In this document: positions 1-64,000 of the stretch, one piece after another | How positions within the stretch are numbered: the first letter of the stretch is position 1 | How the letters are laid out: the number at the start of each line of letters is the position of its first letter | Notes under the pieces: generated by a model | The model's database searches: none | The model's input: only the letters and a program-made list of their open reading frames with translations | What the model was told of the DNA's origin: nothing | NCBI GenBank assembly: GCA_963809895.1 | Contig: CAWELD010000003.1 | Coordinates: 2,080,001-2,144,000 of the forward strand | Length of the DNA stretch: 64,000 nt | Reading direction: 5' to 3' | Source of the DNA: an uncultured Gemmatimonadales bacterium | Lineage (GTDB): Bacteria; Gemmatimonadota; Gemmatimonadetes; Longimicrobiales; Gaopeijiaceae | Translations under genes and position numbers: made by a program

Positions 1-1465
<1,465 letters not shown>

Positions 1466-1473
1466 AGTCCCGA

Positions 1474-1502
1474 ATAGTAGCCGAAGACGTAATGGCGCTC
1501 AA
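1474..1502 (-). promoter_or_regulatory. Putative sigma70 promoter of uvrA (TTGAGC-N17-TACTAT)
   Basis: Minus strand TTGAGC, 17 nt, TACTAT, then 8 nt to the ATG; no Shine-Dalgarno visible. Confidence 0.5.
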
Positions 1503-1643
1503 CGCAGGGTTGTAGGCGGGGGATTCTCCCCACACCGGGACACGGTCCGGCCCCGACATCCTGGACCGGTGTGCCCCGCGATCTTTCATGTGGGCCGATC
1601 CCGAGAGTTCGACCATCACGCACAGGCCGACGGAGGACACGTC

Positions 1644-2528
1644 ATGTTCCACTCCCTCCTCGTACCCCTCGACGGGACCCGTTTCAGCGAGCATGCGTTG
1701 CCGCTCGCCGAGGGCATCGCGAAAGCCACCGGCGCGTCGGTACACCTGACCCGCGTCCATGTCTCCAACCCACCCGACGGACTGCTCTCCAACACGCAGT
1801 TCCACTACGAGGGCGTGGACATGGGGGAGTACGAGGGGATCCGATTGGACGAGGAGCGCTCGTACGTCAAGGAGATGGTGCAGCGCTTCTCTCGCGAGGC
1901 GCCCGTGCCCGTGGACGGCATCGTTCTGGAGGGCGACATCGCCCACCGCCTGGTCGACCATCTCAAGGTGACCGAGGCGGACGCCGTCATCCTCACCACC
2001 CATGCACGCGAGGGCGTCTCCCGGGCGTGGTTGGGCAGCGTGGCGGAGTCGCTCATCCAGGACACCACGGTGCCCGTGCTCGCGCTGCGCTGGGATCCCG
2101 ACGATCCCCGGCCGGAACCCACCGAAGTCCGGCATATCCTGGTGCCGCTGGACGGTTCCGCTCTGGCCGAATCCATCCTGGACCCGGCCGTCGACCTGGC
2201 GCAGGCCATGGGCGCTCGCATCACGCTCGTCAACGTGGTCCGCTCGGGACTCCGCACCCGTGCCCGCTTCGCGGACGGCGAGCGCTATCTGAGGCGCGCG
2301 GCTCAACGGCTGGAGGACTCGGGGGTCGAGTGCGACATCCTCGTCACCTCGTCCGGCAAGCCGGCCGACGCCATCTGCCGCGTGGCCCGCGAGGTGGAAG
2401 CGGACCTCATCGCCATTGCCACCCACGGACGCGCCGGCGTGAGCCGCGCGCTCCTGGGCAGCGTAGCGCTCAAGGTCCTGCACAACACCCATCTGCCGCT
2501 CCTGGTGCGGAGACCGGCGTTGGCGTGA
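1644..2528 (+). CDS. Universal stress protein with two tandem USP domains
   Basis: MFHSLLVPLDGT... and RHILVPLDGS...; two ATHGR/TTHAR-x-G-x(5)-GSVA motifs; GGAGG RBS before ATG 1644. Confidence 0.93.
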   Translation: MFHSLLVPLDGTRFSEHALPLAEGIAKATGASVHLTRVHVSNPPDGLLSNTQFHYEGVDMGEYEGIRLDEERSYVKEMVQRFSREAPVPVDGIVLEGDIAHRLVDHLKVTEADAVILTTHAREGVSRAWLGSVAESLIQDTTVPVLALRWDPDDPRPEPTEVRHILVPLDGSALAESILDPAVDLAQAMGARITLVNVVRSGLRTRARFADGERYLRRAAQRLEDSGVECDILVTSSGKPADAICRVAREVEADLIAIATHGRAGVSRALLGSVALKVLHNTHLPLLVRRPALA

Positions 2529-2571
2529 ACGCTTAGGGTGCCGCGTCGGCGGTCGCGCGACGGGGCCGAGC

Positions 2572-5500
2572 TCAGTAGCCCCACTCGCGGAAGAACGAGA
2601 GTCCGTAGATGAGGGAGCTGCGCAGCCCCAGCTCCTGGAAGCCGAAGCTGCCACTCCTCAGGAAGCGGTCCTCGGCGAAGACCTCGAGATGGTACTGGTC
2701 GCTCGCCTGCCACTCGACCCGGAAGCCGCCCAGGAGGCTCCCCGACGGGCCCAGGTCCGAGAGGGGCCGGAGCACCAGAGCCGCGAAGTAGTCGCCGCCG
2801 AAGAAGTAGCGGCCCACCTCCACCTGCGTGTTGGCCACCGAGTTGGCCAATCCCCCCTGAGCCAGGTTCGACTCGGCCGCCTGCGAGATCGACAGGTAGT
2901 CGAAGTACCCGGTACCCTGCGCCAGCGCGCCCAGGCTGTTGGCCAGGGATCCGAGGCCGAGCTGTCCGATCTGACCCCCGAAGCCGCTCAGGAGTCCTCC
3001 CCCGGAGCTGCCGGAGCCGCCGCTGGACAGCGCCGTGGTCACCTCGGAGCTGGCACGCCCGAAGACCAGGTAGCTGATGAGATCGGACTGGGCGACGCCG
3101 CTCTCGGTGGTGGACAGGCTCACGCGGGGGTCCACCAGCGTGCCCGTGAGGTTCGCCGTGATGTCCAGAGGCTCCCCGTCACGCCGCCGCACCCGAGCCA
3201 CCGCCTCGATGTCCAGGTTGGGGTTGATGCCGGGGGTACCCACGAACTCCACGGTGCCGGAGCGCACGTCGAAGGTCCGATTCAGGAAGGTGTACTGGCC
3301 CCGCACCGCCTGCAGCTCGCCGATCATGACCAGGTCCTGGCGTGGGCGGTCGTAGACCACGATGAGATCGCCCTGCATCTCCACGTTCATCTGCGGCGAG
3401 CGCAGCCAGGTGTCCCGCTCCACGGCCAGGTCCACATTCACGCGCAAGCTGTCCATGAACGGGTTGCGGGTCCGCGCCAGCAGCGGCCTGCCGCGGATCG
3501 ACGAGGTGTCCACGTACGCGAAGAACCGCGGATCCGACAGGTCCACGACACCGAAGCTGCGCTGGAACTCTTCCAGGTAGATGTCGGCCTGGTCCACCTG
3601 CAGTTGGCCCCGCACCAGCGGCTTCAGGTAGCTCTGGGTGAGTTGGATCTGGCCGCTCACCGTGCCCGCGACGTCGCGCCGGTCCACGGCCTGGAAGCGA
3701 TCGAAATCCATGGTGAGGTCCAGTCCGGGGTCCGTCAGGGGAGAGAGGTTCACGGTGCCGTTCACCCGCACGGTGCCCCCTGCCCTCCCGGTGACCTGCA
3801 CGCGCACCCGGCTGTCGGGCTGCACCTCGAAGGTGCCGCTCACCTCTGACTGCCGGACCCCCAGCGCACCCACCGTCCAGGCACCTCCCCTCAGGCTCAT
3901 GGTTCCCGAAGGCCTGGGGTCCTCCACGGTGCCCTGGAAGCGCAGATTCCCGGACAGGGTGCCCTGCACGTCGTCCAGATCCTCCAGGAGGGCCAGGGCG
4001 AAGACCGCGGGCAGGGAGTCGGCCCGCAGGTCCAGGTCCATGGGCCGGTCCGGCGTCCGGTCCTCCACCCCGCGGAAGGCCAGGTCCACCGGAAGCTGCC
4101 CCTGCAGATCCAGCACCTGCAGCTCGTCGCGCCAGGCCTCGAGCTTGAGGTCCGCGGACCGATCCTGGTAGCTCATCTCACCGGTCACACGGGTCAGGTC
4201 CACGGTGATCGCCCGCACGTCCCTGCCCGAGAAGGTGGTGTGGATGCGAGGGTCCGCCGCGGTGCCCTCCACACGAACCTGAAGGTCCACGCGGCCCGCC
4301 ACGTCCACGTCCTCACGCTGGATGAGCTGGGCCAGGCGCTCCAGGCGCACGCCACGGGCGTCCAGCGTGAAGTCGGCCGGGCCGCGCCGCGGGAGCCGCC
4401 CGTCGGCCCGGATGTGGACCGAGTCGGGGCCGGGCCGGACCAGCTCGAAATCGCGCACCACGAACGCGGAGTCGTTCCACGACAGGTGCGCCGGCTCCGC
4501 CAGCCGGTAGTCGAGCGAATCGAAGCGGAGCCCGAGCTCGTCCACGTCCACGGTACCGCCCAGCGAGTCCAACTCGAATCGCGTGCGCGCTCGGTAGTCC
4601 TCGGCGTCGTTGCGGACCAGCGCCACCACCGCCTGGCCCCGCGGGCGGGTGTAGTCCACCTCGGCCCGGGCGGAAGCGAAGCTCCGTTGCAGGACATCGG
4701 CGGAATCGGCCGTCACCTCCAGGCGCAGCCGGCCGGCGAGACCCGGCAGGCCCTCGGCGTCGACCCGTACCTCCGCGCCCTCGAGGAAGGAGCGCCCGTA
4801 GCGCACCTGCTGGAGAGTCGCCCGGCCCTGAGCCGAGAAGTCGTTCACGCTGCCCCGGAGGGTGAACTCGCCCTGTACCCGGCCGTCCACCGTCACCTCC
4901 TCGGTGGTGGGCAGCGTGTCCGGATCGATGCCCGCGAGCTCCAGCAGGTCGGGCTGCAATCCGGTCAGGGTGTCCCGGGCGATCACGGTGTCCCCCATGA
5001 ACACAGGACGGATCCCCTCCAGGGACTCGGTGGCGAAGCGCACCCGCACCTCGCCCGCCGGTTGCACCGTGTCCACGGCCAGGGTGCCCCCGGCGTCCAG
5101 GTCGAAGCCGCCCACGCGGGCGGTGAGGGTGTCCAGCGTCAGCACCCCCTGGGCGATGCGGGCGCCGAGGCGCAGGGTGTCGACCTCGAGTCCGCCCAAC
5201 CGCGACGCCCCGAAGTCCATCTCGGCGTTGGCGCGCATGGTGCTGCGATCGCGTCCCGTCCCGTCCACCCGCACGTGACCGGTGAAGGTCGAGGGCTCGG
5301 GCAGCGAGGGCACCAGGGCCGAGGCCCTGAAGTCGGCCACGGTGCCCTCGAGCTGATACGAAGCCCCGGGGTTGCGGAGGTCGAGCCGGCCACCCAGGTC
5401 GAGGCGCCCGAGCTCCGTGTCCACCTGGGCGTGCACCTCCAGGTCCTGGAGCTGGCCGCGGGCACGCAACGAGCCGGACACCTCGCCGCCCAGGGGGAGG

Positions 5501-7064
5501 TCGGGATAGCTGGTCTTGACCGCGTCCAGAGACAGGGGCGACAGATCGCCCTGAATGTCCATGGTGAAGGCGTCACCCACCCGGCGGAGGCTGCCACTGG
5601 CCAGGATGTGCGACGGTGGCGCACTCCCCGGACGGTGCAACAGATCGGCGTCGAAACGGAGTCCCGACTCCAGCCAGCCCGTGGCGCGCACCTGCGCCCG
5701 ACCCGCGCCCTCGAGGCGTGCCGATGGGATCCACGCCGAGATCAGACGCCAGTCCATGGGCTCGAGGGTGGCGGTGAACTCCTGGAGCGACGGCGCCGAG
5801 GCACCGGTGAGCGCCACGGTGCCGCCATACTCCACCTCGGTGGGGCGGTAGCCCTCGGTGTCGAGGGCCAGGTGCCCGGAGGCCTGGAGCGCGTTCAGCG
5901 GACCCGAGAGTCGCACGGTTCCCGAAGCACGGCCGCGCACCGGCAGGGTATCGGACAGGTACGGGTTCAACGCATCCAGATCCACGTCGGTGAGGCGCAG
6001 CGAGACTCCTTGCAAACGCAGGTCGCTGCCGCCGCCGAACTCCACGCCACCCTCGCCGGTGACCCGCCCGCCTTCCAGCCGGGAATCCAGCTCCGTCACG
6101 CGCCACGCACTGCCTCCGGGGCCACCGTCTCCCGTGACCCGGGCATCGCCGGTGAGGGGCGGAAGTGACGAGGCCAACCAGCGGAAGTGGGCCAGATCGA
6201 CGTCCTCGAGGGCCAACTCCGCGTGATAGCCGACAGAGCCGGAATCGGGAAAGATCACCGACGCCGTGCCGGCCAACGGGGTGGAGTCCACGCGCCCACC
6301 GGAGAGCTCCACCGCCAGGGTGTCGGAGGCCAGGCGCACCCGCGCGGCGAGACCCTCCAGCACCAGGGGCTCACGGAGAATGCGCGCCCGGGCGTCGAGG
6401 CGCCCCAGGCTGGCCTCCAGCGTCGCATCGGGACCACCCACCACGACCCGGGGAGCGCGTACCTCCAGCGAGTCCACGTCCATGCGTCGGACGACGCCGT
6501 TCTCCGCGGGCTCCCAACGCAGCACGCCCGACGTGTCGCCCTCCGCCAGGGGGGACACCAGCGTGACCGCTCCGTCCCGGACCTGCACGCCGCGGAAGGT
6601 GAGGGTCGGCGCCGGGCCGCCTCCCCCCCGATGCGCGGCCCGATCCAGCGCTGAACCGTGCCCTCGTCCTGTCCTGGAAAGCGCGCCAGCAGAAGGCGGG
6701 GATTGAAGAGCCGCACGTCGTCGAACTCCAGGCGTCCGCGGATGAGCCCCAGGAGTCCGTACGATGCCTCCAGCGAGTCGGCCGACAGGAGCGGCTCGCC
6801 CTCGGGCGTCACCAGGCGCACGCCGATGAGTCGGGCTCCGCGCAGCACGTTGGCCGATCGGATCGCCTCCACCTCGATACTCCCCGCCACCCGGGTCCGC
6901 GCCTGATCCAGCGCCCAGGCCAGGATCACCCGATGGCCGAGCCCGGTGCGCAGGATGAAGAGCACGCCCAGGACGAGGGCCGCCAGCAGCCACAGGACGC
7001 TCCGCACCGTGGCTCGCGCCAGGCGCCAGCGCGCCTTCAGGCGGATGCCCCGACCCTTGGTCAT
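2572..7064 (-). CDS. tamB: Translocation and assembly module TamB-like protein (one frameshift near 6623-6629)
   Basis: N-terminal signal-anchor part is in ORF 6255..7064; beta-taco repeats and the C-terminal DUF490-like region (G.LQAVRGQYTF..RTFDVRSGTVEF.GTPGINPNLDIEA) are in ORF 2572..6993; frames join at a C7 run; adjacent to an Omp85 gene. Confidence 0.85.
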
Positions 7065-7066
7065 GG

Positions 7067-9319
7067 TCAGAACGCCTGCCCGATGGAGATGTGGAGCTGC
7101 AGCCGGGACAGGGAGAACGCGGGGCTGGCCCCGTAGGTGGCGGTCCGGGACAGGAAGGTGATCTGGTCCGTTCTCACCCAGTCGATGGGCTGGCGGTCAC
7201 CGGAGGCCGTGACCACCTGGATGCGGTCCGACTCGTTGTCGGTCTGCGGATCGAAGGGCCGGATCAGCGAGGTGGCGACGTTGAGCTCCTGCCCTCCGCG
7301 GAACCGGTAGCCGAGATCGACCCGGATCGGGCCGATGGGGCTGAAGTAGCGAACCCCCACGCCGGGCGAGAATTCCAGGTCCGAAAGACGCACCTGCTGG
7401 CGGGCCTTCCACACCTGACCAAAATCCAGGAACGTGACCCCCTGGAAGCCCGACGGCAGGGGGAATCGAACCTCCATGTTTCCTTCGATCACCACGTTGC
7501 CGCCCACGGCCCGCGGCGAGAACTCGCCGTCGGGAATCGTCGGATCGCAGCTGTCGTCGACGATCTGCTCCGGCTGGCACGCCGCCTGGCTACCGGCGGG
7601 AGGCACGCTCAGGAGGTCGGCCACGTCGGTGGTGAGCACCCGGGGACCCAGGCGGTTCTCCGGAAAGCCGCGCACGCTGTTGGCGCCTCCTGCGTAGAAA
7701 CGCTTCTGGGGGTGGACCAGGTCCTCCGAGGCCTTTCCCTTGAGCTCGAGAAAGCGCCCCCGGCCCACGATTCCCGAGCGCAGGCGCCCCGCCAGCACCA
7801 CGTTGGCGAACGGTCGATAGCCGGTGATCTCGCCCACGATGCGCGAGTACTCGAAATTCGACCCGGTGTAGGACGCCGCGTGTTCCAGGTCCACCACCGC
7901 CAGGTAGCCCCGGGTCGGGTTGAGCACGCTGTTGCGACGATCGCGAGCGGCGTTCAGCCCCAGCGGAGCCAACCAATTGGCTTGCTGGAAGATGCGGATG
8001 TCCTGCTCCTGACAGGCCAGGAAGCTGGCGCAGAAGAAGATCTCCGCCGCCGACAGTCTGGCCAGCTCGGGCTGGTAGGAGAGGGTGAGCGAGGCGCGCC
8101 GCCCGATGCTACGCCGCAGGCTGAGGTTGAAACCCAGGGCTTCGCGCACGAAGACGTCGGGCAGGCTCTGCCGTTCCACGTAGGCGGTGGCCGTGAGCGA
8201 GTTGCGCGGCGAGAAGATCCAGGGCTGGGTGAGCGCCAGCGAAACCCTGCCGTTGAGCTCCGCGAAGGTGCCCGAGCCCGCCAGCGGACACGCGGTCTGG
8301 TGGAGCTGGGGAGCGAAGAGATTGGACATGCGCGCCCTGGCCTCCAGGCGCCGCGCGCCGCCGTAGAAGTCCCGGCTGGCCCAACGCGCTTCGGCGGTCA
8401 GGCAGTCGGCGGTGGTCCAGCCCAACCCGGCGCGCACACGGTGCAGATCGCCCTCGGCCACCGTCACGTGGATGGGAATGACGGTGTCCTGCCCGGCCTC
8501 GGGGCGGGTTTCCTCGACCTGGGCGCTCTGGATGATATCCAGGTTGTAGAGGTTGCGCTGGCCCTCCAGGACCTGCGACCTCCGGTAGACGGATCCCTGG
8601 CGGAACGGCAACATGCGGCGGACCGACTCGGCCTCCAGGATCTCGTTGCCCGCGACCGAGATCTCCCCGAAACGCGACAGCGGACCGGGGGCCACGTCGA
8701 GGGTCACCGTGGCGTCGTGACTCTCGCTGGGGATGGTGTAGTTCACCAGGACGTCGGCCCAGGCGTAGCCCGTGTTGCGCAGACGGCTCTGGATCGTGTC
8801 CCGGGCTTCGTCCAGGAGGATGCCCGACAGGGGATCCCCCACCTCCAACGGCAGATCCTCCAGCGCCGACGAGTCCGGAAGCTCGTCGGTGAGGAGCACC
8901 TCCAGGGAGTCCACCCGCACGGGCACACCCTCGTCGATGCGAAAGGTGATGTCCACGAAGCGGTCGCCCCGCGTGACGACGGTGTCCACCGCCATGTCCC
9001 GGTAGCCCCGCTCCATGTAGTAGACCTGGAGGCGGAGGGCGTCGAGGGGAAGCTCGCGAGGCTGAAGGTAGTTGTGATCGATGGCCCAGTCGGCACCCAG
9101 CGGACAGAAGAGGAGCAGCTTGAAGACCGTGGCCTTGCACTCGGTCTGGCGGTTGACGATGGCCCGCTTGAGCGAGTCGTCGGGCATCACCGAGTTTCCC
9201 TCGAAGGTGAGGGAACGGATCTCGAGACGGTTGGATTGGCCCGCGACGGGCGGCGTGCCCAGAACGAGGAGGGCCGCCACGACGCCGGCGAGTCCGGCGA
9301 GCCGGCGGCCGGGCCTCAC
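7067..9319 (-). CDS. BamA/TamA (Omp85) family outer membrane protein
   Basis: Signal peptide, POTRA-like repeats, RFYAGGANSVRGF motif, GVGVRYFSPIGPIRVDLG, C-terminal IGQAF. Confidence 0.93.
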   Translation of the reverse strand: MRPGRRLAGLAGVVAALLVLGTPPVAGQSNRLEIRSLTFEGNSVMPDDSLKRAIVNRQTECKATVFKLLLFCPLGADWAIDHNYLQPRELPLDALRLQVYYMERGYRDMAVDTVVTRGDRFVDITFRIDEGVPVRVDSLEVLLTDELPDSSALEDLPLEVGDPLSGILLDEARDTIQSRLRNTGYAWADVLVNYTIPSESHDATVTLDVAPGPLSRFGEISVAGNEILEAESVRRMLPFRQGSVYRRSQVLEGQRNLYNLDIIQSAQVEETRPEAGQDTVIPIHVTVAEGDLHRVRAGLGWTTADCLTAEARWASRDFYGGARRLEARARMSNLFAPQLHQTACPLAGSGTFAELNGRVSLALTQPWIFSPRNSLTATAYVERQSLPDVFVREALGFNLSLRRSIGRRASLTLSYQPELARLSAAEIFFCASFLACQEQDIRIFQQANWLAPLGLNAARDRRNSVLNPTRGYLAVVDLEHAASYTGSNFEYSRIVGEITGYRPFANVVLAGRLRSGIVGRGRFLELKGKASEDLVHPQKRFYAGGANSVRGFPENRLGPRVLTTDVADLLSVPPAGSQAACQPEQIVDDSCDPTIPDGEFSPRAVGGNVVIEGNMEVRFPLPSGFQGVTFLDFGQVWKARQQVRLSDLEFSPGVGVRYFSPIGPIRVDLGYRFRGGQELNVATSLIRPFDPQTDNESDRIQVVTASGDRQPIDWVRTDQITFLSRTATYGASPAFSLSRLQLHISIGQAF

Positions 9320-9519
9320 GTGCCCGGCTCCAGGCCCGACCGGCGGGGCGCGTCGGGCACTTCGGGTGGCTCCAGGCGGAGCGGCTCCCGGGAGAGCAGG
9401 AGGCGACCCAGGTAGAAGGCCGATGCGCCCACCACGGCTGCGAGCCCCAGGGCCGTGAGCCCGGCCAGCACGTTGTCGCGGGCGTCGGGCTCACGACGGA
9501 TCCAGGCCGGGTCGCTCAC
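9316..9519 (-). CDS. Small hypothetical membrane protein (67 aa)
   Basis: One hydrophobic helix; 4-nt start/stop overlaps with both neighbours (translational coupling). Confidence 0.65.
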   Translation of the reverse strand: MSDPAWIRREPDARDNVLAGLTALGLAAVVGASAFYLGRLLLSREPLRLEPPEVPDAPRRSGLEPGT

Positions 9520-10400
9520 GAAAACGCCTCCCGATCCTGGGCGCGCGCCAACCCCTCACCCAGGCTGCCATCAGGGAACCAGCGCTGGTCCCGGCGGGGG
9601 AAGGCGTGGATGCTGAAGGGTGCGAAAGCTCCCAGATCCTCGAAGTACATGTGGTGCGTCACCTCGACCGCGTGCTGGCCGACGTGCACCACGTTGAAGG
9701 AGTTGCGCGCTCGCTCGCGAGCTCGGCCCCGCCCCGACGTGGTGGTGCCGCTCTGCACGATGATCACTCCGCGGGCGCGGTTCTCGCCGGGATAGACGTC
9801 CAGCGAGTTCCCGATGTAGGCCCGGTGCAGGTGTCCGCCGAGGATGACCTCGACCCCCATGCGCGTCAGCTGGTCCAGAACGCGCTTGGCGCCGGGCATG
9901 AAGCGGTCTCCCTCGTAGTCCGGGGCCGGCGCGAAGTGATGGTGGGCCACCACGATGCGCACGTCGCCTTCCGGGGCCTCGGCGAAGGCCCTGCGCGCGA
10001 ACTCCACCTGGTGGGGGCGGATGCGCCCGTTGACGATGGCCGTGTGCGGAGCGGTGGAATCCAGCGCCACGATGGTGGCGCCGGGGAGCGAGGTCACGGT
10101 GTCGAGCTCGTCGCGAATCCAGCGCCGGTAGTTGCGATGCGGCGCGAAGATACGCTCGAAGACCCGGTACAGCGGAACGTCGTGATTGCCCGGAACCACG
10201 ACCAGGGGCACCTCGGGCAGCCGCTTCAGGAAGGCGGCCGCGTCACGGAACTCGCGCTCCTTGGCGCGCTGCGTGAGGTCGCCGGAAATCACCACTGCGT
10301 CCGGGCCCGCCTCGAAGGCCGCGCTCAGGAACGCCTCTCCCACATCGGCGCGATACGCCTTGCCGAAGTGGATGTCCGAGGCGTGGAGCAGGGTGAGCAC
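9516..10400 (-). CDS. Calcineurin-like metallophosphoesterase (Icc/CpdA-like)
   Basis: Motifs SDIH, SGDLT, PGNHD, AHHH, GHLH. Confidence 0.9.
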   Translation of the reverse strand: MLTLLHASDIHFGKAYRADVGEAFLSAAFEAGPDAVVISGDLTQRAKEREFRDAAAFLKRLPEVPLVVVPGNHDVPLYRVFERIFAPHRNYRRWIRDELDTVTSLPGATIVALDSTAPHTAIVNGRIRPHQVEFARRAFAEAPEGDVRIVVAHHHFAPAPDYEGDRFMPGAKRVLDQLTRMGVEVILGGHLHRAYIGNSLDVYPGENRARGVIIVQSGTTTSGRGRARERARNSFNVVHVGQHAVEVTHHMYFEDLGAFAPFSIHAFPRRDQRWFPDGSLGEGLARAQDREAFS

Positions 10401-10413
10401 GGGATCTCCGACG

Positions 10414-11280
10414 TCAGGCGCCGGCCGCGGCGCGTTGGCGCTCGGCGCGGGCGGGCCCGGACAGGCGGGACATCCCCCAGATCCCCACCGCGACCAGCGC
10501 CAGGCTGATCAGTTGGGCCAGGGTCAGGAGGCCGAAGAAGCGGTCGTCCTTGGCCCGGAAGAACTCCACCAGGAAACGCTCGCAGCCCGCCAGGGCGAGC
10601 CAGAGCATGAAGAGCCAGCCCGGGGAGTGGTCGTGCTTCCTCAGACGCCAGAGCACCAGGAAGATCAGGGTGGAGAGCCCGACCTCGTAGAGCTGCGTGG
10701 GATGCACGGGGACGACCTGGCCGAACTTCTCCACCAGCGCCGGATCCACGGTGATGCCGAACTGTCGCTCGATGACGTCCACCGTGGTGGGAGGCGAGCC
10801 CTGAGGGAACCGGATCCCCACCCACGAGCCCGTGGGCCGGCCCCAATCGTCCCCCACCAGGAAGCAGCCGATGCGGCCCACGGCGTACGCCAGCGCCAGC
10901 GAAGGGCCGACGCCGTCGGCCACGCGCCCCAGGGGAATGGGAGAGCGTCGCGCCTCCCACACCACCAGGGCCGTCGCACCCAGGAATCCCCCGTACCAGA
11001 CCATGCCACCCCGGGAGAACACGAAGGAGAGTCCTTCGGTGGTGAGACGATCGTAGTTCAGGAACACGTAGTAGAGCTTGGCTCCCACGATGCCGCCGAC
11101 CACGGCCATGAAAACGAAGTCCCACGCCTTGTCGCCGTCGTAGCCCATGCGTTCCAGCTCCTTGCGGAGCACCACGCCGGCGGTGACGAACGCCAGGAAC
11201 ATCATCACCCCGAAGGTGGTGACGGGCGCGCCACCAAGGACCGGGAGCCACTCGGGGAAGTGGAACAGGATCGGATGCAT
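10414..11280 (-). CDS. lgt: Prolipoprotein diacylglyceryl transferase
   Basis: GGMVWYGG, GRIGCFL.GDDWG, HPTQLYE, RFLVEFFR. Confidence 0.95.
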   Translation of the reverse strand: MHPILFHFPEWLPVLGGAPVTTFGVMMFLAFVTAGVVLRKELERMGYDGDKAWDFVFMAVVGGIVGAKLYYVFLNYDRLTTEGLSFVFSRGGMVWYGGFLGATALVVWEARRSPIPLGRVADGVGPSLALAYAVGRIGCFLVGDDWGRPTGSWVGIRFPQGSPPTTVDVIERQFGITVDPALVEKFGQVVPVHPTQLYEVGLSTLIFLVLWRLRKHDHSPGWLFMLWLALAGCERFLVEFFRAKDDRFFGLLTLAQLISLALVAVGIWGMSRLSGPARAERQRAAAGA

Positions 11281-11284
11281 GCCG

Positions 11285-12343
11285 TCAGTCTCCCGAAGGC
11301 GTCAGAGGATCACTCGGATCGTGTGGGCGCCGAAGCCCCGGAAAGGGCAGCCCGGCGGAGGCGGTCATGCGGGCGTCGGCCCGCTCTCCCCGGTCCAGGC
11401 GGAAGCGAGCCGCCCGGGCGACCATGGCGCCGTTGTCCAGCGACAGCCTGGGCGAAGCCTGCAGCACCCTGCCGTCCGGTCCCAGGGTGTCGGCCATGAC
11501 GCGCCGGAGACGGCGGTTGGCGCTCACGCCGCCCGCCAGCAGCACCCGCCGGCAGCCGGTGGCATCCACCGCACGCATGGTCTTCTCCACCAGCACCTGC
11601 ACGGCGGCCGCCTGGAACGAGGCCGCCACGTCGGCCCGGCGTTGGCCCAGGGCTCCGGACGCCTCGAGATCCTTGACCGTCTCAAGGACCGCGGTCTTCA
11701 ATCCGCTGAACGAGAAGTCGTAGCCGTCGCGGAGCATGGGACGAGGGAAGTCGAAGGCCTCGGGATCGCCGGTCTCCGCCAGGCGGTCCACCGCCGGACC
11801 GCCCGGATACGGAAGGCCCAGCATCTTGGCCACCTTGTCGAAGGCCTCGCCGGCGGCGTCGTCCCGGGTCTCGCCGAACAGAAGGTAGCGGCCCCACTCC
11901 GGCGCGTGCAGCAGCAGGGTGTGTCCCCCCGACACCAACAGCGCGACGAACGGGGGTTCGGCGTCGGGATCCTCCAGCGAGGGACCGAACAGGTGGGCTT
12001 CCATGTGGTGCACCGCCACCAGCGGCCGATCCAGGGCGAAGGCCGCCGCCTTGGCCCATCCCACCCCGACCAGGAGCGCGCCGATGAGCCCGGGGCCGGC
12101 GGTCACGGCCAGGGCGTCCATGTCGGCGAGCCGGCGACCCGCCTGGTCCAGAGCGGCGTCCACCACGGCATCCACCCGTTGCAGGTGATGCCGGGCGGCC
12201 AGCTCCGGCACCACGCCGCCGTACACGCGATGAACGTCCTGGGAGAGGATCACGTGGCCCTCGACAGCCATGTCTCCACCCAGCACCGCCGCAGACGTCT
12301 CGTCGCAGCTCGTCTCGAGGCCCAGGATCACCGGTCCGCTCAC
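11285..12343 (-). CDS. tsaD: tRNA N6-adenosine threonylcarbamoyltransferase
   Basis: LGLETSCDET, GGVVPELAAR, HHMEAH, LLVSGGHT, DDAAGEAFDK, DFSFSGLKT. Confidence 0.97.
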   Translation of the reverse strand: MSGPVILGLETSCDETSAAVLGGDMAVEGHVILSQDVHRVYGGVVPELAARHHLQRVDAVVDAALDQAGRRLADMDALAVTAGPGLIGALLVGVGWAKAAAFALDRPLVAVHHMEAHLFGPSLEDPDAEPPFVALLVSGGHTLLLHAPEWGRYLLFGETRDDAAGEAFDKVAKMLGLPYPGGPAVDRLAETGDPEAFDFPRPMLRDGYDFSFSGLKTAVLETVKDLEASGALGQRRADVAASFQAAAVQVLVEKTMRAVDATGCRRVLLAGGVSANRRLRRVMADTLGPDGRVLQASPRLSLDNGAMVARAARFRLDRGERADARMTASAGLPFPGLRRPHDPSDPLTPSGD

Positions 12344-13332
12344 CGTCCCCCCAGCGAGTCGGGTGTGGCCACAGGCCCTTCTTCCGAAGCCCGCGGCCGC
12401 CGCACCGTCACCGAATCGGCGGCCGGCTCCGCATCCAGCAGCGCCGGCAGGCCACGCACGCGCACGGCCACCCGGCGGGACTCCCCAGGAACGACGTCCT
12501 GCACGCGCTCGGCGGGTACCTCCAGGCGGATCGAGTCGAGATTCGCGGCGTCGAGACGTCCCTGGGCACCCCGCACCGTCAGGGGCAGCGACGACGGCAC
12601 CACCTCGAGGGCGGCCGCCGCCGGACCCTCGACCTCCACCGGCACGGCGGGCAGCAACCGCTCCGCCGCGGGCTCGATGCGCAGCCCGAGCTGCGCGGTG
12701 GTCGGCGACAGGATCAACCCCGACAGGCCCGCGGTGTCCACGGGCACCTCCACGATGCCGGAGGCGGTGACCGACGACAGGTCCAGGGGCATGAGGGGGA
12801 TGGAGTCGAGCTCGTCCACCACCCGGGACGGTCCGCGCACACGCACCACGGCGGGGGTGAGCCCGATGCGGGATGCCAGGGCGTAGCCCCGGGGCAGGCG
12901 GCCCTGGGTGCGGATGGACAGGGGGAGCGCGAGTTGGCTCGTCCTCTCGAACTCCAGGCGCACGGACCCGGGCACGATGTCCTGCACCACCAGGCCGGTG
13001 GCTCCCTCGGCGATGACCCAGTCGCGTCGAAGCTGCAGGGTGCTGTCAGGCCCCGCCACGCTCTCGATGGGGACCCGTACCGAGGCGCCTTCCCGGTTCA
13101 GGCGGATGATCTCGCGAGCCGGCCCGGCGAAGCGCACCTGGACCTCGGCGGGATCGGGAGGAGAGGACAGCGTCCAGTCCAGGTCACCGACCTGTACCCG
13201 GACGGGAACCGAGGACAGCACTTCGCGTTCCGCGGGCTCGGCCCGCACCACGGCCCACAGAAACACCGCCAGCCCGAAGGCCGACAGCTTGAGCGTCCAG
13301 TTGGTCGTCAGGGACGGGGGGAGCGCGCTCAC
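12340..13332 (-). CDS. YbbR/CdaR-like domain protein
   Basis: N-terminal NWTLKLSAFGLAVFLW anchor typical of YbbR, followed by three beta-rich repeats (P..V.VRGP). Confidence 0.8.
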   Translation of the reverse strand: MSALPPSLTTNWTLKLSAFGLAVFLWAVVRAEPAEREVLSSVPVRVQVGDLDWTLSSPPDPAEVQVRFAGPAREIIRLNREGASVRVPIESVAGPDSTLQLRRDWVIAEGATGLVVQDIVPGSVRLEFERTSQLALPLSIRTQGRLPRGYALASRIGLTPAVVRVRGPSRVVDELDSIPLMPLDLSSVTASGIVEVPVDTAGLSGLILSPTTAQLGLRIEPAAERLLPAVPVEVEGPAAAALEVVPSSLPLTVRGAQGRLDAANLDSIRLEVPAERVQDVVPGESRRVAVRVRGLPALLDAEPAADSVTVRRPRASEEGPVATPDSLGGR

Positions 13333-13344
13333 GTCCGCCGCCCC

Positions 13345-13917
13345 TCAGGAGTCCAGGAGGCGCCGGACCATCTCCTGGTATTCGGGCGCATCCCAGAGCG
13401 TCCCTCCCGTGACCTTGCGGTAGATGACCCCGTCCCGCCCGATGAGAAAGGTCTCCGGAAGGCCTGTCGTCTGGTAGATCTCGCCGACGTCGCCCGAGGG
13501 ATCCCGCAGGATCTCGAAGGTGAGCCCCAGGTCGTCGACGAACTTCTGCACGTCGCCGCCGGGGCGCCCGAGATAGCCCAGGACCCCACGGTCGGCATCC
13601 ACACTCACGGCCACGACCTTGAAGTCCGGGTCGTCGAGCTCCTCGCGGAGCCGCTGCATGGACGGCATCTCCTCGCGGCAGGGACCACACCAGGTGGCCC
13701 AGATGTTGAGGAGCACGACCTTGCCCCGGTAGTCGTCCAGCGACACCGGCGTGCCGTCCATGGTGGCCGCCGTGAACTCCGGCGCCTCGGCACCCGCGAT
13801 GACAGGGCGATAGTTGTCCCGTCCCATCCATGCCGCCACCACCACCAGCCCCATGACGATGAGTGCCCCGACGTAGGGGAGCCGGGACGGTCTCTTCCTG
13901 GAAGAGCTGCGCGCCAT
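13345..13917 (-). CDS. TlpA/ResA-family thiol:disulfide oxidoreductase
   Basis: N-terminal TM anchor, LNIWATWCGPCREEMP, GLPETFLI. Confidence 0.93.
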   Translation of the reverse strand: MARSSSRKRPSRLPYVGALIVMGLVVVAAWMGRDNYRPVIAGAEAPEFTAATMDGTPVSLDDYRGKVVLLNIWATWCGPCREEMPSMQRLREELDDPDFKVVAVSVDADRGVLGYLGRPGGDVQKFVDDLGLTFEILRDPSGDVGEIYQTTGLPETFLIGRDGVIYRKVTGGTLWDAPEYQEMVRRLLDS

Positions 13918-13954
13918 TTCAATCCTCGATGAACCGCGTATTCATTGCCCGTTC

Positions 13955-13980
13955 GTACGACCGGACGGGGTGATTGTTCC
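13955..13980 (-). promoter_or_regulatory. Putative ECF sigma promoter GGAAC-N17-GTAC upstream of tlpA-like gene
   Basis: Minus strand GGAACAATCACCCCGTCCGGTCGTAC; same motif and spacing as at 49769-49794. Confidence 0.45.
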
Positions 13981-13995
13981 TCTGTGGACGGCCTC

Positions 13996-14811
13996 TCAGC
14001 CGCCCCTGCGGCCCACCGTGAGCCGCACCGAGTCGCCGCGCTCGAGCCGGGTCCCGGCCGGCGGCTCCTGTCCCACGACCCGACCCTGGTCGCGGCCGAA
14101 GCGGAAGACCTCCTCCACGTCGGACACGGTGAGGCCGAGCGCGTCCAGCGAATCCCGGGCTTCGGCCTCGGACAGGCCCAGGAGGGCGGGCACCTCGACC
14201 TCGGGCGGCCCCAGGCTCACCGTGACCGTGACCGATCCGGGAAGGGTGACCTCGGTGCCCTCCTCCGGCGCGACCTGGATGATGCGGCCGCGGGGGTGGT
14301 TGTCCTCGACCGAATCGACCTGCACCAGGAGCCCGGTGGACTCGAGCACGGTGAGCGCCCGGTCGGCCCGTAGGCCGGTCACCTCGGGTACCCGGCGCCG
14401 CTCGGGCCCCAGGCTCACCGTGAGGCGAACGGAGTCGCCGCGCGAGGCGAGCTGGCCCGGCAGGGGGGCCTGGCCCACCACGCTGCCCGAATCGGCCTGC
14501 GGATGACGGAGCTCCTCCACCTCGGCCACCTGGAGACCCGCGTCCTCGAACGACGCCCGGGCCTCGGCCAGGAGCTCCCCCCGGACGTCGGGCACCTTGA
14601 CCAGGTCCGGGGGCGGCGCGGGCGCCGGAAAGAGCACGTGCGTGGCGCCCAGATACCCGAAGCCCAGCGCCACCACCGAGACCAGGACCACGAGCAGCGC
14701 GAAGCGACCAGGGTCCCCTCCGGGGTCCCTGTCCGCCTCGGAGCGCGGTGCGCGCCCCGTTCCGGGCCGCGCCTGGCTTCGCCTGCGCCTCAGTGAGCTA
14801 CCCAGCTGCAT
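13996..14811 (-). CDS. PASTA-domain membrane protein (3 PASTA repeats)
   Basis: TM helix followed by VPDVRG/VPEVTG/VPALLG repeats each ending V.LTVS.G; start refined to ATG 14811. Confidence 0.88.
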   Translation of the reverse strand: MQLGSSLRRRRSQARPGTGRAPRSEADRDPGGDPGRFALLVVLVSVVALGFGYLGATHVLFPAPAPPPDLVKVPDVRGELLAEARASFEDAGLQVAEVEELRHPQADSGSVVGQAPLPGQLASRGDSVRLTVSLGPERRRVPEVTGLRADRALTVLESTGLLVQVDSVEDNHPRGRIIQVAPEEGTEVTLPGSVTVTVSLGPPEVEVPALLGLSEAEARDSLDALGLTVSDVEEVFRFGRDQGRVVGQEPPAGTRLERGDSVRLTVGRRGG

Positions 14812-16141
14812 CGCGTCCGTCCTTGGCGGGGTGCGCGGCCGTCCGCTCCTCGCGCCGGAACGCGACGGCAAAGGCGCCGTCGAACCCGGTGCGCTGCGGG
14901 AGGACGAGCAACCGACCGTCGTCATCCATGTCCGGAAGGTCCAGCCCCTCGGGGGCCACGGGACGGAAGTCCGGATGTGCGATCCGGAACTCGTCCACCA
15001 CCTCCTGGTTCTCCTCCGGCTCCAGGGTGCAGGTGCTGTACACCAGAACACCCCCCGGAGGCACGATCGCGCTAGCTCCGTGCAGAAGTCGTGCCTGCAC
15101 CTTCTTCAGTCGGAGCGGATCCCCGGGGCCCAGCCGCCAGCGCGCATCGGGATGACGCCGGAGCGTGCCCGTGCCGGAGCACGGAGCATCCACGAGAACC
15201 AGATCGGCGCGAGCCAGGGGCGGCTGTTCGGCCCGCCCCCGCACGACACCCACCTTCGACCCCGTACGGCGCACGTTCTCCTCGAGAAGGGTCAGGCGCG
15301 CAGACGAGGGATCGACGGCCACAACATAGGCAGCGGACCGGGCCAGATACAGGGCCTTGCCCCCCGGAGCCGCACACAGGTCGGCCACCCGTTCCGCGTG
15401 GAACGCCGCCGCGAATCGAGCCACGAGGGCGGCGCCGGGGTCCTGGATGATCCCCGACACCGCCGCCAGCGCCTCGGTGGGCGACAGGCCCTCGACCCGT
15501 AGCGCCGGCGAACCCCGGCCCAGCGGCTCGGCAGCCCCACCCACGGCGCGAATCGCCCTCACGGCCGCCGGCGTGTCGTCGGCCAGGGGGACGAGGGTGA
15601 GCGGTGGCACCTGGTTGTCGGCCTCCACCAGCGCGCGAACCTCACCCGGGGGCCAGCGGCCGAGCCACCGCTCCACCAGCCACCGGGGGTGGGAGCCCCA
15701 CGTGGACAGGAAGGCCGCGGGATCGCTCTCGAAACCGGGAAACAGGGCCACCGCGTCACCGGCCTTCGCCACGTTCCGCAGCACCGCGTTGACCAATCCC
15801 GCCGCGCGGCTCTCGCCCACCGCACGCACGTGACTGACGGCCTGGGACACCGCTGCGTACGTGGGAACGCCGTCCATGTAGAGGACCTGGTACGCCCCCA
15901 GGCGCAGCACGTCGAGGACGGCTGGGCGCAGCGACGCCAACCCCCGGTCCACGCGCTGCGCCAGCAGGTGATCGAGGCGCCCGCGCAGGCGGATGGTGCC
16001 ATAGGTGAGCTCGTGGACGAAGCGGCGCCGCCGCAGGTCGAGTCCGGCAACGGCGGCGTCCAGCGCCAGGTCGAGCCTTCGGCCGCGGGCCACCGCGGCG
16101 AGCACCTCGCCCGCCGCGCGCCGGGCGGGCGTCAGCGCCAT
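14798..16141 (-). CDS. rsmB: 16S rRNA m5C967 methyltransferase
   Basis: NusB-like N-terminus, DLCAAPGGK, VDAPCSGTG, YSTCT. Confidence 0.95.
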   Translation of the reverse strand: MALTPARRAAGEVLAAVARGRRLDLALDAAVAGLDLRRRRFVHELTYGTIRLRGRLDHLLAQRVDRGLASLRPAVLDVLRLGAYQVLYMDGVPTYAAVSQAVSHVRAVGESRAAGLVNAVLRNVAKAGDAVALFPGFESDPAAFLSTWGSHPRWLVERWLGRWPPGEVRALVEADNQVPPLTLVPLADDTPAAVRAIRAVGGAAEPLGRGSPALRVEGLSPTEALAAVSGIIQDPGAALVARFAAAFHAERVADLCAAPGGKALYLARSAAYVVAVDPSSARLTLLEENVRRTGSKVGVVRGRAEQPPLARADLVLVDAPCSGTGTLRRHPDARWRLGPGDPLRLKKVQARLLHGASAIVPPGGVLVYSTCTLEPEENQEVVDEFRIAHPDFRPVAPEGLDLPDMDDDGRLLVLPQRTGFDGAFAVAFRREERTAAHPAKDGRDAAG

Positions 16142-16151
16142 GGACGGACCG

Positions 16152-16958
16152 TCAGTCCAGCATCCCCTTCGTCGGCGAAGACGGCACCGCGATCTCGCGA
16201 GCCGGCATGCGCCCGGCGAGGTAGGCGAGCCGGCCCGCCAGCACGCCGTGACGCATGGCGGTGGCCATGACCACGGGATCCTCGGCCGCCGCCAACGCCG
16301 TGTTCATGAGAATTCCGTCCACGCCCTGCTCCATGGTAACGCAGGCGTCCGAGGCCGTGCCCACGCCGGCATCCACGATGACCGGGACCTCGAGGCGTCG
16401 CTTGATCTCCCGGATGAAGTAGGGATTCACGACGCCGAGCCCCGAGCCGATGGGGCTCGCCAGAGGCATGACCGCCACGCACCCGGCGTCCTCCAGCTTC
16501 AGGGCCGTGACCAGGTCGTCGTTGGTGTACGCCATGACCTTGAAACCCTCCCCGGCCAGCGTGCGTGCGGCGGCCAGCGTGGCCTCCACGTCGGGGAGCA
16601 GCGTGTCCTGATCGCCGATCACCTCCAGCTTGATGAAGTCCGTGAACCCGGCGGCCCGGCCCAGACGGGCGTAGCGCACCGCATCGTCGGCGTTGTAGCA
16701 GCCGGCCGTATTGGGGAGCAGGAAGAACTCGTCGGGATCCAGATGGTGCAGGATCCCTTCCTCGTTGCTCCGGTCCAGATCCACCCGACGCACCGCCACG
16801 GTGACCATCTCGGCACCGCTGGCGCGGATCGCGTCGATCATGACGACGTTGGTGGCGTACTTCCCGGTACCCACGATGAGCCGGGACGTGAACTCTCGCC
16901 CGCCGATGACCAGCGGGGTGTCGGACGTGGCCGCGGGTGCGGCGACGGCATCGCTCAT
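16152..16958 (-). CDS. thiG: Thiazole synthase
   Basis: SRLIVGTGKY, LPNTAGC, IKLEVI, VMPLASPIGSG, VDAGVG. Confidence 0.97.
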   Translation of the reverse strand: MSDAVAAPAATSDTPLVIGGREFTSRLIVGTGKYATNVVMIDAIRASGAEMVTVAVRRVDLDRSNEEGILHHLDPDEFFLLPNTAGCYNADDAVRYARLGRAAGFTDFIKLEVIGDQDTLLPDVEATLAAARTLAGEGFKVMAYTNDDLVTALKLEDAGCVAVMPLASPIGSGLGVVNPYFIREIKRRLEVPVIVDAGVGTASDACVTMEQGVDGILMNTALAAAEDPVVMATAMRHGVLAGRLAYLAGRMPAREIAVPSSPTKGMLD

Positions 16959-17017
16959 TCTACTTCTCCAGGGTCGGCCCGACGCCGAAGCGTTGAGCCA
17001 GGGTTCACGCGAGCGGC

Positions 17018-17242
17018 TCAGCCGCCGCCCACGAAGTGCACGAGTTCCAGGGTATCGCCTTCCTCCACCCTCACGTCAGCGTACCGGCCACGGTCGAGGA
17101 TCTCCCGGTTGCGCTCGACCACCACCAGCTCCGGCCTGAGCGCCAGCGACTCGAGAAGGTCCCGCACCGAGGCGCCCCGGGGAACGTCGCGCTCCCGGCC
17201 GTTCACACGCACGCGAATGTCCGACGTGTCCTGGTCATGCAT
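17018..17242 (-). CDS. thiS: Sulfur carrier protein
   Basis: Ubiquitin-like fold ending LELVHFVGGG, directly upstream of thiG. Confidence 0.95.
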   Translation of the reverse strand: MHDQDTSDIRVRVNGRERDVPRGASVRDLLESLALRPELVVVERNREILDRGRYADVRVEEGDTLELVHFVGGG

Positions 17243-17897
17243 GGCTGTTCGCCTCCACTCTCGTTGCGCCGGCCGGCGGCGCGGCCTTCAGACGCTCCAG
17301 GTACAGCTCGGTGGCGCCGGCCGGATCCGCACTCCCCCACACGCCGGACAGGACCGCCACGCCGTGAGCACCGGCCGAGCACACGCGCGCCACCCGCTCG
17401 GGCGTGATCCCCCCGATGGCAACCAGGGGCAGGCGGCTGACCGCCCGCACGGCGGTCAACAGGGCGGGACCCGCTCCTGCGCGGTCCGGGTGCGACGGAG
17501 ACGCGAACAGGCTGCCGACGATCAACCAGTCGGCTCCAGCGGCCTCGATCGCTTCGGCGGGGCCGTGAACCGACGCGCCCATGGCGACGTCGCCACCCAG
17601 GATCCGCCGGGCTGCGGCGGCGGACAGGGACCGACGTCCGAGCTGCACGGCGGGAGCGCCCGTGGCACCGGCGACGTCCACGCGATCGTTGACGACCACC
17701 ACCCCACCCGTAGCGCGCGCCACCTCCAGCAGGCCTCCGGCGAGCTCGAAGAGGTGGCGGCCGGACTGGTGGGGGCCACGGAGATGGAACGCGATCCTGT
17801 CGCGGCCGGCCTCCAGCACCGGCCGGGCACGGTCCAGGAATCCGGGGTCCGCCAGGACCCGGTCGTCGGTGATCAGGTGCAGCCGCGGCGTCTCCAC
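17235..17897 (-). CDS. thiE: Thiamine-phosphate synthase / TenI-like protein
   Basis: LHLITD, VVNDRVDVA, GASVH, ASPSHP, VAIGGI, GAHGVAVLS; GTG start 17897. Could be the TenI paralog. Confidence 0.75.
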   Translation of the reverse strand: METPRLHLITDDRVLADPGFLDRARPVLEAGRDRIAFHLRGPHQSGRHLFELAGGLLEVARATGGVVVVNDRVDVAGATGAPAVQLGRRSLSAAAARRILGGDVAMGASVHGPAEAIEAAGADWLIVGSLFASPSHPDRAGAGPALLTAVRAVSRLPLVAIGGITPERVARVCSAGAHGVAVLSGVWGSADPAGATELYLERLKAAPPAGATRVEANSHA

Positions 17898-17904
17898 GTG
17901 GCCC

Positions 17905-18867
17905 TCACTCGAAGCTCTGACCCGTCTGCGCTCCCCTGCCCCGCAGCCAGTCGTCGGCGCCCATGCGGCGCTTGCCCGGAGGCTGGACCTCGGCGATCCA
18001 CACCGTTCCGCCTCCGCAGGCGACCCCGAGTCCACGGCTGCTGCCCGGCTCGGCGTCCACCACGGTCCCCGGCGCGGCATCGGCGGCCGTTCCCGGCGGC
18101 TCCTCACCGTCGTGGGGCGTGGACTGCGGCCGGAAGAGCTTCACGGGATCCCCACCCAGGGTGCTCCACGCTCCGGGAATCTCGTCCATGGCCCGGATGT
18201 GGTCGACCAGCTCCGGTGGGGAACGCCGCCAGTCCACCCGGGCCGTCTGGCGGTCCACCTTGGGCGCGTAGGTGGCCCGGTCGTGGTCCTGCTCCCGCTC
18301 CTCCACGGCGTCGACCTCCAGGAGGGCCAGCGTCTCGATGAGCGCCTGGGCGCCGACCTCGGAGAGGCGCGTGCTGAGCTCGGTGGAGGTCTCGGAGGGG
18401 CCGATGGGCTCCTCCACCTGGAGCAGGACGGGCCCCGCGTCCATGGCCTCCACCATGCGCATGACGGTCACTCCGGTGCGGTCGTGGCCCCGGGCGATGG
18501 CCCAGTGCACCGGCGCGGCACCCCGCAGCGCCGGCAGGAGCGACGCATGGACGTTGATGGAGCCCCGCTCCGGAAGGTCCAGGATCTCCCGGGACAGGAT
18601 GTGACCGTACGCCACGACCACGGAGATCTCCGGAGCGAGCGCACGCACGCGCTCCGTGAAGTCCTGACCCCGGGGGCGGTCTGGGTCCAGCACCAGCATC
18701 CCCTCCGCCCGCGCCACCTCCTTCACGGGAGACGGCTGCAGCTTGCGCCCCCGCCCCGCCGGCCGATCCGGCTGGGTGACCACGGCGACCACGTCGTGGC
18801 CCTCTTCGGCGAGGGCCCGCAGCGTGGGCACGGCGAACCATGGCGTTCCCCAGAACAGGACCCTCAT
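17905..18867 (-). CDS. fmt: Methionyl-tRNA formyltransferase
   Basis: MRVLFWGTP.FA, VVTQPDRPAGRG, INVHASLLP..RGAAP, MDAG. Confidence 0.97.
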   Translation of the reverse strand: MRVLFWGTPWFAVPTLRALAEEGHDVVAVVTQPDRPAGRGRKLQPSPVKEVARAEGMLVLDPDRPRGQDFTERVRALAPEISVVVAYGHILSREILDLPERGSINVHASLLPALRGAAPVHWAIARGHDRTGVTVMRMVEAMDAGPVLLQVEEPIGPSETSTELSTRLSEVGAQALIETLALLEVDAVEEREQDHDRATYAPKVDRQTARVDWRRSPPELVDHIRAMDEIPGAWSTLGGDPVKLFRPQSTPHDGEEPPGTAADAAPGTVVDAEPGSSRGLGVACGGGTVWIAEVQPPGKRRMGADDWLRGRGAQTGQSFE

Positions 18868-19385
18868 CCCGTCGCGGCCTCCTCCTGGAGCTTGCGCCAC
18901 TTCTTCAGCAGCATCTTTCGCTTGAGCGCGCTCACCCGGTCCAGGAAGAGCACGCCGTCCAGGTGGTCGATCTCGTGCTGCAGGGCACGCGACAGGAGCT
19001 CTTCAGCCTCGATGGAAATCTCGTTGCCCTGGGGATCGAAGCCCCGGACCGTGACGGTGACGGGGCGCTCGACCACGTCTTCCAGGCCGGGGATGGAGAG
19101 GCACCCTTCCGAGGCCTTGTCCGTCTCTCGACTGGCGACCACGACCTCGGGGTTCACCAACGCCAGACGGCCGGCGGCTTCGTTCTCCTCGTCACGCACG
19201 TCCACCACCAGCACCCGGGCCGAAATACCGACCTGTGGCGCGGCCAACCCGATGCCCTCGGCGTGGTACATGGTCTCGAACATGTCCCGTACCAGCGCCT
19301 GCAGCTCGGCGTCGAACGCCGTCACGGGCTCGGCGGCGGTGCGCAGGATGGGGTCTCCGAGGATGACGATGTCACGCAACGCCAT
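18864..19385 (-). CDS. def: Peptide deformylase
   Basis: GIGLAAPQ, EGCLS, QHEIDHLDG. Confidence 0.98.
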   Translation of the reverse strand: MALRDIVILGDPILRTAAEPVTAFDAELQALVRDMFETMYHAEGIGLAAPQVGISARVLVVDVRDEENEAAGRLALVNPEVVVASRETDKASEGCLSIPGLEDVVERPVTVTVRGFDPQGNEISIEAEELLSRALQHEIDHLDGVLFLDRVSALKRKMLLKKWRKLQEEAATG

Positions 19386-19388
19386 GGC

Positions 19389-19712
19389 TCAGCCCTCGTC
19401 GCCGCTCTTTCCGGCGGGATCCACCAGCTGGGCCACGCGCGCCCGCTGAATCACGAGGCGCGTGTTCTCGCCCGTGCGGATCGTGAGGCGGTCGGCGTCG
19501 GCGTGCACCACCGTGCCGATGACTCCGCCGTTGGTGATGATCTCGTCTCCCTTCTTGATGGCCTCGAGCATCTCCTTGTGCCGCTGCTGCTCCTTCCGCT
19601 GCGGCCGGATCAGAAGCCAGTAGAAGATGACGAAGATCGCCACCATCTGCAGCCCGAAGATGAGGGCGGGGTTTCCCCCCTCACGGGGCGCCATGAGAAG
19701 CGCGTGGATCAC
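19389..19712 (-). CDS. yajC: Preprotein translocase subunit YajC
   Basis: FYWLLIRPQRK, KKGDEIITNGGVIG; downstream of tgt. Confidence 0.95.
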   Translation of the reverse strand: MIHALLMAPREGGNPALIFGLQMVAIFVIFYWLLIRPQRKEQQRHKEMLEAIKKGDEIITNGGVIGTVVHADADRLTIRTGENTRLVIQRARVAQLVDPAGKSGDEG

Positions 19713-19754
19713 GTTCCGTCTCCCGGAAATGAACTGTGGTCGTGGCAGTCGTTA

Positions 19755-20939
<1,185 letters not shown>

Positions 20940-21530
20940 TCAGTTGGCGCTGACCAGCTCCTGCCAGTGGTGGTCGGCGATGCGGTAGCGCCGCGTGGTG
21001 CGCCGCGTGGGGCAGCACAGGGGATCGTCGGGCCCGTGCTCGGTCACGTCCAGGAGGAGCGTGTCGCCCTCGGCCTCGAAGCGGTTGAGCTGGACGCGGT
21101 CGCCCAGCTCCAGGACGGCTTCCTGCTCGGCGCCCAGGGAGCCGGATCCGTAGGCCACGACGTGCACGAAGACACCGCTCCCGCCGGTGTTGGCGGTGAC
21201 CAGCACCGCCCGCTCCCTGCGTCCGTCGCCGTCGAAGTCGCCTTCGGCATCGAACCCACCCACGCGCAGCACGTATCGTCTGCGCTCCGGGTCGTCCGAG
21301 ACACCTGCCAACAGCGTGACCGCCGAGTCTCCCAGCACCGGCAGGCGTACCCGGGCCCGGTCCAGCTCACGGATGGAGGGGGCCCGCGCGAACACCGTTC
21401 CCGCCGCCACGGCGGCGGCCTGGACCGCGCCAGCGTCTTCCCTTCCCGGGCCGCACGCCGCCACGCCCAGGGCCAGAGCGAACTCCAGGCCCCCGACGAG
21501 CCTCAAACGGACCCCTGGGGAGGGAGTCAT
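20940..21530 (-). CDS. Hypothetical lipoprotein (DxDxDG loop, C-terminal DPLCCPT)
   Basis: Lipobox VAAC, GDFDGDG motif, NTGGSGVF, HGPDDPLCCPT. Confidence 0.7.
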   Translation of the reverse strand: MTPSPGVRLRLVGGLEFALALGVAACGPGREDAGAVQAAAVAAGTVFARAPSIRELDRARVRLPVLGDSAVTLLAGVSDDPERRRYVLRVGGFDAEGDFDGDGRRERAVLVTANTGGSGVFVHVVAYGSGSLGAEQEAVLELGDRVQLNRFEAEGDTLLLDVTEHGPDDPLCCPTRRTTRRYRIADHHWQELVSAN

Positions 21531-21622
21531 GCGAGAACTCCTGCGGAACGCGGCATGGATGGAGCCGAAGCCCGGGGCCCGGCCCCGTCACATGTATTTC
21601 CTGCAGGATGCGGGCCAGAGCG

Positions 21623-22732
21623 TCACACGAGGGCCATGGCGTCCCCGTACGAGTAGAAGCGGTAGCCCTCCGCGACGGCCCGGGCGTAGGCCTCCATGAC
21701 CGGGCGGTACCCCGCGAACGCCGCCACCAGCATGAGGAGCGTGGAGCGCGGCAGGTGGAAGTTGGTCACCAGGGCGTCCACCACCTGGAACCGGTAGGGT
21801 GGCCGGATGAAGAGATCCGACGAGCCCGCGCCCGCACGCACGCCCCCCCGGCCGTCGGCCGCCGTCTCCAGCGTACGCACCACGGTGGTGCCCACGGCCC
21901 AGACGCGCCCTCCGCGCTCCCGGGCCGCCGCCACGGCCGCTGCCGCGGCCTCGGGCACGTGGTACAGCTCGGCGTGCATGTCGTGCTCGGCCGGATCGTC
22001 CACCTCCACCGGACGAAACGTCCCGATGCCCACGTGGAGGGTGACGGCGGTGCGCCGGACGCCCAGGTCTTCGAGGGCACGCAACAGCTCCGGGGTGAAG
22101 TGCAGTCCTGCCGTCGGCGCCGCCACCGAGCCCGGCACCCGGGCGTACACGGTCTGGTAGCGCTCCCGGTCCGCGGCCTCGTCCTCGCGACCCAGGTACG
22201 GAGGGAGCGGCATGTGACCGTACCGGTCCAGGGCTTCGGTGACGGCCAGGTCCGTCACCAGGCGCACGACCCGCCCGCCTCCCGGCGCCGAGTCCAGGAT
22301 CTCCACCACCAGGTCGGGCCCCACCTCCACCTGCCGACCGGGCTTGAGCTTGCCCCCCGGGCGCACCAGCGCCTCCCACAGGCGGGCCGAGCCGGCGCCC
22401 TCCAGCGCGCCTCGCCGGTCGGTCCCGGCGGCCTCGCCCTGGGGTAGCGGGCGGACCAGGAGGACCTCGGCGGGTGCCCCCGTGGGCTTGCGACCCAGCA
22501 GGCGCGCCGGCAGCACCCGGCTCTCGTTCACCACCAGGAGATCGCCGGGACGCATGAGGCCCGGAAGGTCGTCGAAATGCAGATGGCCGACAGGTCCGCC
22601 ACCTCGTGGCAGCACCAGCAGCCGGCTCCGGTCCCGGCGCTCCGCCGGGTAGCGCGCGATGCGGTCCGGGGGCAGCTCGTAGTCGTAGTCCGAGACGGCG
22701 GATCCGTCGGCGGTGGCCCGCACCCCCGTCAC
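21623..22732 (-). CDS. queA: S-adenosylmethionine:tRNA ribosyltransferase-isomerase
   Basis: [47 protein letters not shown]. Confidence 0.98.
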
Positions 22733-23778
22733 GCGTCGGGATCGTCGAAGAACGAGGCCTGGGCCTGGGAGAGCCCCGGGGGAGGCGTGTAGCCGAAGCG
22801 CCGGAAGGCGCGCGCGGTGGCCACGCGACCCCGCGGGGTGCGCATGAGGAAGCCCTCCTGGATGAGGAAGGGCTCGTAGACCTCCTCCAGCGTCATGGAG
22901 TCCTCACCCATGGCCACGGCCAGGGAGTTCAGGCCCACCGGCCCTCCCTCGAACTTCTCGATGAGCGTCTTGAGCACCCGGGCGTCCATCTCGTCCAGCC
23001 CGTACTCGTCGACGTCGAGAAGCTCCAGGGCGCTCTGGGCCACCTCCTGATCGATGACACCGTCGGCCCGCACCTGGGCGTAGTCGCGCACGCGCCGCAG
23101 GAGGCGGTTGGCGACCCGGGGCGTGCCCCGAGCGCGACGCGCCAGCTCGTCGGCACCCTCCGGGGTCGTCTCCACCTCGAGGATCTCCGCCGAGCGCCGC
23201 ACGATGGTGGCCAGCTCCTCGGGAGGATAGAAGTTCAGCCTCTGCACGATGCCGAAGCGGGCGCGCATGGGTGCGGTGAGCAGCCCGAAGCGGGTTGTGG
23301 CGCCGATGAGCGTGAAGGGCTCGATCTTCATGGTCATGGTCTGGGCGCGGGGTCCGTCGGACAGGCGGATGTCCACGTGCCAGTCCTCCATGGCCGGGTA
23401 GAGAAACTCCTCGATGATGGGCCGCAGCCGGTGGATCTCGTCGATGAAGAGGATGTCGCGAGGTCGCTGGTTCGTGAGGATCCCGACCAGGTCCGCGGGC
23501 TTCTCCAGCACGGGCCCCGAGGTGGTCTTGATGTTCACCCCGAGCTCGCGGGCCATGAGGGCGGCCAGGGTGGTCTTGCCCAGCCCGGGAGGGCCGTGGA
23601 AGAGGACGTGATCCAGGGGATCCCGCCGCTGCTTGGCCGCCTGGATGGCGATGGAGAGTGCCTCGCGCACCCGCTCCTGGCCGATGAACTCGCTGAGGCG
23701 CTGGGGGCGAAGCGAGGTCTCCGCCCGGTCCTCGTCCGCCAGGGCCTCGGGAGTGGTGATCTCGGTGCGGTCGGTCAT
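22729..23778 (-). CDS. ruvB: Holliday junction branch migration helicase
   Basis: [42 protein letters not shown]; start refined to ATG 23778. Confidence 0.98.
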
Positions 23779-23794
23779 GGGCGGGGGGCGGCTC

Positions 23795-24385
23795 CTAGCC
23801 TCGCTTCGAGAGCGCCTTGCGGATGAGGTCGTCAGCCGAGTCCGCGCCGCCGTCGGCCACAACGGCACGCACGGCGGCGTCGGCATCGGTGAAGGTGTAG
23901 CCCAGCGCCACCAGCGCCGCCACCGCCTCCTGGCTGCCCGGTGTCGCCGGCGCGTCGGCCCCACCACCGCCCACGGCCAGGTCCGTCACCTTGTCCGCCA
24001 GCTCCAGGGCGATACGCTCGGCGGTCTTCTTGCCCACCCCGCTCACCTGCTTGAGGGCGTTGACGTCCTTCTCCACCAACGCACGGGCCAGGCGGTGCGC
24101 GGTGTACGTGCTCAGGAGAGAAACGGCCAGCTTGGCCCCGACACCGGTGGCGCCGAGCAAGCGCCGGAACAACTCGCGCTCATGGGCCTCCAGAAAGCCG
24201 TAGAGCGCCACCGAGTCCTCGCGCACCACCTGCAGGACTCGCAGCTCCAGCGAGGCGCCGGCCGGCGGTAGCCGCTGGAAGACCGTAAGAGGAACGTCCA
24301 CCTCGTACACGACGCCGCCACCGGTCTCGATCTCCACCCGGTCCGGGGCGCGGGCGACGAGCGTGCCTTTCAGGCGAGAGATCAT
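23795..24385 (-). CDS. ruvA: Holliday junction branch migration protein
   Basis: [39 protein letters not shown]. Confidence 0.97.
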
Positions 24386-24478
24386 GGGCGGCGGGCGTCC
24401 GTGGAGCTTTGGGATCTGTTCGGCTTCAACATAGCAGCCCGCGGTGGCGTTCCGACAGTCGCCGAGGGGTCCGCGCGC

Positions 24479-24988
24479 TCAGAAGCGTGCCCAGGGGCCC
24501 GCCATGCAGTGGCAGAGCGCGACCGCCACCCCGTCGGCGGCGTCATGGGGCGCGGGCGGATCCTTCAGGCGCAGCTGCTGCTGGACCATGTAGGCCACCT
24601 GGTCCTTGGTGGCGCGGCCGGTGCCGACCACCGCCTTCTTCACCTCGGGTGCCGTGTATTCGGCCAGGGGGATCTCACGCAGGCTCACCGCCAGCAGGAT
24701 GGCGCCCCGGGCGTGTCCCAGCGTGAGCGCACTGCGGGCGTTCTTGCCCTGGAAGACGTCCTCCACCGCCACCGCGTTCGGCCGGTGGCGCTCCATGACA
24801 CCGTCCACGCCCTCGTAGACCTCGCGGATGCGGCGGGCCAGGGGGTGGCCGGCGCTGGTGCGGATCACGCCGCACTCCACGAGGCGGACCGAGCCGTCGC
24901 GGTCCCGCCGCACCACGCCGTAGCCGGTGACCGCCGTCCCGGGATCGACGCCCAGGACGATGCGGACCCCGTCGTCGGCGTCGGTCAC
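24479..24988 (-). CDS. ruvC: Holliday junction resolvase
   Basis: LGVDPG...TGYGV, AVEDVF, GHARG, VKKAVVGTGRATKDQV, DAADGVAVALCH; GTG start about 24988. Confidence 0.96.
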   Translation of the reverse strand: MTDADDGVRIVLGVDPGTAVTGYGVVRRDRDGSVRLVECGVIRTSAGHPLARRIREVYEGVDGVMERHRPNAVAVEDVFQGKNARSALTLGHARGAILLAVSLREIPLAEYTAPEVKKAVVGTGRATKDQVAYMVQQQLRLKDPPAPHDAADGVAVALCHCMAGPWARF

Positions 24989-25031
24989 GGCCGGCCCCCT
25001 CTGCCGCTGGCGGTCATGGATTCGGCCGCCC

Positions 25032-25778
25032 CTACGAGGCTTCGGCCAGTACCGCCTCGTCGATGTCGGCGTTGGAATGGACATTCTGGACGTCGTCCAG
25101 CTCGTCCAGAGCGTCCAGGAGCCGGAGCAGCTTCTCGGCGTCCTTTCCGGCGATGGCGACTTCGTTCTGGGGGATCATGGAGAGCTCGGCCTCGGAAAAC
25201 TCCACCCCGCCCTCCCTGAGGCCGTCCTGGACCTCGTGGAAGGAGGTCACGTCGGTGGTGACCACGAACTCGTCGTCCTCGCGCTTCACGTCTTCGGCGC
25301 CGGCCAGGAGCGCCGCCTCCAGAACGGCGTCTTCGTGGTAGCGCCCCGCGTCCACGTAGATCTGGCCCTTGCGGTCGAACTGCCACGCCACCGAGCCCGT
25401 GGTGCCCAGGCTACCGTCGTGGCGCCCCAGCGCGTGTCGGATGTCGGCCACCGTACGGTTCGCGTTGTCGGTGAGCGTCTCGATGAAGAGGGCGACGCCG
25501 CCGGGCCCGTACCCCTCGTAGGTGACCTCTTCGTAATTGACACCCTCGAGCTCGCCGGTGCCCTTCTTGATGGCCCGGTCGATGTTGTCGGCGGGCATGT
25601 TGGCGGCCTTGGCCGTGTCCACGGCGAGGCGCAGGCGTGGATTGAAGTCGGGATTGCCGCCGCCCTGTCGGGCCGCGACCGTGATCTCACGGATCAGCTT
25701 GGTGAAGTGCGCACCGCGCTTGGCGTCGTTCACCGCCTTCTTGCGCTTGATCTGAGCCCATTTGCTGTGGCCGGCCAC
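25032..25778 (-). CDS. yebC: YebC/PmpR family protein
   Basis: (M)AGHSKWAQIKRKK, YEGYGPGG, TDNANRT, DDVQNVHSN. Confidence 0.97.
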   Translation of the reverse strand: MAGHSKWAQIKRKKAVNDAKRGAHFTKLIREITVAARQGGGNPDFNPRLRLAVDTAKAANMPADNIDRAIKKGTGELEGVNYEEVTYEGYGPGGVALFIETLTDNANRTVADIRHALGRHDGSLGTTGSVAWQFDRKGQIYVDAGRYHEDAVLEAALLAGAEDVKREDDEFVVTTDVTSFHEVQDGLREGGVEFSEAELSMIPQNEVAIAGKDAEKLLRLLDALDELDDVQNVHSNADIDEAVLAEAS

Positions 25779-25851
25779 GGCTCGAACCTCCCGAAAACAC
25801 GCCCTTGGATTCCTGCGGGGTCCATAACTTACCTCTCGGGCGGGGGAAGGA

Positions 25852-26742
25852 TCAATCGCCACCGCCGGAGTCGAGAAGCCCCGAGAAGCAGGGTTTTCCG
25901 GCCAGCGCCTCGTCCAGCCCGTCCAGGTCGAAGACATGGGCCTGTGGGGCGCCGGCCGTGGGGCGCAGGATGACCTCGAGCCGCCGAGCGCCGAGGGCGG
26001 CCACGGTGAGACGCTCGAGATCCGCGTCCGGCACCACCGCGGCGTCGGACGGGCCCGACGACACTCCCCACACCCCGTCGCTCCAGGCACCACCGTCCAG
26101 TCGCAGGCGAACCGCCACATGGTCTCCCCCGAGACTGGCCCCCGTGCCCAGCGTCAGGTAGCGGCGGCCGCTTTGACCACACGCCCAGCTCAGAATGGCG
26201 GGCGTGTCACGAGCGAAGACCGCCGCATAGCCGACGCCTGGTTCCTCGTCGTCGGATACGGCGAAGTTCCCGACACGCGCCTGACCCGCCCGCAGCGCGA
26301 AGTGGGTCAACAGCGAGTCGGGAACCGCCTGGGCGGAGGCCAACGTCAGCCGCAGGATGGGCTCCTTCCGCACCGGCGCCACCCAGGTGCCCACGTATCC
26401 ATCTCCGGTGGCGTCGAAGGCGTGGAAGCGCAGTCCTTCCGGAAACGCCACGAGCTGGTGAGGCAGCGGGGCCTGCACCCACTGTCCGGGCGCGATCCGG
26501 GCGACGCGGGTGTGGTGGAAGCACCGGTCCAGGAAGACCGTGAGCGTGTCCGAGGTGGGATTCTCCAGGCGCACCCGCACGGGCCGCACCTGGCCGTCCC
26601 GCAGCAGGAGGGGCGGCGGGCACCGGTCCATGGTACCCCCCGCGGGCGTGGGTGTCTGGGGCGGTCGGGGTCCACCGCACGCGGCGACCAGGACGGCGCT
26701 CAGAGCGGCCAGTAGACGCCGGCGAGGCGACAGAAGGGGCAT
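25852..26742 (-). CDS. Hypothetical lipoprotein
   Basis: Basic N-terminus, hydrophobic stretch, lipobox VAAC, Pro-rich linker; no family recognised. Confidence 0.65.
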   Translation of the reverse strand: MPLLSPRRRLLAALSAVLVAACGGPRPPQTPTPAGGTMDRCPPPLLLRDGQVRPVRVRLENPTSDTLTVFLDRCFHHTRVARIAPGQWVQAPLPHQLVAFPEGLRFHAFDATGDGYVGTWVAPVRKEPILRLTLASAQAVPDSLLTHFALRAGQARVGNFAVSDDEEPGVGYAAVFARDTPAILSWACGQSGRRYLTLGTGASLGGDHVAVRLRLDGGAWSDGVWGVSSGPSDAAVVPDADLERLTVAALGARRLEVILRPTAGAPQAHVFDLDGLDEALAGKPCFSGLLDSGGGD

Positions 26743-26758
26743 GAAGGGCTCCGGACAG

Positions 26759-26782
26759 GATGTTCTACAACTGTAGCACATC
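26759..26782. promoter_or_regulatory. Palindromic operator with BlaI/MecI/CopY-type core TACA-NN-TGTA
   Basis: GATGTTCTACA-AC-TGTAGCACATC (10 of 11 arm positions match), overlapping an extended -10-like TGCTACAGT on the minus strand. Confidence 0.6.
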
Positions 26783-26838
26783 GTCCGTACGCGTACGAGG
26801 CCCCGCACCTTTCAGCCCCGTCCGGCGCCCGGCGCCGG

Positions 26839-28941
26839 TCAGTGCTCCTGGGACTCCTCGTCCTGTCGGGCCGCGACGATCTTCGACGCCTCGTGATCGG
26901 GCACGTACTCGTAGCCCATGAAGCGCCTGGCGTGGTGTGCACGCCCCTGCGTCATGGAGCGCAGCGCGGCGGCATAGCGGTACAGTTCCGCCTCCGGGAC
27001 CTGGGCCTTGATGGTGGCGCGTCCGTCCTGCGAGTCCATGCCCAGGACCCGGCCACGACGCTGGTTGATGTCGCCCATGACGTCGCCCATGAACTCCTCG
27101 GGGGTGGTGATCTCCACCTCCATGATGGGCTCCAGGATCTTGGGGCGCGCCTGGTTCGCCACCTTCTGGAAGGCCATGGACCCCGCCACCTTGAAGGCGA
27201 TGTCCGAGGAGTCCACGGAGTGGTAGGACCCGTCGTAGACCTCCGCCGCGAAGTCGACCACCGGATACCCGGCGATCAGTCCACGCTCGGCAGCCTCCTG
27301 AATCCCCCGATCCACCGAGGGCACGTACTTGCCGGGAATCACGCCCCCCTTGATGGAGTCCTGGAACTCGTACCCGCTGCCCCGGGGCAGCGGCTTGAGG
27401 CGAACCCAGCAGTCGCCGAACTGGCCCCGGCCGCCCGTCTGCTTCTTGTAGCGTCCCTGTCCCTCGGCGCTGGCCGTGATGGTCTCCCGGTACGCGATGC
27501 GCGGCTGCTCCGTCTCCACCGAGACGTTGTACTTACGCTTGAGGCGCTCGATCTGCACGTCGAGGTGCTGCTCGCCCAGCCCCCGGGCGATGGTCTGGTG
27601 CAGCTCGGGGTGGAAGTCCGCGTGGAAGGTGGGATCCTCCTCGTGGAGCTTGGGCAGCACCTCGCCCAGCTTGTCGTCGTCGTTGCGCGTGCTGCCCTTG
27701 ATAGCCACGGAAATGTCGGGCCGGGGGAACTGGATTCCCTCGAGGGCCAGGGGCCGGGACGACGAGCACAGCGTGTCGTTGGTGTGGGTGTGGCGGAGCT
27801 TGGCCACGACACCGATGTCACCGGCGTGGAGGCGATTGACCTCGTGGCGGTCCTTTCCCAGCGGAATCGACAGGTGGTTGAGCTTTTCCGTGGCGTTGGC
27901 CGACGCGTTCACGACCTCGGCGCCGTTGGTCACCGATCCGGAGAAGATGCGGAAATACGAGAGCTCGCCCACGTGGGGCTCCGTGGTGGTCTTGAAGACC
28001 AGGGCCGCCAGAGGACCGCCGTCCTCGCAGTGCAGCTCCAGCGTCTCCTCGAGCCCCACGCGCCGGGCGGTCTCGCCGCCGGCCTCGGCCGGGCTCGGAA
28101 ACAGCTCCACCATCTTCTTGAGGAGCGCGCGCATGCCGTAGGTGTTGATGGCCGAGCCGCAAAACAACGGCACGAACTCTCCCCGGGCCATGCCCCTCGC
28201 CATGGCTTCCACGGCCTCCTCGCGGGAGATGTGCCCACCCTCGAGGTAGTGCTCGAGCAGGGTCTCGTCGGTGGTGGCCAGCGTCTCCTGAAGCTCGGTC
28301 TCCCATTCGTCGAATCGGCCCTGGAGCTCCTCCGGGATGTCACCCTCCTCGTACTCCCCGGCCTTGGAGCCCGCCTTGTACAGGTGAGCCCGCTCGCTGA
28401 AGAGGTTGATGATGCCGTGGAAGTCGGGGCCCTGGCCGATGGGGATCTCCACCGGGATCACCTTCTCGGTGAGGCGCGCCTTGATGTCCTGGTAGACGCT
28501 CTCGAAGTCGGCGTTCTCCTTGTCCATCATGGACACGAAGATCATGCGAGGCAGAGCGCGCGCCTCGCAGTATTCCCACACCTTCTCCGTTCCCACCTCG
28601 ACGCCCGACGTGGAGGCCACGACGACGAGTCCGGCGTCGGCCACCCGCACGGCGGACAGCGTCTCACCGGTGAAGTCCAGGTATCCCGGCGTGTCCAGCA
28701 GGTTGATCTTGGTGCCCTCCCACTCGGCGTACGCCGGCGTGAGCTGGATGGAAATCCCACGGGAGATCTCTTCGGGTGCGTGCATGGTGAGGGCCTGTCC
28801 CTCGTCCACGCTCCCGTGGCGCCGCGACGTTCCCGCCACGAAACACAGTGCGTCCACGAGGCTCGTCTTGCCCGAACCGCCGTGGCCCAGGACAGCCACA
28901 TTCCGGATTGCCTCCGTGGAATATTCCTTCGCCGACGCCAT
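26839..28941 (-). CDS. Elongation factor G paralog (EF-G2/FusA-like)
   Basis: Full five-domain EF-G layout (IRNVAVLGH, DTPG, YRETI, KKQTGGRGQFG, DGSYHSVDSS, ILEPIM); outside the str operon; degenerate G motifs. Confidence 0.92.
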   Translation of the reverse strand: MASAKEYSTEAIRNVAVLGHGGSGKTSLVDALCFVAGTSRRHGSVDEGQALTMHAPEEISRGISIQLTPAYAEWEGTKINLLDTPGYLDFTGETLSAVRVADAGLVVVASTSGVEVGTEKVWEYCEARALPRMIFVSMMDKENADFESVYQDIKARLTEKVIPVEIPIGQGPDFHGIINLFSERAHLYKAGSKAGEYEEGDIPEELQGRFDEWETELQETLATTDETLLEHYLEGGHISREEAVEAMARGMARGEFVPLFCGSAINTYGMRALLKKMVELFPSPAEAGGETARRVGLEETLELHCEDGGPLAALVFKTTTEPHVGELSYFRIFSGSVTNGAEVVNASANATEKLNHLSIPLGKDRHEVNRLHAGDIGVVAKLRHTHTNDTLCSSSRPLALEGIQFPRPDISVAIKGSTRNDDDKLGEVLPKLHEEDPTFHADFHPELHQTIARGLGEQHLDVQIERLKRKYNVSVETEQPRIAYRETITASAEGQGRYKKQTGGRGQFGDCWVRLKPLPRGSGYEFQDSIKGGVIPGKYVPSVDRGIQEAAERGLIAGYPVVDFAAEVYDGSYHSVDSSDIAFKVAGSMAFQKVANQARPKILEPIMEVEITTPEEFMGDVMGDINQRRGRVLGMDSQDGRATIKAQVPEAELYRYAAALRSMTQGRAHHARRFMGYEYVPDHEASKIVAARQDEESQEH

Positions 28942-29000
28942 GCAACCTCCTATCGCTCAATGCGTGCTGGTTTCAGGGATCACCGGGGGGAGGGGCCGGT

Positions 29001-29030
29001 AGGATAGAGGCCCGGTGACGACATGGTCAA
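29001..29030 (-). promoter_or_regulatory. Putative sigma70 promoter of EF-G paralog (TTGACC-N18-TATCCT)
   Basis: Minus-strand hexamers just past a terminator-like hairpin and about 60 nt upstream of the GGAGG-ATG. Confidence 0.5.
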
Positions 29031-29037
29031 GCATGTG

Positions 29038-29071
29038 AAACGGGGACCGGAGTGCGCTCCGATCCCCGTTT
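29038..29071 (-). terminator. Stem-loop terminator after S46 peptidase gene
   Basis: AAACGGGGATCGGAG-CGCA-CTCCGGTCCCCGTTT (minus strand), 20 nt after the stop. Confidence 0.7.
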
Positions 29072-29091
29072 GGACTTCGGTCACGGCCCGC

Positions 29092-31410
29092 TCAGCGGCG
29101 GGCCCGGTCCGCCTCCGCTTCGGTGGAGTAGAGCGTTCCGTCCACCACCTCCGCCACCAGGCGATCCATGTCGTAGGCGGTGTCGAGGGCGGCCAGGATC
29201 CCACGGGAATCCACGGCCACCGAACGGTTCAACTCCGGCAGATAGATGTAGTCTCCGGGCAGGCTCTCGATGTTACCGTCGAAGACCAGGCCCACGAGCT
29301 TCAGGTCCTTGCTCAGGACCGGTGAGCCCGAGTTGCCGCCGATGATGTCCGCGGTGGACACGAAATCGAGGGGCGTGGACAGATCCAGTCCCTCGGGCGG
29401 GGTGGCCCAGCGCGGCGGCAGGGCCCAGGGCGAGTCCTCGTCGTCTCCGTACATGTGCTGGAACGAGAAGTGGCGGTCGTACATGCCGTAGAAGGTGGTC
29501 ACGATGGGCGCCTCGGTCCCGTTGTACGGGTATCCCTTCACGACACCGTCGGCGATGCGCAACGAGAAGGTGGCGTCGGGCGGCAGGTCGGTGCCGTACA
29601 CCTCGAAGCGCGCGCGACCCAGCTTGGCCGCGACCTCCGTCTCCCTCTGGGTCAGCCCGGAGATCCCCTGCTGGAAGCGCGCGAACGTGGGCACGTAGAA
29701 GCCCACCAGGCGAATGGCGGCATCGTTCACGTCGAGGGTGCCGCGGCGCACCGCCTCGACGGCCGACGCCGAATCGGACAGGACCGACTGGTCGTGAATC
29801 GCGGCGGCGGCGCCTTCGGGCGTGCGCCCGCGCAGAATGTTGCGGACCCAGTTGGCGTCTTCACCGTAGGCGTCGATGAAGTCCTGGATGCGGGCCTCGA
29901 TGAGGAGCTGATCCAGCACGTCGGGCTGGTTCTTCACCGCTTCGAGCTGGTCCATGAGGCCCGCCGTGGCCGACTCGGGGGCACCGTTCTGGCGCGCATT
30001 GACGATCTGGAAGGCCAGCAGGGCCCGATAGAGGGTGGCCGATGCGTAATCGCCACTGGTGAGGGCGAGGAACGCGTCGAATCCGGGACCCAGGGCGCGC
30101 TTCTGTTGCTGGATCTGCGCCATCTCGTCCATGAGCCCGCCGTACTGTTGGGCCAGCGCCGGATCCGCCTGGATCGCCTCCCGGAACTGCTCGTCGGTGT
30201 CGCGCCGCCGGGCCAGGATCACCGGGTCGCGGAGCCCCTCGAGCTGGCCCTGATAGGCCTTCTCGGAATTGCGCAGCCCGAAGAGGGTGTTGCGCAGGTC
30301 GTAGCGCTCGGCTTCATCGGGGAAGGCGTCGATGAACTCCTGGAAGACCTCCGCCCGGCTCTTGAGAAACTCCAGCACGCCCTTGTCGCCCACATCGCGC
30401 CGGAATTCGAGCTCCGCCACCGTCTGGAGTCGGGACGTGGAGCCCGGATTGCCGACGATGAAGATGGGCTCACCCTGCGACACGCCGTCGGGATCGAAGG
30501 GAAAGTAGTTCGGCGTGTCCAGCGGCTGGCCGTCGTCACCGTAGATGCGGAAGAAGGAGAAATCGAGGTTGTAGCGAGGATACGTGAAGTTGTCCGGATC
30601 CCCGCCGTAGAAGCCGATCTGGAGCTCGGGCACCATGACCAGCTTGGCGTTGGTGTAGCGCTTGAAGACGTACGCCGAATAGAGGCCGCCGTTGTAGAGG
30701 CTGATGACCTCGACCTGGATGCCGGCGTCCTCCCCGCCCCGCGCCTCGGCCAGGCGGTTCTGGATGTCGTCGGTGGCGCTCTGGAGCGCCTGGGCCCGGT
30801 CCTGACCGGTCTTGTCGCCCACCTTGGACTCCACCTCGGCGGTGACGTCGACGATGGCGATGAGCTGGTCGGCGTGGAAGTCCTCCACCGGCCGCTCTTC
30901 GTCGAGGCTGTGGGCGTAGAAGCCGTTGTCCAGCACGTCCTCGCCCTCCTCGGCCGAGGCCGTGGCGAACTCGCGGGCGCAGTGGTGGTTGGTGAGCAGC
31001 AGCCCGTGGGGCGAGACGAACGACGCCGAGCAACCCTCGATGCGGAGCGCGCCCAGCCGCGCGTGGGCGAACCAGGCGCTGTCGGGCTCGAAGCCGTAGG
31101 TGTCGGCGAAATACTGCGTGGGCGGATACTCGAAGGTCCACATCTTGCCCTGGTCGAAGCGCCCGGCGTGCACCGTGTCCAGGTCCACACCGTAGAGCTG
31201 CATGGGAGCCTCGACCACGCCTCCCGGTGACTCGTCGGTGCGGACGGTCTCGGGAGGAGTGGCGCTCTGCGCGGGCTCGGCCGGTGCGGGCCGGGGTGCC
31301 GGCGGTGGCGCGGGCTCCGGGCTGCCGCCGCAGGACAGGGCAGCGACCAGAAGGGGAAGCAGGGCGCGCCGCGAGCGGCCGCCGACGATATGGGCGAGGG
31401 AGCGGATCAT
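29092..31410 (-). CDS. S46 family dipeptidyl peptidase (lipoprotein)
   Basis: Lipobox ALSC, QGKMW, GCSASFVS..GLLLTNHHC, GGDPDNF.YPR, DIIGGNSGSPV, GLVFDGN. Confidence 0.93.
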   Translation of the reverse strand: MIRSLAHIVGGRSRRALLPLLVAALSCGGSPEPAPPPAPRPAPAEPAQSATPPETVRTDESPGGVVEAPMQLYGVDLDTVHAGRFDQGKMWTFEYPPTQYFADTYGFEPDSAWFAHARLGALRIEGCSASFVSPHGLLLTNHHCAREFATASAEEGEDVLDNGFYAHSLDEERPVEDFHADQLIAIVDVTAEVESKVGDKTGQDRAQALQSATDDIQNRLAEARGGEDAGIQVEVISLYNGGLYSAYVFKRYTNAKLVMVPELQIGFYGGDPDNFTYPRYNLDFSFFRIYGDDGQPLDTPNYFPFDPDGVSQGEPIFIVGNPGSTSRLQTVAELEFRRDVGDKGVLEFLKSRAEVFQEFIDAFPDEAERYDLRNTLFGLRNSEKAYQGQLEGLRDPVILARRRDTDEQFREAIQADPALAQQYGGLMDEMAQIQQQKRALGPGFDAFLALTSGDYASATLYRALLAFQIVNARQNGAPESATAGLMDQLEAVKNQPDVLDQLLIEARIQDFIDAYGEDANWVRNILRGRTPEGAAAAIHDQSVLSDSASAVEAVRRGTLDVNDAAIRLVGFYVPTFARFQQGISGLTQRETEVAAKLGRARFEVYGTDLPPDATFSLRIADGVVKGYPYNGTEAPIVTTFYGMYDRHFSFQHMYGDDEDSPWALPPRWATPPEGLDLSTPLDFVSTADIIGGNSGSPVLSKDLKLVGLVFDGNIESLPGDYIYLPELNRSVAVDSRGILAALDTAYDMDRLVAEVVDGTLYSTEAEADRARR

Positions 31411-31496
31411 AGGGTTCGGTCTCTCGGATTCCGGGTCCCGGCGCCCCGTGCGCCAGGACCCTCTGAAGGTGGCGGGTTCACCCCCTGAAATACAGT

Positions 31497-31525
31497 GGCA
31501 GCGGGCAGGAGATCCGCCCGCCGCC
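31497..31525 (-). terminator. Putative terminator hairpin of the RND operon
   Basis: GGCGGCGGGCGG-loop-CTGCCCGCTGCC followed by ACTGTATTT on the minus strand, about 35 nt after the DUF2892 stop. Confidence 0.5.
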
Positions 31526-31558
31526 CCTCCTTCACCTTCGAGGCACACCGCCTTCGGG

Positions 31559-31774
31559 TTATCCGCCGTTGGCCGGGGTCATGCGGTCCTTGTGGATTCC
31601 CGTGGCCCGCAGGATGTCTTCCATGAGGCACCAGCGCGTGAACGAGGACTGGATCAGGTTCAGGCCCACGAAGGCGGTGAACAGGTACCACCAGGGACTG
31701 ACCCAGTGCCCCAGCGCGAGACTGGCCAGGATGAAGGTCCCGGCAATCATCCGGATCTTGGCTTCCATGGTCAT
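31559..31774 (-). CDS. DUF2892 / YgaP-like small membrane protein
   Basis: IRMIAG, two TM helices, FVGLNLIQSSFTRWCLME signature. Confidence 0.88.
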   Translation of the reverse strand: MTMEAKIRMIAGTFILASLALGHWVSPWWYLFTAFVGLNLIQSSFTRWCLMEDILRATGIHKDRMTPANGG

Positions 31775-32115
31775 GTTTCGTTCTCCGAGTGCTGATTCTC
31801 GGGCGCGTCTTCGTCCGGGGACCGGGAGTCCACGGTGCGCTCGATGTCGAGTTGAACCGCGTGGACCGGGTGGCGCGGGTCGGCCAACCCGTCCAGGGTC
31901 TCCACCGCGTCCATGAGGGCCGCGGCCCGGTCCTCGGGGACCAGGGTGAACGCCATGCGCGACCGGTAGGGCGACACGGCGCCGTACCAGCCGGCGAGCC
32001 CGGCACCGTGCCCCTCCAGCGGCATTCGGCTCCAGGCCAGCACCCCGTGCTCGTGAAGGAGGTGCGCCACGCGCACGTCGTCGTCTTCCAGATAGAGAAG
32101 CAGTAGCAGCTTCAT
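31771..32115 (-). CDS. PII-like (GlnB-fold) transporter-associated protein
   Basis: Pattern MKLL...V..LL...GV..WS...EGHG...LVPED...LMDAV...VHAVQLDIE parallels the PII beta-alpha-beta fold; about 114 aa; inside the RND operon. Confidence 0.6.
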   Translation of the reverse strand: MKLLLLLYLEDDDVRVAHLLHEHGVLAWSRMPLEGHGAGLAGWYGAVSPYRSRMAFTLVPEDRAAALMDAVETLDGLADPRHPVHAVQLDIERTVDSRSPDEDAPENQHSENET

Positions 32116-32125
32116 GATGATCTCC

Positions 32126-35100
32126 TTAGGAGCCTGTCCAGCTCGCGACGGGCTCGTCGTCACTGGAAGGCACGCGGGGCCAGCGCCGCCGCATGAGAAA
32201 GTAGATGCCGGGTACCACCACCAGGGTGAGGAGGGTGGAGGCCAGCGCGCCGGTGATGAGGGCGACGGCCAGTCCCTGGAAGATGGGGTCGAACAGGATG
32301 ACGATGGCCCCGATCACCACCGTCCCCGCCGTCAGGGCGATGGGTCGGGTCCGCACGGCGCCGGCCTCCAGCACTGCCTGCTTCAGCGGCACGTCCTGAT
32401 CGAGCCGCGCTTCCAGGTAGTCGATGAGGAGGATACCGTTGCGCACCATGATGCCCGCCAGGGCGATCATGCCGATCATGGAGGTGGCGGTGAAGAAGGC
32501 GTCGAAGATCCAGTGACCCGGCGCGATCCCCACCAGCGTCAGCGGGATGGCCGCCATCATGACCAGGGGCGTCGAGAACGACCCGAACCACGCCACGATC
32601 AGCACGTAGATGAGCACCAGGGCACCGGCGAACGCGATGCCCAGGTCCCGGAAGACCTCGTAGGTGATCTGCCACTCTCCATCCCACTTCAGCACCGGCG
32701 TCTCCACGGACGCCGGCTGGGCCGTGTAGAGCTCGGGGAGGGAGCCTCCCGCTTCGGGGAGGTGGGCCAGCTCGTCCTTGAGATCAAGAATGGCATACAC
32801 GGGGCTCTCCGCGCCACCCGCGACCTCGGCCGTGACGTAGACCACGCGCTCCCCGTTCTTGCGGTCGATGACCTGCGGAACCCGCGCTTCGTCGCGATCC
32901 ACGACCTCCGAGACCGGCACCAGGGCGCCGGTCCGCGACAGGACCTGGAGGCCGCTCAGACGGTCGTCGCCCGAGCGCGCCTCCTCGGCCAGGCGCACGC
33001 GCACCGGCACCGGCGTGCGCGCCTGCGGGGCGTCCAGCTGGGCCACGACCTGCCCCCCCACGCCCACCGCCAGAGCCTGGACCACCGATGCCTTCTCCAC
33101 GCCGGACAGCGCCGCCCGCTCCGGATCGACGGCGAAGCGGAGCTCGGTCTGGGGTGCGGTGAGCGACCAGTCCACGTCCACCACCGACGGGTGGTCACGG
33201 AAGCGCTGCATGACGGCCCTGGCCACCGTCTCGCGCTGGTCGGACGAGGGCGCGTACACCTCCGCCACCAGGGTGGAGAGCACCGGAGGACCGGGTGGCA
33301 CCTCCGCCACCTTGATGCGGGCGTCCACCTGGTGGCGCGCGGCGGCGGCGTCCACCAGGGGGCGCAGCGCCAAGGCCACGTCGTGGCTGCGGGCGCTGCG
33401 CTCCTGCTTCGGCACCAGATTCACCTGGAGATCCGCCACCGTCGGCCCCTGCCGCAGGTAGTAGTGACGGATCATGCCGTTGAAGTTGAAGGGCGCCGCG
33501 GTGCCCGCGTAGAGCTGGATGTCGGCCACTTCGGGCAAGGTGGTCGCGGCCCGCGCCATGTCCTGGGCCACGGCCAGCGTGGTCTCCAGCGGTGTTCCCT
33601 CCGGCAGATCCAGGATTACCTGGATCTCGTTCTTGTCGTCGAAGGGAAGCATCTTCATGCGCACGGTGCGGGTCAGGAACATCGCCCCGGCCCCGACCAG
33701 GAGGACGGACACCACCGCCAGGGCGCCCCACAGCCGTCGCGGATGCTCGAGGAGCGGCCCCATGATGCGCCGGTAGACGCGGTAGATGCGGGTCTTCTCC
33801 AGGACGTAGGCCTCGCCCTCGCCGGCATGGGCCCCCTTGAGGAGGCGGAACGCCAACCACGGCGTGATCATGAGGGCCACGCCCAGGCTGAAGAGCATGG
33901 CCACGGTGGCGCCGATGGGCATGGGACTCATGTAGGGCCCCATGAGGCCCGACACGAAGAGCATGGGCAGGACCGCCGCGATCACGGTCAGCGTGGCCAG
34001 GATCGTGGGATTGCCCACCTCGTCCACCGCGGCGCGGGCCGCGGCCCGTAGGGGGCGGTCCCGCATGGCGAAGTGACGCTCCATGTTCTCCGCCACGATG
34101 ATGGAGTCGTCGATGACGATGCCGGTGACGAAGATGAGGGCGAAGAGCGTCACGCGGTTCAGCGTGTAGCCGAAGACCTGATAGACGAAGAGCGTGAGGG
34201 CGAAGGTGACGGGCACGGCCATCATGACCACCACCGCGCTGCGCCAACCCATGGTCAGCGCCACCACCAGCCCCACCGCGAGCACCGCCATGAAGAGGTG
34301 CTCCTTGAGCGTCGTCACCTTCTCCCGCGCGGTCTCGCCGTAGTTGCGGGTCACCTGCACCTGCACGTCGTCGGGAATCACCTGCCCGTGCAGCCCGTCG
34401 AGGCGCGCCTCCAGAGCGCGGCCGACTTCGGTGGCGTCGGCACCGGGTCGCTTGGACGCGGCCAGCACCGCGAAGGGCTCCCAGACACCGGACGCGTCGG
34501 TGTTGAAGGTATACGTGTCCACCTCGGCGGGCCCGTCCACGATGCGGGCCACGTCACCCACCTGGACCAGGGCGCCGTCGCGCACGTCCAGCACCACCCG
34601 GGCCACGTCGTCGGCGCTGGACAGGAAGGGTCCCGCCACCACGCGCAGCACCTTCCCGTCGCGGGTGAAGGTGCCGGCATCGGCCCGCACGCCAGCGGCC
34701 TGCAGGCGCTGGACCACCAATCCGGGATCCACACCCCGGCCCGCCATGGCGTCGGGCAGCAGCTCCACCCGGATCTCCCGGGGCTGGCCACCCACCACGG
34801 TCACGTCACGCACGTCGGGAAGCGACTCCAGCTCGACCCGCACCTCGTCGGCCAGGCTGCGCAGCTCGGAGGGGTCGCGATCGGGACTTCGCAGGGTGGC
34901 CGTGAAGAAGGGCACGTCGTCGATGGTCACGGTCTTCACCAACGGCATGGTCACGCCCGGGGGCATGCGGTCGGCGTACTTCATGAGCGTGCTGTAGAGG
35001 CGAACCAGGCTCTCCTCCATGTCCCGGCCCACCTCGTAGCGCACCGTCACCAGGCCGAAGCCCGGCTCCGCGTGGCTGTAGACGTACTCCACGCCCTCGA

Positions 35101-35335
35101 TCCCCGAGAGGATGTTCTCCAGGGGGATGAGCACCCGATTCTCGACCTCGGCGGGCACGGCGCCGGGATACGGAACGTAGAGATCCGCCAGAGGCACGAT
35201 GATCTGGGGCTCCTCTTCGGACGGCATCGTAGCCAGCGTCCAGGCGCCTACCCCCAGGGCGCCCGCCATGAGGAGCGGTGTGAGCTTGGAGTCGAGAAAG
35301 ACGGCGGCGAGCCGTCCGGCGAGATTGCTCTTCAT
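32126..35335 (-). CDS. RND efflux permease (AcrB/CusA superfamily)
   Basis: 1069 aa, EEEPQI, TM4 GIVIDDSIIVAEN, TM10 GIMVRNGILL, RTRPIALT. Confidence 0.95.
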   Translation of the reverse strand: MKSNLAGRLAAVFLDSKLTPLLMAGALGVGAWTLATMPSEEEPQIIVPLADLYVPYPGAVPAEVENRVLIPLENILSGIEGVEYVYSHAEPGFGLVTVRYEVGRDMEESLVRLYSTLMKYADRMPPGVTMPLVKTVTIDDVPFFTATLRSPDRDPSELRSLADEVRVELESLPDVRDVTVVGGQPREIRVELLPDAMAGRGVDPGLVVQRLQAAGVRADAGTFTRDGKVLRVVAGPFLSSADDVARVVLDVRDGALVQVGDVARIVDGPAEVDTYTFNTDASGVWEPFAVLAASKRPGADATEVGRALEARLDGLHGQVIPDDVQVQVTRNYGETAREKVTTLKEHLFMAVLAVGLVVALTMGWRSAVVVMMAVPVTFALTLFVYQVFGYTLNRVTLFALIFVTGIVIDDSIIVAENMERHFAMRDRPLRAAARAAVDEVGNPTILATLTVIAAVLPMLFVSGLMGPYMSPMPIGATVAMLFSLGVALMITPWLAFRLLKGAHAGEGEAYVLEKTRIYRVYRRIMGPLLEHPRRLWGALAVVSVLLVGAGAMFLTRTVRMKMLPFDDKNEIQVILDLPEGTPLETTLAVAQDMARAATTLPEVADIQLYAGTAAPFNFNGMIRHYYLRQGPTVADLQVNLVPKQERSARSHDVALALRPLVDAAAARHQVDARIKVAEVPPGPPVLSTLVAEVYAPSSDQRETVARAVMQRFRDHPSVVDVDWSLTAPQTELRFAVDPERAALSGVEKASVVQALAVGVGGQVVAQLDAPQARTPVPVRVRLAEEARSGDDRLSGLQVLSRTGALVPVSEVVDRDEARVPQVIDRKNGERVVYVTAEVAGGAESPVYAILDLKDELAHLPEAGGSLPELYTAQPASVETPVLKWDGEWQITYEVFRDLGIAFAGALVLIYVLIVAWFGSFSTPLVMMAAIPLTLVGIAPGHWIFDAFFTATSMIGMIALAGIMVRNGILLIDYLEARLDQDVPLKQAVLEAGAVRTRPIALTAGTVVIGAIVILFDPIFQGLAVALITGALASTLLTLVVVPGIYFLMRRRWPRVPSSDDEPVASWTGS

Positions 35336-36390
35336 CGGGCGGCCTCCGTCTCCGACGCGGCCGGGCCGGCCGCGGTCGGGGGCGCCTCGGAGGTCGTCCG
35401 GGACACGGGCTGGCCGTCACGGAGGGTGTCCGCCGGACGCCGCACCACCGTGAGCGTTCCGGGGGGCCCGGCGAGGACCTCCACGACCTCGTCGAGGGAT
35501 CGCCCGAGGCGCAGCCAGCGCAGGCGCAGGGTGTCGGCCTCCACGACGTAGACTCCTTGCAGCTGCCCGCGCCGTACCACGGCATCGGCGGGAATCCACT
35601 GGCTCCCGGAGCCCACGTCGTCCAGCTCGAGGCTTACCACCTGCCCGGCCCTGAGCCCCGAACCCGAGGGTGAGGCTTCCACCCGGAAGCGACGGGTGGT
35701 GGGATCGAGCGTCGGCACCACACGGGTCACGGTCGCCGGCACCCTGTCGCCTGCGGCGGTGCGAACCGCGACCGCCTGGCCCGGGCGCACCGATCCCGAC
35801 AGGTCCGAGGGCAGGTCCGCCGCCACCTTGAGGGCGCCGGTGCCGGCGATGCGCAGCACCGCGCGCCCCGGCACCGCCAGGTCGCCGGGATCGGCCATGC
35901 GCGCGGTGACCACCCCGTCGAAGGGCGCCCTGACCTCCACGTACGCCGCCTGCGCTTCGGCTTCCTGCACCGCTGCGCGGGCGGAGGAGGCCCGGGCGCT
36001 CATCTCGTCCAGCTCCTGCTGCGACGCCGCGCCGTCGGCGGCCAATCGCTGCACGCGCCCCAGGGTGCGCTCCGCCAGTTCCGCGGCCGCCCGGGCGCCC
36101 TCGATACGGGCCTGCACGTCGCTGGCGTCCAGGTGCGCCACCACCTGGCCCGCACGCACACGGTCCCCCACGTCCACGTCCACGCCGGTGAGCGTGCCGC
36201 TGGCGCGGGTCGCCACGTCGGCGCTCTGGCCGGATTCAACGCGCGCGGCGTAGCGGGCCGCGGCCGGCGCCGTCCAGGCCTCGGTGACCGTCACGGCCAC
36301 CGGCTCCACCGGCCCCGTCTCCGGACGGGGCTCGTCGCCCCCGCAGGCCGCCACGAGGGCGGCGCTCGCCACGATCCAGATGTGCTTCAT
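35332..36390 (-). CDS. RND periplasmic adaptor (membrane fusion protein), lipoprotein
   Basis: MKHIW...LVAAC lipobox, GDRVRAGQ, VRAPFDGVV, DPTTRRFRVE; start refined to ATG 36390. Confidence 0.93.
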   Translation of the reverse strand: MKHIWIVASAALVAACGGDEPRPETGPVEPVAVTVTEAWTAPAAARYAARVESGQSADVATRASGTLTGVDVDVGDRVRAGQVVAHLDASDVQARIEGARAAAELAERTLGRVQRLAADGAASQQELDEMSARASSARAAVQEAEAQAAYVEVRAPFDGVVTARMADPGDLAVPGRAVLRIAGTGALKVAADLPSDLSGSVRPGQAVAVRTAAGDRVPATVTRVVPTLDPTTRRFRVEASPSGSGLRAGQVVSLELDDVGSGSQWIPADAVVRRGQLQGVYVVEADTLRLRWLRLGRSLDEVVEVLAGPPGTLTVVRRPADTLRDGQPVSRTTSEAPPTAAGPAASETEAAR

Positions 36391-37751
36391 CGTCGGTCTC
36401 CCTCGCGGGTGGTGTTCGTATCGTCGTTGTGGTCGCCCAGAGCGAAATCGAGCGTCGCCCGGGCCATGAGGAGCTGCGCCTCGGCGTCCACGCGAGCCGC
36501 TCGCAGACGCGCGGCCTGTGCCTCGGCCTGGAGGAGGTCCGAGAGGGTCGTCATGCCCTCGTCGTACCGGCTGCGCAGGAGCCGTGCGGCCTCCCGGGCC
36601 GCATCGTCGGCCACCCGGGCGCTGGCCACCGCGTCGTGCGCCGATTCGAGGCCCCGACGCGCCGACGCGAGCTGGACCTGTGCGGCGCGGAGCTGCGCCT
36701 CGTGACGCGCCTCCGCGGCGCGGGCCTGGGCACCCGCGGCGTCGGCCCCGGCGCTGAGACCGAAGCCGGTGAAGAGGGGCACCGAGACCTCCACACCCAC
36801 GGTCCAGTTGGCCGAGGGATCGTCGAGGAAGCCCGGCGCGTGGCTGCCCAACTGGGCGAACCCCGCCACCGTGGGCAGCCGGGACAGCGTCGCCGAGCGG
36901 GCCCGGGCGCGGGCAGCGTCGGCGGCAGCCGCCGCGGCGCGCACATCCGCCCGGGACCCGGGGTCCGCGGGCAAGGCCGACAGGTCGTCGGACATGGTCG
37001 GCAGCGAGTCCACAGGCTCGGGAACCCGGTCCACGGGCCAACCCAGCTGAGCCCCCAGGGCGTCCAGCGCGTCCGCCACGGCGGCTCCGGCGCGCGCCAG
37101 CCTGGCTTCGGTATCGGCGCGGGCAGCTTCGGCCTGGAGGACGTCGGCGTCGGTGGCCATGCCCTCGTCGCGCCGCCGGCCCGTGCGGTCCCGGGTCGCT
37201 TCAGCCGCCTCCAGGGCGGCCTGAGCGGCACCCACCTGGCCTCGGGCGCGCACCGCTCCGAGGTAGAGGAGCCGCGCCCGGTAGCGGGTGGCCTCGGCGG
37301 TGCGGTCGGCCGCGGCCCCGGCAGCCCTGGCGTCTCCACGAGCCGCGTCCAATCCCGCCCAGCGTGCCGGCGCGCCCACCTCCCAGCGCGCTCCCAGGCC
37401 GGCGGTCCAGTCGGACACGGGGTCGGGGTCGTTCAACGCGTCGATGTCCAGATCCTGGGCGCCGAAGCGCTCCTGCCGCAGCTTGGCACCGAAGACGGCC
37501 ACGGGATCGTCGGTTCGCATGGCGCCGGCGTTGGCCTGGACCCCGGGCCAGCGGAAGGCCCCCGCGGCGTCCGCTGCCCGATCCGCGGCGCGTGCGTCCT
37601 CTCTGGCCGCGCGTAGCGAGGGGTTTCCGGCCAGCGCCTGGGCCTCGGCCTCGGCCAGGGTGATGGGCACCCGCTGGGGCGCCTGGGCCGACGCCGCGGG
37701 CGGCGCTCCCAGCAGGAGCAGCGGCAAGAGCAGTCGAAGAGATCGGGTCAT
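36387..37751 (-). CDS. TolC family outer membrane efflux protein
   Basis: Signal peptide, ITLAEA..QALAGNPSL, VSVPLFTG, RYDEGMTTLSDLLQAE. Confidence 0.92.
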   Translation of the reverse strand: MTRSLRLLLPLLLLGAPPAASAQAPQRVPITLAEAEAQALAGNPSLRAAREDARAADRAADAAGAFRWPGVQANAGAMRTDDPVAVFGAKLRQERFGAQDLDIDALNDPDPVSDWTAGLGARWEVGAPARWAGLDAARGDARAAGAAADRTAEATRYRARLLYLGAVRARGQVGAAQAALEAAEATRDRTGRRRDEGMATDADVLQAEAARADTEARLARAGAAVADALDALGAQLGWPVDRVPEPVDSLPTMSDDLSALPADPGSRADVRAAAAAADAARARARSATLSRLPTVAGFAQLGSHAPGFLDDPSANWTVGVEVSVPLFTGFGLSAGADAAGAQARAAEARHEAQLRAAQVQLASARRGLESAHDAVASARVADDAAREAARLLRSRYDEGMTTLSDLLQAEAQAARLRAARVDAEAQLLMARATLDFALGDHNDDTNTTREGDRR

Positions 37752-37813
37752 GGCTCGTATCGCGTGAGGACGCGTGGATTGCGGGGATGCGGAGCGTCAC
37801 GGTGTGAGGGCCC

Positions 37814-38117
37814 TCAACCGGCGTCGCCCCGAAGGCACGACAGCACCTTCAGGGATCGGGGGTCGCCCAGCCTGTAGTAGACGTGGACGCCCTCCCTGCG
37901 CCGGGCGAGCACGCCCTTGTCACGCATGAGGTTCAGGTGCTGCGAGCACAGGGCCTGTTCCAGCGCCAACGCCTCGTGGATCTCCGTCACCGTCGCCTCG
38001 CCGGTGCGCTCCAGCAGATCGATGATGCGCAGGCGCACCGGGATGGCCCAGGCAGCGGAGCATCCTCGCCGTGGACTCGAAACGATCGTCGGGTGTTTTC
38101 GATGCGCGCGGTGACAT
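37814..38117 (-). CDS. ArsR/SmtB family transcriptional regulator (one extra base near 38040)
   Basis: MSPRAS...ARMLRCLGHP in one frame continues as VRLRIIDLL...SQHL..MRDKGVL..RREG..VYYRL in the next; removing one base from CATCCCGGTG restores HPVRL. Confidence 0.85.
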
Positions 38118-38142
38118 GGGCGGTCCCCTGAAGGATCGTAAC

Positions 38143-38166
38143 ATTAGAAGATAGTAATATTCTAAT
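38143..38166. promoter_or_regulatory. AT-rich inverted repeat; likely ArsR operator
   Basis: ATTAGAA-gatagtaata-TTCTAAT, 25 nt upstream of the arsR ATG; TTGACG (-35-like) on the minus strand at 38177-38182. Confidence 0.7.
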
Positions 38167-38230
38167 ATTCTGAGGCCGTCAAGGCCCAGTGAGGGGGTCA
38201 TGCGAGAGTGTCAGAGCCGCGGGCTGGGCG

Positions 38231-39080
38231 TCAGTTCAACCGTCGCCGCCGGGAAACCTCGTCGAGGAGGCGGCGTTCGTCTCTGGTGAGGGAGCTCATG
38301 CCGTGGGCGGAGATCTTGTCCAGCACCCGATCGACCTCGTCCAGGAGGCGACGCTCCTCGACGTTGCTCCACCCCGTGCGCTGCTGTTTGGACGACGCGT
38401 CCTCGGCCGTCTCGTCGGCCTCGTCACGGGGCACGATGGCCAGCCGGCGGGGCGCCTTCGGGGCCACCTTCTTCAGCCGCTCCAGCGCCCGCGAGGTACG
38501 CCAATCGGCCTTCAGGTAGATGAAGGCGGCCAGCAGACCGCCCAGATGGGCGAAGTGGGCGGTGGGTCCGCCGGGCGCGCCGAAGGCGCCGAAGAGGGTC
38601 ATGAGAAAGAAGAAGGCCACGAGCCACTTCGCCTTCACCGGAAAGATGCCCCAGATGTAGATGGGGGCGTCGGGCCAGTTCATGGCGAAGGCCGAGCATG
38701 AGTCCGAAGCACGCAGCCGACGCGCCCACGACCCACACCGGAGCGAGCAGGAGACTCAGGACCGCGCCTCCCAGGCCGGCCACCACGTAGAACCGGAAGA
38801 ACTCCCTCCCGCCCCAACGCGCCTCGAGCGGAGGCCCGAAGAAGAAGAGCACCAACATGTTCACGAACAGGTGCATGAAGCCGGCATGCACGAACATGTA
38901 GGTGAACACGCCCCACGGCCGGGTGAGGATCCGCTGGGGCTGGAGCGCGAACCACTCGTTGACGAGCCCCTGGCCGGCCAGGAGGGTCAGCAGGAAGACG
39001 ATCCCGTTGGCCACGAGGAGTCGCTTCACCACCGGGGTGAGCGAGTAGCTGAATCCGAAGCTCCGGCTCTGGTACGCCAT
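38231..39080 (-). CDS. Rhomboid intramembrane serine protease with C-terminal helical domain (one extra base near 38693)
   Basis: PW..FTYMFVHA..MHLFVNM, GAS, AHFAHLGG, C-terminal EVDRVLDKIS..G..SLT..ER; removing one base restores GLMLAFAMNWPD. Confidence 0.88.
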
Positions 39081-39175
39081 GTTCCCGCCGTTGAGGGTCC
39101 GACCCTGCCCCACCACCTATACTAGCCTACGCCCCGGTCCCGGGGCCATGTCAAATCGGCCCCCCCGGGGAGGTC

Positions 39176-40198
39176 TCAAACCCCCGTCCCGCGGTCCGGG
39201 TTCCGGGCCGCGGCCAGACGAGCGATCCGGTGGCAGAGCTCGGGAAACGACACGCCCATGGCTCGGGCCGCCTTGGGCAGCAGGCTGTTGGCGGTCATTC
39301 CCGGCAGCGCGTTGGCCTCCAGGCACCACGCGGTCCCGTCGTCGTCCAGGATGAAGTCCACACGGGAGAAATCCCGGAGTCGGAGGGCCCGGTGCACGCG
39401 CACCGCGAGCTCTTGCACGTGTCGTGCCGTGTCGTCGGGCAGATCGGCGGGAAAGATCTCCTGGGCCATGCCCGGCTGGTACTTGCACGCGTAGTCGAAG
39501 ATCTCGTGCTCGGGAATGATCTCGCCCACGGGCAAGGCCTGGTCGCCCACGACCCCCACCGTCAGCTCACGCCCCGGAACGTAGCGCTCCCACACGGGCA
39601 GATCGCCGAAGCGCGAGGCCGCCTCCACCGCCGCTTCCAGCTCCGCCCGGTCATGCGCCAGATGGAGGCGGAGCGACGAGCCCCCGCCCGCCGCCTTCAC
39701 GATCACGGGAAGGCCGAGGGCCGCCTCCACCTCGTCGGCGCTGTGCTCTCCGGCCAGCCAGTCCGGGGTCGGAACGCCGGCGTCCCGGAGGAGCCGCTTG
39801 GTGACCTCCTTGTCCATGGCCAGCGAACAGCCGAGCCGGTCGCTCCCGGTGTAGGTCACGCCGGCGGCGTCCAGGAGCGCCTGCAGGGTGCCGTCTTCTC
39901 CCGTTCCGCCGTGGAGCGCCAGGAAGTAGACGTCCACGTCGCGCAGATCGGGATCCCGGGTCAGGGCCACGGTGTGGCTCTCGTCCAGGTCGCGGAGCTC
40001 CTCGTCGAGGGGCGGCGCCGCGCGCACGCCGGATTCCAGCAGGCGGGCTTCGTCGTCCCGGGACAGGAGGCCCCGCACCGTATCCACCGCCACCACGTCG
40101 TGGCCCGCCTGGCGGAGCGCCGCCGCCACCTGCGCGCCGGAAGACAGGGAGACCTCGCGCTCGTCGGAGGTCCCCCCCATGAGGACCGCGATCTTCAC
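39176..40198 (-). CDS. ddl: D-alanine--D-alanine ligase
   Basis: KIAVLMGGTSDEREVSL.SG, LHGGTGEDG, FDYACKY, LEANALPGMT; GTG start 40198. Confidence 0.95.
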   Translation of the reverse strand: MKIAVLMGGTSDEREVSLSSGAQVAAALRQAGHDVVAVDTVRGLLSRDDEARLLESGVRAAPPLDEELRDLDESHTVALTRDPDLRDVDVYFLALHGGTGEDGTLQALLDAAGVTYTGSDRLGCSLAMDKEVTKRLLRDAGVPTPDWLAGEHSADEVEAALGLPVIVKAAGGGSSLRLHLAHDRAELEAAVEAASRFGDLPVWERYVPGRELTVGVVGDQALPVGEIIPEHEIFDYACKYQPGMAQEIFPADLPDDTARHVQELAVRVHRALRLRDFSRVDFILDDDGTAWCLEANALPGMTANSLLPKAARAMGVSFPELCHRIARLAAARNPDRGTGV

Positions 40199-41583
40199 AC
40201 CCGGCTCTGGGTCAGGTCGCGCACCACGTCGTAGCGGGTGACGATGTCGTCCAGCGACCCGTCCCGCCGCACGAGCACGGCGGGATTCTGCCGCAGCAGA
40301 CGGCTGACCTCCTCCGCGTCCGTGAGGGCGTCCACCACCGGGAAGGGGGTATCCATGGCACCCTCCACCGACCGGTCCAACAGACCCGGATCCTCCAGGA
40401 CGGCCGCCATGAGCTCGGCCTCGCGCACCGATCCCACGCACTCTCCGTCCAGCACCACCGGGAGCTGGGACACGCCGTGCGTGGTCATGGTGGACAGCGC
40501 CATCTGCACCGCCGTGGTGGGCGAGACGGTCATGAGAGCCGGGGCGTCTTCCTTGGCCGCCAGGACGTCGGCGGCCGTGCGGCGCCTGGGGCGCTCCAGG
40601 AATCCGTTCTCGCGCATCCACTCGTCGTCGAAGCACTTGCTGAGATAGTGCTCGCCCCAGTCACACAGGACCGACACGACGAAGGCGTCGGGGTCGTCCA
40701 GCTCCCGGGCCAGCTCCACGGCCGCGTGGGTGATGAGCCCGGCGGATCCTCCCACGAAGAGTCCCTCTTCGCGGGTGAGGCGGCGCGCCATGCGAAAGCT
40801 GTCGCCGTCGGAGACCGTCACGTAACGGTCCACGACGTCCAGGTCCAGGGTGCCCGGGATCTTGTCGTTGCCCAGGCCCTCGACCTTGTAGGGATGTCCC
40901 TCGATCTCTTCGCCGGTGTTGAACCAGGGCCCGATCATGGAGCCTTCGGGATCGACGCCGACGATCTGGACCTCCGCATTCTGCTCCTTGAGGAAGCGCC
41001 CGGTTCCGGTGATGGTGCCTCCGGTTCCCGCGCCGGCCAGGAAGTGGCTGATGCGTCCGCCGCTCTGCTCCCACAACTCGGGCCCGGTGCTCCGGTAGTG
41101 GGCGTCGGGATTGGCTTCGTTGTAGAACTGGTTGGCGAGGACCGCGCCAGGCGTACTGCGGGCGATGGCCTTGGCCTTCATCACGTAGTTTTCGGGATGA
41201 TCCGGTGGCACCGCCGTCGGCGTGATGACGACCTCGGCACCGAACGCTCTGAGGAGCTTGACCTTCTCCGAGCTCATCTTGTCCGGCATGGTGAAGATGC
41301 ACCGGTAGCCGCGCATGGCCGCCACCATGGCCAGGGCCAGACCGGTGTTCCCGCTGGTGCCCTCCACGACGGTGCCTCCTGGACGCAACGTGCCCTCGCG
41401 CTCGGCGGCCTCGATCATGGACAGGCCGATACGGTCCTTCACCGAGCCGCCCGGGTTCATGAACTCGCACTTCCCGTAGACCGGCGTCGGGCAGCCGTCG
41501 GTGACCCGGTTCAGGCGGACGAGGGGGGTCCATCCGACCACCTGGAGAATGTCGTCGTAGGGCCGGCGATGGCGCTCACTCAT
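40195..41583 (-). CDS. Cystathionine beta-synthase (PLP domain plus C-terminal CBS pair)
   Basis: KCEFMNPGGSVKDRI, EGTSGNTG, GTGGTITG, YKVEGLG, followed by tandem CBS domains. Confidence 0.9.
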   Translation of the reverse strand: MSERHRRPYDDILQVVGWTPLVRLNRVTDGCPTPVYGKCEFMNPGGSVKDRIGLSMIEAAEREGTLRPGGTVVEGTSGNTGLALAMVAAMRGYRCIFTMPDKMSSEKVKLLRAFGAEVVITPTAVPPDHPENYVMKAKAIARSTPGAVLANQFYNEANPDAHYRSTGPELWEQSGGRISHFLAGAGTGGTITGTGRFLKEQNAEVQIVGVDPEGSMIGPWFNTGEEIEGHPYKVEGLGNDKIPGTLDLDVVDRYVTVSDGDSFRMARRLTREEGLFVGGSAGLITHAAVELARELDDPDAFVVSVLCDWGEHYLSKCFDDEWMRENGFLERPRRRTAADVLAAKEDAPALMTVSPTTAVQMALSTMTTHGVSQLPVVLDGECVGSVREAELMAAVLEDPGLLDRSVEGAMDTPFPVVDALTDAEEVSRLLRQNPAVLVRRDGSLDDIVTRYDVVRDLTQSRV

Positions 41584-41953
41584 GCTCGCCCCCGGGGCGT
41601 GGACGCTTGGAGAAGTGGACGGGGACCTCGGCCCAGACCTCGATGCGCTTGCCGTTGCGCCTCGCCGGCTGGAACCTGAGCTCCCGCGCGCCTGCGATGG
41701 CGGCGGAGTCGAAGGCCGAATGGCCGCTGGGGTCGAGGACCTCGACGCTGTCCACCCGACCGGTGTCGGTGACACGGACCCGGAGCAGCGTCTCACCCTC
41801 CACGTCCTGGTCCCAGAGCTCCACGGGATACTCGATGGGGACCTCGCCGTAGAGGGGGGTCGGCCGCTCGATCTGCTGATCGCCCGCGCACGCCGAGCCC
41901 AGCACGACGGGCGCGAGGATCCAGATGCGACGCAGGTCGGGAAAATCCATCAT
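41576..41953 (-). CDS. TonB C-terminal domain protein (short, probable lipoprotein)
   Basis: GSAC lipobox-like, YP......VEG...LRVRV...GRV, FD.AA......FQPA..NGK. Confidence 0.85.
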   Translation of the reverse strand: MMDFPDLRRIWILAPVVLGSACAGDQQIERPTPLYGEVPIEYPVELWDQDVEGETLLRVRVTDTGRVDSVEVLDPSGHSAFDSAAIAGARELRFQPARRNGKRIEVWAEVPVHFSKRPRPGGEHE

Positions 41954-44592
41954 GACGGGTCGTCCCCTCCGGCCTCGCTCGCGAGCCGGGCCAGGAGGTT
42001 CATCGCTTCCAACGGGGTCAGTCGATTCACGTCCAGATCGCGCAGGTGGGCCACCACCGGATGCTCCGGCACGGGTCCGTGAAAGAAGGAGAGCTGATCG
42101 GGAGGCGGCTCCGAGGCCGGGCGGTGCCGCCCGTGACGCCCCAGACCCTCGCCACCCCCGGAATGTGTTCCCTCCAACTCGGCGAGAAGTTCCCGGGCGC
42201 GCGCGATGACGCCGCCGGGCACCCCGGCCAGGCGCGCCACCTGGATTCCGTAGGAGCGGTCGGCGCCACCCTGCTCGAGGCGGCGCAGGAAGACGATGTC
42301 CTCGCCCACCTCCTTCACCGCCACGTTGAGGTTGCGCACGCCGGGGAGCAGGTCGCCGAGCTGGGTCAGCTCGTGATAGTGGGTGGCGAAGACCGTCTTG
42401 CAGCCCACGAGCTCGTGGAGGTGCTCGGTGACGGCCCAGGCGATGGAGACGCCGTCGTAGGTGCTCGTGCCGCGCCCGATTTCGTCCAGGAGGACCAGGC
42501 TGTCCTCGGTGGCGCCGTGGAGGATGGCGGCGGTCTCGTGCATCTCGACCATGAAGGTGGACTGCCCCCGCGCCAGGTTGTCCGAGGCGCCCACGCGCGT
42601 GAAGATGCGGTCCGCCACCGGCAAGCGGGCCTCGTCGGCGGGCACGAAGCCTCCCATCTGCGCCAGCAGTTGGATCAGTCCCACCTGACGCAGGACGGTG
42701 CTCTTGCCCGCCATGTTGGGACCGGTGAGAACGACGATGAAGCCGTCCCGGTCCAGCGTCACGTCGTTGGGAATGAACTCCTCGCGGGGCATCATGGTCT
42801 CCACCACCGGGTGGCGACCCGCACGGATCCCGAGCTCGAAGCCCGTGTGCACCTGTGGGCGGACGTAGCTCCGGCGTTCAGCCACCTCGGCCAGGGTGCC
42901 CAGAACGTCGAGCGAGGCCAGACGGGCCGCCGTGTCCTGGATGCGAGGCACCTGGCGACCCACCGCCTCCCGCAGCTCGCCGAACAGGCGCGCCTCGAGC
43001 TGTGCGATGCGGTCCTCGGCCCCGAACACCTTCTCCTCCCACTCCTTGAGCTCGGGGGTGAAGTAGCGCTCGGCGTTGGCCAGGGTCTGCTTGCGCACGT
43101 AATCGCCGGGCACCCGGTCCAGGTTGGCCTTGGTGATCTCCAGGTAGTAGCCGAAGACCTTGTTGAAGCCGACCTTGAGCGAGCTGATGCCCGTGCTTTC
43201 CCGTTCCCGAGCCTGAAGACGGGCGATGAAGTCCACCGCGCCGTCGCGGGTGTCCCGCAGGTCGTCCAGCTCCTCGTCGTAGCCGTCGCGGATCACCCCG
43301 CCGTCCTGGAGGTTGGCCGGCGGATCCTCGGCGATGGCGCGATCCATGAGGTCGGTGACGTCTTCCAGCAGATCCAGCTCGCCGACGAGCTCGCCGAGAA
43401 GTGGCGCCTCGGCAGCGTCCAGCACGTCACACACGTCGGGGAGCTGAGCCAGCGACCGTCCCAGACCCCGCAGGTCACGGGGCCCCACGCGGCCCGTGCC
43501 CACCCGGCCGGCGATGCGCTCCAGGTCGGTGATCCGGCCAAGTCGCTCCCGGAGCGCCCGGCGCACGTCGGCCCGCTCCACCAGCTCCGCCACCGCCTCC
43601 TGCCGGCGCCAGATCGCTTCGGGCTCCACCAGGGGCCGCAGGACCCAGCGACGCAGGAGCCGGCCTCCCATGGCCGTGACCGCGTCGTCGAGCACGGCCA
43701 GGAGGGTCGCGCCCTCCTCGCCGGCCCGCAGCGGCTCCACCAGCTCCAGGTTGCGGCGGGTCATCTCGTCCAGGACCATGGCGGCCCCGGTCCGTAGGAT
43801 GCGCGGCGCCTGCAGGTGCGCCGCTCCACCCGGGCGGATCTCCTGCACGTAGGTCACGAGCGCTCCGGCGGCCCGGATCAGGGCGCCGTCGTCCTGGCCG
43901 AAGCCGAAGCCCTCCAGCGACTCCACCCTGAAGCGCCGCCGCAGCTCGTCCCGGGCCAACTCCGCATCGAAGACCCAGTCGTCTCGCCAGGTGCGGGCGG
44001 GACCGCCCGACGAAGGCGCGGCGAGCGCCGTCAGGGCCGGATCGTCCTCGAGCGTGCGGGGCAGCAGGAGCTCCGACGGCTCCAGGCGGCCCAGCTCGCC
44101 GGCCAGGTCGCCGGGCTCCACGAGCTGCACCGTGAGCTCGCCGGTGGAAAGGTCCAGCGCCGCCACGCCCCGCGCCCCCGACGGATCCGGCGGAGACAGC
44201 GCCACCAGGTAGCTGTTGCGGCGCTCCGGAAGCAGCGTCTCGTGGAGCACGGTGCCCGGCGTCACCGTCTCCACCACCTCACGACGCACGATCCCCTTGG
44301 CTTCGGCGGGATCCTCCACCTGCTCGCAGATGGCCACCCGCCGTCCCGCCTTCACCAGGCGCGCCAGGTATTCGTCCAGCGCCTTCACCGGGATGCCGGC
44401 CAGGGGCACGCGGGCCGCGGCGCCGTTGTTGCGCGAGGTCAGGGTGAGCCCCAGCAGCCGGGAGCCCTCTTCGGCGTCCCCGTAGAAGAGCTCGTAGAAA
44501 TCCCCGACCCGGAAGAACACCAGGGCGTCGCGGTGGCGGTCCTTCACCTCGCGCCACTGCTGCATCAGGGGTGTGTCGTCGCTGGCAGCCAT
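41950..44592 (-). CDS. mutS: DNA mismatch repair protein MutS
   Basis: TPLMQQW, FRVGDFYELF, TGPNMAGKST, GQSTFMVEM, DEIGRGTST, SYGIQVA. Confidence 0.98.
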   Translation of the reverse strand: MAASDDTPLMQQWREVKDRHRDALVFFRVGDFYELFYGDAEEGSRLLGLTLTSRNNGAAARVPLAGIPVKALDEYLARLVKAGRRVAICEQVEDPAEAKGIVRREVVETVTPGTVLHETLLPERRNSYLVALSPPDPSGARGVAALDLSTGELTVQLVEPGDLAGELGRLEPSELLLPRTLEDDPALTALAAPSSGGPARTWRDDWVFDAELARDELRRRFRVESLEGFGFGQDDGALIRAAGALVTYVQEIRPGGAAHLQAPRILRTGAAMVLDEMTRRNLELVEPLRAGEEGATLLAVLDDAVTAMGGRLLRRWVLRPLVEPEAIWRRQEAVAELVERADVRRALRERLGRITDLERIAGRVGTGRVGPRDLRGLGRSLAQLPDVCDVLDAAEAPLLGELVGELDLLEDVTDLMDRAIAEDPPANLQDGGVIRDGYDEELDDLRDTRDGAVDFIARLQARERESTGISSLKVGFNKVFGYYLEITKANLDRVPGDYVRKQTLANAERYFTPELKEWEEKVFGAEDRIAQLEARLFGELREAVGRQVPRIQDTAARLASLDVLGTLAEVAERRSYVRPQVHTGFELGIRAGRHPVVETMMPREEFIPNDVTLDRDGFIVVLTGPNMAGKSTVLRQVGLIQLLAQMGGFVPADEARLPVADRIFTRVGASDNLARGQSTFMVEMHETAAILHGATEDSLVLLDEIGRGTSTYDGVSIAWAVTEHLHELVGCKTVFATHYHELTQLGDLLPGVRNLNVAVKEVGEDIVFLRRLEQGGADRSYGIQVARLAGVPGGVIARARELLAELEGTHSGGGEGLGRHGRHRPASEPPPDQLSFFHGPVPEHPVVAHLRDLDVNRLTPLEAMNLLARLASEAGGDDPS

Positions 44593-44689
44593 CCGGGGGC
44601 GGTCAGGGGAGTCCGGGGTGGGAGGGTCGAAGGTTATCCCGGCCGGGGTGCCCGATCAACCGAGCGCACCGGCGAACCCCCCTCCGCCG

Positions 44690-46768
44690 TCAGCGGTCCG
44701 ACACGGGGGCGTCGGCGTCGGCCCAGCGCCGGAACCAGGCCAGCACGTAGGCCACCTTCCGGATCATGTTGCTGGGCCGGGCCGAGATGTTGTGCCCCGA
44801 CTGTGCGATGCGGACCATCATGGTGGGCACCCCCTGGAGCTTCATGGCCGCGTAGTACTGCTCGGTCTCGGAGATGGGAGTCCGGTAGTCCTGCTCGCCG
44901 TCGATGAGCATGGTGGGCGTGGTCACGTTGCCGGCCAGCGACAGGGGCGAGCGGCTCCAGTACTGCTCCGGGTCCTCCCACGGCTTGGCGCCGAACCAGT
45001 AGCGGGCGAAGAAGGGGATGCCGTCGGCGTGCAGGACGAAGCTGGACCAGTTGATGACGGGCTTCTGCACGACGGCGGCGCGGAAGCGGTCCGTCTTGCC
45101 CACGATCCAGGCGGTGAGCACGCCGCCACCGCTTCCGCCGGTGACGTACAGGTGGTCGGTGTCCACGATGCCCCGGTCGATCACCGCGTCCACACCGGAC
45201 ATCAGGTCCTCATAGTCGTGCCCCGGATAGGCGTGGTGGATGAGGTTGCCGAACTCCTCGCCGTACGAGGTGCTCCCCCGGGGATTGGTGTACAGGACCA
45301 GGTTGCCGGCCGCCGCGTAGAGCTGGATCTCGGCGGCGAAGCGCGGGCCGTAGTTGGAGAACGGCCCCCCGTGGATTTCCAGCACCAGCGGGTAGCTCCG
45401 GGAGGGGTCGAACCCCGGCGGCGTGACGAGCCACCCCTGCACGCGGCGCCCGTCGTAGGAGGACTCCCACCACAGCTCCTCCACCTGCCCCAGCTTCTTG
45501 TGGGCCAGGAGATCCTCGTTCAGGTCCGTCACGGTGCGCACCTGCCCACCGCGCCGCCCCACGGCCACGTCGGCGGGACGGGACGGAGAGGTGCGCGTGT
45601 AGGCGAAGGTGCCGTTGCGCGCCACCGTGAAGGAGCCGCCCCCGTAGGGCCGCCCGTACGAGGTGCCTCCCAGGCCGTCGGCCAGCTCGGCGACGTCGCC
45701 CCCCAGCGTGACGTAGCCGATGCGGGTGTCGCCTTCGTCGTCGTACTGGAAGTAGAGGCCCTGCCCGTCGGCGGCCCAGGTGAGCCCACCCACGTCCCGG
45801 TCCAGCGAGGCCGCCACCTCGTGCCCGCCGCTGCCGTCGCGGTTCATGATGTACAGCCGGGTCACCTGGTAGCCCTGCAGATGGTCGTCGTAGCCCGTGT
45901 AGGCGATCAGTCTGCCGTCCGGGGAGACGGCGGGCGAGCCGTCGGGGCCGTAGCGGTCCGTGAGCCGGGTGAGGGTGCCGTCGGCCACGCTGAGCTCCCA
46001 CAGCTCACTGTCCTGAGCCTCCAGCTCACGGTCGTCGCGATGGTTGGACGAAACGATGAGCGCGGAGCCGTCGGGCGTCCACGCCGGGCTGCCCACGTCG
46101 TAGGGCCCCGGGGTGAGGTCCCGGGGCGTGCCTCCCTCGGCCGGCACCACGAACACGTGGGTGTAGCCGTCCTCCAGATAGCCCTGTCCATCGGCACGGT
46201 AGGCGATGTCGTCGACCACCCGCGGAGCCGGCGTCCACTCGGCTCCCTCGGGCATGTCGGGAAGCTGCACGTCCAGCCCCGTGGGCTCGTGGACCGGCAC
46301 GAACTGGGTGAAGGCGATCCAGCGGCCGTCGGGAGACCAGCTCAGCGACCCCGGACCCCGCGTCAGCGTGGTGAGGCGCGCCTCCTGGCCCGTGTCGAGC
46401 CAGCGGACCCACAGCTGCGTGCTCCCGTCGCGGGTCGAGACGTACAGAAGCCGGCTGCCGTCGGGCGACCAGCGCGGCGAGCCGTCGTTCTCTCCCCCGG
46501 TGGTGAGCGCCCGGTGCGTGCTGCCGTCGGCGGCCACCATCCAGAGATTGGAGCGGTGCCGGTCGGTCATGATGTCGAAGAAGTTGCGCACGTAGACGAC
46601 CCGCCCCCCGTCGGGCGAGATGCGCGGGTCCGACGCGTACTCCAGGCCGAAGACGTCCTGGGCCTGGAAGAGATCCCCGTCACCGGCGGCCTCCTGCCCC
46701 TGGGCGCTGAGACCTCCGTGGAAGGATCCCGCCACCATCGCCACCGCAAGCCAAGAGCGTACGCGCAC
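44690..46768 (-). CDS. S9 family peptidase (acylaminoacyl peptidase-like)
   Basis: Signal peptide, SPDG beta-propeller repeats, IHGGP, GGSGGG nucleophile elbow, QDYRTP, SGHN; GGAGG RBS before GTG 46768. Confidence 0.92.
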   Translation of the reverse strand: MRVRSWLAVAMVAGSFHGGLSAQGQEAAGDGDLFQAQDVFGLEYASDPRISPDGGRVVYVRNFFDIMTDRHRSNLWMVAADGSTHRALTTGGENDGSPRWSPDGSRLLYVSTRDGSTQLWVRWLDTGQEARLTTLTRGPGSLSWSPDGRWIAFTQFVPVHEPTGLDVQLPDMPEGAEWTPAPRVVDDIAYRADGQGYLEDGYTHVFVVPAEGGTPRDLTPGPYDVGSPAWTPDGSALIVSSNHRDDRELEAQDSELWELSVADGTLTRLTDRYGPDGSPAVSPDGRLIAYTGYDDHLQGYQVTRLYIMNRDGSGGHEVAASLDRDVGGLTWAADGQGLYFQYDDEGDTRIGYVTLGGDVAELADGLGGTSYGRPYGGGSFTVARNGTFAYTRTSPSRPADVAVGRRGGQVRTVTDLNEDLLAHKKLGQVEELWWESSYDGRRVQGWLVTPPGFDPSRSYPLVLEIHGGPFSNYGPRFAAEIQLYAAAGNLVLYTNPRGSTSYGEEFGNLIHHAYPGHDYEDLMSGVDAVIDRGIVDTDHLYVTGGSGGGVLTAWIVGKTDRFRAAVVQKPVINWSSFVLHADGIPFFARYWFGAKPWEDPEQYWSRSPLSLAGNVTTPTMLIDGEQDYRTPISETEQYYAAMKLQGVPTMMVRIAQSGHNISARPSNMIRKVAYVLAWFRRWADADAPVSDR

Positions 46769-46964
46769 AACCACCTCCGGAAAGACCGTGTCCGGGAGCC
46801 CGAGCGGTGTCGTCCGATCCGGGCGTCCCACGCGGCAACCAGGATAATCACCGGGGGCCGGCTGCGCATCGTGGAGCGCGCCGCCCACCCTTTTCGCCAG
46901 CTCACCTCCCGGCGATCTTTCACACGTCGGCGACCCTCCCCAATCGCCGGGACCAGGAGGCATC

Positions 46965-47369
46965 ATGGCGGCCACAGAGCTCGCCTACGGCATGAAGAAG
47001 ACGGTGGCAGGCACCCTCGACGAGGTGGAGCCGAAGGTGCGGGCAGCCCTCAAAGAAGAGGGGTTCGGGGTCCTCACCGAGATCGACGTGAAGAGCACCA
47101 TGAAGCAGAAGCTGGACGTCGACTTTCGCCCCTACAGGATTCTGGGAGCCTGCAACCCGCCGCTGGCTCACCGCGCGCTCAGCGAGGAGCTGGACATCGG
47201 CCTGCTCCTGCCGTGCAACGTGGTGGTCTACGCCGGGGACGATCCCGGCGAGACGGTGGTGGCGATCCTGGATCCGCTGCTACAGCTCTCCATCTCCGGG
47301 CGAGACGACATCGAGCCGCTGGCCCACGACGTACGCGCGAGAATGGAGCGGGTTCTCGACGCCCTGTGA
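46965..47369 (+). CDS. DUF302 domain protein
   Basis: LKEEGFGVLTEID, YRILGACNP, GLLLPCNVVV; AGGAGG RBS. Confidence 0.9.
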   Translation: MAATELAYGMKKTVAGTLDEVEPKVRAALKEEGFGVLTEIDVKSTMKQKLDVDFRPYRILGACNPPLAHRALSEELDIGLLLPCNVVVYAGDDPGETVVAILDPLLQLSISGRDDIEPLAHDVRARMERVLDAL

Positions 47370-47397
47370 CCGGACGCGACCCGCCCGGGCGGTCGGC

Positions 47398-48156
47398 TCA
47401 GCCGCCCACGGAGGATTCCCGCTCCGCGCCGGGCACGATGGCGGCGTCCAGACCCGCGGCGCGCACGCGGTCGTAGAGCTCCTTCGCCGCCGCGGCGTCG
47501 GGGAAGCGCCCGAGCCTGACCCGGATCAGCCCGGAACCCGGCACCTTCGCCAGGCGGGGCTCGAACCCCGCCGCCCGGGCCTGCTCGGCCAGGGCCCCGG
47601 CCCTCGCCTGCTGCGAAAAAGCGCCGAGCTGGACGGTGTAGTCACCGCGGGCCGACGCATCCTCGGGCTCGGGCTCCGGCTCGGGCTCGCGCGCGCTGGT
47701 GCGGGGCGGCGCGGCGGCGGCCGCGGGGTGGGCTTCGAGCCAACGCTGGGCTTCGGCCCGGAGCGGGCTTCCCGGATAGTCCCGTTCCAGAACGCGGTAG
47801 TGGCGGGCCGCGCGCACCGAGTCCCCGGACAGGTCGGCGGCCATGGCCAGCCGTTGGAGCGCCCGGGCCGTGAAGGGCCCGCCCGGGAATTCCACCACCA
47901 GGCGGGTGTAGTCCAGCGCCGCCTGGCCGGGATCCAGCGTGAGGACGCCGCGCAGCCAGATGCCTCGCTGGAGCTGGTCGCGGGACGCCCGGGCCGACTC
48001 ACCGTCCCACCAGGAGAGGAGCTCGGCGCGGGCGTCCTGGACACGGCCCTGAGCCACCAGCGTCTCCACGTGCTCCAGGGACTGGGCGCGTACGGTCGCG
48101 GGCGTCAGGAGGGCCAGGATCGCCAGGATCAGGCAGGCCCGCAGGACACGGGTCAC
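47398..48156 (-). CDS. TPR/SPOR domain periplasmic protein
   Basis: Signal peptide, TPR-like helices (EFPGGP, DYPGSP), PE-rich linker, SPOR YTVQLGAF...RVRLGRF. Confidence 0.85.
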   Translation of the reverse strand: MTRVLRACLILAILALLTPATVRAQSLEHVETLVAQGRVQDARAELLSWWDGESARASRDQLQRGIWLRGVLTLDPGQAALDYTRLVVEFPGGPFTARALQRLAMAADLSGDSVRAARHYRVLERDYPGSPLRAEAQRWLEAHPAAAAAPPRTSAREPEPEPEPEDASARGDYTVQLGAFSQQARAGALAEQARAAGFEPRLAKVPGSGLIRVRLGRFPDAAAAKELYDRVRAAGLDAAIVPGAERESSVGG

Positions 48157-49154
48157 GCCGCGGCTCCGGCCCGGGCCATCAGCCCCAGCAGCCACTCCTC
48201 CACGACGGCTTCGTCGGAGCCCCCGCTGGACTTGAGCAGACGGTCCGCCCTGCGCAGACCCGAGACGGCGGCCTCGATTTCGTCCGGCGGCCAACGGCGG
48301 GCCTGGGGCAGGATCTTGCGGCGCGCCAGCCAGCGGAGGTTCCCGGGCAGGGCTTCGGAGAGTGCCTCGGCCCCCAAGGTGCGGCCCACGCCCAGCCGGA
48401 GGAGCTGGCTGGTGAGCCCGATCACGAGCCCCACACCCGACTCCCCCTGCCCCAGGAGCACCGGAAGCGCCTCCATGGCCTCGACGAAGCGCCGCTCGCC
48501 GACCAGATCGAACCACTGCCAGCGGTCCTGCTTCGGCAGCCGGGTGCCCGCGGCCTCCACGTCGGCGCGCGTGATGGACCGACCCTCCTCGACGTAGTCC
48601 GCCAGCTTGTCGAGCTCCCGCGCCAGCACCCCCAGGTCGGTGCCCACGGCGGCACCGAGGGCCCGGGCCGCGTCCTCCTCCATCTCCACGCCCAGCACGC
48701 TACGCGCCCGCTCCATGAGCCAGATCGGCACCTCGTCGTCGGACACCGGTCCGAATTCCGCGGCGCGCGCGATCTTCTTGAGCTCCTTCCAGAACCTGGC
48801 CGAGGTGGTGGGTCCCGACACCAGGACCAGGGCGAGCCCCGGAGGAGGTGACTCGGCGGTGGCCAGCAGCAGATCCCGGAATCGGGACGACGACGACAAC
48901 TGCTCCGTGTCCTTCACCTGAACGACCCGCCACTCCGCCATCATGGGCGGCGTGGCCAGGATCGACGCCAGGTGATCCACCTCCAGATCGCCGCCACGCA
49001 GGACGTCGAGGTTGAAGTCCTGGGTGGCCGGATCCAGATGCGCTTCGACGAGGGTGCGGGCGGCCTGATCCCGGCGGAACGCGTCCTCGCCGTGCAGGAA
49101 GAAGACACCACCGTGTCCGTGGCGCTCCAGGGCCCGCACGAAGGGATCCGTCAC
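48153..49154 (-). CDS. holA: DNA polymerase III delta subunit
   Basis: FFLHGED, DFNL, TPPMMAEWRVV, GTDLG.L..ELDKL, AD..LKSSG. Confidence 0.9.
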   Translation of the reverse strand: MTDPFVRALERHGHGGVFFLHGEDAFRRDQAARTLVEAHLDPATQDFNLDVLRGGDLEVDHLASILATPPMMAEWRVVQVKDTEQLSSSSRFRDLLLATAESPPPGLALVLVSGPTTSARFWKELKKIARAAEFGPVSDDEVPIWLMERARSVLGVEMEEDAARALGAAVGTDLGVLARELDKLADYVEEGRSITRADVEAAGTRLPKQDRWQWFDLVGERRFVEAMEALPVLLGQGESGVGLVIGLTSQLLRLGVGRTLGAEALSEALPGNLRWLARRKILPQARRWPPDEIEAAVSGLRRADRLLKSSGGSDEAVVEEWLLGLMARAGAAA

Positions 49155-49170
49155 GCTTGGAGGGGTCGGC

Positions 49171-49725
49171 CTATTGGAGGCCGGTGCGGATCAGCATGCC
49201 ACCCTGCCGGTAACGGCCGCGAACCGGGGCGTACTCGAAGAGGAGCGCGCTGGGCTGACGCCAGAGATCCTCGCCGCTGAGCTCCAGCGCGGCGGGCGAA
49301 GACGAGGGCAGCAGCGAGGGCAACTGCACGCGCAGCCCCAGGGGCCGGGGCGCGGGGCGTGTCACCACGATGGGCGAGAGCTGGACCTGGGGCTCGTCGA
49401 GCAGGGTCGGCGACCAGGCGGCCAGCATGAGCAGCGCCGCCACGCCCAGCAGGAAGGCCGCCGAGGTGGAGGACGACCTGGAGCGGGCCAACGCCCGCTC
49501 GTCGTCCACGTGGAAGAGGCGGTGCTGGAGGCGTTCCTCGAATGCTTCGCCCACCTCCAGATCCGTGGTGGCCCTCAGCAGCTCACGGCCCCTGAGGTAC
49601 ACTTCCTCGTACCGGCGACACCGAGCACACCCACGGCGATGCGCGCGCGCAGCCTCCATCACATCGGACTCGGCGATGCCGTCGATGTAATCGGAGAATC
49701 CCTCGATGAACTCCGAGCAGGTCAT
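49171..49725 (-). CDS. Zinc-finger (zf-HC2/ZAS) anti-sigma factor with one TM helix
   Basis: MTC.E....SDYIDG...HRRGCARC (HxxxCxxC); downstream of ECF sigma. Confidence 0.88.
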   Translation of the reverse strand: MTCSEFIEGFSDYIDGIAESDVMEAARAHRRGCARCRRYEEVYLRGRELLRATTDLEVGEAFEERLQHRLFHVDDERALARSRSSSTSAAFLLGVAALLMLAAWSPTLLDEPQVQLSPIVVTRPAPRPLGLRVQLPSLLPSSSPAALELSGEDLWRQPSALLFEYAPVRGRYRQGGMLIRTGLQ

Positions 49726-49768
49726 GCCGCTCCCACTCCGTCGGTCGGGTACGATGATCCAGAGAGTG

Positions 49769-49794
49769 GTACAGAGTTCCCCCCGGGGGGTTCC
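49769..49794 (-). promoter_or_regulatory. Putative ECF sigma promoter GGAAC-N17-GTAC upstream of anti-sigma
   Basis: Minus strand GGAACCCCCCGGGGGGAACTCTGTAC. Confidence 0.45.
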
Positions 49795-49808
49795 CGTCCG
49801 ACACACGC

Positions 49809-49839
49809 GGGGCCCCGGACGCCGAACGCCCGGGGCCCC
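49809..49839 (-). terminator. GC-rich hairpin between ECF sigma and anti-sigma genes
   Basis: GGGGCCCCGG...CCGGGGCCCC inverted repeat about 30 nt after the sigma stop; no U-tract. Confidence 0.45.
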
Positions 49840-49867
49840 ACCGACTTGGTCGCCGTCCCGGCCCAGG

Positions 49868-50524
49868 TCAGTCGATCATGGGGGCGATGATCTGCGCGAA
49901 GTTGTTCCTCGCCCGGTTCAAGCGGCTCTTCACGGTGCCCAGATTGACGCCGGTGATGTCCGAGATCTCCTCGTAGGTCTTGCCCTCCAGCTCCCGGAGC
50001 ACGAACACGATCCTGTGGTGCTCCGGAAGCTGGGCCACCGCCTCTTCCACCTTCTCCTTCAGATGGCGCTTGCGGAAGAGATCGTCCGGCTTGTAGTGGG
50101 TGTCCTCCCACTCCAGCGGACGGTGGTCGGCGTCCCAGTTCTGCTTGATGGCCTGGAACAGCACCAGGGGATTCCTGGAGCGGTTGCGCAGCTCGTTCTT
50201 CGCCAGGTTGCTGGCGATGGTGTAGATCCAGGTGGAGAACTTCTTGGACTGATCGAAGCGCTCCAGGTGCCGGTACACGCGAACGAAGGTCTCCTGTACG
50301 AGATCCTGCGCCCGCTCCCGGTCGCCCACCGTGCGATACACGAAGTTGATCAGGCGGTTGTCGTAGCGCCGCACCAGCTCGCCGAAGGCGCGCTCATCGC
50401 CGTCGAGAAAGGCCTGCACCACCTCGCTGTCGTTGAGTTCCTGGAGGTGACTGCGGTGCTGCGACGCATCGCCCCGCCGTTGGGGGGTCTCCGCCCGTGC
50501 CCGTCGAATTGCCTTGGCACCCAT
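49868..50524 (-). CDS. ECF RNA polymerase sigma factor (RpoE/SigW-like)
   Basis: GDERAF.ELVRRY, AQDLVQETF, FSTWIYTIA.N, YEEIS...GVNLGTVKSRLNRAR. Confidence 0.95.
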   Translation of the reverse strand: MGAKAIRRARAETPQRRGDASQHRSHLQELNDSEVVQAFLDGDERAFGELVRRYDNRLINFVYRTVGDRERAQDLVQETFVRVYRHLERFDQSKKFSTWIYTIASNLAKNELRNRSRNPLVLFQAIKQNWDADHRPLEWEDTHYKPDDLFRKRHLKEKVEEAVAQLPEHHRIVFVLRELEGKTYEEISDITGVNLGTVKSRLNRARNNFAQIIAPMID

Positions 50525-50600
50525 GGTTTCACCTCTCCGTTGCTCTCGTCGGCCCGCCGGCGTCGGGCCCGTGGTCCTGCCTGCCGGCATCTCGTAGGGG

Positions 50601-50618
50601 ATGCACCCTCCGTGCCAA
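50601..50618 (-). promoter_or_regulatory. sigma54 (-24/-12) promoter-like site
   Basis: Minus strand TTGGCACGGAGGGTGCAT: TGGCACG-N4-GTGCA with GG-N10-GC spacing, one mismatch to the TGGCACG-N4-TTGC consensus. Confidence 0.6.
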
Positions 50619-50715
50619 CCACCAAACGCACGGAACGCCGGGCATGTTCCCCGTCACTGTCCACTCTGAGGGACGCCCTGCGACGCCATCGGGACACGCC
50701 CCCGACGGCCCGGCG

Positions 50716-51297
50716 TCACCCTCCGCCGTCGACCGCCTCATCCACCAGGAAGCAAGCCGCGTAGAGAATCGTCGCCACGCTCTTGCAGTCCACGATGCGA
50801 CCGTCCCGTACCATCTCCACAGCCTGCGAGAAGGGCATGCGCACCACCTCGACGAACTCGTCGGCGTCCAGGTTCGTCTCGCCCTCCTGCAGCTCCCAGC
50901 CGGCGTAGAGCCGGATCATCTCGTCGGTGAACCCCGGGGTCGTGAAGATCCGGGTCAAGGGCTCCAGCCGCCCTGCCCGCCGACCCGTCTCCTCCTCCAA
51001 CTCGCGGTGGGCGCACGCGTCCCAACTCTCGTCGGGACCCAACGGGAGTCCCGCCGGCACCTCGTAGAGCTCACCCCCCGCCGCGTACCGGTACTGGCGC
51101 AGGAGGAGCACCTCGGGATCCGGATCCCGAGGACTGGTCACGAACGGCAGCACCGCCGACGCGCCGGGATGCCGGATCATCTCCAACTCACCCGTGGAAC
51201 CGTCCGGAAAGCGCACGGTGTCCAGGCTCAGCTTGACGATCCTGCCCTCGAACACGGGACGGGATTCCAGAAGACCGGCCCCAGACGGTTCAATCAT
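50716..51297 (-). CDS. NUDIX hydrolase (ADP-ribose pyrophosphatase NudF-like)
   Basis: HPGASAV, LLRQYRY, EVPAG...RELEEETG, TTPGFTDE, DADEF. Confidence 0.9.
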   Translation of the reverse strand: MIEPSGAGLLESRPVFEGRIVKLSLDTVRFPDGSTGELEMIRHPGASAVLPFVTSPRDPDPEVLLLRQYRYAAGGELYEVPAGLPLGPDESWDACAHRELEEETGRRAGRLEPLTRIFTTPGFTDEMIRLYAGWELQEGETNLDADEFVEVVRMPFSQAVEMVRDGRIVDCKSVATILYAACFLVDEAVDGGG

Positions 51298-51380
51298 GAG
51301 ACGACCGAGTTGAACGAAACGACACACGTGCCGTTCCTGAGGTGGGATACGGTGAGGGGCGAAGAGGGTTGCAGGACCCG

Positions 51381-52742
51381 TCACGCATCGTGGACGTGGA
51401 CCGGACCGAGCTCCAGGGATTCCAGGGGCTCGCGCACCTGATCGGCGTCGCCCACGACGACGATGGTGAGCTCCGAAGGCCGCACGTGCCGGCGAAGGGC
51501 GGCGGTGGCGGCGGCGGGCGTGACGGCCCGGATCTCGTCGCGGTAGCGCGTCCAGGCGTCTTCCGGCAGCCGGTGCACGACCAGCTCGGCCACGCGCCCG
51601 GCGATCTGCTCGGTGGTCTCGAGACGCAGCGGGAAGACACCGGCCACGTAGTCGCGGGCCGCGTCCACCTCGGCTTCGGACGGGCCGTCGAGCACGTAGC
51701 GCTCCACCTCGCCCACGGCCTCGCGAACCGCGTCGGCGGTGACGCCGGTGTCCACGGCGGTGCGCACCGAGAAGGGGCCGGGGCCCCGCCGGAAGGCGAA
51801 CCCGGAGCGGACGCCGTAGGTGAAGCCCCGGGTCTCACGCAGGTTCAGGTTGAGGCGACTGGTGAAGGTCCCGCCCAGGATGGCGTTGGCCACCACCAGT
51901 GCCGGATAGTCCGGCGTGGACCGCGACACGGCGGGATGTCCGATACGGAGCTCACTCTGGACCGAGCCGGGCCGATGGATGACGTGCACGGTACGTTCCC
52001 GGAACCGGGGCCTGCCGGCGACCCCGGGCTCGACCGGCGGGGCGCCCTCCCACCCGGCGAATACGCTCCGGGCCCACGCTTCGACCTCGCCGTGCTCCAC
52101 GTCACCGGCCACCACCAGGCCGCCGCCCGACGGCCGGTAGTACGCCCGGGCGTAGTCCGCCAGCTCCGCGGCGGTACGGGGCGCGATCGAGGCCTCGGTG
52201 CCGCCCGAGGGCCGGCCGTACGGCTCGCCTTCGGCGTAGAAGAGCTCGGCGGCCTTGTCGCCGGCGAGGGCGGAGGGGTCCTTCGCCCGCTGACGGATGC
52301 GCGCCAGCGCCTGATCCCGGGCACGCTCCACTTCGCCCTCCGGGAACGCCGGCGCCAGCACCATCTCCGCCAGCAGGTCCAGACCTTCGGCGAAGTGGTC
52401 GGCGAGACAGGACAGGTAGGCGACGGTGGCGTCCCAGTTGGCGTGGACCGAGACGTCGGCCCCCACCGCCTCCAGGGCCTCGGCCAGGGCCGTGCCGCTG
52501 CGCTTGCGGGTGCCGCCTTCCAGGGCGTTGGCGGTGAGCACGGCGAGCCCGGCCCGGTCCGCCGACAGCGCCGCTTCGCCGGCGGGAAGCACCAGCGCCG
52601 CGGTCACCACGGGCAGGCGAGGCAACGACACCATCCGCACCGGCAGCCCGTTGTCCAGGGTGCGCAACTCGGCGGGGGGCACGTGGAAGGGCCGGAGCGC
52701 TCCGGGTGCCGGAGCCCGGGTGCGATCGAGTGCGGCGCTCAC
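51381..52742 (-). CDS. M16 family peptidase, non-catalytic subunit
   Basis: TLDNGL, no HXXEH, LGGTFTSRL..NLRETRGFTY. Confidence 0.88.
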   Translation of the reverse strand: MSAALDRTRAPAPGALRPFHVPPAELRTLDNGLPVRMVSLPRLPVVTAALVLPAGEAALSADRAGLAVLTANALEGGTRKRSGTALAEALEAVGADVSVHANWDATVAYLSCLADHFAEGLDLLAEMVLAPAFPEGEVERARDQALARIRQRAKDPSALAGDKAAELFYAEGEPYGRPSGGTEASIAPRTAAELADYARAYYRPSGGGLVVAGDVEHGEVEAWARSVFAGWEGAPPVEPGVAGRPRFRERTVHVIHRPGSVQSELRIGHPAVSRSTPDYPALVVANAILGGTFTSRLNLNLRETRGFTYGVRSGFAFRRGPGPFSVRTAVDTGVTADAVREAVGEVERYVLDGPSEAEVDAARDYVAGVFPLRLETTEQIAGRVAELVVHRLPEDAWTRYRDEIRAVTPAAATAALRRHVRPSELTIVVVGDADQVREPLESLELGPVHVHDA

Positions 52743-54037
52743 TGGTCCTCCTCCGGTACGTAGGTGACCACGGCCCGGTTGTCGGGCCCCAGGAAGTCGG
52801 CGGCGAAGCGGCGCACATCGGCAGTCTCCACCGCGCGGATCCGGGCCAGGGTCGAGTTCATTCGTTCCGGATCGTCGAAGAGCGTCGTGTACATGGACAC
52901 CAGGTCGGCCCGGTGATCGAGATGCTCCATGCCCCGCACCTCCCGGGCCTCGGCCAGCGTGCGCGCCCGCTCCACCTCGTCGTCGCCCACCCCGGCGAGC
53001 GCCTCCAGCTCTTCGCCGGCGGCGGCCTCGAGCTCCGCCGGATCCCCGTCCGGGTAGCCGGTGAGCCACACGAGCAGCGTGGACCCGCCGGTGACCAGGG
53101 GAAACGCGAAGCAGGACACGTCGCGGGCGAGGCGCTTCTCCCGCACCAGGACCCGGTACAGGCGGGAGCCCCGTCCCTGGCCCAGGATCTGCGCCGCCAG
53201 GTCCGCCGCGTCGAAGCGGTCGTCGGTGAACGGCGGAATGCGCAGACCCACGAGCACCCGGGGCAGCGGCACGTCCCGCTCCAACACGGTCCGGCGGGTG
53301 TCGCCGAGCACGGCGGGCACCGAGGTGCGTCCGGGCACGGGCGGGGGCTCCTCGCCCCCGGGCAGCGTTCCGAACCAGCGCTCGGCCAGCTCGAAGACCC
53401 GTTCGGGCTCGGCGTCGCCGGCCACCGTGAGCACGGCGTTGTTGGGCGCGTAGTAGGTGCGGAAGAAGTCCGAGACGTCCTCCAGCGACGCCGCGTCCAG
53501 ATCCTCCATGGAGCCGATGACCGTGTGGTGATACGGGTGATCCTCGGGCCAGGCCAGCTTCTGGAGGTGCTCGTCCCAGTCCCCGTAGGGCTGGTTGTCG
53601 TAGCGTTGGCGCTTCTCGTTCTTCACCACGTCACGCTGGTTGTCGAGCTTGTCCTGGGTCATGGCCTGCACCATGTAGCCCATGCGGTCCGACTCGAGCC
53701 ACAGCGCCAGTTCCAGGTGATGCGAGGGCAGCGTCTCGAAATAGTTGGTGCGGTCGAACCAGGTGGTGGCGTTCAGAGACCCACCGGCCCGCTCCACCAG
53801 CTCGAAGTGCCCGTTCTTGGGAACGTGCTCCGAGCCCTGGAACATCATGTGCTCGAACAGGTGGGCGAAGCCCGTGCGACCCGGACGCTCGTTCCGCGAG
53901 CCGACGGCGTACCAGAGGTTCACCGCCACCACCGGAAGCGAGGGATCGGGCGCCGCCACGACCCGCAGCCCGTTGTCCAGCGTGCGGCGGTGCAGCGCGA
54001 AGCCCAGATCGTGGTGCTTGCGGCTCGATGTGCTCAA
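52739..54037 (-). CDS. M16 family zinc peptidase, catalytic subunit
   Basis: GSRNE..GRTGFAHLFEHMMF (HXXEH), NATT..DRTNY. Confidence 0.93.
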   Translation of the reverse strand: MSTSSRKHHDLGFALHRRTLDNGLRVVAAPDPSLPVVAVNLWYAVGSRNERPGRTGFAHLFEHMMFQGSEHVPKNGHFELVERAGGSLNATTWFDRTNYFETLPSHHLELALWLESDRMGYMVQAMTQDKLDNQRDVVKNEKRQRYDNQPYGDWDEHLQKLAWPEDHPYHHTVIGSMEDLDAASLEDVSDFFRTYYAPNNAVLTVAGDAEPERVFELAERWFGTLPGGEEPPPVPGRTSVPAVLGDTRRTVLERDVPLPRVLVGLRIPPFTDDRFDAADLAAQILGQGRGSRLYRVLVREKRLARDVSCFAFPLVTGGSTLLVWLTGYPDGDPAELEAAAGEELEALAGVGDDEVERARTLAEAREVRGMEHLDHRADLVSMYTTLFDDPERMNSTLARIRAVETADVRRFAADFLGPDNRAVVTYVPEEDQ

Positions 54038-54092
54038 CGTTCTCCTCGCGGTTTCGTCCGATGTCGTGGTGGGGCGCCTCTCCGGAGCCCGC

Positions 54093-54983
54093 TCAGGGCC
54101 GGGTGTACAGCCGCTCGCGGAAGGCCGAGGGAGCGAATTGGCTCTTCAGGAAGCGCGCGCAGGCATCGGCGCCCTCGGTGATGCGCTCCTCCACGCCTTC
54201 TGCCAGGAGCCGATCGGTGCCCTCGGCCACGAAGCGGCCCCGCTCCAGCATCTCCCACGCCTCGGTCTCGTGCTCCACGGCGCCCAGCGCCAGGGCCGCC
54301 AGAAGCTGGGCCTCGGTGTCCTCGTCGCGCAGCCGGGCACCGGCCTCCAGCTCCGCGGCGGCCTCTTCGGCCCGGCCGTCTTCCAGGAGGGCCAATCCCA
54401 GCACCACGCGGCTCCACCCGTCTTCGGGGTCGAGCTCGGCGGCACGGGCCAGCTCGGCGAGCCCGCGCCCCAGGTCGTCGTGCAGGATGTGGCCGACGCC
54501 GAGCTCGTACGCCACCACCGCGTCGTCGGGCTCCAGCTCCCGCGCGGCTTCCAGCTCCCTCAGCCCCTCCTGCACCATCCCCTCGCGCGTCAGATAGGCG
54601 CCGTACATCCAGCGGGCCAGGGCCACGTCGGGCCCGAGAAGCGCCGCGGCCCTCAGGGCGGTCTCGGCGTCGGGGTCGTCGAAGTTGGCCAGCGCCGTAC
54701 CCGCAGTCGCCAGCAGAAAGGGATCCTCCGGATCGGCCGCCACGCACTGCTTGAAACGCTCGTAGGCGATGCCGTCGAGGCCCAGCTCACGCTCGGCGAC
54801 CCCGAGCCAGCACAACACGAAGGGATCCCCGGGAAACGACTCCAGCCCCTCGCGCAGGACCGTGGCCATGCCGTCGAAGTCGCCGTCGTCACCCAGCCGG
54901 TGGGCCTCTTCGAGGAGGGCCTCCAGCCCGGCGGCATGGCGAGCGTCCATCCCGTTTCCGCTCGTATCGTCGCTCATGGACAT
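54093..54983 (-). CDS. Tetratricopeptide repeat protein
   Basis: Repeated A..L.P helical pattern along the whole ORF; acidic; no signal peptide. Confidence 0.8.
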   Translation of the reverse strand: MSMSDDTSGNGMDARHAAGLEALLEEAHRLGDDGDFDGMATVLREGLESFPGDPFVLCWLGVAERELGLDGIAYERFKQCVAADPEDPFLLATAGTALANFDDPDAETALRAAALLGPDVALARWMYGAYLTREGMVQEGLRELEAARELEPDDAVVAYELGVGHILHDDLGRGLAELARAAELDPEDGWSRVVLGLALLEDGRAEEAAAELEAGARLRDEDTEAQLLAALALGAVEHETEAWEMLERGRFVAEGTDRLLAEGVEERITEGADACARFLKSQFAPSAFRERLYTRP

Positions 54984-54989
54984 CCCCCG

Positions 54990-56204
54990 CTACGCGCCGT
55001 ACTTCACCAGCCGCCCCGCGTGCGCCAGGGCGAGGGGCATGAGGTGGGTGCCGTGGATGACACCCAGATCTCCCCCGCGGCACGCCGACTCACCGAACGT
55101 GGCCGCGGTGGGCCGCGCCCAGCCCGAGGCCACCAGGGTGGGCACGTGGTGCCAGGAGTGTTCGCGGTAGGTGGCGGGCGTCGAGTGGTCGCCGGTGACC
55201 ATGAGCACGTCGGGCTCCAGCGCGGTGACGCGCGGCAGCAGCGCGTCCACCTCTTCGATGGCGGCCACCTTGCCCTGGAAATCCCCGTCGTGGCCGCGGG
55301 TGTCGGTATCCTTGAAGTGGAGGAAATAGAAGTCGTAGCCGCCCCAGTGCCCTTCCAGCAGCGCCGCGGTCTCCGCGTTGCTCGAAGGGACGCCGTCGAC
55401 GGTCATGCCCACCATGCGCGCCACACCCCGGTACATGGGGTACTTGGCCATGGCCACGCCCTCGAGCCCGAAGCGGTCCAGGATGGAGGGGATGTGCTCG
55501 TAGCGGGCGAACCCCCGGGCGAGGAAGCCGTTCATGACCGGCTCGTCGGCCAGGATGTCCCGCACCTGAGCCAGGATGGCACGGACGACCTCGGCGGCGT
55601 GCTCCGAGCCCGGCTCGGTGGCGGCGCAGGGCAGATCGGGCACCCCCGTCTCCAGGGGATCGGTGTCGGTGAGGTCCGCGTCCAGTCCGTCGCCCCGGAT
55701 GCGCAGCACGACGCGGTGCTCCTTCTCCGGCACCAACTCGACCTCGGTACCGGCCGGTGCCTCCAGCGCAGCGCGGATCTTCTCCACCACCCGGCGGGCC
55801 TCGTCGTCGGAGGGCCGCCCCGCCCGCCGGTCGGCCACGTGGCCCTCGTCGTCGAAGGTGGCCAGGTTCAGCCGCGCCGCGATGTCACCGGGCGCCAGCT
55901 CCAGCCCCACGCCCAGGGCGCTGAGCGCCCCCCGGCCGATGACCCAGCGGGTCGGATCGTAGCCGAACAGCGACAGATGGCCCGGCCCGCTCCCCGGGGT
56001 GATGCCCGGCGCCACGGGCTCCATCATGCCCAACGACGCACGTGACGCCAGCGCGTCCAGGTTGGGCGTGCGCGCCGTTTCCAACTCGGTGGCGCCGGTG
56101 TCGGGGTGCGGCAGGCCGCCCAGCCCGTCCATGACCAGCAACACGATGCGGCCACGGCCGGGGGAACGGTCGACCTGATCTTCGGGAAGGACCACGCTGC
56201 TCAT
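54990..56204 (-). CDS. apgM: 2,3-bisphosphoglycerate-independent phosphoglycerate mutase (ApgM-type)
   Basis: VMDGLGG, TELE.A.TPNLD, PGSGPGHLSLFGYDP, DTRGHDGD, TGDHSTP. Confidence 0.9.
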   Translation of the reverse strand: MSSVVLPEDQVDRSPGRGRIVLLVMDGLGGLPHPDTGATELETARTPNLDALASRASLGMMEPVAPGITPGSGPGHLSLFGYDPTRWVIGRGALSALGVGLELAPGDIAARLNLATFDDEGHVADRRAGRPSDDEARRVVEKIRAALEAPAGTEVELVPEKEHRVVLRIRGDGLDADLTDTDPLETGVPDLPCAATEPGSEHAAEVVRAILAQVRDILADEPVMNGFLARGFARYEHIPSILDRFGLEGVAMAKYPMYRGVARMVGMTVDGVPSSNAETAALLEGHWGGYDFYFLHFKDTDTRGHDGDFQGKVAAIEEVDALLPRVTALEPDVLMVTGDHSTPATYREHSWHHVPTLVASGWARPTAATFGESACRGGDLGVIHGTHLMPLALAHAGRLVKYGA

Positions 56205-56369
56205 GCTTCTGGCCTGTCCGAGGGGGGTGGAAGGGCCGGGACCCCGGGAATATGTCGGAAGCCGGCGTCGACCCCAAGGTGGGGGAGACCACGGAGCCGC
56301 CTTGCCCGGCGGTCGCCGTGCCGCCTACCATCGTCGTCGCATCCACCACCTCCATCCGCGGAGCCCCAC

Positions 56370-58112
56370 ATGATCCGCCGCGCATTCCTCGCCCTCACCG
56401 CGTCGTTGGCCCTGGCCGGCCCGGCGGCGGCCCAGGCCGGCACGCACTACGATGTGCTCCTCGCCGGCGGTCACGTCATGGACGGGACCGGCAATCCCTG
56501 GTTCCAGGCCGACGTGGGCATCCGTGACGGGCGCATCGTGGCGGTGGGACGTCTGGCGGGCGCCACGGCGGAGCGGACCATCGATGCGCACGGTCTGGTG
56601 GTGGCGCCGGGGTTCATCGACATGCACTCGCACGCCGACGACGGCAGCGCCCGCATCGGCGGCGCCACCATCCGCACCGACTCGCTGCGCCGCAAGGCCA
56701 TGCCCAACATCGTGGCCCAGGGCGTAACCACGGTGGTGGTGAACCAGGACGGGCGCTCGCCCTGGCCCATCTCCGGGCAGCGGGACCTGCTGCGCGAGCA
56801 GGGCACCGGGGGCAACGTCATGCTCATGGTGGGACACGGAGAGGTGCGTCGTCAGGTCATGGGCGACGACTATCAGCGGCCGGCCACCGACGACGAGATC
56901 CGCCGGATGCAGGCGCTGGTGCGGCAGGGGCTGGAAGAGGGCGCGGTGGGCCTGAGCGCCGGGCTCGAGTACGTCCCCGGCCGCTGGAGCACCACCGACG
57001 AGGTGGCGGCGCTGGCCGAAGAGCTGGTCCCCTTCGACGGGGTCTACATCAGCCACGAGCGCAGCGAGGGCGCCGATCCCATGTGGTACTGGCCCAGCCA
57101 GGACGACCCCGGCGCCCCCACGCTCCTGGACGCGGTCATGGAGACCATCGAGATCGGTCGCCACTCCGGCGCGAAGGTGGTGGCCTCGCACATCAAGGCC
57201 AAGGGTGCCCACTACTGGGGCTCCAGCCACGCCGCCATCCAGCTCATCGAGTCGGCCCGCGCCGAGGGCGTGCGGGTGTGGGCGGACCAGTATCCCTACC
57301 CCACCAGCGGCACCGACGGCAACACGGTGCTGGTGCCCGACTGGGCGCTGCGCGATCCTGGCGACCGGCGGCGCGAGGACCGCCGCCCGCCCGCCGAGGT
57401 GCTGCGCGAGAAGCTGGCGGACCCGGTCACCGCCGCCGAGGTCCGCCAGGACATCACCCACGAGATCCGCCGCCGGGGCGGGGCCGGACGGGTGGTGGTC
57501 TTCGAGTATCCCGACACGTCGTTGGTGGGCCTGTCGCTGGCGGAGGTGGCCGAGCGCTGGGAGCTGGACCCGGTGGAGACCGCCATCCAGCTCCAGCTCC
57601 GGGGCGATCCCCAGCGCCCGGGTGGTGGCCGCATGCGGGGGTTCTCCATGTCCGAGGACGACGTGGAGGCCTACGCCGCCCGGCCCTGGGTGGCCACGGC
57701 GTCGGACGGCGGGCTCGCCCACCCCGACGACGGCGGCTCGGTACATCCGCGCTACTACGGCACCTTCCCGCGCAAGATCGCCTGGTACGCCCGGGATCGG
57801 GGCGTGCTGTCCGTGGAGAACGCCGTGCGCTCCATGACCTCGCTGCCCGCCCTGCTCATGGGACTCCGGGACCGGGGTCTGATCCGGGAGGGCTTCGTGG
57901 CCGACGTCACGGTCTTCGACCTGGACGAGCTGGAAGACCGCGCCACCTTCTTCGAGCCGCACCAGTATCCGGCGGGCATCCGCTACGTCATGGTGGGCGG
58001 CCAGTTCGTGGTGGACGAGGGCGAGCTCACCTGGGCGCTCCCCGGACAGGTCATCACCGCGGACCAGCGGGGCTCGGCCGAGGCGGGACCGGTCATGCAG
58101 GAAGCGCGGTAG
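56370..58112 (+). CDS. N-acyl-D-amino acid deacylase-like amidohydrolase (secreted)
   Basis: Signal peptide, DGTGNP, PGFIDMHSH, GLEY.PG, SHIK, DQYPY, HPRYYGTFPR, DRG.IREGF.AD. Confidence 0.9.
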   Translation: MIRRAFLALTASLALAGPAAAQAGTHYDVLLAGGHVMDGTGNPWFQADVGIRDGRIVAVGRLAGATAERTIDAHGLVVAPGFIDMHSHADDGSARIGGATIRTDSLRRKAMPNIVAQGVTTVVVNQDGRSPWPISGQRDLLREQGTGGNVMLMVGHGEVRRQVMGDDYQRPATDDEIRRMQALVRQGLEEGAVGLSAGLEYVPGRWSTTDEVAALAEELVPFDGVYISHERSEGADPMWYWPSQDDPGAPTLLDAVMETIEIGRHSGAKVVASHIKAKGAHYWGSSHAAIQLIESARAEGVRVWADQYPYPTSGTDGNTVLVPDWALRDPGDRRREDRRPPAEVLREKLADPVTAAEVRQDITHEIRRRGGAGRVVVFEYPDTSLVGLSLAEVAERWELDPVETAIQLQLRGDPQRPGGGRMRGFSMSEDDVEAYAARPWVATASDGGLAHPDDGGSVHPRYYGTFPRKIAWYARDRGVLSVENAVRSMTSLPALLMGLRDRGLIREGFVADVTVFDLDELEDRATFFEPHQYPAGIRYVMVGGQFVVDEGELTWALPGQVITADQRGSAEAGPVMQEAR

Positions 58113-58136
58113 CTTCCCGCGGTGGGGGCCGGCGAC

Positions 58137-58997
58137 CTACGCCGTCCCCCCCTCTTCGCCCATGATCCCTTCCATGGCGGCCTCCAGCGCCCGACGCAGC
58201 TCGGCCGCGGTGGCACCCATGTGGAAGGCGGCCACCGCCACGGGCCGGAGCAGGCCCTCCAGCGCCTCCCGACGCTCCGAGCGCGAGGCATCGCTCCGGC
58301 CGGGCTCGGCCACCCGGGTACCCCGGGCGCCCTCGGTGACCACCACGCCCAGGCGCTCGAGCTCGGTGTAGGCCCGGGCCACCGTCCCGGGGGCGATGTC
58401 CAGCTCGTCGGCCAGGCGCCGCACCGGCGGCAGGCGCTCGCCGGGTGTCAGCGCGCCGGTGGCGACGCCCTCCCGCACGCGGGAGACGATCTGCTCGTAG
58501 ATGGACTCGGACGAGGTGTCGTCGATGCGAACGCGGAAGCGGCCCCGTGGCGGCTCGGCGCCCGCGACCCCGCGCAGCTCGAGCGTCAGGCTGCGGGCAG
58601 CCTCCGGCGTCACACCGAGCGTCCGCAGCACGTTGGCCGCGATGCCCTTCTCTTCTCGCAGGAGTCCCAGGAGAATGTGCTCCGTGCCTACGTGTGCCTG
58701 ATCGAGCTCCCGGGCGGCGGCCATGGCCAGCTCCAACACCTTCTTGGCCCGCGACGTGTAGGGAAGCTCGCCCAGGGCCGGGCCGGCTGAACCGCGCCGA
58801 ACCGCGGCCGCGACCCGCTTGCGCACCTCCTCGGGGTCCACACCCAGCCGGTCCAGCACCTCGTTACCCACGCCGCCGGCATCCAGCAGCCCGAGCAGCA
58901 TGTGCTCAGTTCCCACGTAGTCGTGCCGGAAGCGCACGGCCTCCTCTCTCGCCCGCGCCAGCGACAGCCGCACACGGTCCGTGAAGTTGTACTTCAT
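58137..58997 (-). CDS. Clp N-terminal (repeat) domain fused to a YtrA-type GntR winged helix
   Basis: About 143 N-terminal aa: FTDRV...YVGTEHMLLGL...YTSRAKKVLE...VGTEHILLGLLRE; then IYEQI...G.L.PGERLPPVR.LA.EL.IAPGTVARAY.ELE..G......GT.V and a short C-terminal helix pair; single uninterrupted ORF; GAGGGG RBS before ATG 58997. Confidence 0.88.
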   Translation of the reverse strand: MKYNFTDRVRLSLARAREEAVRFRHDYVGTEHMLLGLLDAGGVGNEVLDRLGVDPEEVRKRVAAAVRRGSAGPALGELPYTSRAKKVLELAMAAARELDQAHVGTEHILLGLLREEKGIAANVLRTLGVTPEAARSLTLELRGVAGAEPPRGRFRVRIDDTSSESIYEQIVSRVREGVATGALTPGERLPPVRRLADELDIAPGTVARAYTELERLGVVVTEGARGTRVAEPGRSDASRSERREALEGLLRPVAVAAFHMGATAAELRRALEAAMEGIMGEEGGTA

Positions 58998-59051
58998 CGA
59001 GCCCCCCTCAATCTTGTACCAGTCTTCTTGGAACATGACGATGCTGCGCTC

Positions 59052-59074
59052 TTGTGTCAACTACATTGATACAA
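59052..59074. promoter_or_regulatory. YtrA-type GntR operator palindrome
   Basis: TTGTGTCAA-ctaca-TTGATACAA (8 of 9 arm positions match; TGTG-N13-TACA) about 55 nt upstream of the ClpN-GntR gene. Confidence 0.7.
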
Positions 59075-59196
59075 AGAGACCCTCCGCGGTGCTCCGCAGC
59101 TTGCTCCGCTGACGCTCTCCCACCCACCTTGCGGGGTTCCCGCGTCGTGGCCCGCCACGCTCTCGTTGACGTTCGAACATCCCGCTGGAGGCCTTC

Positions 59197-60081
59197 GTGA
59201 ACTGGTCCGAGATCCTCTCCGTCGCCGACCGGATCCTGCAGTACGAATTCCACATCGGGGGCCAGGCGGTAAGCGTCCTCGACCTGGTGATCTTCGTGGG
59301 CATCCTCATGCTCACCTGGATCGTGTCGAGGCTCATCCGCCGCGGGTTGCAGGGCGTCCTGGACCGGCGCGGGGTGGACGATCCCGGGACCGTGGCGGTG
59401 ACGACCCGGATTCTCCACTACGCGATCATGGCGGTGGGGCTCCTGACAGGGCTCTCGCAGATCGGCATCAACCTCTCCGCCCTGTTCGCCGCCGGCGCCG
59501 TGTTCGCCGTGGGGATCGGCTTCGCGCTGCAGACGCTGTCGGAGAACTTCGTCTCCGGCGTCATCCTCCTCATCGAGCGCTCCATCAAGCCCGGTGACAT
59601 CCTGGAGGTCAACGGCGAGGTCATCCGGGTGCAGCGCATGGGAATCCGCACCACCATCGGCCGCAACCGGGACGACGAGGAAATCATCATCCCCAACAGC
59701 ACACTGGTGAGCACCGCGGTCACCAACTACACGCTCCAGGACTCGATCATCCGGATCCGGGCCGCGGTGGGCGTGGCCTACGGATCCGACATGAAGCAGG
59801 TCATGGACGTGCTCCGGGAGATGGCCGATGGACTGGAGTGGCGGCTGGGCACCTACGATCCCGTCGTGCTCCTCACCGACTTCGCCTCGTCGTCGGTGAA
59901 CTTCGACGTGTCGGTCTGGATCGCGGACCCGTGGCGGGCGCCCCGGCGCCGCTCGGACCTCATGCACGGCGTCTGGAACGCCCTCGCCGATGCGGGCATC
60001 ACCATCGCCTTCCCGCAGGTGGACGTGCATTTCGACCGTCCCTTCGAGGAGGCGCTCGACCGCCTTCCCAAAGCGTCCTGA
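59197..60081 (+). CDS. Small-conductance mechanosensitive channel (MscS family)
   Basis: GIGFALQ...NFVSG.ILL.ERSIKPGD, IIIPNS, VGVAYGSD, GITIAFPQ. Confidence 0.93.
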   Translation: MNWSEILSVADRILQYEFHIGGQAVSVLDLVIFVGILMLTWIVSRLIRRGLQGVLDRRGVDDPGTVAVTTRILHYAIMAVGLLTGLSQIGINLSALFAAGAVFAVGIGFALQTLSENFVSGVILLIERSIKPGDILEVNGEVIRVQRMGIRTTIGRNRDDEEIIIPNSTLVSTAVTNYTLQDSIIRIRAAVGVAYGSDMKQVMDVLREMADGLEWRLGTYDPVVLLTDFASSSVNFDVSVWIADPWRAPRRRSDLMHGVWNALADAGITIAFPQVDVHFDRPFEEALDRLPKAS

Positions 60082-60093
60082 GGAGCACCGGAC

Positions 60094-61587
60094 ATGGGCC
60101 CCAGCGACGTTCTCCGGGATCTGGAGCTCCTCCTCCGCTCGGGCCACGGGCTGGTGCAGCTCGAGGCGCGAGACGAGGCGCGCGCCGCCACCCTCCTGGA
60201 GCTGGTGGCGAACCGCCTGGAGATCCCCTTCCTCACCTGGACCCGCTCACGGGGATTGCTCCGGCGTGACATGCCCTCGCCGGTGTATGAGACCGAGCAC
60301 CTGGAACAGGCGCTCACCCATGTCGTGCACGCCGACATCGATGCGCTCTACCACTTCCAGGGCGTCAGCGGAGAGGCGCTTCGTGGCGAGCTGATCGCGG
60401 CCCTGGTGCGAGACGCGGCCCGGGCCATGGAAGGCCGAGTGGGCGCCATGGTGATGACCGGTGGAGCCCTGGCGCTGCCGGAGTCACTCGAGGGTCTGAG
60501 CACCACCGTGCGACTCCCGGGCCCTTCGACCGACGAGCTCCGGGCGCTGCTGGGCCAGGTCGTGCGCGACGTCTCGCAGCGCCAGGACGTGAAGGTCAGC
60601 CTGTCCCGCGAGGAGACCGCACAGCTCCTCCGCCAGCTCTCGGGACTCACCCTCACCGAGGCCGGCAAGGTGCTGACGCGCTCCATCGTCGAGGACGGGT
60701 CGCTGGACGCCGGCGACATCGCCAACGCCGTCGAAGCGAAGCGGCGCATCGTCGAGCGTGACGGGCTGCTGGAGTACTACCCGGTGGAAGCCTCGCTGGC
60801 CGACGTGGCGGACCTGACGGGCTTCAAGGGCTGGCTCGCCGCGCGCACGGAGGTGGTGCGCCATCCCGCACGAGCGCGCGAGGCCGGCCTGCCCTTTCCG
60901 CGGGGCGTGCTCCTGCTGGGCGTGCCCGGCTGTGGCAAGAGCCTGTCGGCCAAGGCCGTGGCGGCCGAGTGGCAGATCCCCCTGCTGCGCCTCGATCCCG
61001 CGGCTCTCTACAACAAGTACATCGGCGAGAGCGAGCGGAACTTCAAGCGCGCCATGCACACCGCCGAAGCCATGGCCCCGGTGATCCTGTGGATCGACGA
61101 GCTGGAGAAGGCGTTCGCGGCCGGCGGCACCGAAGACGGCGGCGTGTCGCAGCGCATCCTGGGCACCTTTCTCTCGTGGCTCCAGGAGCGGAAGGGCGAC
61201 GTCTTCGTGGTGGCCACCGCCAACGAGGTCCAACGGTTGCCCCCGGAGTTTCTCCGCAAGGGTCGCTTCGACGAGGTGTTCTTCGTGGACCTTCCGGACT
61301 CCGCCACCCGCAAGGAGATCTTCCGGATCCACCTGGCCGCCCGGGATCAGGACCCCTCGGCCTTTCCGCTGGCGGAGCTGGCCGCCGCCAGCGAGGGCTT
61401 CAGCGGCTCCGAGATCGAGCAGGTGGTGGTGTCGGCGCTGTACGATGCCTTCGCCGACCACGGCACGCTCTCCGGCTCGATGCTGGAGGCCGAGATCGCC
61501 CGCACGCGCCCCCTGTCCGTGACCATGGCGGAGCCCATCGACGCGCTCCGTCGGTGGGCCCAGGGGCGTACCGTCGGCGCCAACTGA
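60094..61587 (+). CDS. AAA family ATPase (Ycf46-like)
   Basis: Degenerate N-terminal module plus GVPGCGKS, WIDELEK, ATAN...LPPEFLRKGRFDE.FFVDLP, GFSGSEIE, PLS.TM.E.I..LR.W. Confidence 0.88.
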   Translation: MGPSDVLRDLELLLRSGHGLVQLEARDEARAATLLELVANRLEIPFLTWTRSRGLLRRDMPSPVYETEHLEQALTHVVHADIDALYHFQGVSGEALRGELIAALVRDAARAMEGRVGAMVMTGGALALPESLEGLSTTVRLPGPSTDELRALLGQVVRDVSQRQDVKVSLSREETAQLLRQLSGLTLTEAGKVLTRSIVEDGSLDAGDIANAVEAKRRIVERDGLLEYYPVEASLADVADLTGFKGWLAARTEVVRHPARAREAGLPFPRGVLLLGVPGCGKSLSAKAVAAEWQIPLLRLDPAALYNKYIGESERNFKRAMHTAEAMAPVILWIDELEKAFAAGGTEDGGVSQRILGTFLSWLQERKGDVFVVATANEVQRLPPEFLRKGRFDEVFFVDLPDSATRKEIFRIHLAARDQDPSAFPLAELAAASEGFSGSEIEQVVVSALYDAFADHGTLSGSMLEAEIARTRPLSVTMAEPIDALRRWAQGRTVGAN

Positions 61588-61680
61588 GAGCATCGCTGCG
61601 ACGACACCCTTGCGTTGCGCGCGTTTTCGGTTTTTATTCGCCCCTACCCACAACGTTCTCGCACGAGGAGGAGGATGAGG

Positions 61681-62175
61681 ATGACGTCAGGAGCGGAGCT
61701 GCTCGCCGAGTTCGATCAGGAGATGGCCAACACGCGCAAGGCGCTGGAGCGGGTACCCGACGAAAAGCTGTCCTTCAAGCCCCACGAGAAGTCCTACAGC
61801 CTGCTGGAGCTGGCCTCCCACGTGGCCAACCTCCCGACCTGGACGTCGGTGACCCTGACCACCACCGAGCTTGACCTGGACGAGCCGTGGGACCGCCAAT
61901 CCCCCGAGAGTCGCGAGGAGATCCTGGCGGCTTTCGATACGGCGGTGAAGGAGGCGCGGCCGATCCTGGAAGCCGCCAGCGGTGAGGACATGCAGGTGAC
62001 GTGGACGCTGAAGAGCGGAGATCAGGTCTGGTTCAGCCTCCCTCGGGGCGCGGTGTTCCGGTCCTTCGTCATGAGCCACATGATCCACCATCGCGCGCAG
62101 CTCACCGTCTACCTGCGCCTGCTCGACGTGCCCGTGCCTGGCATGTACGGGCCCTCGGCGGACGAGGCGCAGTAA
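61681..62175 (+). CDS. DinB/YfiT family protein
   Basis: FKPHEKS.SL.ELASH, SHMIHHRAQL.VYLRLL.VPVPGMYGPS; GAGGAG RBS. Confidence 0.9.
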   Translation: MTSGAELLAEFDQEMANTRKALERVPDEKLSFKPHEKSYSLLELASHVANLPTWTSVTLTTTELDLDEPWDRQSPESREEILAAFDTAVKEARPILEAASGEDMQVTWTLKSGDQVWFSLPRGAVFRSFVMSHMIHHRAQLTVYLRLLDVPVPGMYGPSADEAQ

Positions 62176-62205
62176 CGAGCCGACCTCTCCTGGCGGGCCG
62201 CCGGC

Positions 62206-62907
62206 TCACACCGGCGGTCCGTCCACGGGCTCGATGAGCTCCGGCCCCTCGTTCGCCGGACGGTTCACCGTGGTCGCCACCGGCCACGCCTCCAACAGGT
62301 CCTCCGGCGCCGGCCGCAGCAGATCGCCCAACTCCTCGAGACCGGCGTCGGGCCGCAGCCACGACCGGCACGCCTCGTCGTCGGGGAGGATTACGGGCAT
62401 GCGGTCGTGGAGCCTGGACATCCAGCGGCTCGGACGGGTCGTGAGAAGCGTGAAGGTCACCACGGGATCCCCGCCCTGGCGGGGCCGCCAGCGCTCCCAC
62501 AGACCGGCGAAGGCGAAGGGTCGGCGATCGGGCTGGTGGATCCAGTACGGGATCTTCCGCGACCCCGAGGCGTCGTCCAGGCGGCGCCACTCGTAGAACC
62601 CGTCGGCGGGCACCAGACAGCGCCGCTCGGCGAAGGCGTCGCGAAAGGCGGGCTTCGAGGCCGCGGTCTCGCTGCGCGCGTTGATGAGGCGATTGCCGAT
62701 GGAGAGGTCGTCGGCCCACGCGGGCACCAGCCCCCAGCGCATGAGCCCCAGTCGCCGCTCGTTCTCGTTGCCCAGGATCACCACCGGAGCGTCCTGGGTG
62801 GGCGCCAGATTGTACCGGGGCTCCCAGCGGTCGAAGGCCACGTGCGCCGGATCGAAGACCTCGATGAGCTCATCGGTGTCCGCGGCCAGGGTGTAGCGTC
62901 CGCACAT
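62206..62907 (-). CDS. SOS response-associated peptidase (SRAP/YedK, abasic-site protection)
   Basis: MCGRY N-terminus (Cys2), RYNLAPTQ, WGLVP.W, INARSET, GFYEW, HDRMPV. Confidence 0.95.
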   Translation of the reverse strand: MCGRYTLAADTDELIEVFDPAHVAFDRWEPRYNLAPTQDAPVVILGNENERRLGLMRWGLVPAWADDLSIGNRLINARSETAASKPAFRDAFAERRCLVPADGFYEWRRLDDASGSRKIPYWIHQPDRRPFAFAGLWERWRPRQGGDPVVTFTLLTTRPSRWMSRLHDRMPVILPDDEACRSWLRPDAGLEELGDLLRPAPEDLLEAWPVATTVNRPANEGPELIEPVDGPPV

Positions 62908-62909
62908 CC

Positions 62910-64000
62910 TCACCGGCTCCCGTCGCCGCGGGGCTCGCTCACGCGCTGCCGCAGTACCACCAGCCAGTCACCGTCCTCTTCGTGGCGACGGTACCCCAGC
63001 AGATGGAGGATCTGGAGCGCGTACCACCGGGCCACCCGCCGGTTCACCACCAGAGCACCGGGCCGGGAGGGGTGCCGACGGATCCCCGGAAGCCAGTGCA
63101 CGACGCGGGCGAGGCCCAGGCGCCGCATGGCCTGCGACACGTTCAGCCAGAACGGGCGGAACTCCCGGACCACGAAGAAGCCGTCGTCTCCCTGCACCTG
63201 GTACAGGGGCATGAGGATGCGACCCGACTCCGGTGCCCTGATGGGGCCGTCCTGGTCGTGGGCCAGGACCTCGCCCCGCTGAACGCGCTGGAAGTTGTGG
63301 TAGTCGGGCTGCATGCGGAATCCATCGCCGGGGCTCAGGGGATGCCGATAGCGCATCTCCAAGACCCTCGGCCCTTCCCTGCCCTCCCGCGCCAGCAGCT
63401 TGCGCGCGGGGGGCAGTTCCGGCACCGCGGCCTCCGGCAGGATGCCGGTGGCAGTGAGCATGATCCAGATCGCCGCTTCGGCTCGATCCACCGCCAGCGG
63501 CTCTTCGTGCTGACCCGCCTCGAACGCCAGCGAGATGCAGCCACGGCGACCGACGAAATCGTGGAGGGTACCCTCCACCAGCTCCTCGAGACCCAGCACG
63601 AGAGGCACCGGCAGCGTGAGCGCCAGGCTGCGATTCTCCAGGGTGTCCGCAGCGGTGGAGAAGGCGCCGCCCCCGCCGGACGTGGTGTGGAGGTCCAGGA
63701 GGTAGATGGGACCCTTGGCGCTCTCGAGCAGGGTGGTGATCCGGGTCAGGAGCTCCCGCTGCTCCCGGTCCTCGGGCACCTCGCCTCCAGGCACGCCGTC
63801 CCGGAGGCCCGCGACGATGTCCTCGGTCCAGGCGCGGTTCAGGTCGCGCCCCAGGTAGCGTCGGCCCACGGCCAGCGCCTGGCGGTTGCCGGTCAGGAGC
63901 ACCACGCGCCCTCGAAGCCGGTCGCGTCGTGCCCGCAGCGACGCGGCCACGCGGACCGCGGCTTCCACGCCCGCGGGCTCGTTTCCGTGAAGCCCCCCCA
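62910..64000 (-). CDS. M14-family succinylglutamate desuccinylase/aspartoacylase-like protein (5' end outside window)
   Basis: GGLHGNEPAG read at 63999-63970, then GN, RDLNR, LDLHTTS, FEAGQH. Confidence 0.85.
   Translation of the reverse strand, partial: GGLHGNEPAGVEAAVRVAASLRARRDRLRGRVVLLTGNRQALAVGRRYLGRDLNRAWTEDIVAGLRDGVPGGEVPEDREQRELLTRITTLLESAKGPIYLLDLHTTSGGGGAFSTAADTLENRSLALTLPVPLVLGLEELVEGTLHDFVGRRGCISLAFEAGQHEEPLAVDRAEAAIWIMLTATGILPEAAVPELPPARKLLAREGREGPRVLEMRYRHPLSPGDGFRMQPDYHNFQRVQRGEVLAHDQDGPIRAPESGRILMPLYQVQGDDGFFVVREFRPFWLNVSQAMRRLGLARVVHWLPGIRRHPSRPGALVVNRRVARWYALQILHLLGYRRHEEDGDWLVVLRQRVSEPRGDGSR

Follow-up and report, generated by a model that had tools for sequence, protein, structure and literature searches.

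Mycobacterial ClpC3 and plastid ClpT are stand-alone Clp N-domain proteins that act as binders or adaptors. Actinobacterial ClpC2 is an autorepressor acting at one or two palindromes that lie on the -35 and -10 elements of its gene (PMC10030653, available in part). It is released from DNA by cyclomarin, rufomycin and casein carrying phosphoarginine (pArg), not by plain casein, as described in the available parts of PMC10030653 and 10.64898/2026.06.30.735635, and the latter, in the same part, gives no arginine kinase as known in mycobacteria. According to the accessible part of PMC12583610, pArg pocket 1 of ClpC includes T7, R9 and E106, and pocket 2 includes E32. In the same paper, pocket 1 matters most when pArg activates S. 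aureus ClpC, and K85, located at the hydrophobic groove, is contacted by cyclic peptides and MdfA and anchors the ClpC resting state through D356. Acidic residues meet K85 or the pocket in both ClpC and ClpC2 (PMC12583610 and 10.64898/2026.06.30.735635, each available in part). On the DNA-binding side, members of the YtrA subfamily are recognized by about 50 residues, arranged as two helices, behind the GntR winged helix (accessible parts of PMC6746942 and PMC4494728), and the YtrA repressor MbrR is switched by protein capture, not by a small ligand (available part of 10.64898/2026.02.18.706565).

In the window, by which we mean the whole analyzed stretch of 64,000 nucleotides, one ORF joins a two-repeat Clp N-domain without an AAA+ module to a YtrA-type GntR protein. 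This architecture was proposed in an earlier sequence-only reading, and Pfam, PDB matches and AlphaFold now confirm it. The gene and its parts are as follows.

58137..58997, minus strand: ClpN-GntR fusion gene, 286 aa (P0001), from the ORF, Pfam and homologs
59002..59009, minus strand: Shine-Dalgarno-like GAGGGGGG, preceding ATG 58997
58569..58991, minus strand: two-repeat Clp N-terminal domain, residues 3-143 (Pfam, PDB sequence matches, fold match)
58539..58568, minus strand: flexible linker, residues 144-153 (alignment and AlphaFold)
58302..58538, minus strand: residues 154-232, winged helix-turn-helix of the GntR type; acidic residues at 160, 163 and 222 are specific to the family (Pfam and alignment)
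58161..58283, minus strand: two C-terminal helices (239-279), putative YtrA-type dimerisation module and predicted homodimer interface (AlphaFold, dimer model)

The ORF ends with a stop at 58137, and its best start is ATG 58997, downstream of GAGGGGGG. The database entry for the gene (P0002) is 299 aa long and fits a start at ATG 59036; that start is probably miscalled, because ATG 59036 sits within the -10 element and the second operator described below. Pfam recognizes Clp_N twice (E 1e-31) and GntR (E 8e-14, residues 167-229), and no AAA+ module. In PDB sequence searches, residues 4-143 match ClpC N-domains (5hbn, E 2e-31) and residues 159-280 match short GntR proteins (4ham, 3by6, 6sbs). 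In the AlphaFold model, a Clp-N fold is joined through a low-confidence linker (145-151) to a winged helix, after which come two C-terminal helices (239-259 and 264-279); mean pLDDT is 89 and 91 for the two folds. The N-domain superposes on solved ClpC N-domains with TM-scores of 0.85-0.93, and ClpT1/2 are also among its fold matches. ClpC3 and ClpT share the Clp N-domain but have neither a DNA-binding domain nor self-regulation. In sequence, the N-domain is nearest to Gemmatimonadota ClpC (65% identity when aligned to the N-domain of the genome's own ClpC) and far from ClpC2 (E 2e-8 to 3e-13). It has the same fold as the ClpC N-domains of B. subtilis and S. aureus and keeps all their pocket residues and K85, whereas the ATPase (two AAA+ modules), the M-domain and the ClpP-binding part of ClpC are missing, and it evolves much faster.

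Similarly to B. subtilis YtrA, S. salivarius MbrR and Rv1152-type proteins, the second half of the fusion has a winged helix followed by two C-terminal helices, the arrangement that defines the subfamily; in the fusion these helices are a putative dimer module. YtrA proteins are 120-130 aa long with an N-terminal helix-turn-helix, the usual beginning of a GntR protein, whereas the 286-aa fusion carries a 150-residue Clp domain at its N-terminus. A homodimer model formed through the C-terminal helices scored 0.59 (best control 0.02; pLDDT about 80), and its runs share at least 83% of contacts; for reference, 20 of 30 solved pairs pass the mark set for this score, as does 1 of 23 single chains. 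The score may stem from likeness to solved YtrA dimers, and the model names no N-domain contacts. The arrangement of the two halves is not fixed in the prediction, as the pTM is 0.54, or 0.59 with a deeper alignment. Across the family, the distance from G128 to D159 ranges from 21 to 79 residues, and an alignment of 148 family proteins revealed no inter-domain covariation above intra-domain noise. Given such variation in linker length, the lack of a fixed predicted geometry and the lack of covariation, allosteric coupling between the halves is not evident.

The sequence-only reading had also assigned the gene an operator of its own. The palindrome in question (59052-59074) is real and conserved before the gene; a second operator (59014-59036) had been overlooked, and both overlap the promoter.

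59052..59074, no strand assigned: operator O1, palindrome TTGTATCAA-N5-TTGACACAA (minus strand), holding the -35 hexamer (predicted from sequence)
59014..59036, no strand assigned: operator O2, 38 bp from O1, overlapping the -10 element and the likely transcription start (predicted)
59055..59060, minus strand: putative -35 hexamer TTGACA, lying in O1 in 35 of 41 promoters with a site
59032..59037, minus strand: CATGTT, a weak putative -10 hexamer 17 nt downstream of TTGACA (an A2/T6 hexamer is found at 16-18 nt in 31/35)

For comparison of promoters we assembled 51 sequences (48 family loci, two further loci, L083 and L002, and the window), of which 8 were removed for want of a full N-domain or upstream DNA, leaving 43, one of them a duplicate. 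The pattern TTGTWYCA-N7-TGRYACAA matches at least once in 40 of these 43 fusion promoters and twice in 31, most often with a spacing of 38 bp. These counts lean high because the pattern was derived from the same loci; a stricter recount without the duplicate gives at least one site in 35/42 and two in 30/42. Among 1346 other windows of the same loci the pattern occurs in four, one of which is the promoter of a tandem copy. In the 31 of 35 promoters that have an A2/T6 hexamer 16-18 nt past TTGACA, this hexamer extends into the second site. The predicted sites, 23 bp long, resemble the YtrA-type palindrome of about 24 bp with GT/AC far from its center and share its autoregulatory position; the double operator sets them apart, being rare in YtrA regulons (PMC4494728, available in part). 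A consensus promoter scanner called no promoter upstream of the fusion gene, which is explained by the weak -10, and a generic repeat finder did not pick up the O1 and O2 palindromes.

At up to 3 mismatches, the 59052-59074 palindrome is unique in the genome. Using a matrix built from the 39 other promoters, just O1 and O2, with scores of 37.2 and 24.6, exceeded 14 bits in the 5.33-Mb, 95%-complete host genome. Among the matches listed for 14 carrier genomes, a match lies directly upstream of the fusion in 12, and all perfect ones are at the fusion; other matches with up to 2 mismatches are no commoner in these carriers than those of a reversed-pattern control. A stray palindrome before a dnaN-like gene (locus L149) was also seen and dropped. 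On these searches, the gene itself is probably the sole target of the fusion. A second target with a weak or degenerate site would escape a matrix search of a 95%-complete genome.

As the sequence-only reading stated, the gene stands alone: mscS is divergent upstream, an amidohydrolase gene is convergent downstream, and no ABC transporter genes were found beside it. Here the fusion differs from YtrA, being no first gene of an ABC-transporter operon; the two canonical YtrA genes of the same genome precede ABC-ATPase-like ORFs. Clustering of neighbors over the 51 sequences, with ORFs called by a simple codon score, revealed no conserved partner (the largest cluster comprises 6 loci, in varying positions), and Pfam searches with 22 chosen proteins showed the downstream genes to be unrelated. 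Regulation of the divergent mscS is possible at this locus, where the mscS neighbor itself is not conserved. With no conserved neighbors, the visible output of induction is the fusion protein itself. In three Longimicrobium loci a stand-alone Clp_N gene lies 24-34 nt behind the fusion, locus L034 holds two fusions in tandem, and one protein (P0201) has four Clp_N repeats followed by GntR; induction thus appears to yield more Clp N-domain. The earlier idea of a stress regulator with downstream targets fares poorly here, as no regulon was found beyond the gene itself, and its secondary idea of a ClpC decoy is favored.

The same observations bear on a reading that involves no sponging, in which the N-domain is a handle by which the repressor is pulled onto McsA/McsB, ClpC or aggregates and is inactivated or degraded, standing in for the ABC ATPase of canonical YtrA systems. 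MbrR, which is switched by binding the ABC ATPase MbrA, is a precedent; the fusion has no ABC partner, and a flexible linker suits capture better than allostery. Position 222, in the wing of the fused GntR domains, is acidic in 33/41 fusions, whereas 26 of 34 stand-alone relatives have Arg or Lys there. A switch of this kind needs an output, however, and none was found beyond the gene itself. We consider this reading quite improbable.

Because the fusion could have been a chimera of this assembly, as the sequence-only reading itself had cautioned, its distribution is of importance. Of the best 120 matches among 4328, 118 have both domains, one being the fusion gene itself; with 117 of the 119 others two-domain, a chimera is ruled out. 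Full-length fusions are also found on named MAG contigs. Near-identical read-derived DNA contigs cover the promoter and N-domain (X3, 58806-59078; X1, 58832-59054), and the junction between N-domain and GntR is spanned by none of the DNA pieces listed. In a single RNA run, the one near-identical contig among the pieces listed lies at the start of mscS. The ESM Atlas contains an automatically named cluster of 196 members with both domains, mostly from Gemmatimonadota. With one genome kept per species, 48 of 80 loci fall in the fusion lineage, all titled Gemmatimonadota save one Myxococcota MAG and one unclassified entry. The fusion is present in 11 of 400 Gemmatimonadota genomes (all 11 hits being fusions) and in 4 of 60 close relatives of the host. 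One of the 11, the unpublished genome G211, is also part of the 14 carriers and of the sets behind the ClpC-type sites and the codon comparison below. On these matches, the Clp_N+Clp_N+GntR combination is a real two-domain architecture, and its carriers form a patchy Gemmatimonadota family. The GntR halves of 41 fusions form their own branch relative to 34 stand-alone relatives (SH-aLRT 98, in a quick tree), setting them apart from YtrA. No NCBIfam model reaches its cut-off on the fusion, the Rv1152 model scoring 67 bits against a cut-off of 170. A weak search among proteins of 502-2000 aa found no longer proteins with the GntR part of the fusion.

We found no paper describing a Clp_N-GntR protein in the full-text literature covered, which leaves out most subscription journals and preprint supplements; within this coverage, the result agrees with the sequence-only reading, which knew of no characterized ClpN-GntR architecture. 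Similarly, the main text of PMC4494728 does not contain "Clp", and Clp_N terms are absent from the four readable supplementary files of PMC5882156. No paper on McsB-ClpC in Gemmatimonadota was found in the same coverage.

The N-domain is best read as derived from Gemmatimonadota ClpC, given its identity and shared signatures, with trees built from Gemmatimonadota ClpC only. The phylum has two ClpC types that differ at 18 diagnostic sites, and fusions tend toward one set or the other. A single clade was rejected for 20 fusions picked by diagnostic sites (p-AU 7e-5; this set includes G211 and two possible assembly chimeras, P0015 and P0004) and was not rejected for 20 of the 41 genome-locus fusions picked by similarity alone (p-AU 0.08). 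The GntR tree requires 3 changes of ClpC type. More than one capture of the N-domain is plausible from these trees. Ongoing gene conversion from the host clpC was also considered and rejected: there is no DNA-level sign of it in 11 genomes, where codons shared with a genome's own clpC are no more frequent than those shared with a foreign one.

The host genome (G000; 5.33 Mb, 95% complete) has a single clpC at the end of an mcsA-mcsB-clpC operon (the true clpC is at G000:C3:1091114-1093612), and its McsB is matched with E 1.5e-61. Going by the labels of homologs, the host belongs to Gemmatimonadota and probably to Longimicrobiales. NEEDH and CPTN, which we take to be the McsB motifs, and four CxxC, presumably the corresponding McsA motif, are all kept in the host proteins. 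Judged by these intact motifs, the host McsB is a probable arginine kinase, and the mcsB/mcsA-clpC genes suggested as a check in the sequence-only reading are indeed in place. CtsR was found neither in the host genome nor in 101 phylum genomes (0/101). One candidate role, that of a CtsR replacement at mcsA-mcsB-clpC, was rejected for the host genome, where there is no operator at mcsA or clpC (the matrix scores their upstream regions below -12). McsB is encoded in all 14 fusion carriers and, irrespective of the fusion, in 99 of 100 phylum genomes besides that of the host; with the fusion in 11 of 400, this co-occurrence says nothing specific.

In work of Trentini from 2016, T81, R83, T31 and T105 were reportedly found to be pArg pocket residues, and we have included them in the comparison of pockets.

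58974..58982, minus strand: T6/R8, which together with T105/E106 (58680-58685) make up pArg pocket 1 (alignment; T105 reportedly)
58743..58757, minus strand: T81/R83, which together with T30/E31 (58905-58910) make up pArg pocket 2; also K85 of the hydrophobic groove (T81, R83 and T31 reportedly)

The FTDR, YTSRA and both GTEH motifs noted earlier are all in the translated ORF, and all eight pocket residues compared (equivalents of T7/R9/T105/E106 and T81/R83/T31/E32) are kept in the fusion protein, as are the hydrophobic groove residues L13, Y80, K85, L88 and E89. While the eight pocket residues are invariant in 29/29 ClpC of the host's order, 10 of the 41 genome-locus fusions have an intact pocket 1, 23 an intact pocket 2 (32 when only T81, R/K83 and E31 are required) and 35 the groove set; six have neither pocket even on relaxed criteria. 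In the wider set of 148 proteins, the intact counts are 70 for pocket 1, 117 for pocket 2 and 134 for the groove, with position 85 basic in 145 and R8 replaced by E or D in 31. The 37 most divergent representatives keep pocket 1 in 7 cases, pocket 2 in 18 and the groove in 28. The concern that homologs might have lost the pArg pockets is borne out for pocket 1, which is usually lost, and less so for pocket 2.

These numbers can be weighed against the proposal that the fusion is a dedicated phosphoarginine sensor, in which pArg-tagged proteins fill the pockets and release the repressor, giving a transcriptional readout of McsB activity in a phylum where the search for CtsR found none. The fusion protein itself has both pockets intact, pocket 2 is intact in 102 of its 117 closest homologs and in 117 of the wider set of 148, all carriers have McsB, and ClpC2 is a precedent. 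However, McsB is present in the phylum whether or not the fusion is, the fusion is no CtsR substitute at mcsA and clpC, and the divergent representatives and the R8 replacements speak against a general pArg function. The pocket kept by the family, pocket 2, also differs from the one most relevant in S. aureus ClpC (pocket 1; PMC12583610, accessible in part). The earlier idea of a pArg-reading sensor is therefore sustained by this protein's own pockets and weakened by the family's, and as a dedicated sensor we judge it unlikely.

The better conservation of the groove and K85 than of either pArg pocket directs attention to other ligands. In a narrower form of the sensor-and-sponge reading that we favor below, the N-domain would serve in defense as bait for foreign hijackers of ClpC, such as actinobacterial cyclic peptides and phage-encoded adaptors; their binding to the groove would derepress the gene, the extra protein would soak up the attacker, and pArg would be a minor matter. 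The fusion has the pattern of an accessory gene (11/400 genomes, 4/60 close relatives, no fixed neighborhood, tandem copies). In the stand-alone Clp_N genes that follow three of the fusions, both pockets are gone and the groove positions remain (aromatic-80, K85 and E89). The N-domain changes much faster than that of ClpC, with tree end branches of 0.2-2.1 against less than 0.1 for most ClpC, and carries either of the two lineage-specific ClpC signatures. On the other hand, position 80 is Tyr, and F80Y cuts antibiotic binding about 10-fold (available part of 10.64898/2026.06.30.735635); the alignment places K2/N2 of the fusions where mycobacterial ClpC1 has F2; and no attacker of Gemmatimonadota ClpC was found in the published literature covered. 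E31 is invariant (42/42) and T81 is kept in 38/42, for which a groove-only role has no obvious need. We regard this defensive role as somewhat unlikely.

Fast divergence would also be expected of a plain autorepressor whose N-domain, coming from a chance duplication of the clpC 5' end, is decaying or structural, serving oligomerisation or nothing. Mean identity across fusions is 40% for the N-domain and 66% for the winged helix, dN/dS reaches 0.82 in one lineage, and four relatives (L070, L074, L076 and G036) look broken or have lost the N-domain. Against this, all 10 closest pairs have an N-domain dN/dS below 1 (0.13-0.82, several with dS near saturation), with values of 0.13-0.31 in six of them, and members from two orders retain the full two-repeat domain, the groove and two operators; in addition, a purely self-repressing gene is not expected to persist. 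This explanation is very improbable.

The closest parallel is ClpC2, and the analogy drawn in the sequence-only reading stands up in its particulars: both systems have the layout of autorepression with two operators on -35/-10, and ClpC2 is released from DNA by pArg-proteins (accessible part of 10.64898/2026.06.30.735635). Both join a Clp N-domain without AAA+ to a DNA-binding dimerisation domain, a predicted one in the fusion. In both, a palindromic operator, often double and in the fusion predicted, lies on the gene's own -35/-10, with the gene itself as the established target of ClpC2 and the probable one of the fusion. Groove residues and usually one pArg pocket are kept in both. ClpC2, however, has an N-terminal four-helix-bundle and a C-terminal Clp domain, whereas the fusion has its two parts the other way round, with a GntR winged helix for DNA binding. 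The ClpC2 operator is CGTCAAC-N5-GTTGACG, that of the fusion TTGTWYCA-N7-TGRYACAA. The pocket retained by ClpC2 is the one where helix 1 begins (pocket 1, as given in the available part of a preprint), whereas the fusion family mostly keeps pocket 2. Finally, fusion hosts encode McsB, whereas mycobacteria are not known to have an arginine kinase. By DNA-binding fold, domain order and predicted operator, the fusion is not a ClpC2.

By analogy, we consider it reasonably likely that the fusion is an autorepressed ClpC-N-domain sensor and sponge, ClpC2-like in its working and separately arisen. In this mechanism, the YtrA-type half would dimerise through its two C-terminal helices, as modeled, and the dimer would bind the two palindromes on its own -35/-10, as the conserved layout suggests, keeping the gene nearly off. 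The tethered Clp N-domains would display the binding surfaces of the host ClpC, namely the K85 groove and one or both pArg pockets. When ligands of the ClpC N-domain build up, they would occupy the N-domains and the repressor would leave the DNA. Such ligands might be peptides that hijack ClpC, adaptors, or unfolded proteins phosphorylated by McsB, which would bring along pArg as well as an unfolded segment. Release might come about by breaking an N-domain-dependent assembly across the two operators or by dragging the repressor onto bulky ligands, in analogy to ClpC2 and to YtrA sequestration. Since the only conserved target is the gene itself, the output would be more N-domain, which would titrate ligands away from ClpC until they drop and repression resumes. 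As to the main ligand, pArg-tagged or unfolded proteins come close to an even call, foreign ClpC-binding peptides or phage proteins are a possible though doubtful choice, McsA, McsB or another adaptor is rather improbable, and there is a small chance of something else. One may speculate about a latch between K85 and the acidic positions 160/163/222 of GntR, like that of K85 and D356 in resting ClpC; neither structure models nor covariation back it. These three positions are acidic in 39/41, 27/41 and 33/41 fusions, respectively, and mostly not in the stand-alone relatives.

ClpC2 is the sole transcriptional sensor with a Clp N-domain described so far, in organisms without a known arginine kinase. 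The fusion family would be a ClpC2-like circuit assembled from unrelated components, and its phylum has McsB almost throughout and no CtsR in the genomes searched. It makes a question testable: do Clp-N repressors sense phosphoarginine stress, or antibiotics and phage proteins that target ClpC? Fusions that in nature have two pArg pockets, one or none under a shared operator offer material for direct comparison, and together with its 60-bp promoter the fusion gene could serve as a compact reporter of ligands of the ClpC N-domain. An "integrated decoy", in which the cell's own ClpC N-domain was copied more than once onto one YtrA-type lineage and ClpC hijackers (a foreign peptide or phage protein) trip a self-amplifying sponge, is on balance an unlikely scenario. 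If true, the family would be a biosensor for undiscovered ClpC-targeting molecules and, together with ClpC2 and a cyanobacterial Clp_N-ArsR cluster, would make Clp-N one-component sensors a class that has arisen repeatedly. The fusion also points to an unstudied McsAB-ClpC pathway in Gemmatimonadota.

The host genome carries an mcsA-mcsB-clpC operon that lacks ctsR (contig C3, 1091114-1095297). McsB was found in 99 of 100 genomes of the phylum Gemmatimonadota and CtsR in none of the 101 searched; our literature search found no description of how this operon is controlled in the phylum.

The same genome has canonical YtrA genes at two sites, and behind each lies an ABC-ATPase-like ORF:
contig C4, 178183-178572: YtrA gene with a different palindrome of its own upstream
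contig C10, 217261-217623: YtrA gene
The recognition-helix motif of the fusion GntR is also present in stand-alone GntR relatives from Acidimicrobiia (loci L090-L092, L095 and L108), which have a similar palindrome, TGT...TGATACA, upstream. These relatives mark a candidate lineage from which the fusion could have acquired its GntR half.

Several homologous loci contain additional Clp_N genes or fusion copies:
L054, 1089-1577: stand-alone Clp_N gene directly behind the fusion
L058, 2011-2490: the same arrangement
L059, 5643-6137: the same arrangement
L034, 3880-5900: tandem fusion genes with a single operator pair in front
L076, 4896-6903: multi-copy fusion locus, in fragments
The three stand-alone Clp_N proteins have Pro-rich N-termini and retain the groove positions and neither phosphoarginine pocket. 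L076 is either frameshifted or badly assembled. The initial ~80 residues of two fusions, P0015 and P0004, are near-identical to Gemmatimonadales ClpC, reflecting either assembly chimeras or recent conversion.

For the 5' part of mscS, the divergent gene in the window, there is an RNA-library contig (run X14; 59159-59427) that matches with 2 differences and may stem from DNA rather than RNA. Just past mscS lie genes for an AAA ATPase, a DinB-family protein and an SRAP peptidase (60094-62913); these are ordinary stress-related genes, and no link to the fusion was seen at other loci.

Many proteins of 300-1700 residues contain 4-8 or more Clp_N repeats without another Pfam domain (P0122, P0126, P0128, P0038, P0048 and others). 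Pfam adds a DinB domain to such repeats in P0241 and a UVR domain in P0245 and P0221. Multi-repeat proteins are possible multivalent binders of ClpC ligands. In an ESM Atlas cluster (88 members, score 0.78), most frequently from Cyanobacteriota, 100% of members carry Clp_N, joined in 99% by HTH_20, a helix-turn-helix of the ArsR type. As a lead only, this cluster is possibly a third kind of Clp-N transcription-factor fusion, beside actinobacterial ClpC2 and the Gemmatimonadota fusion.
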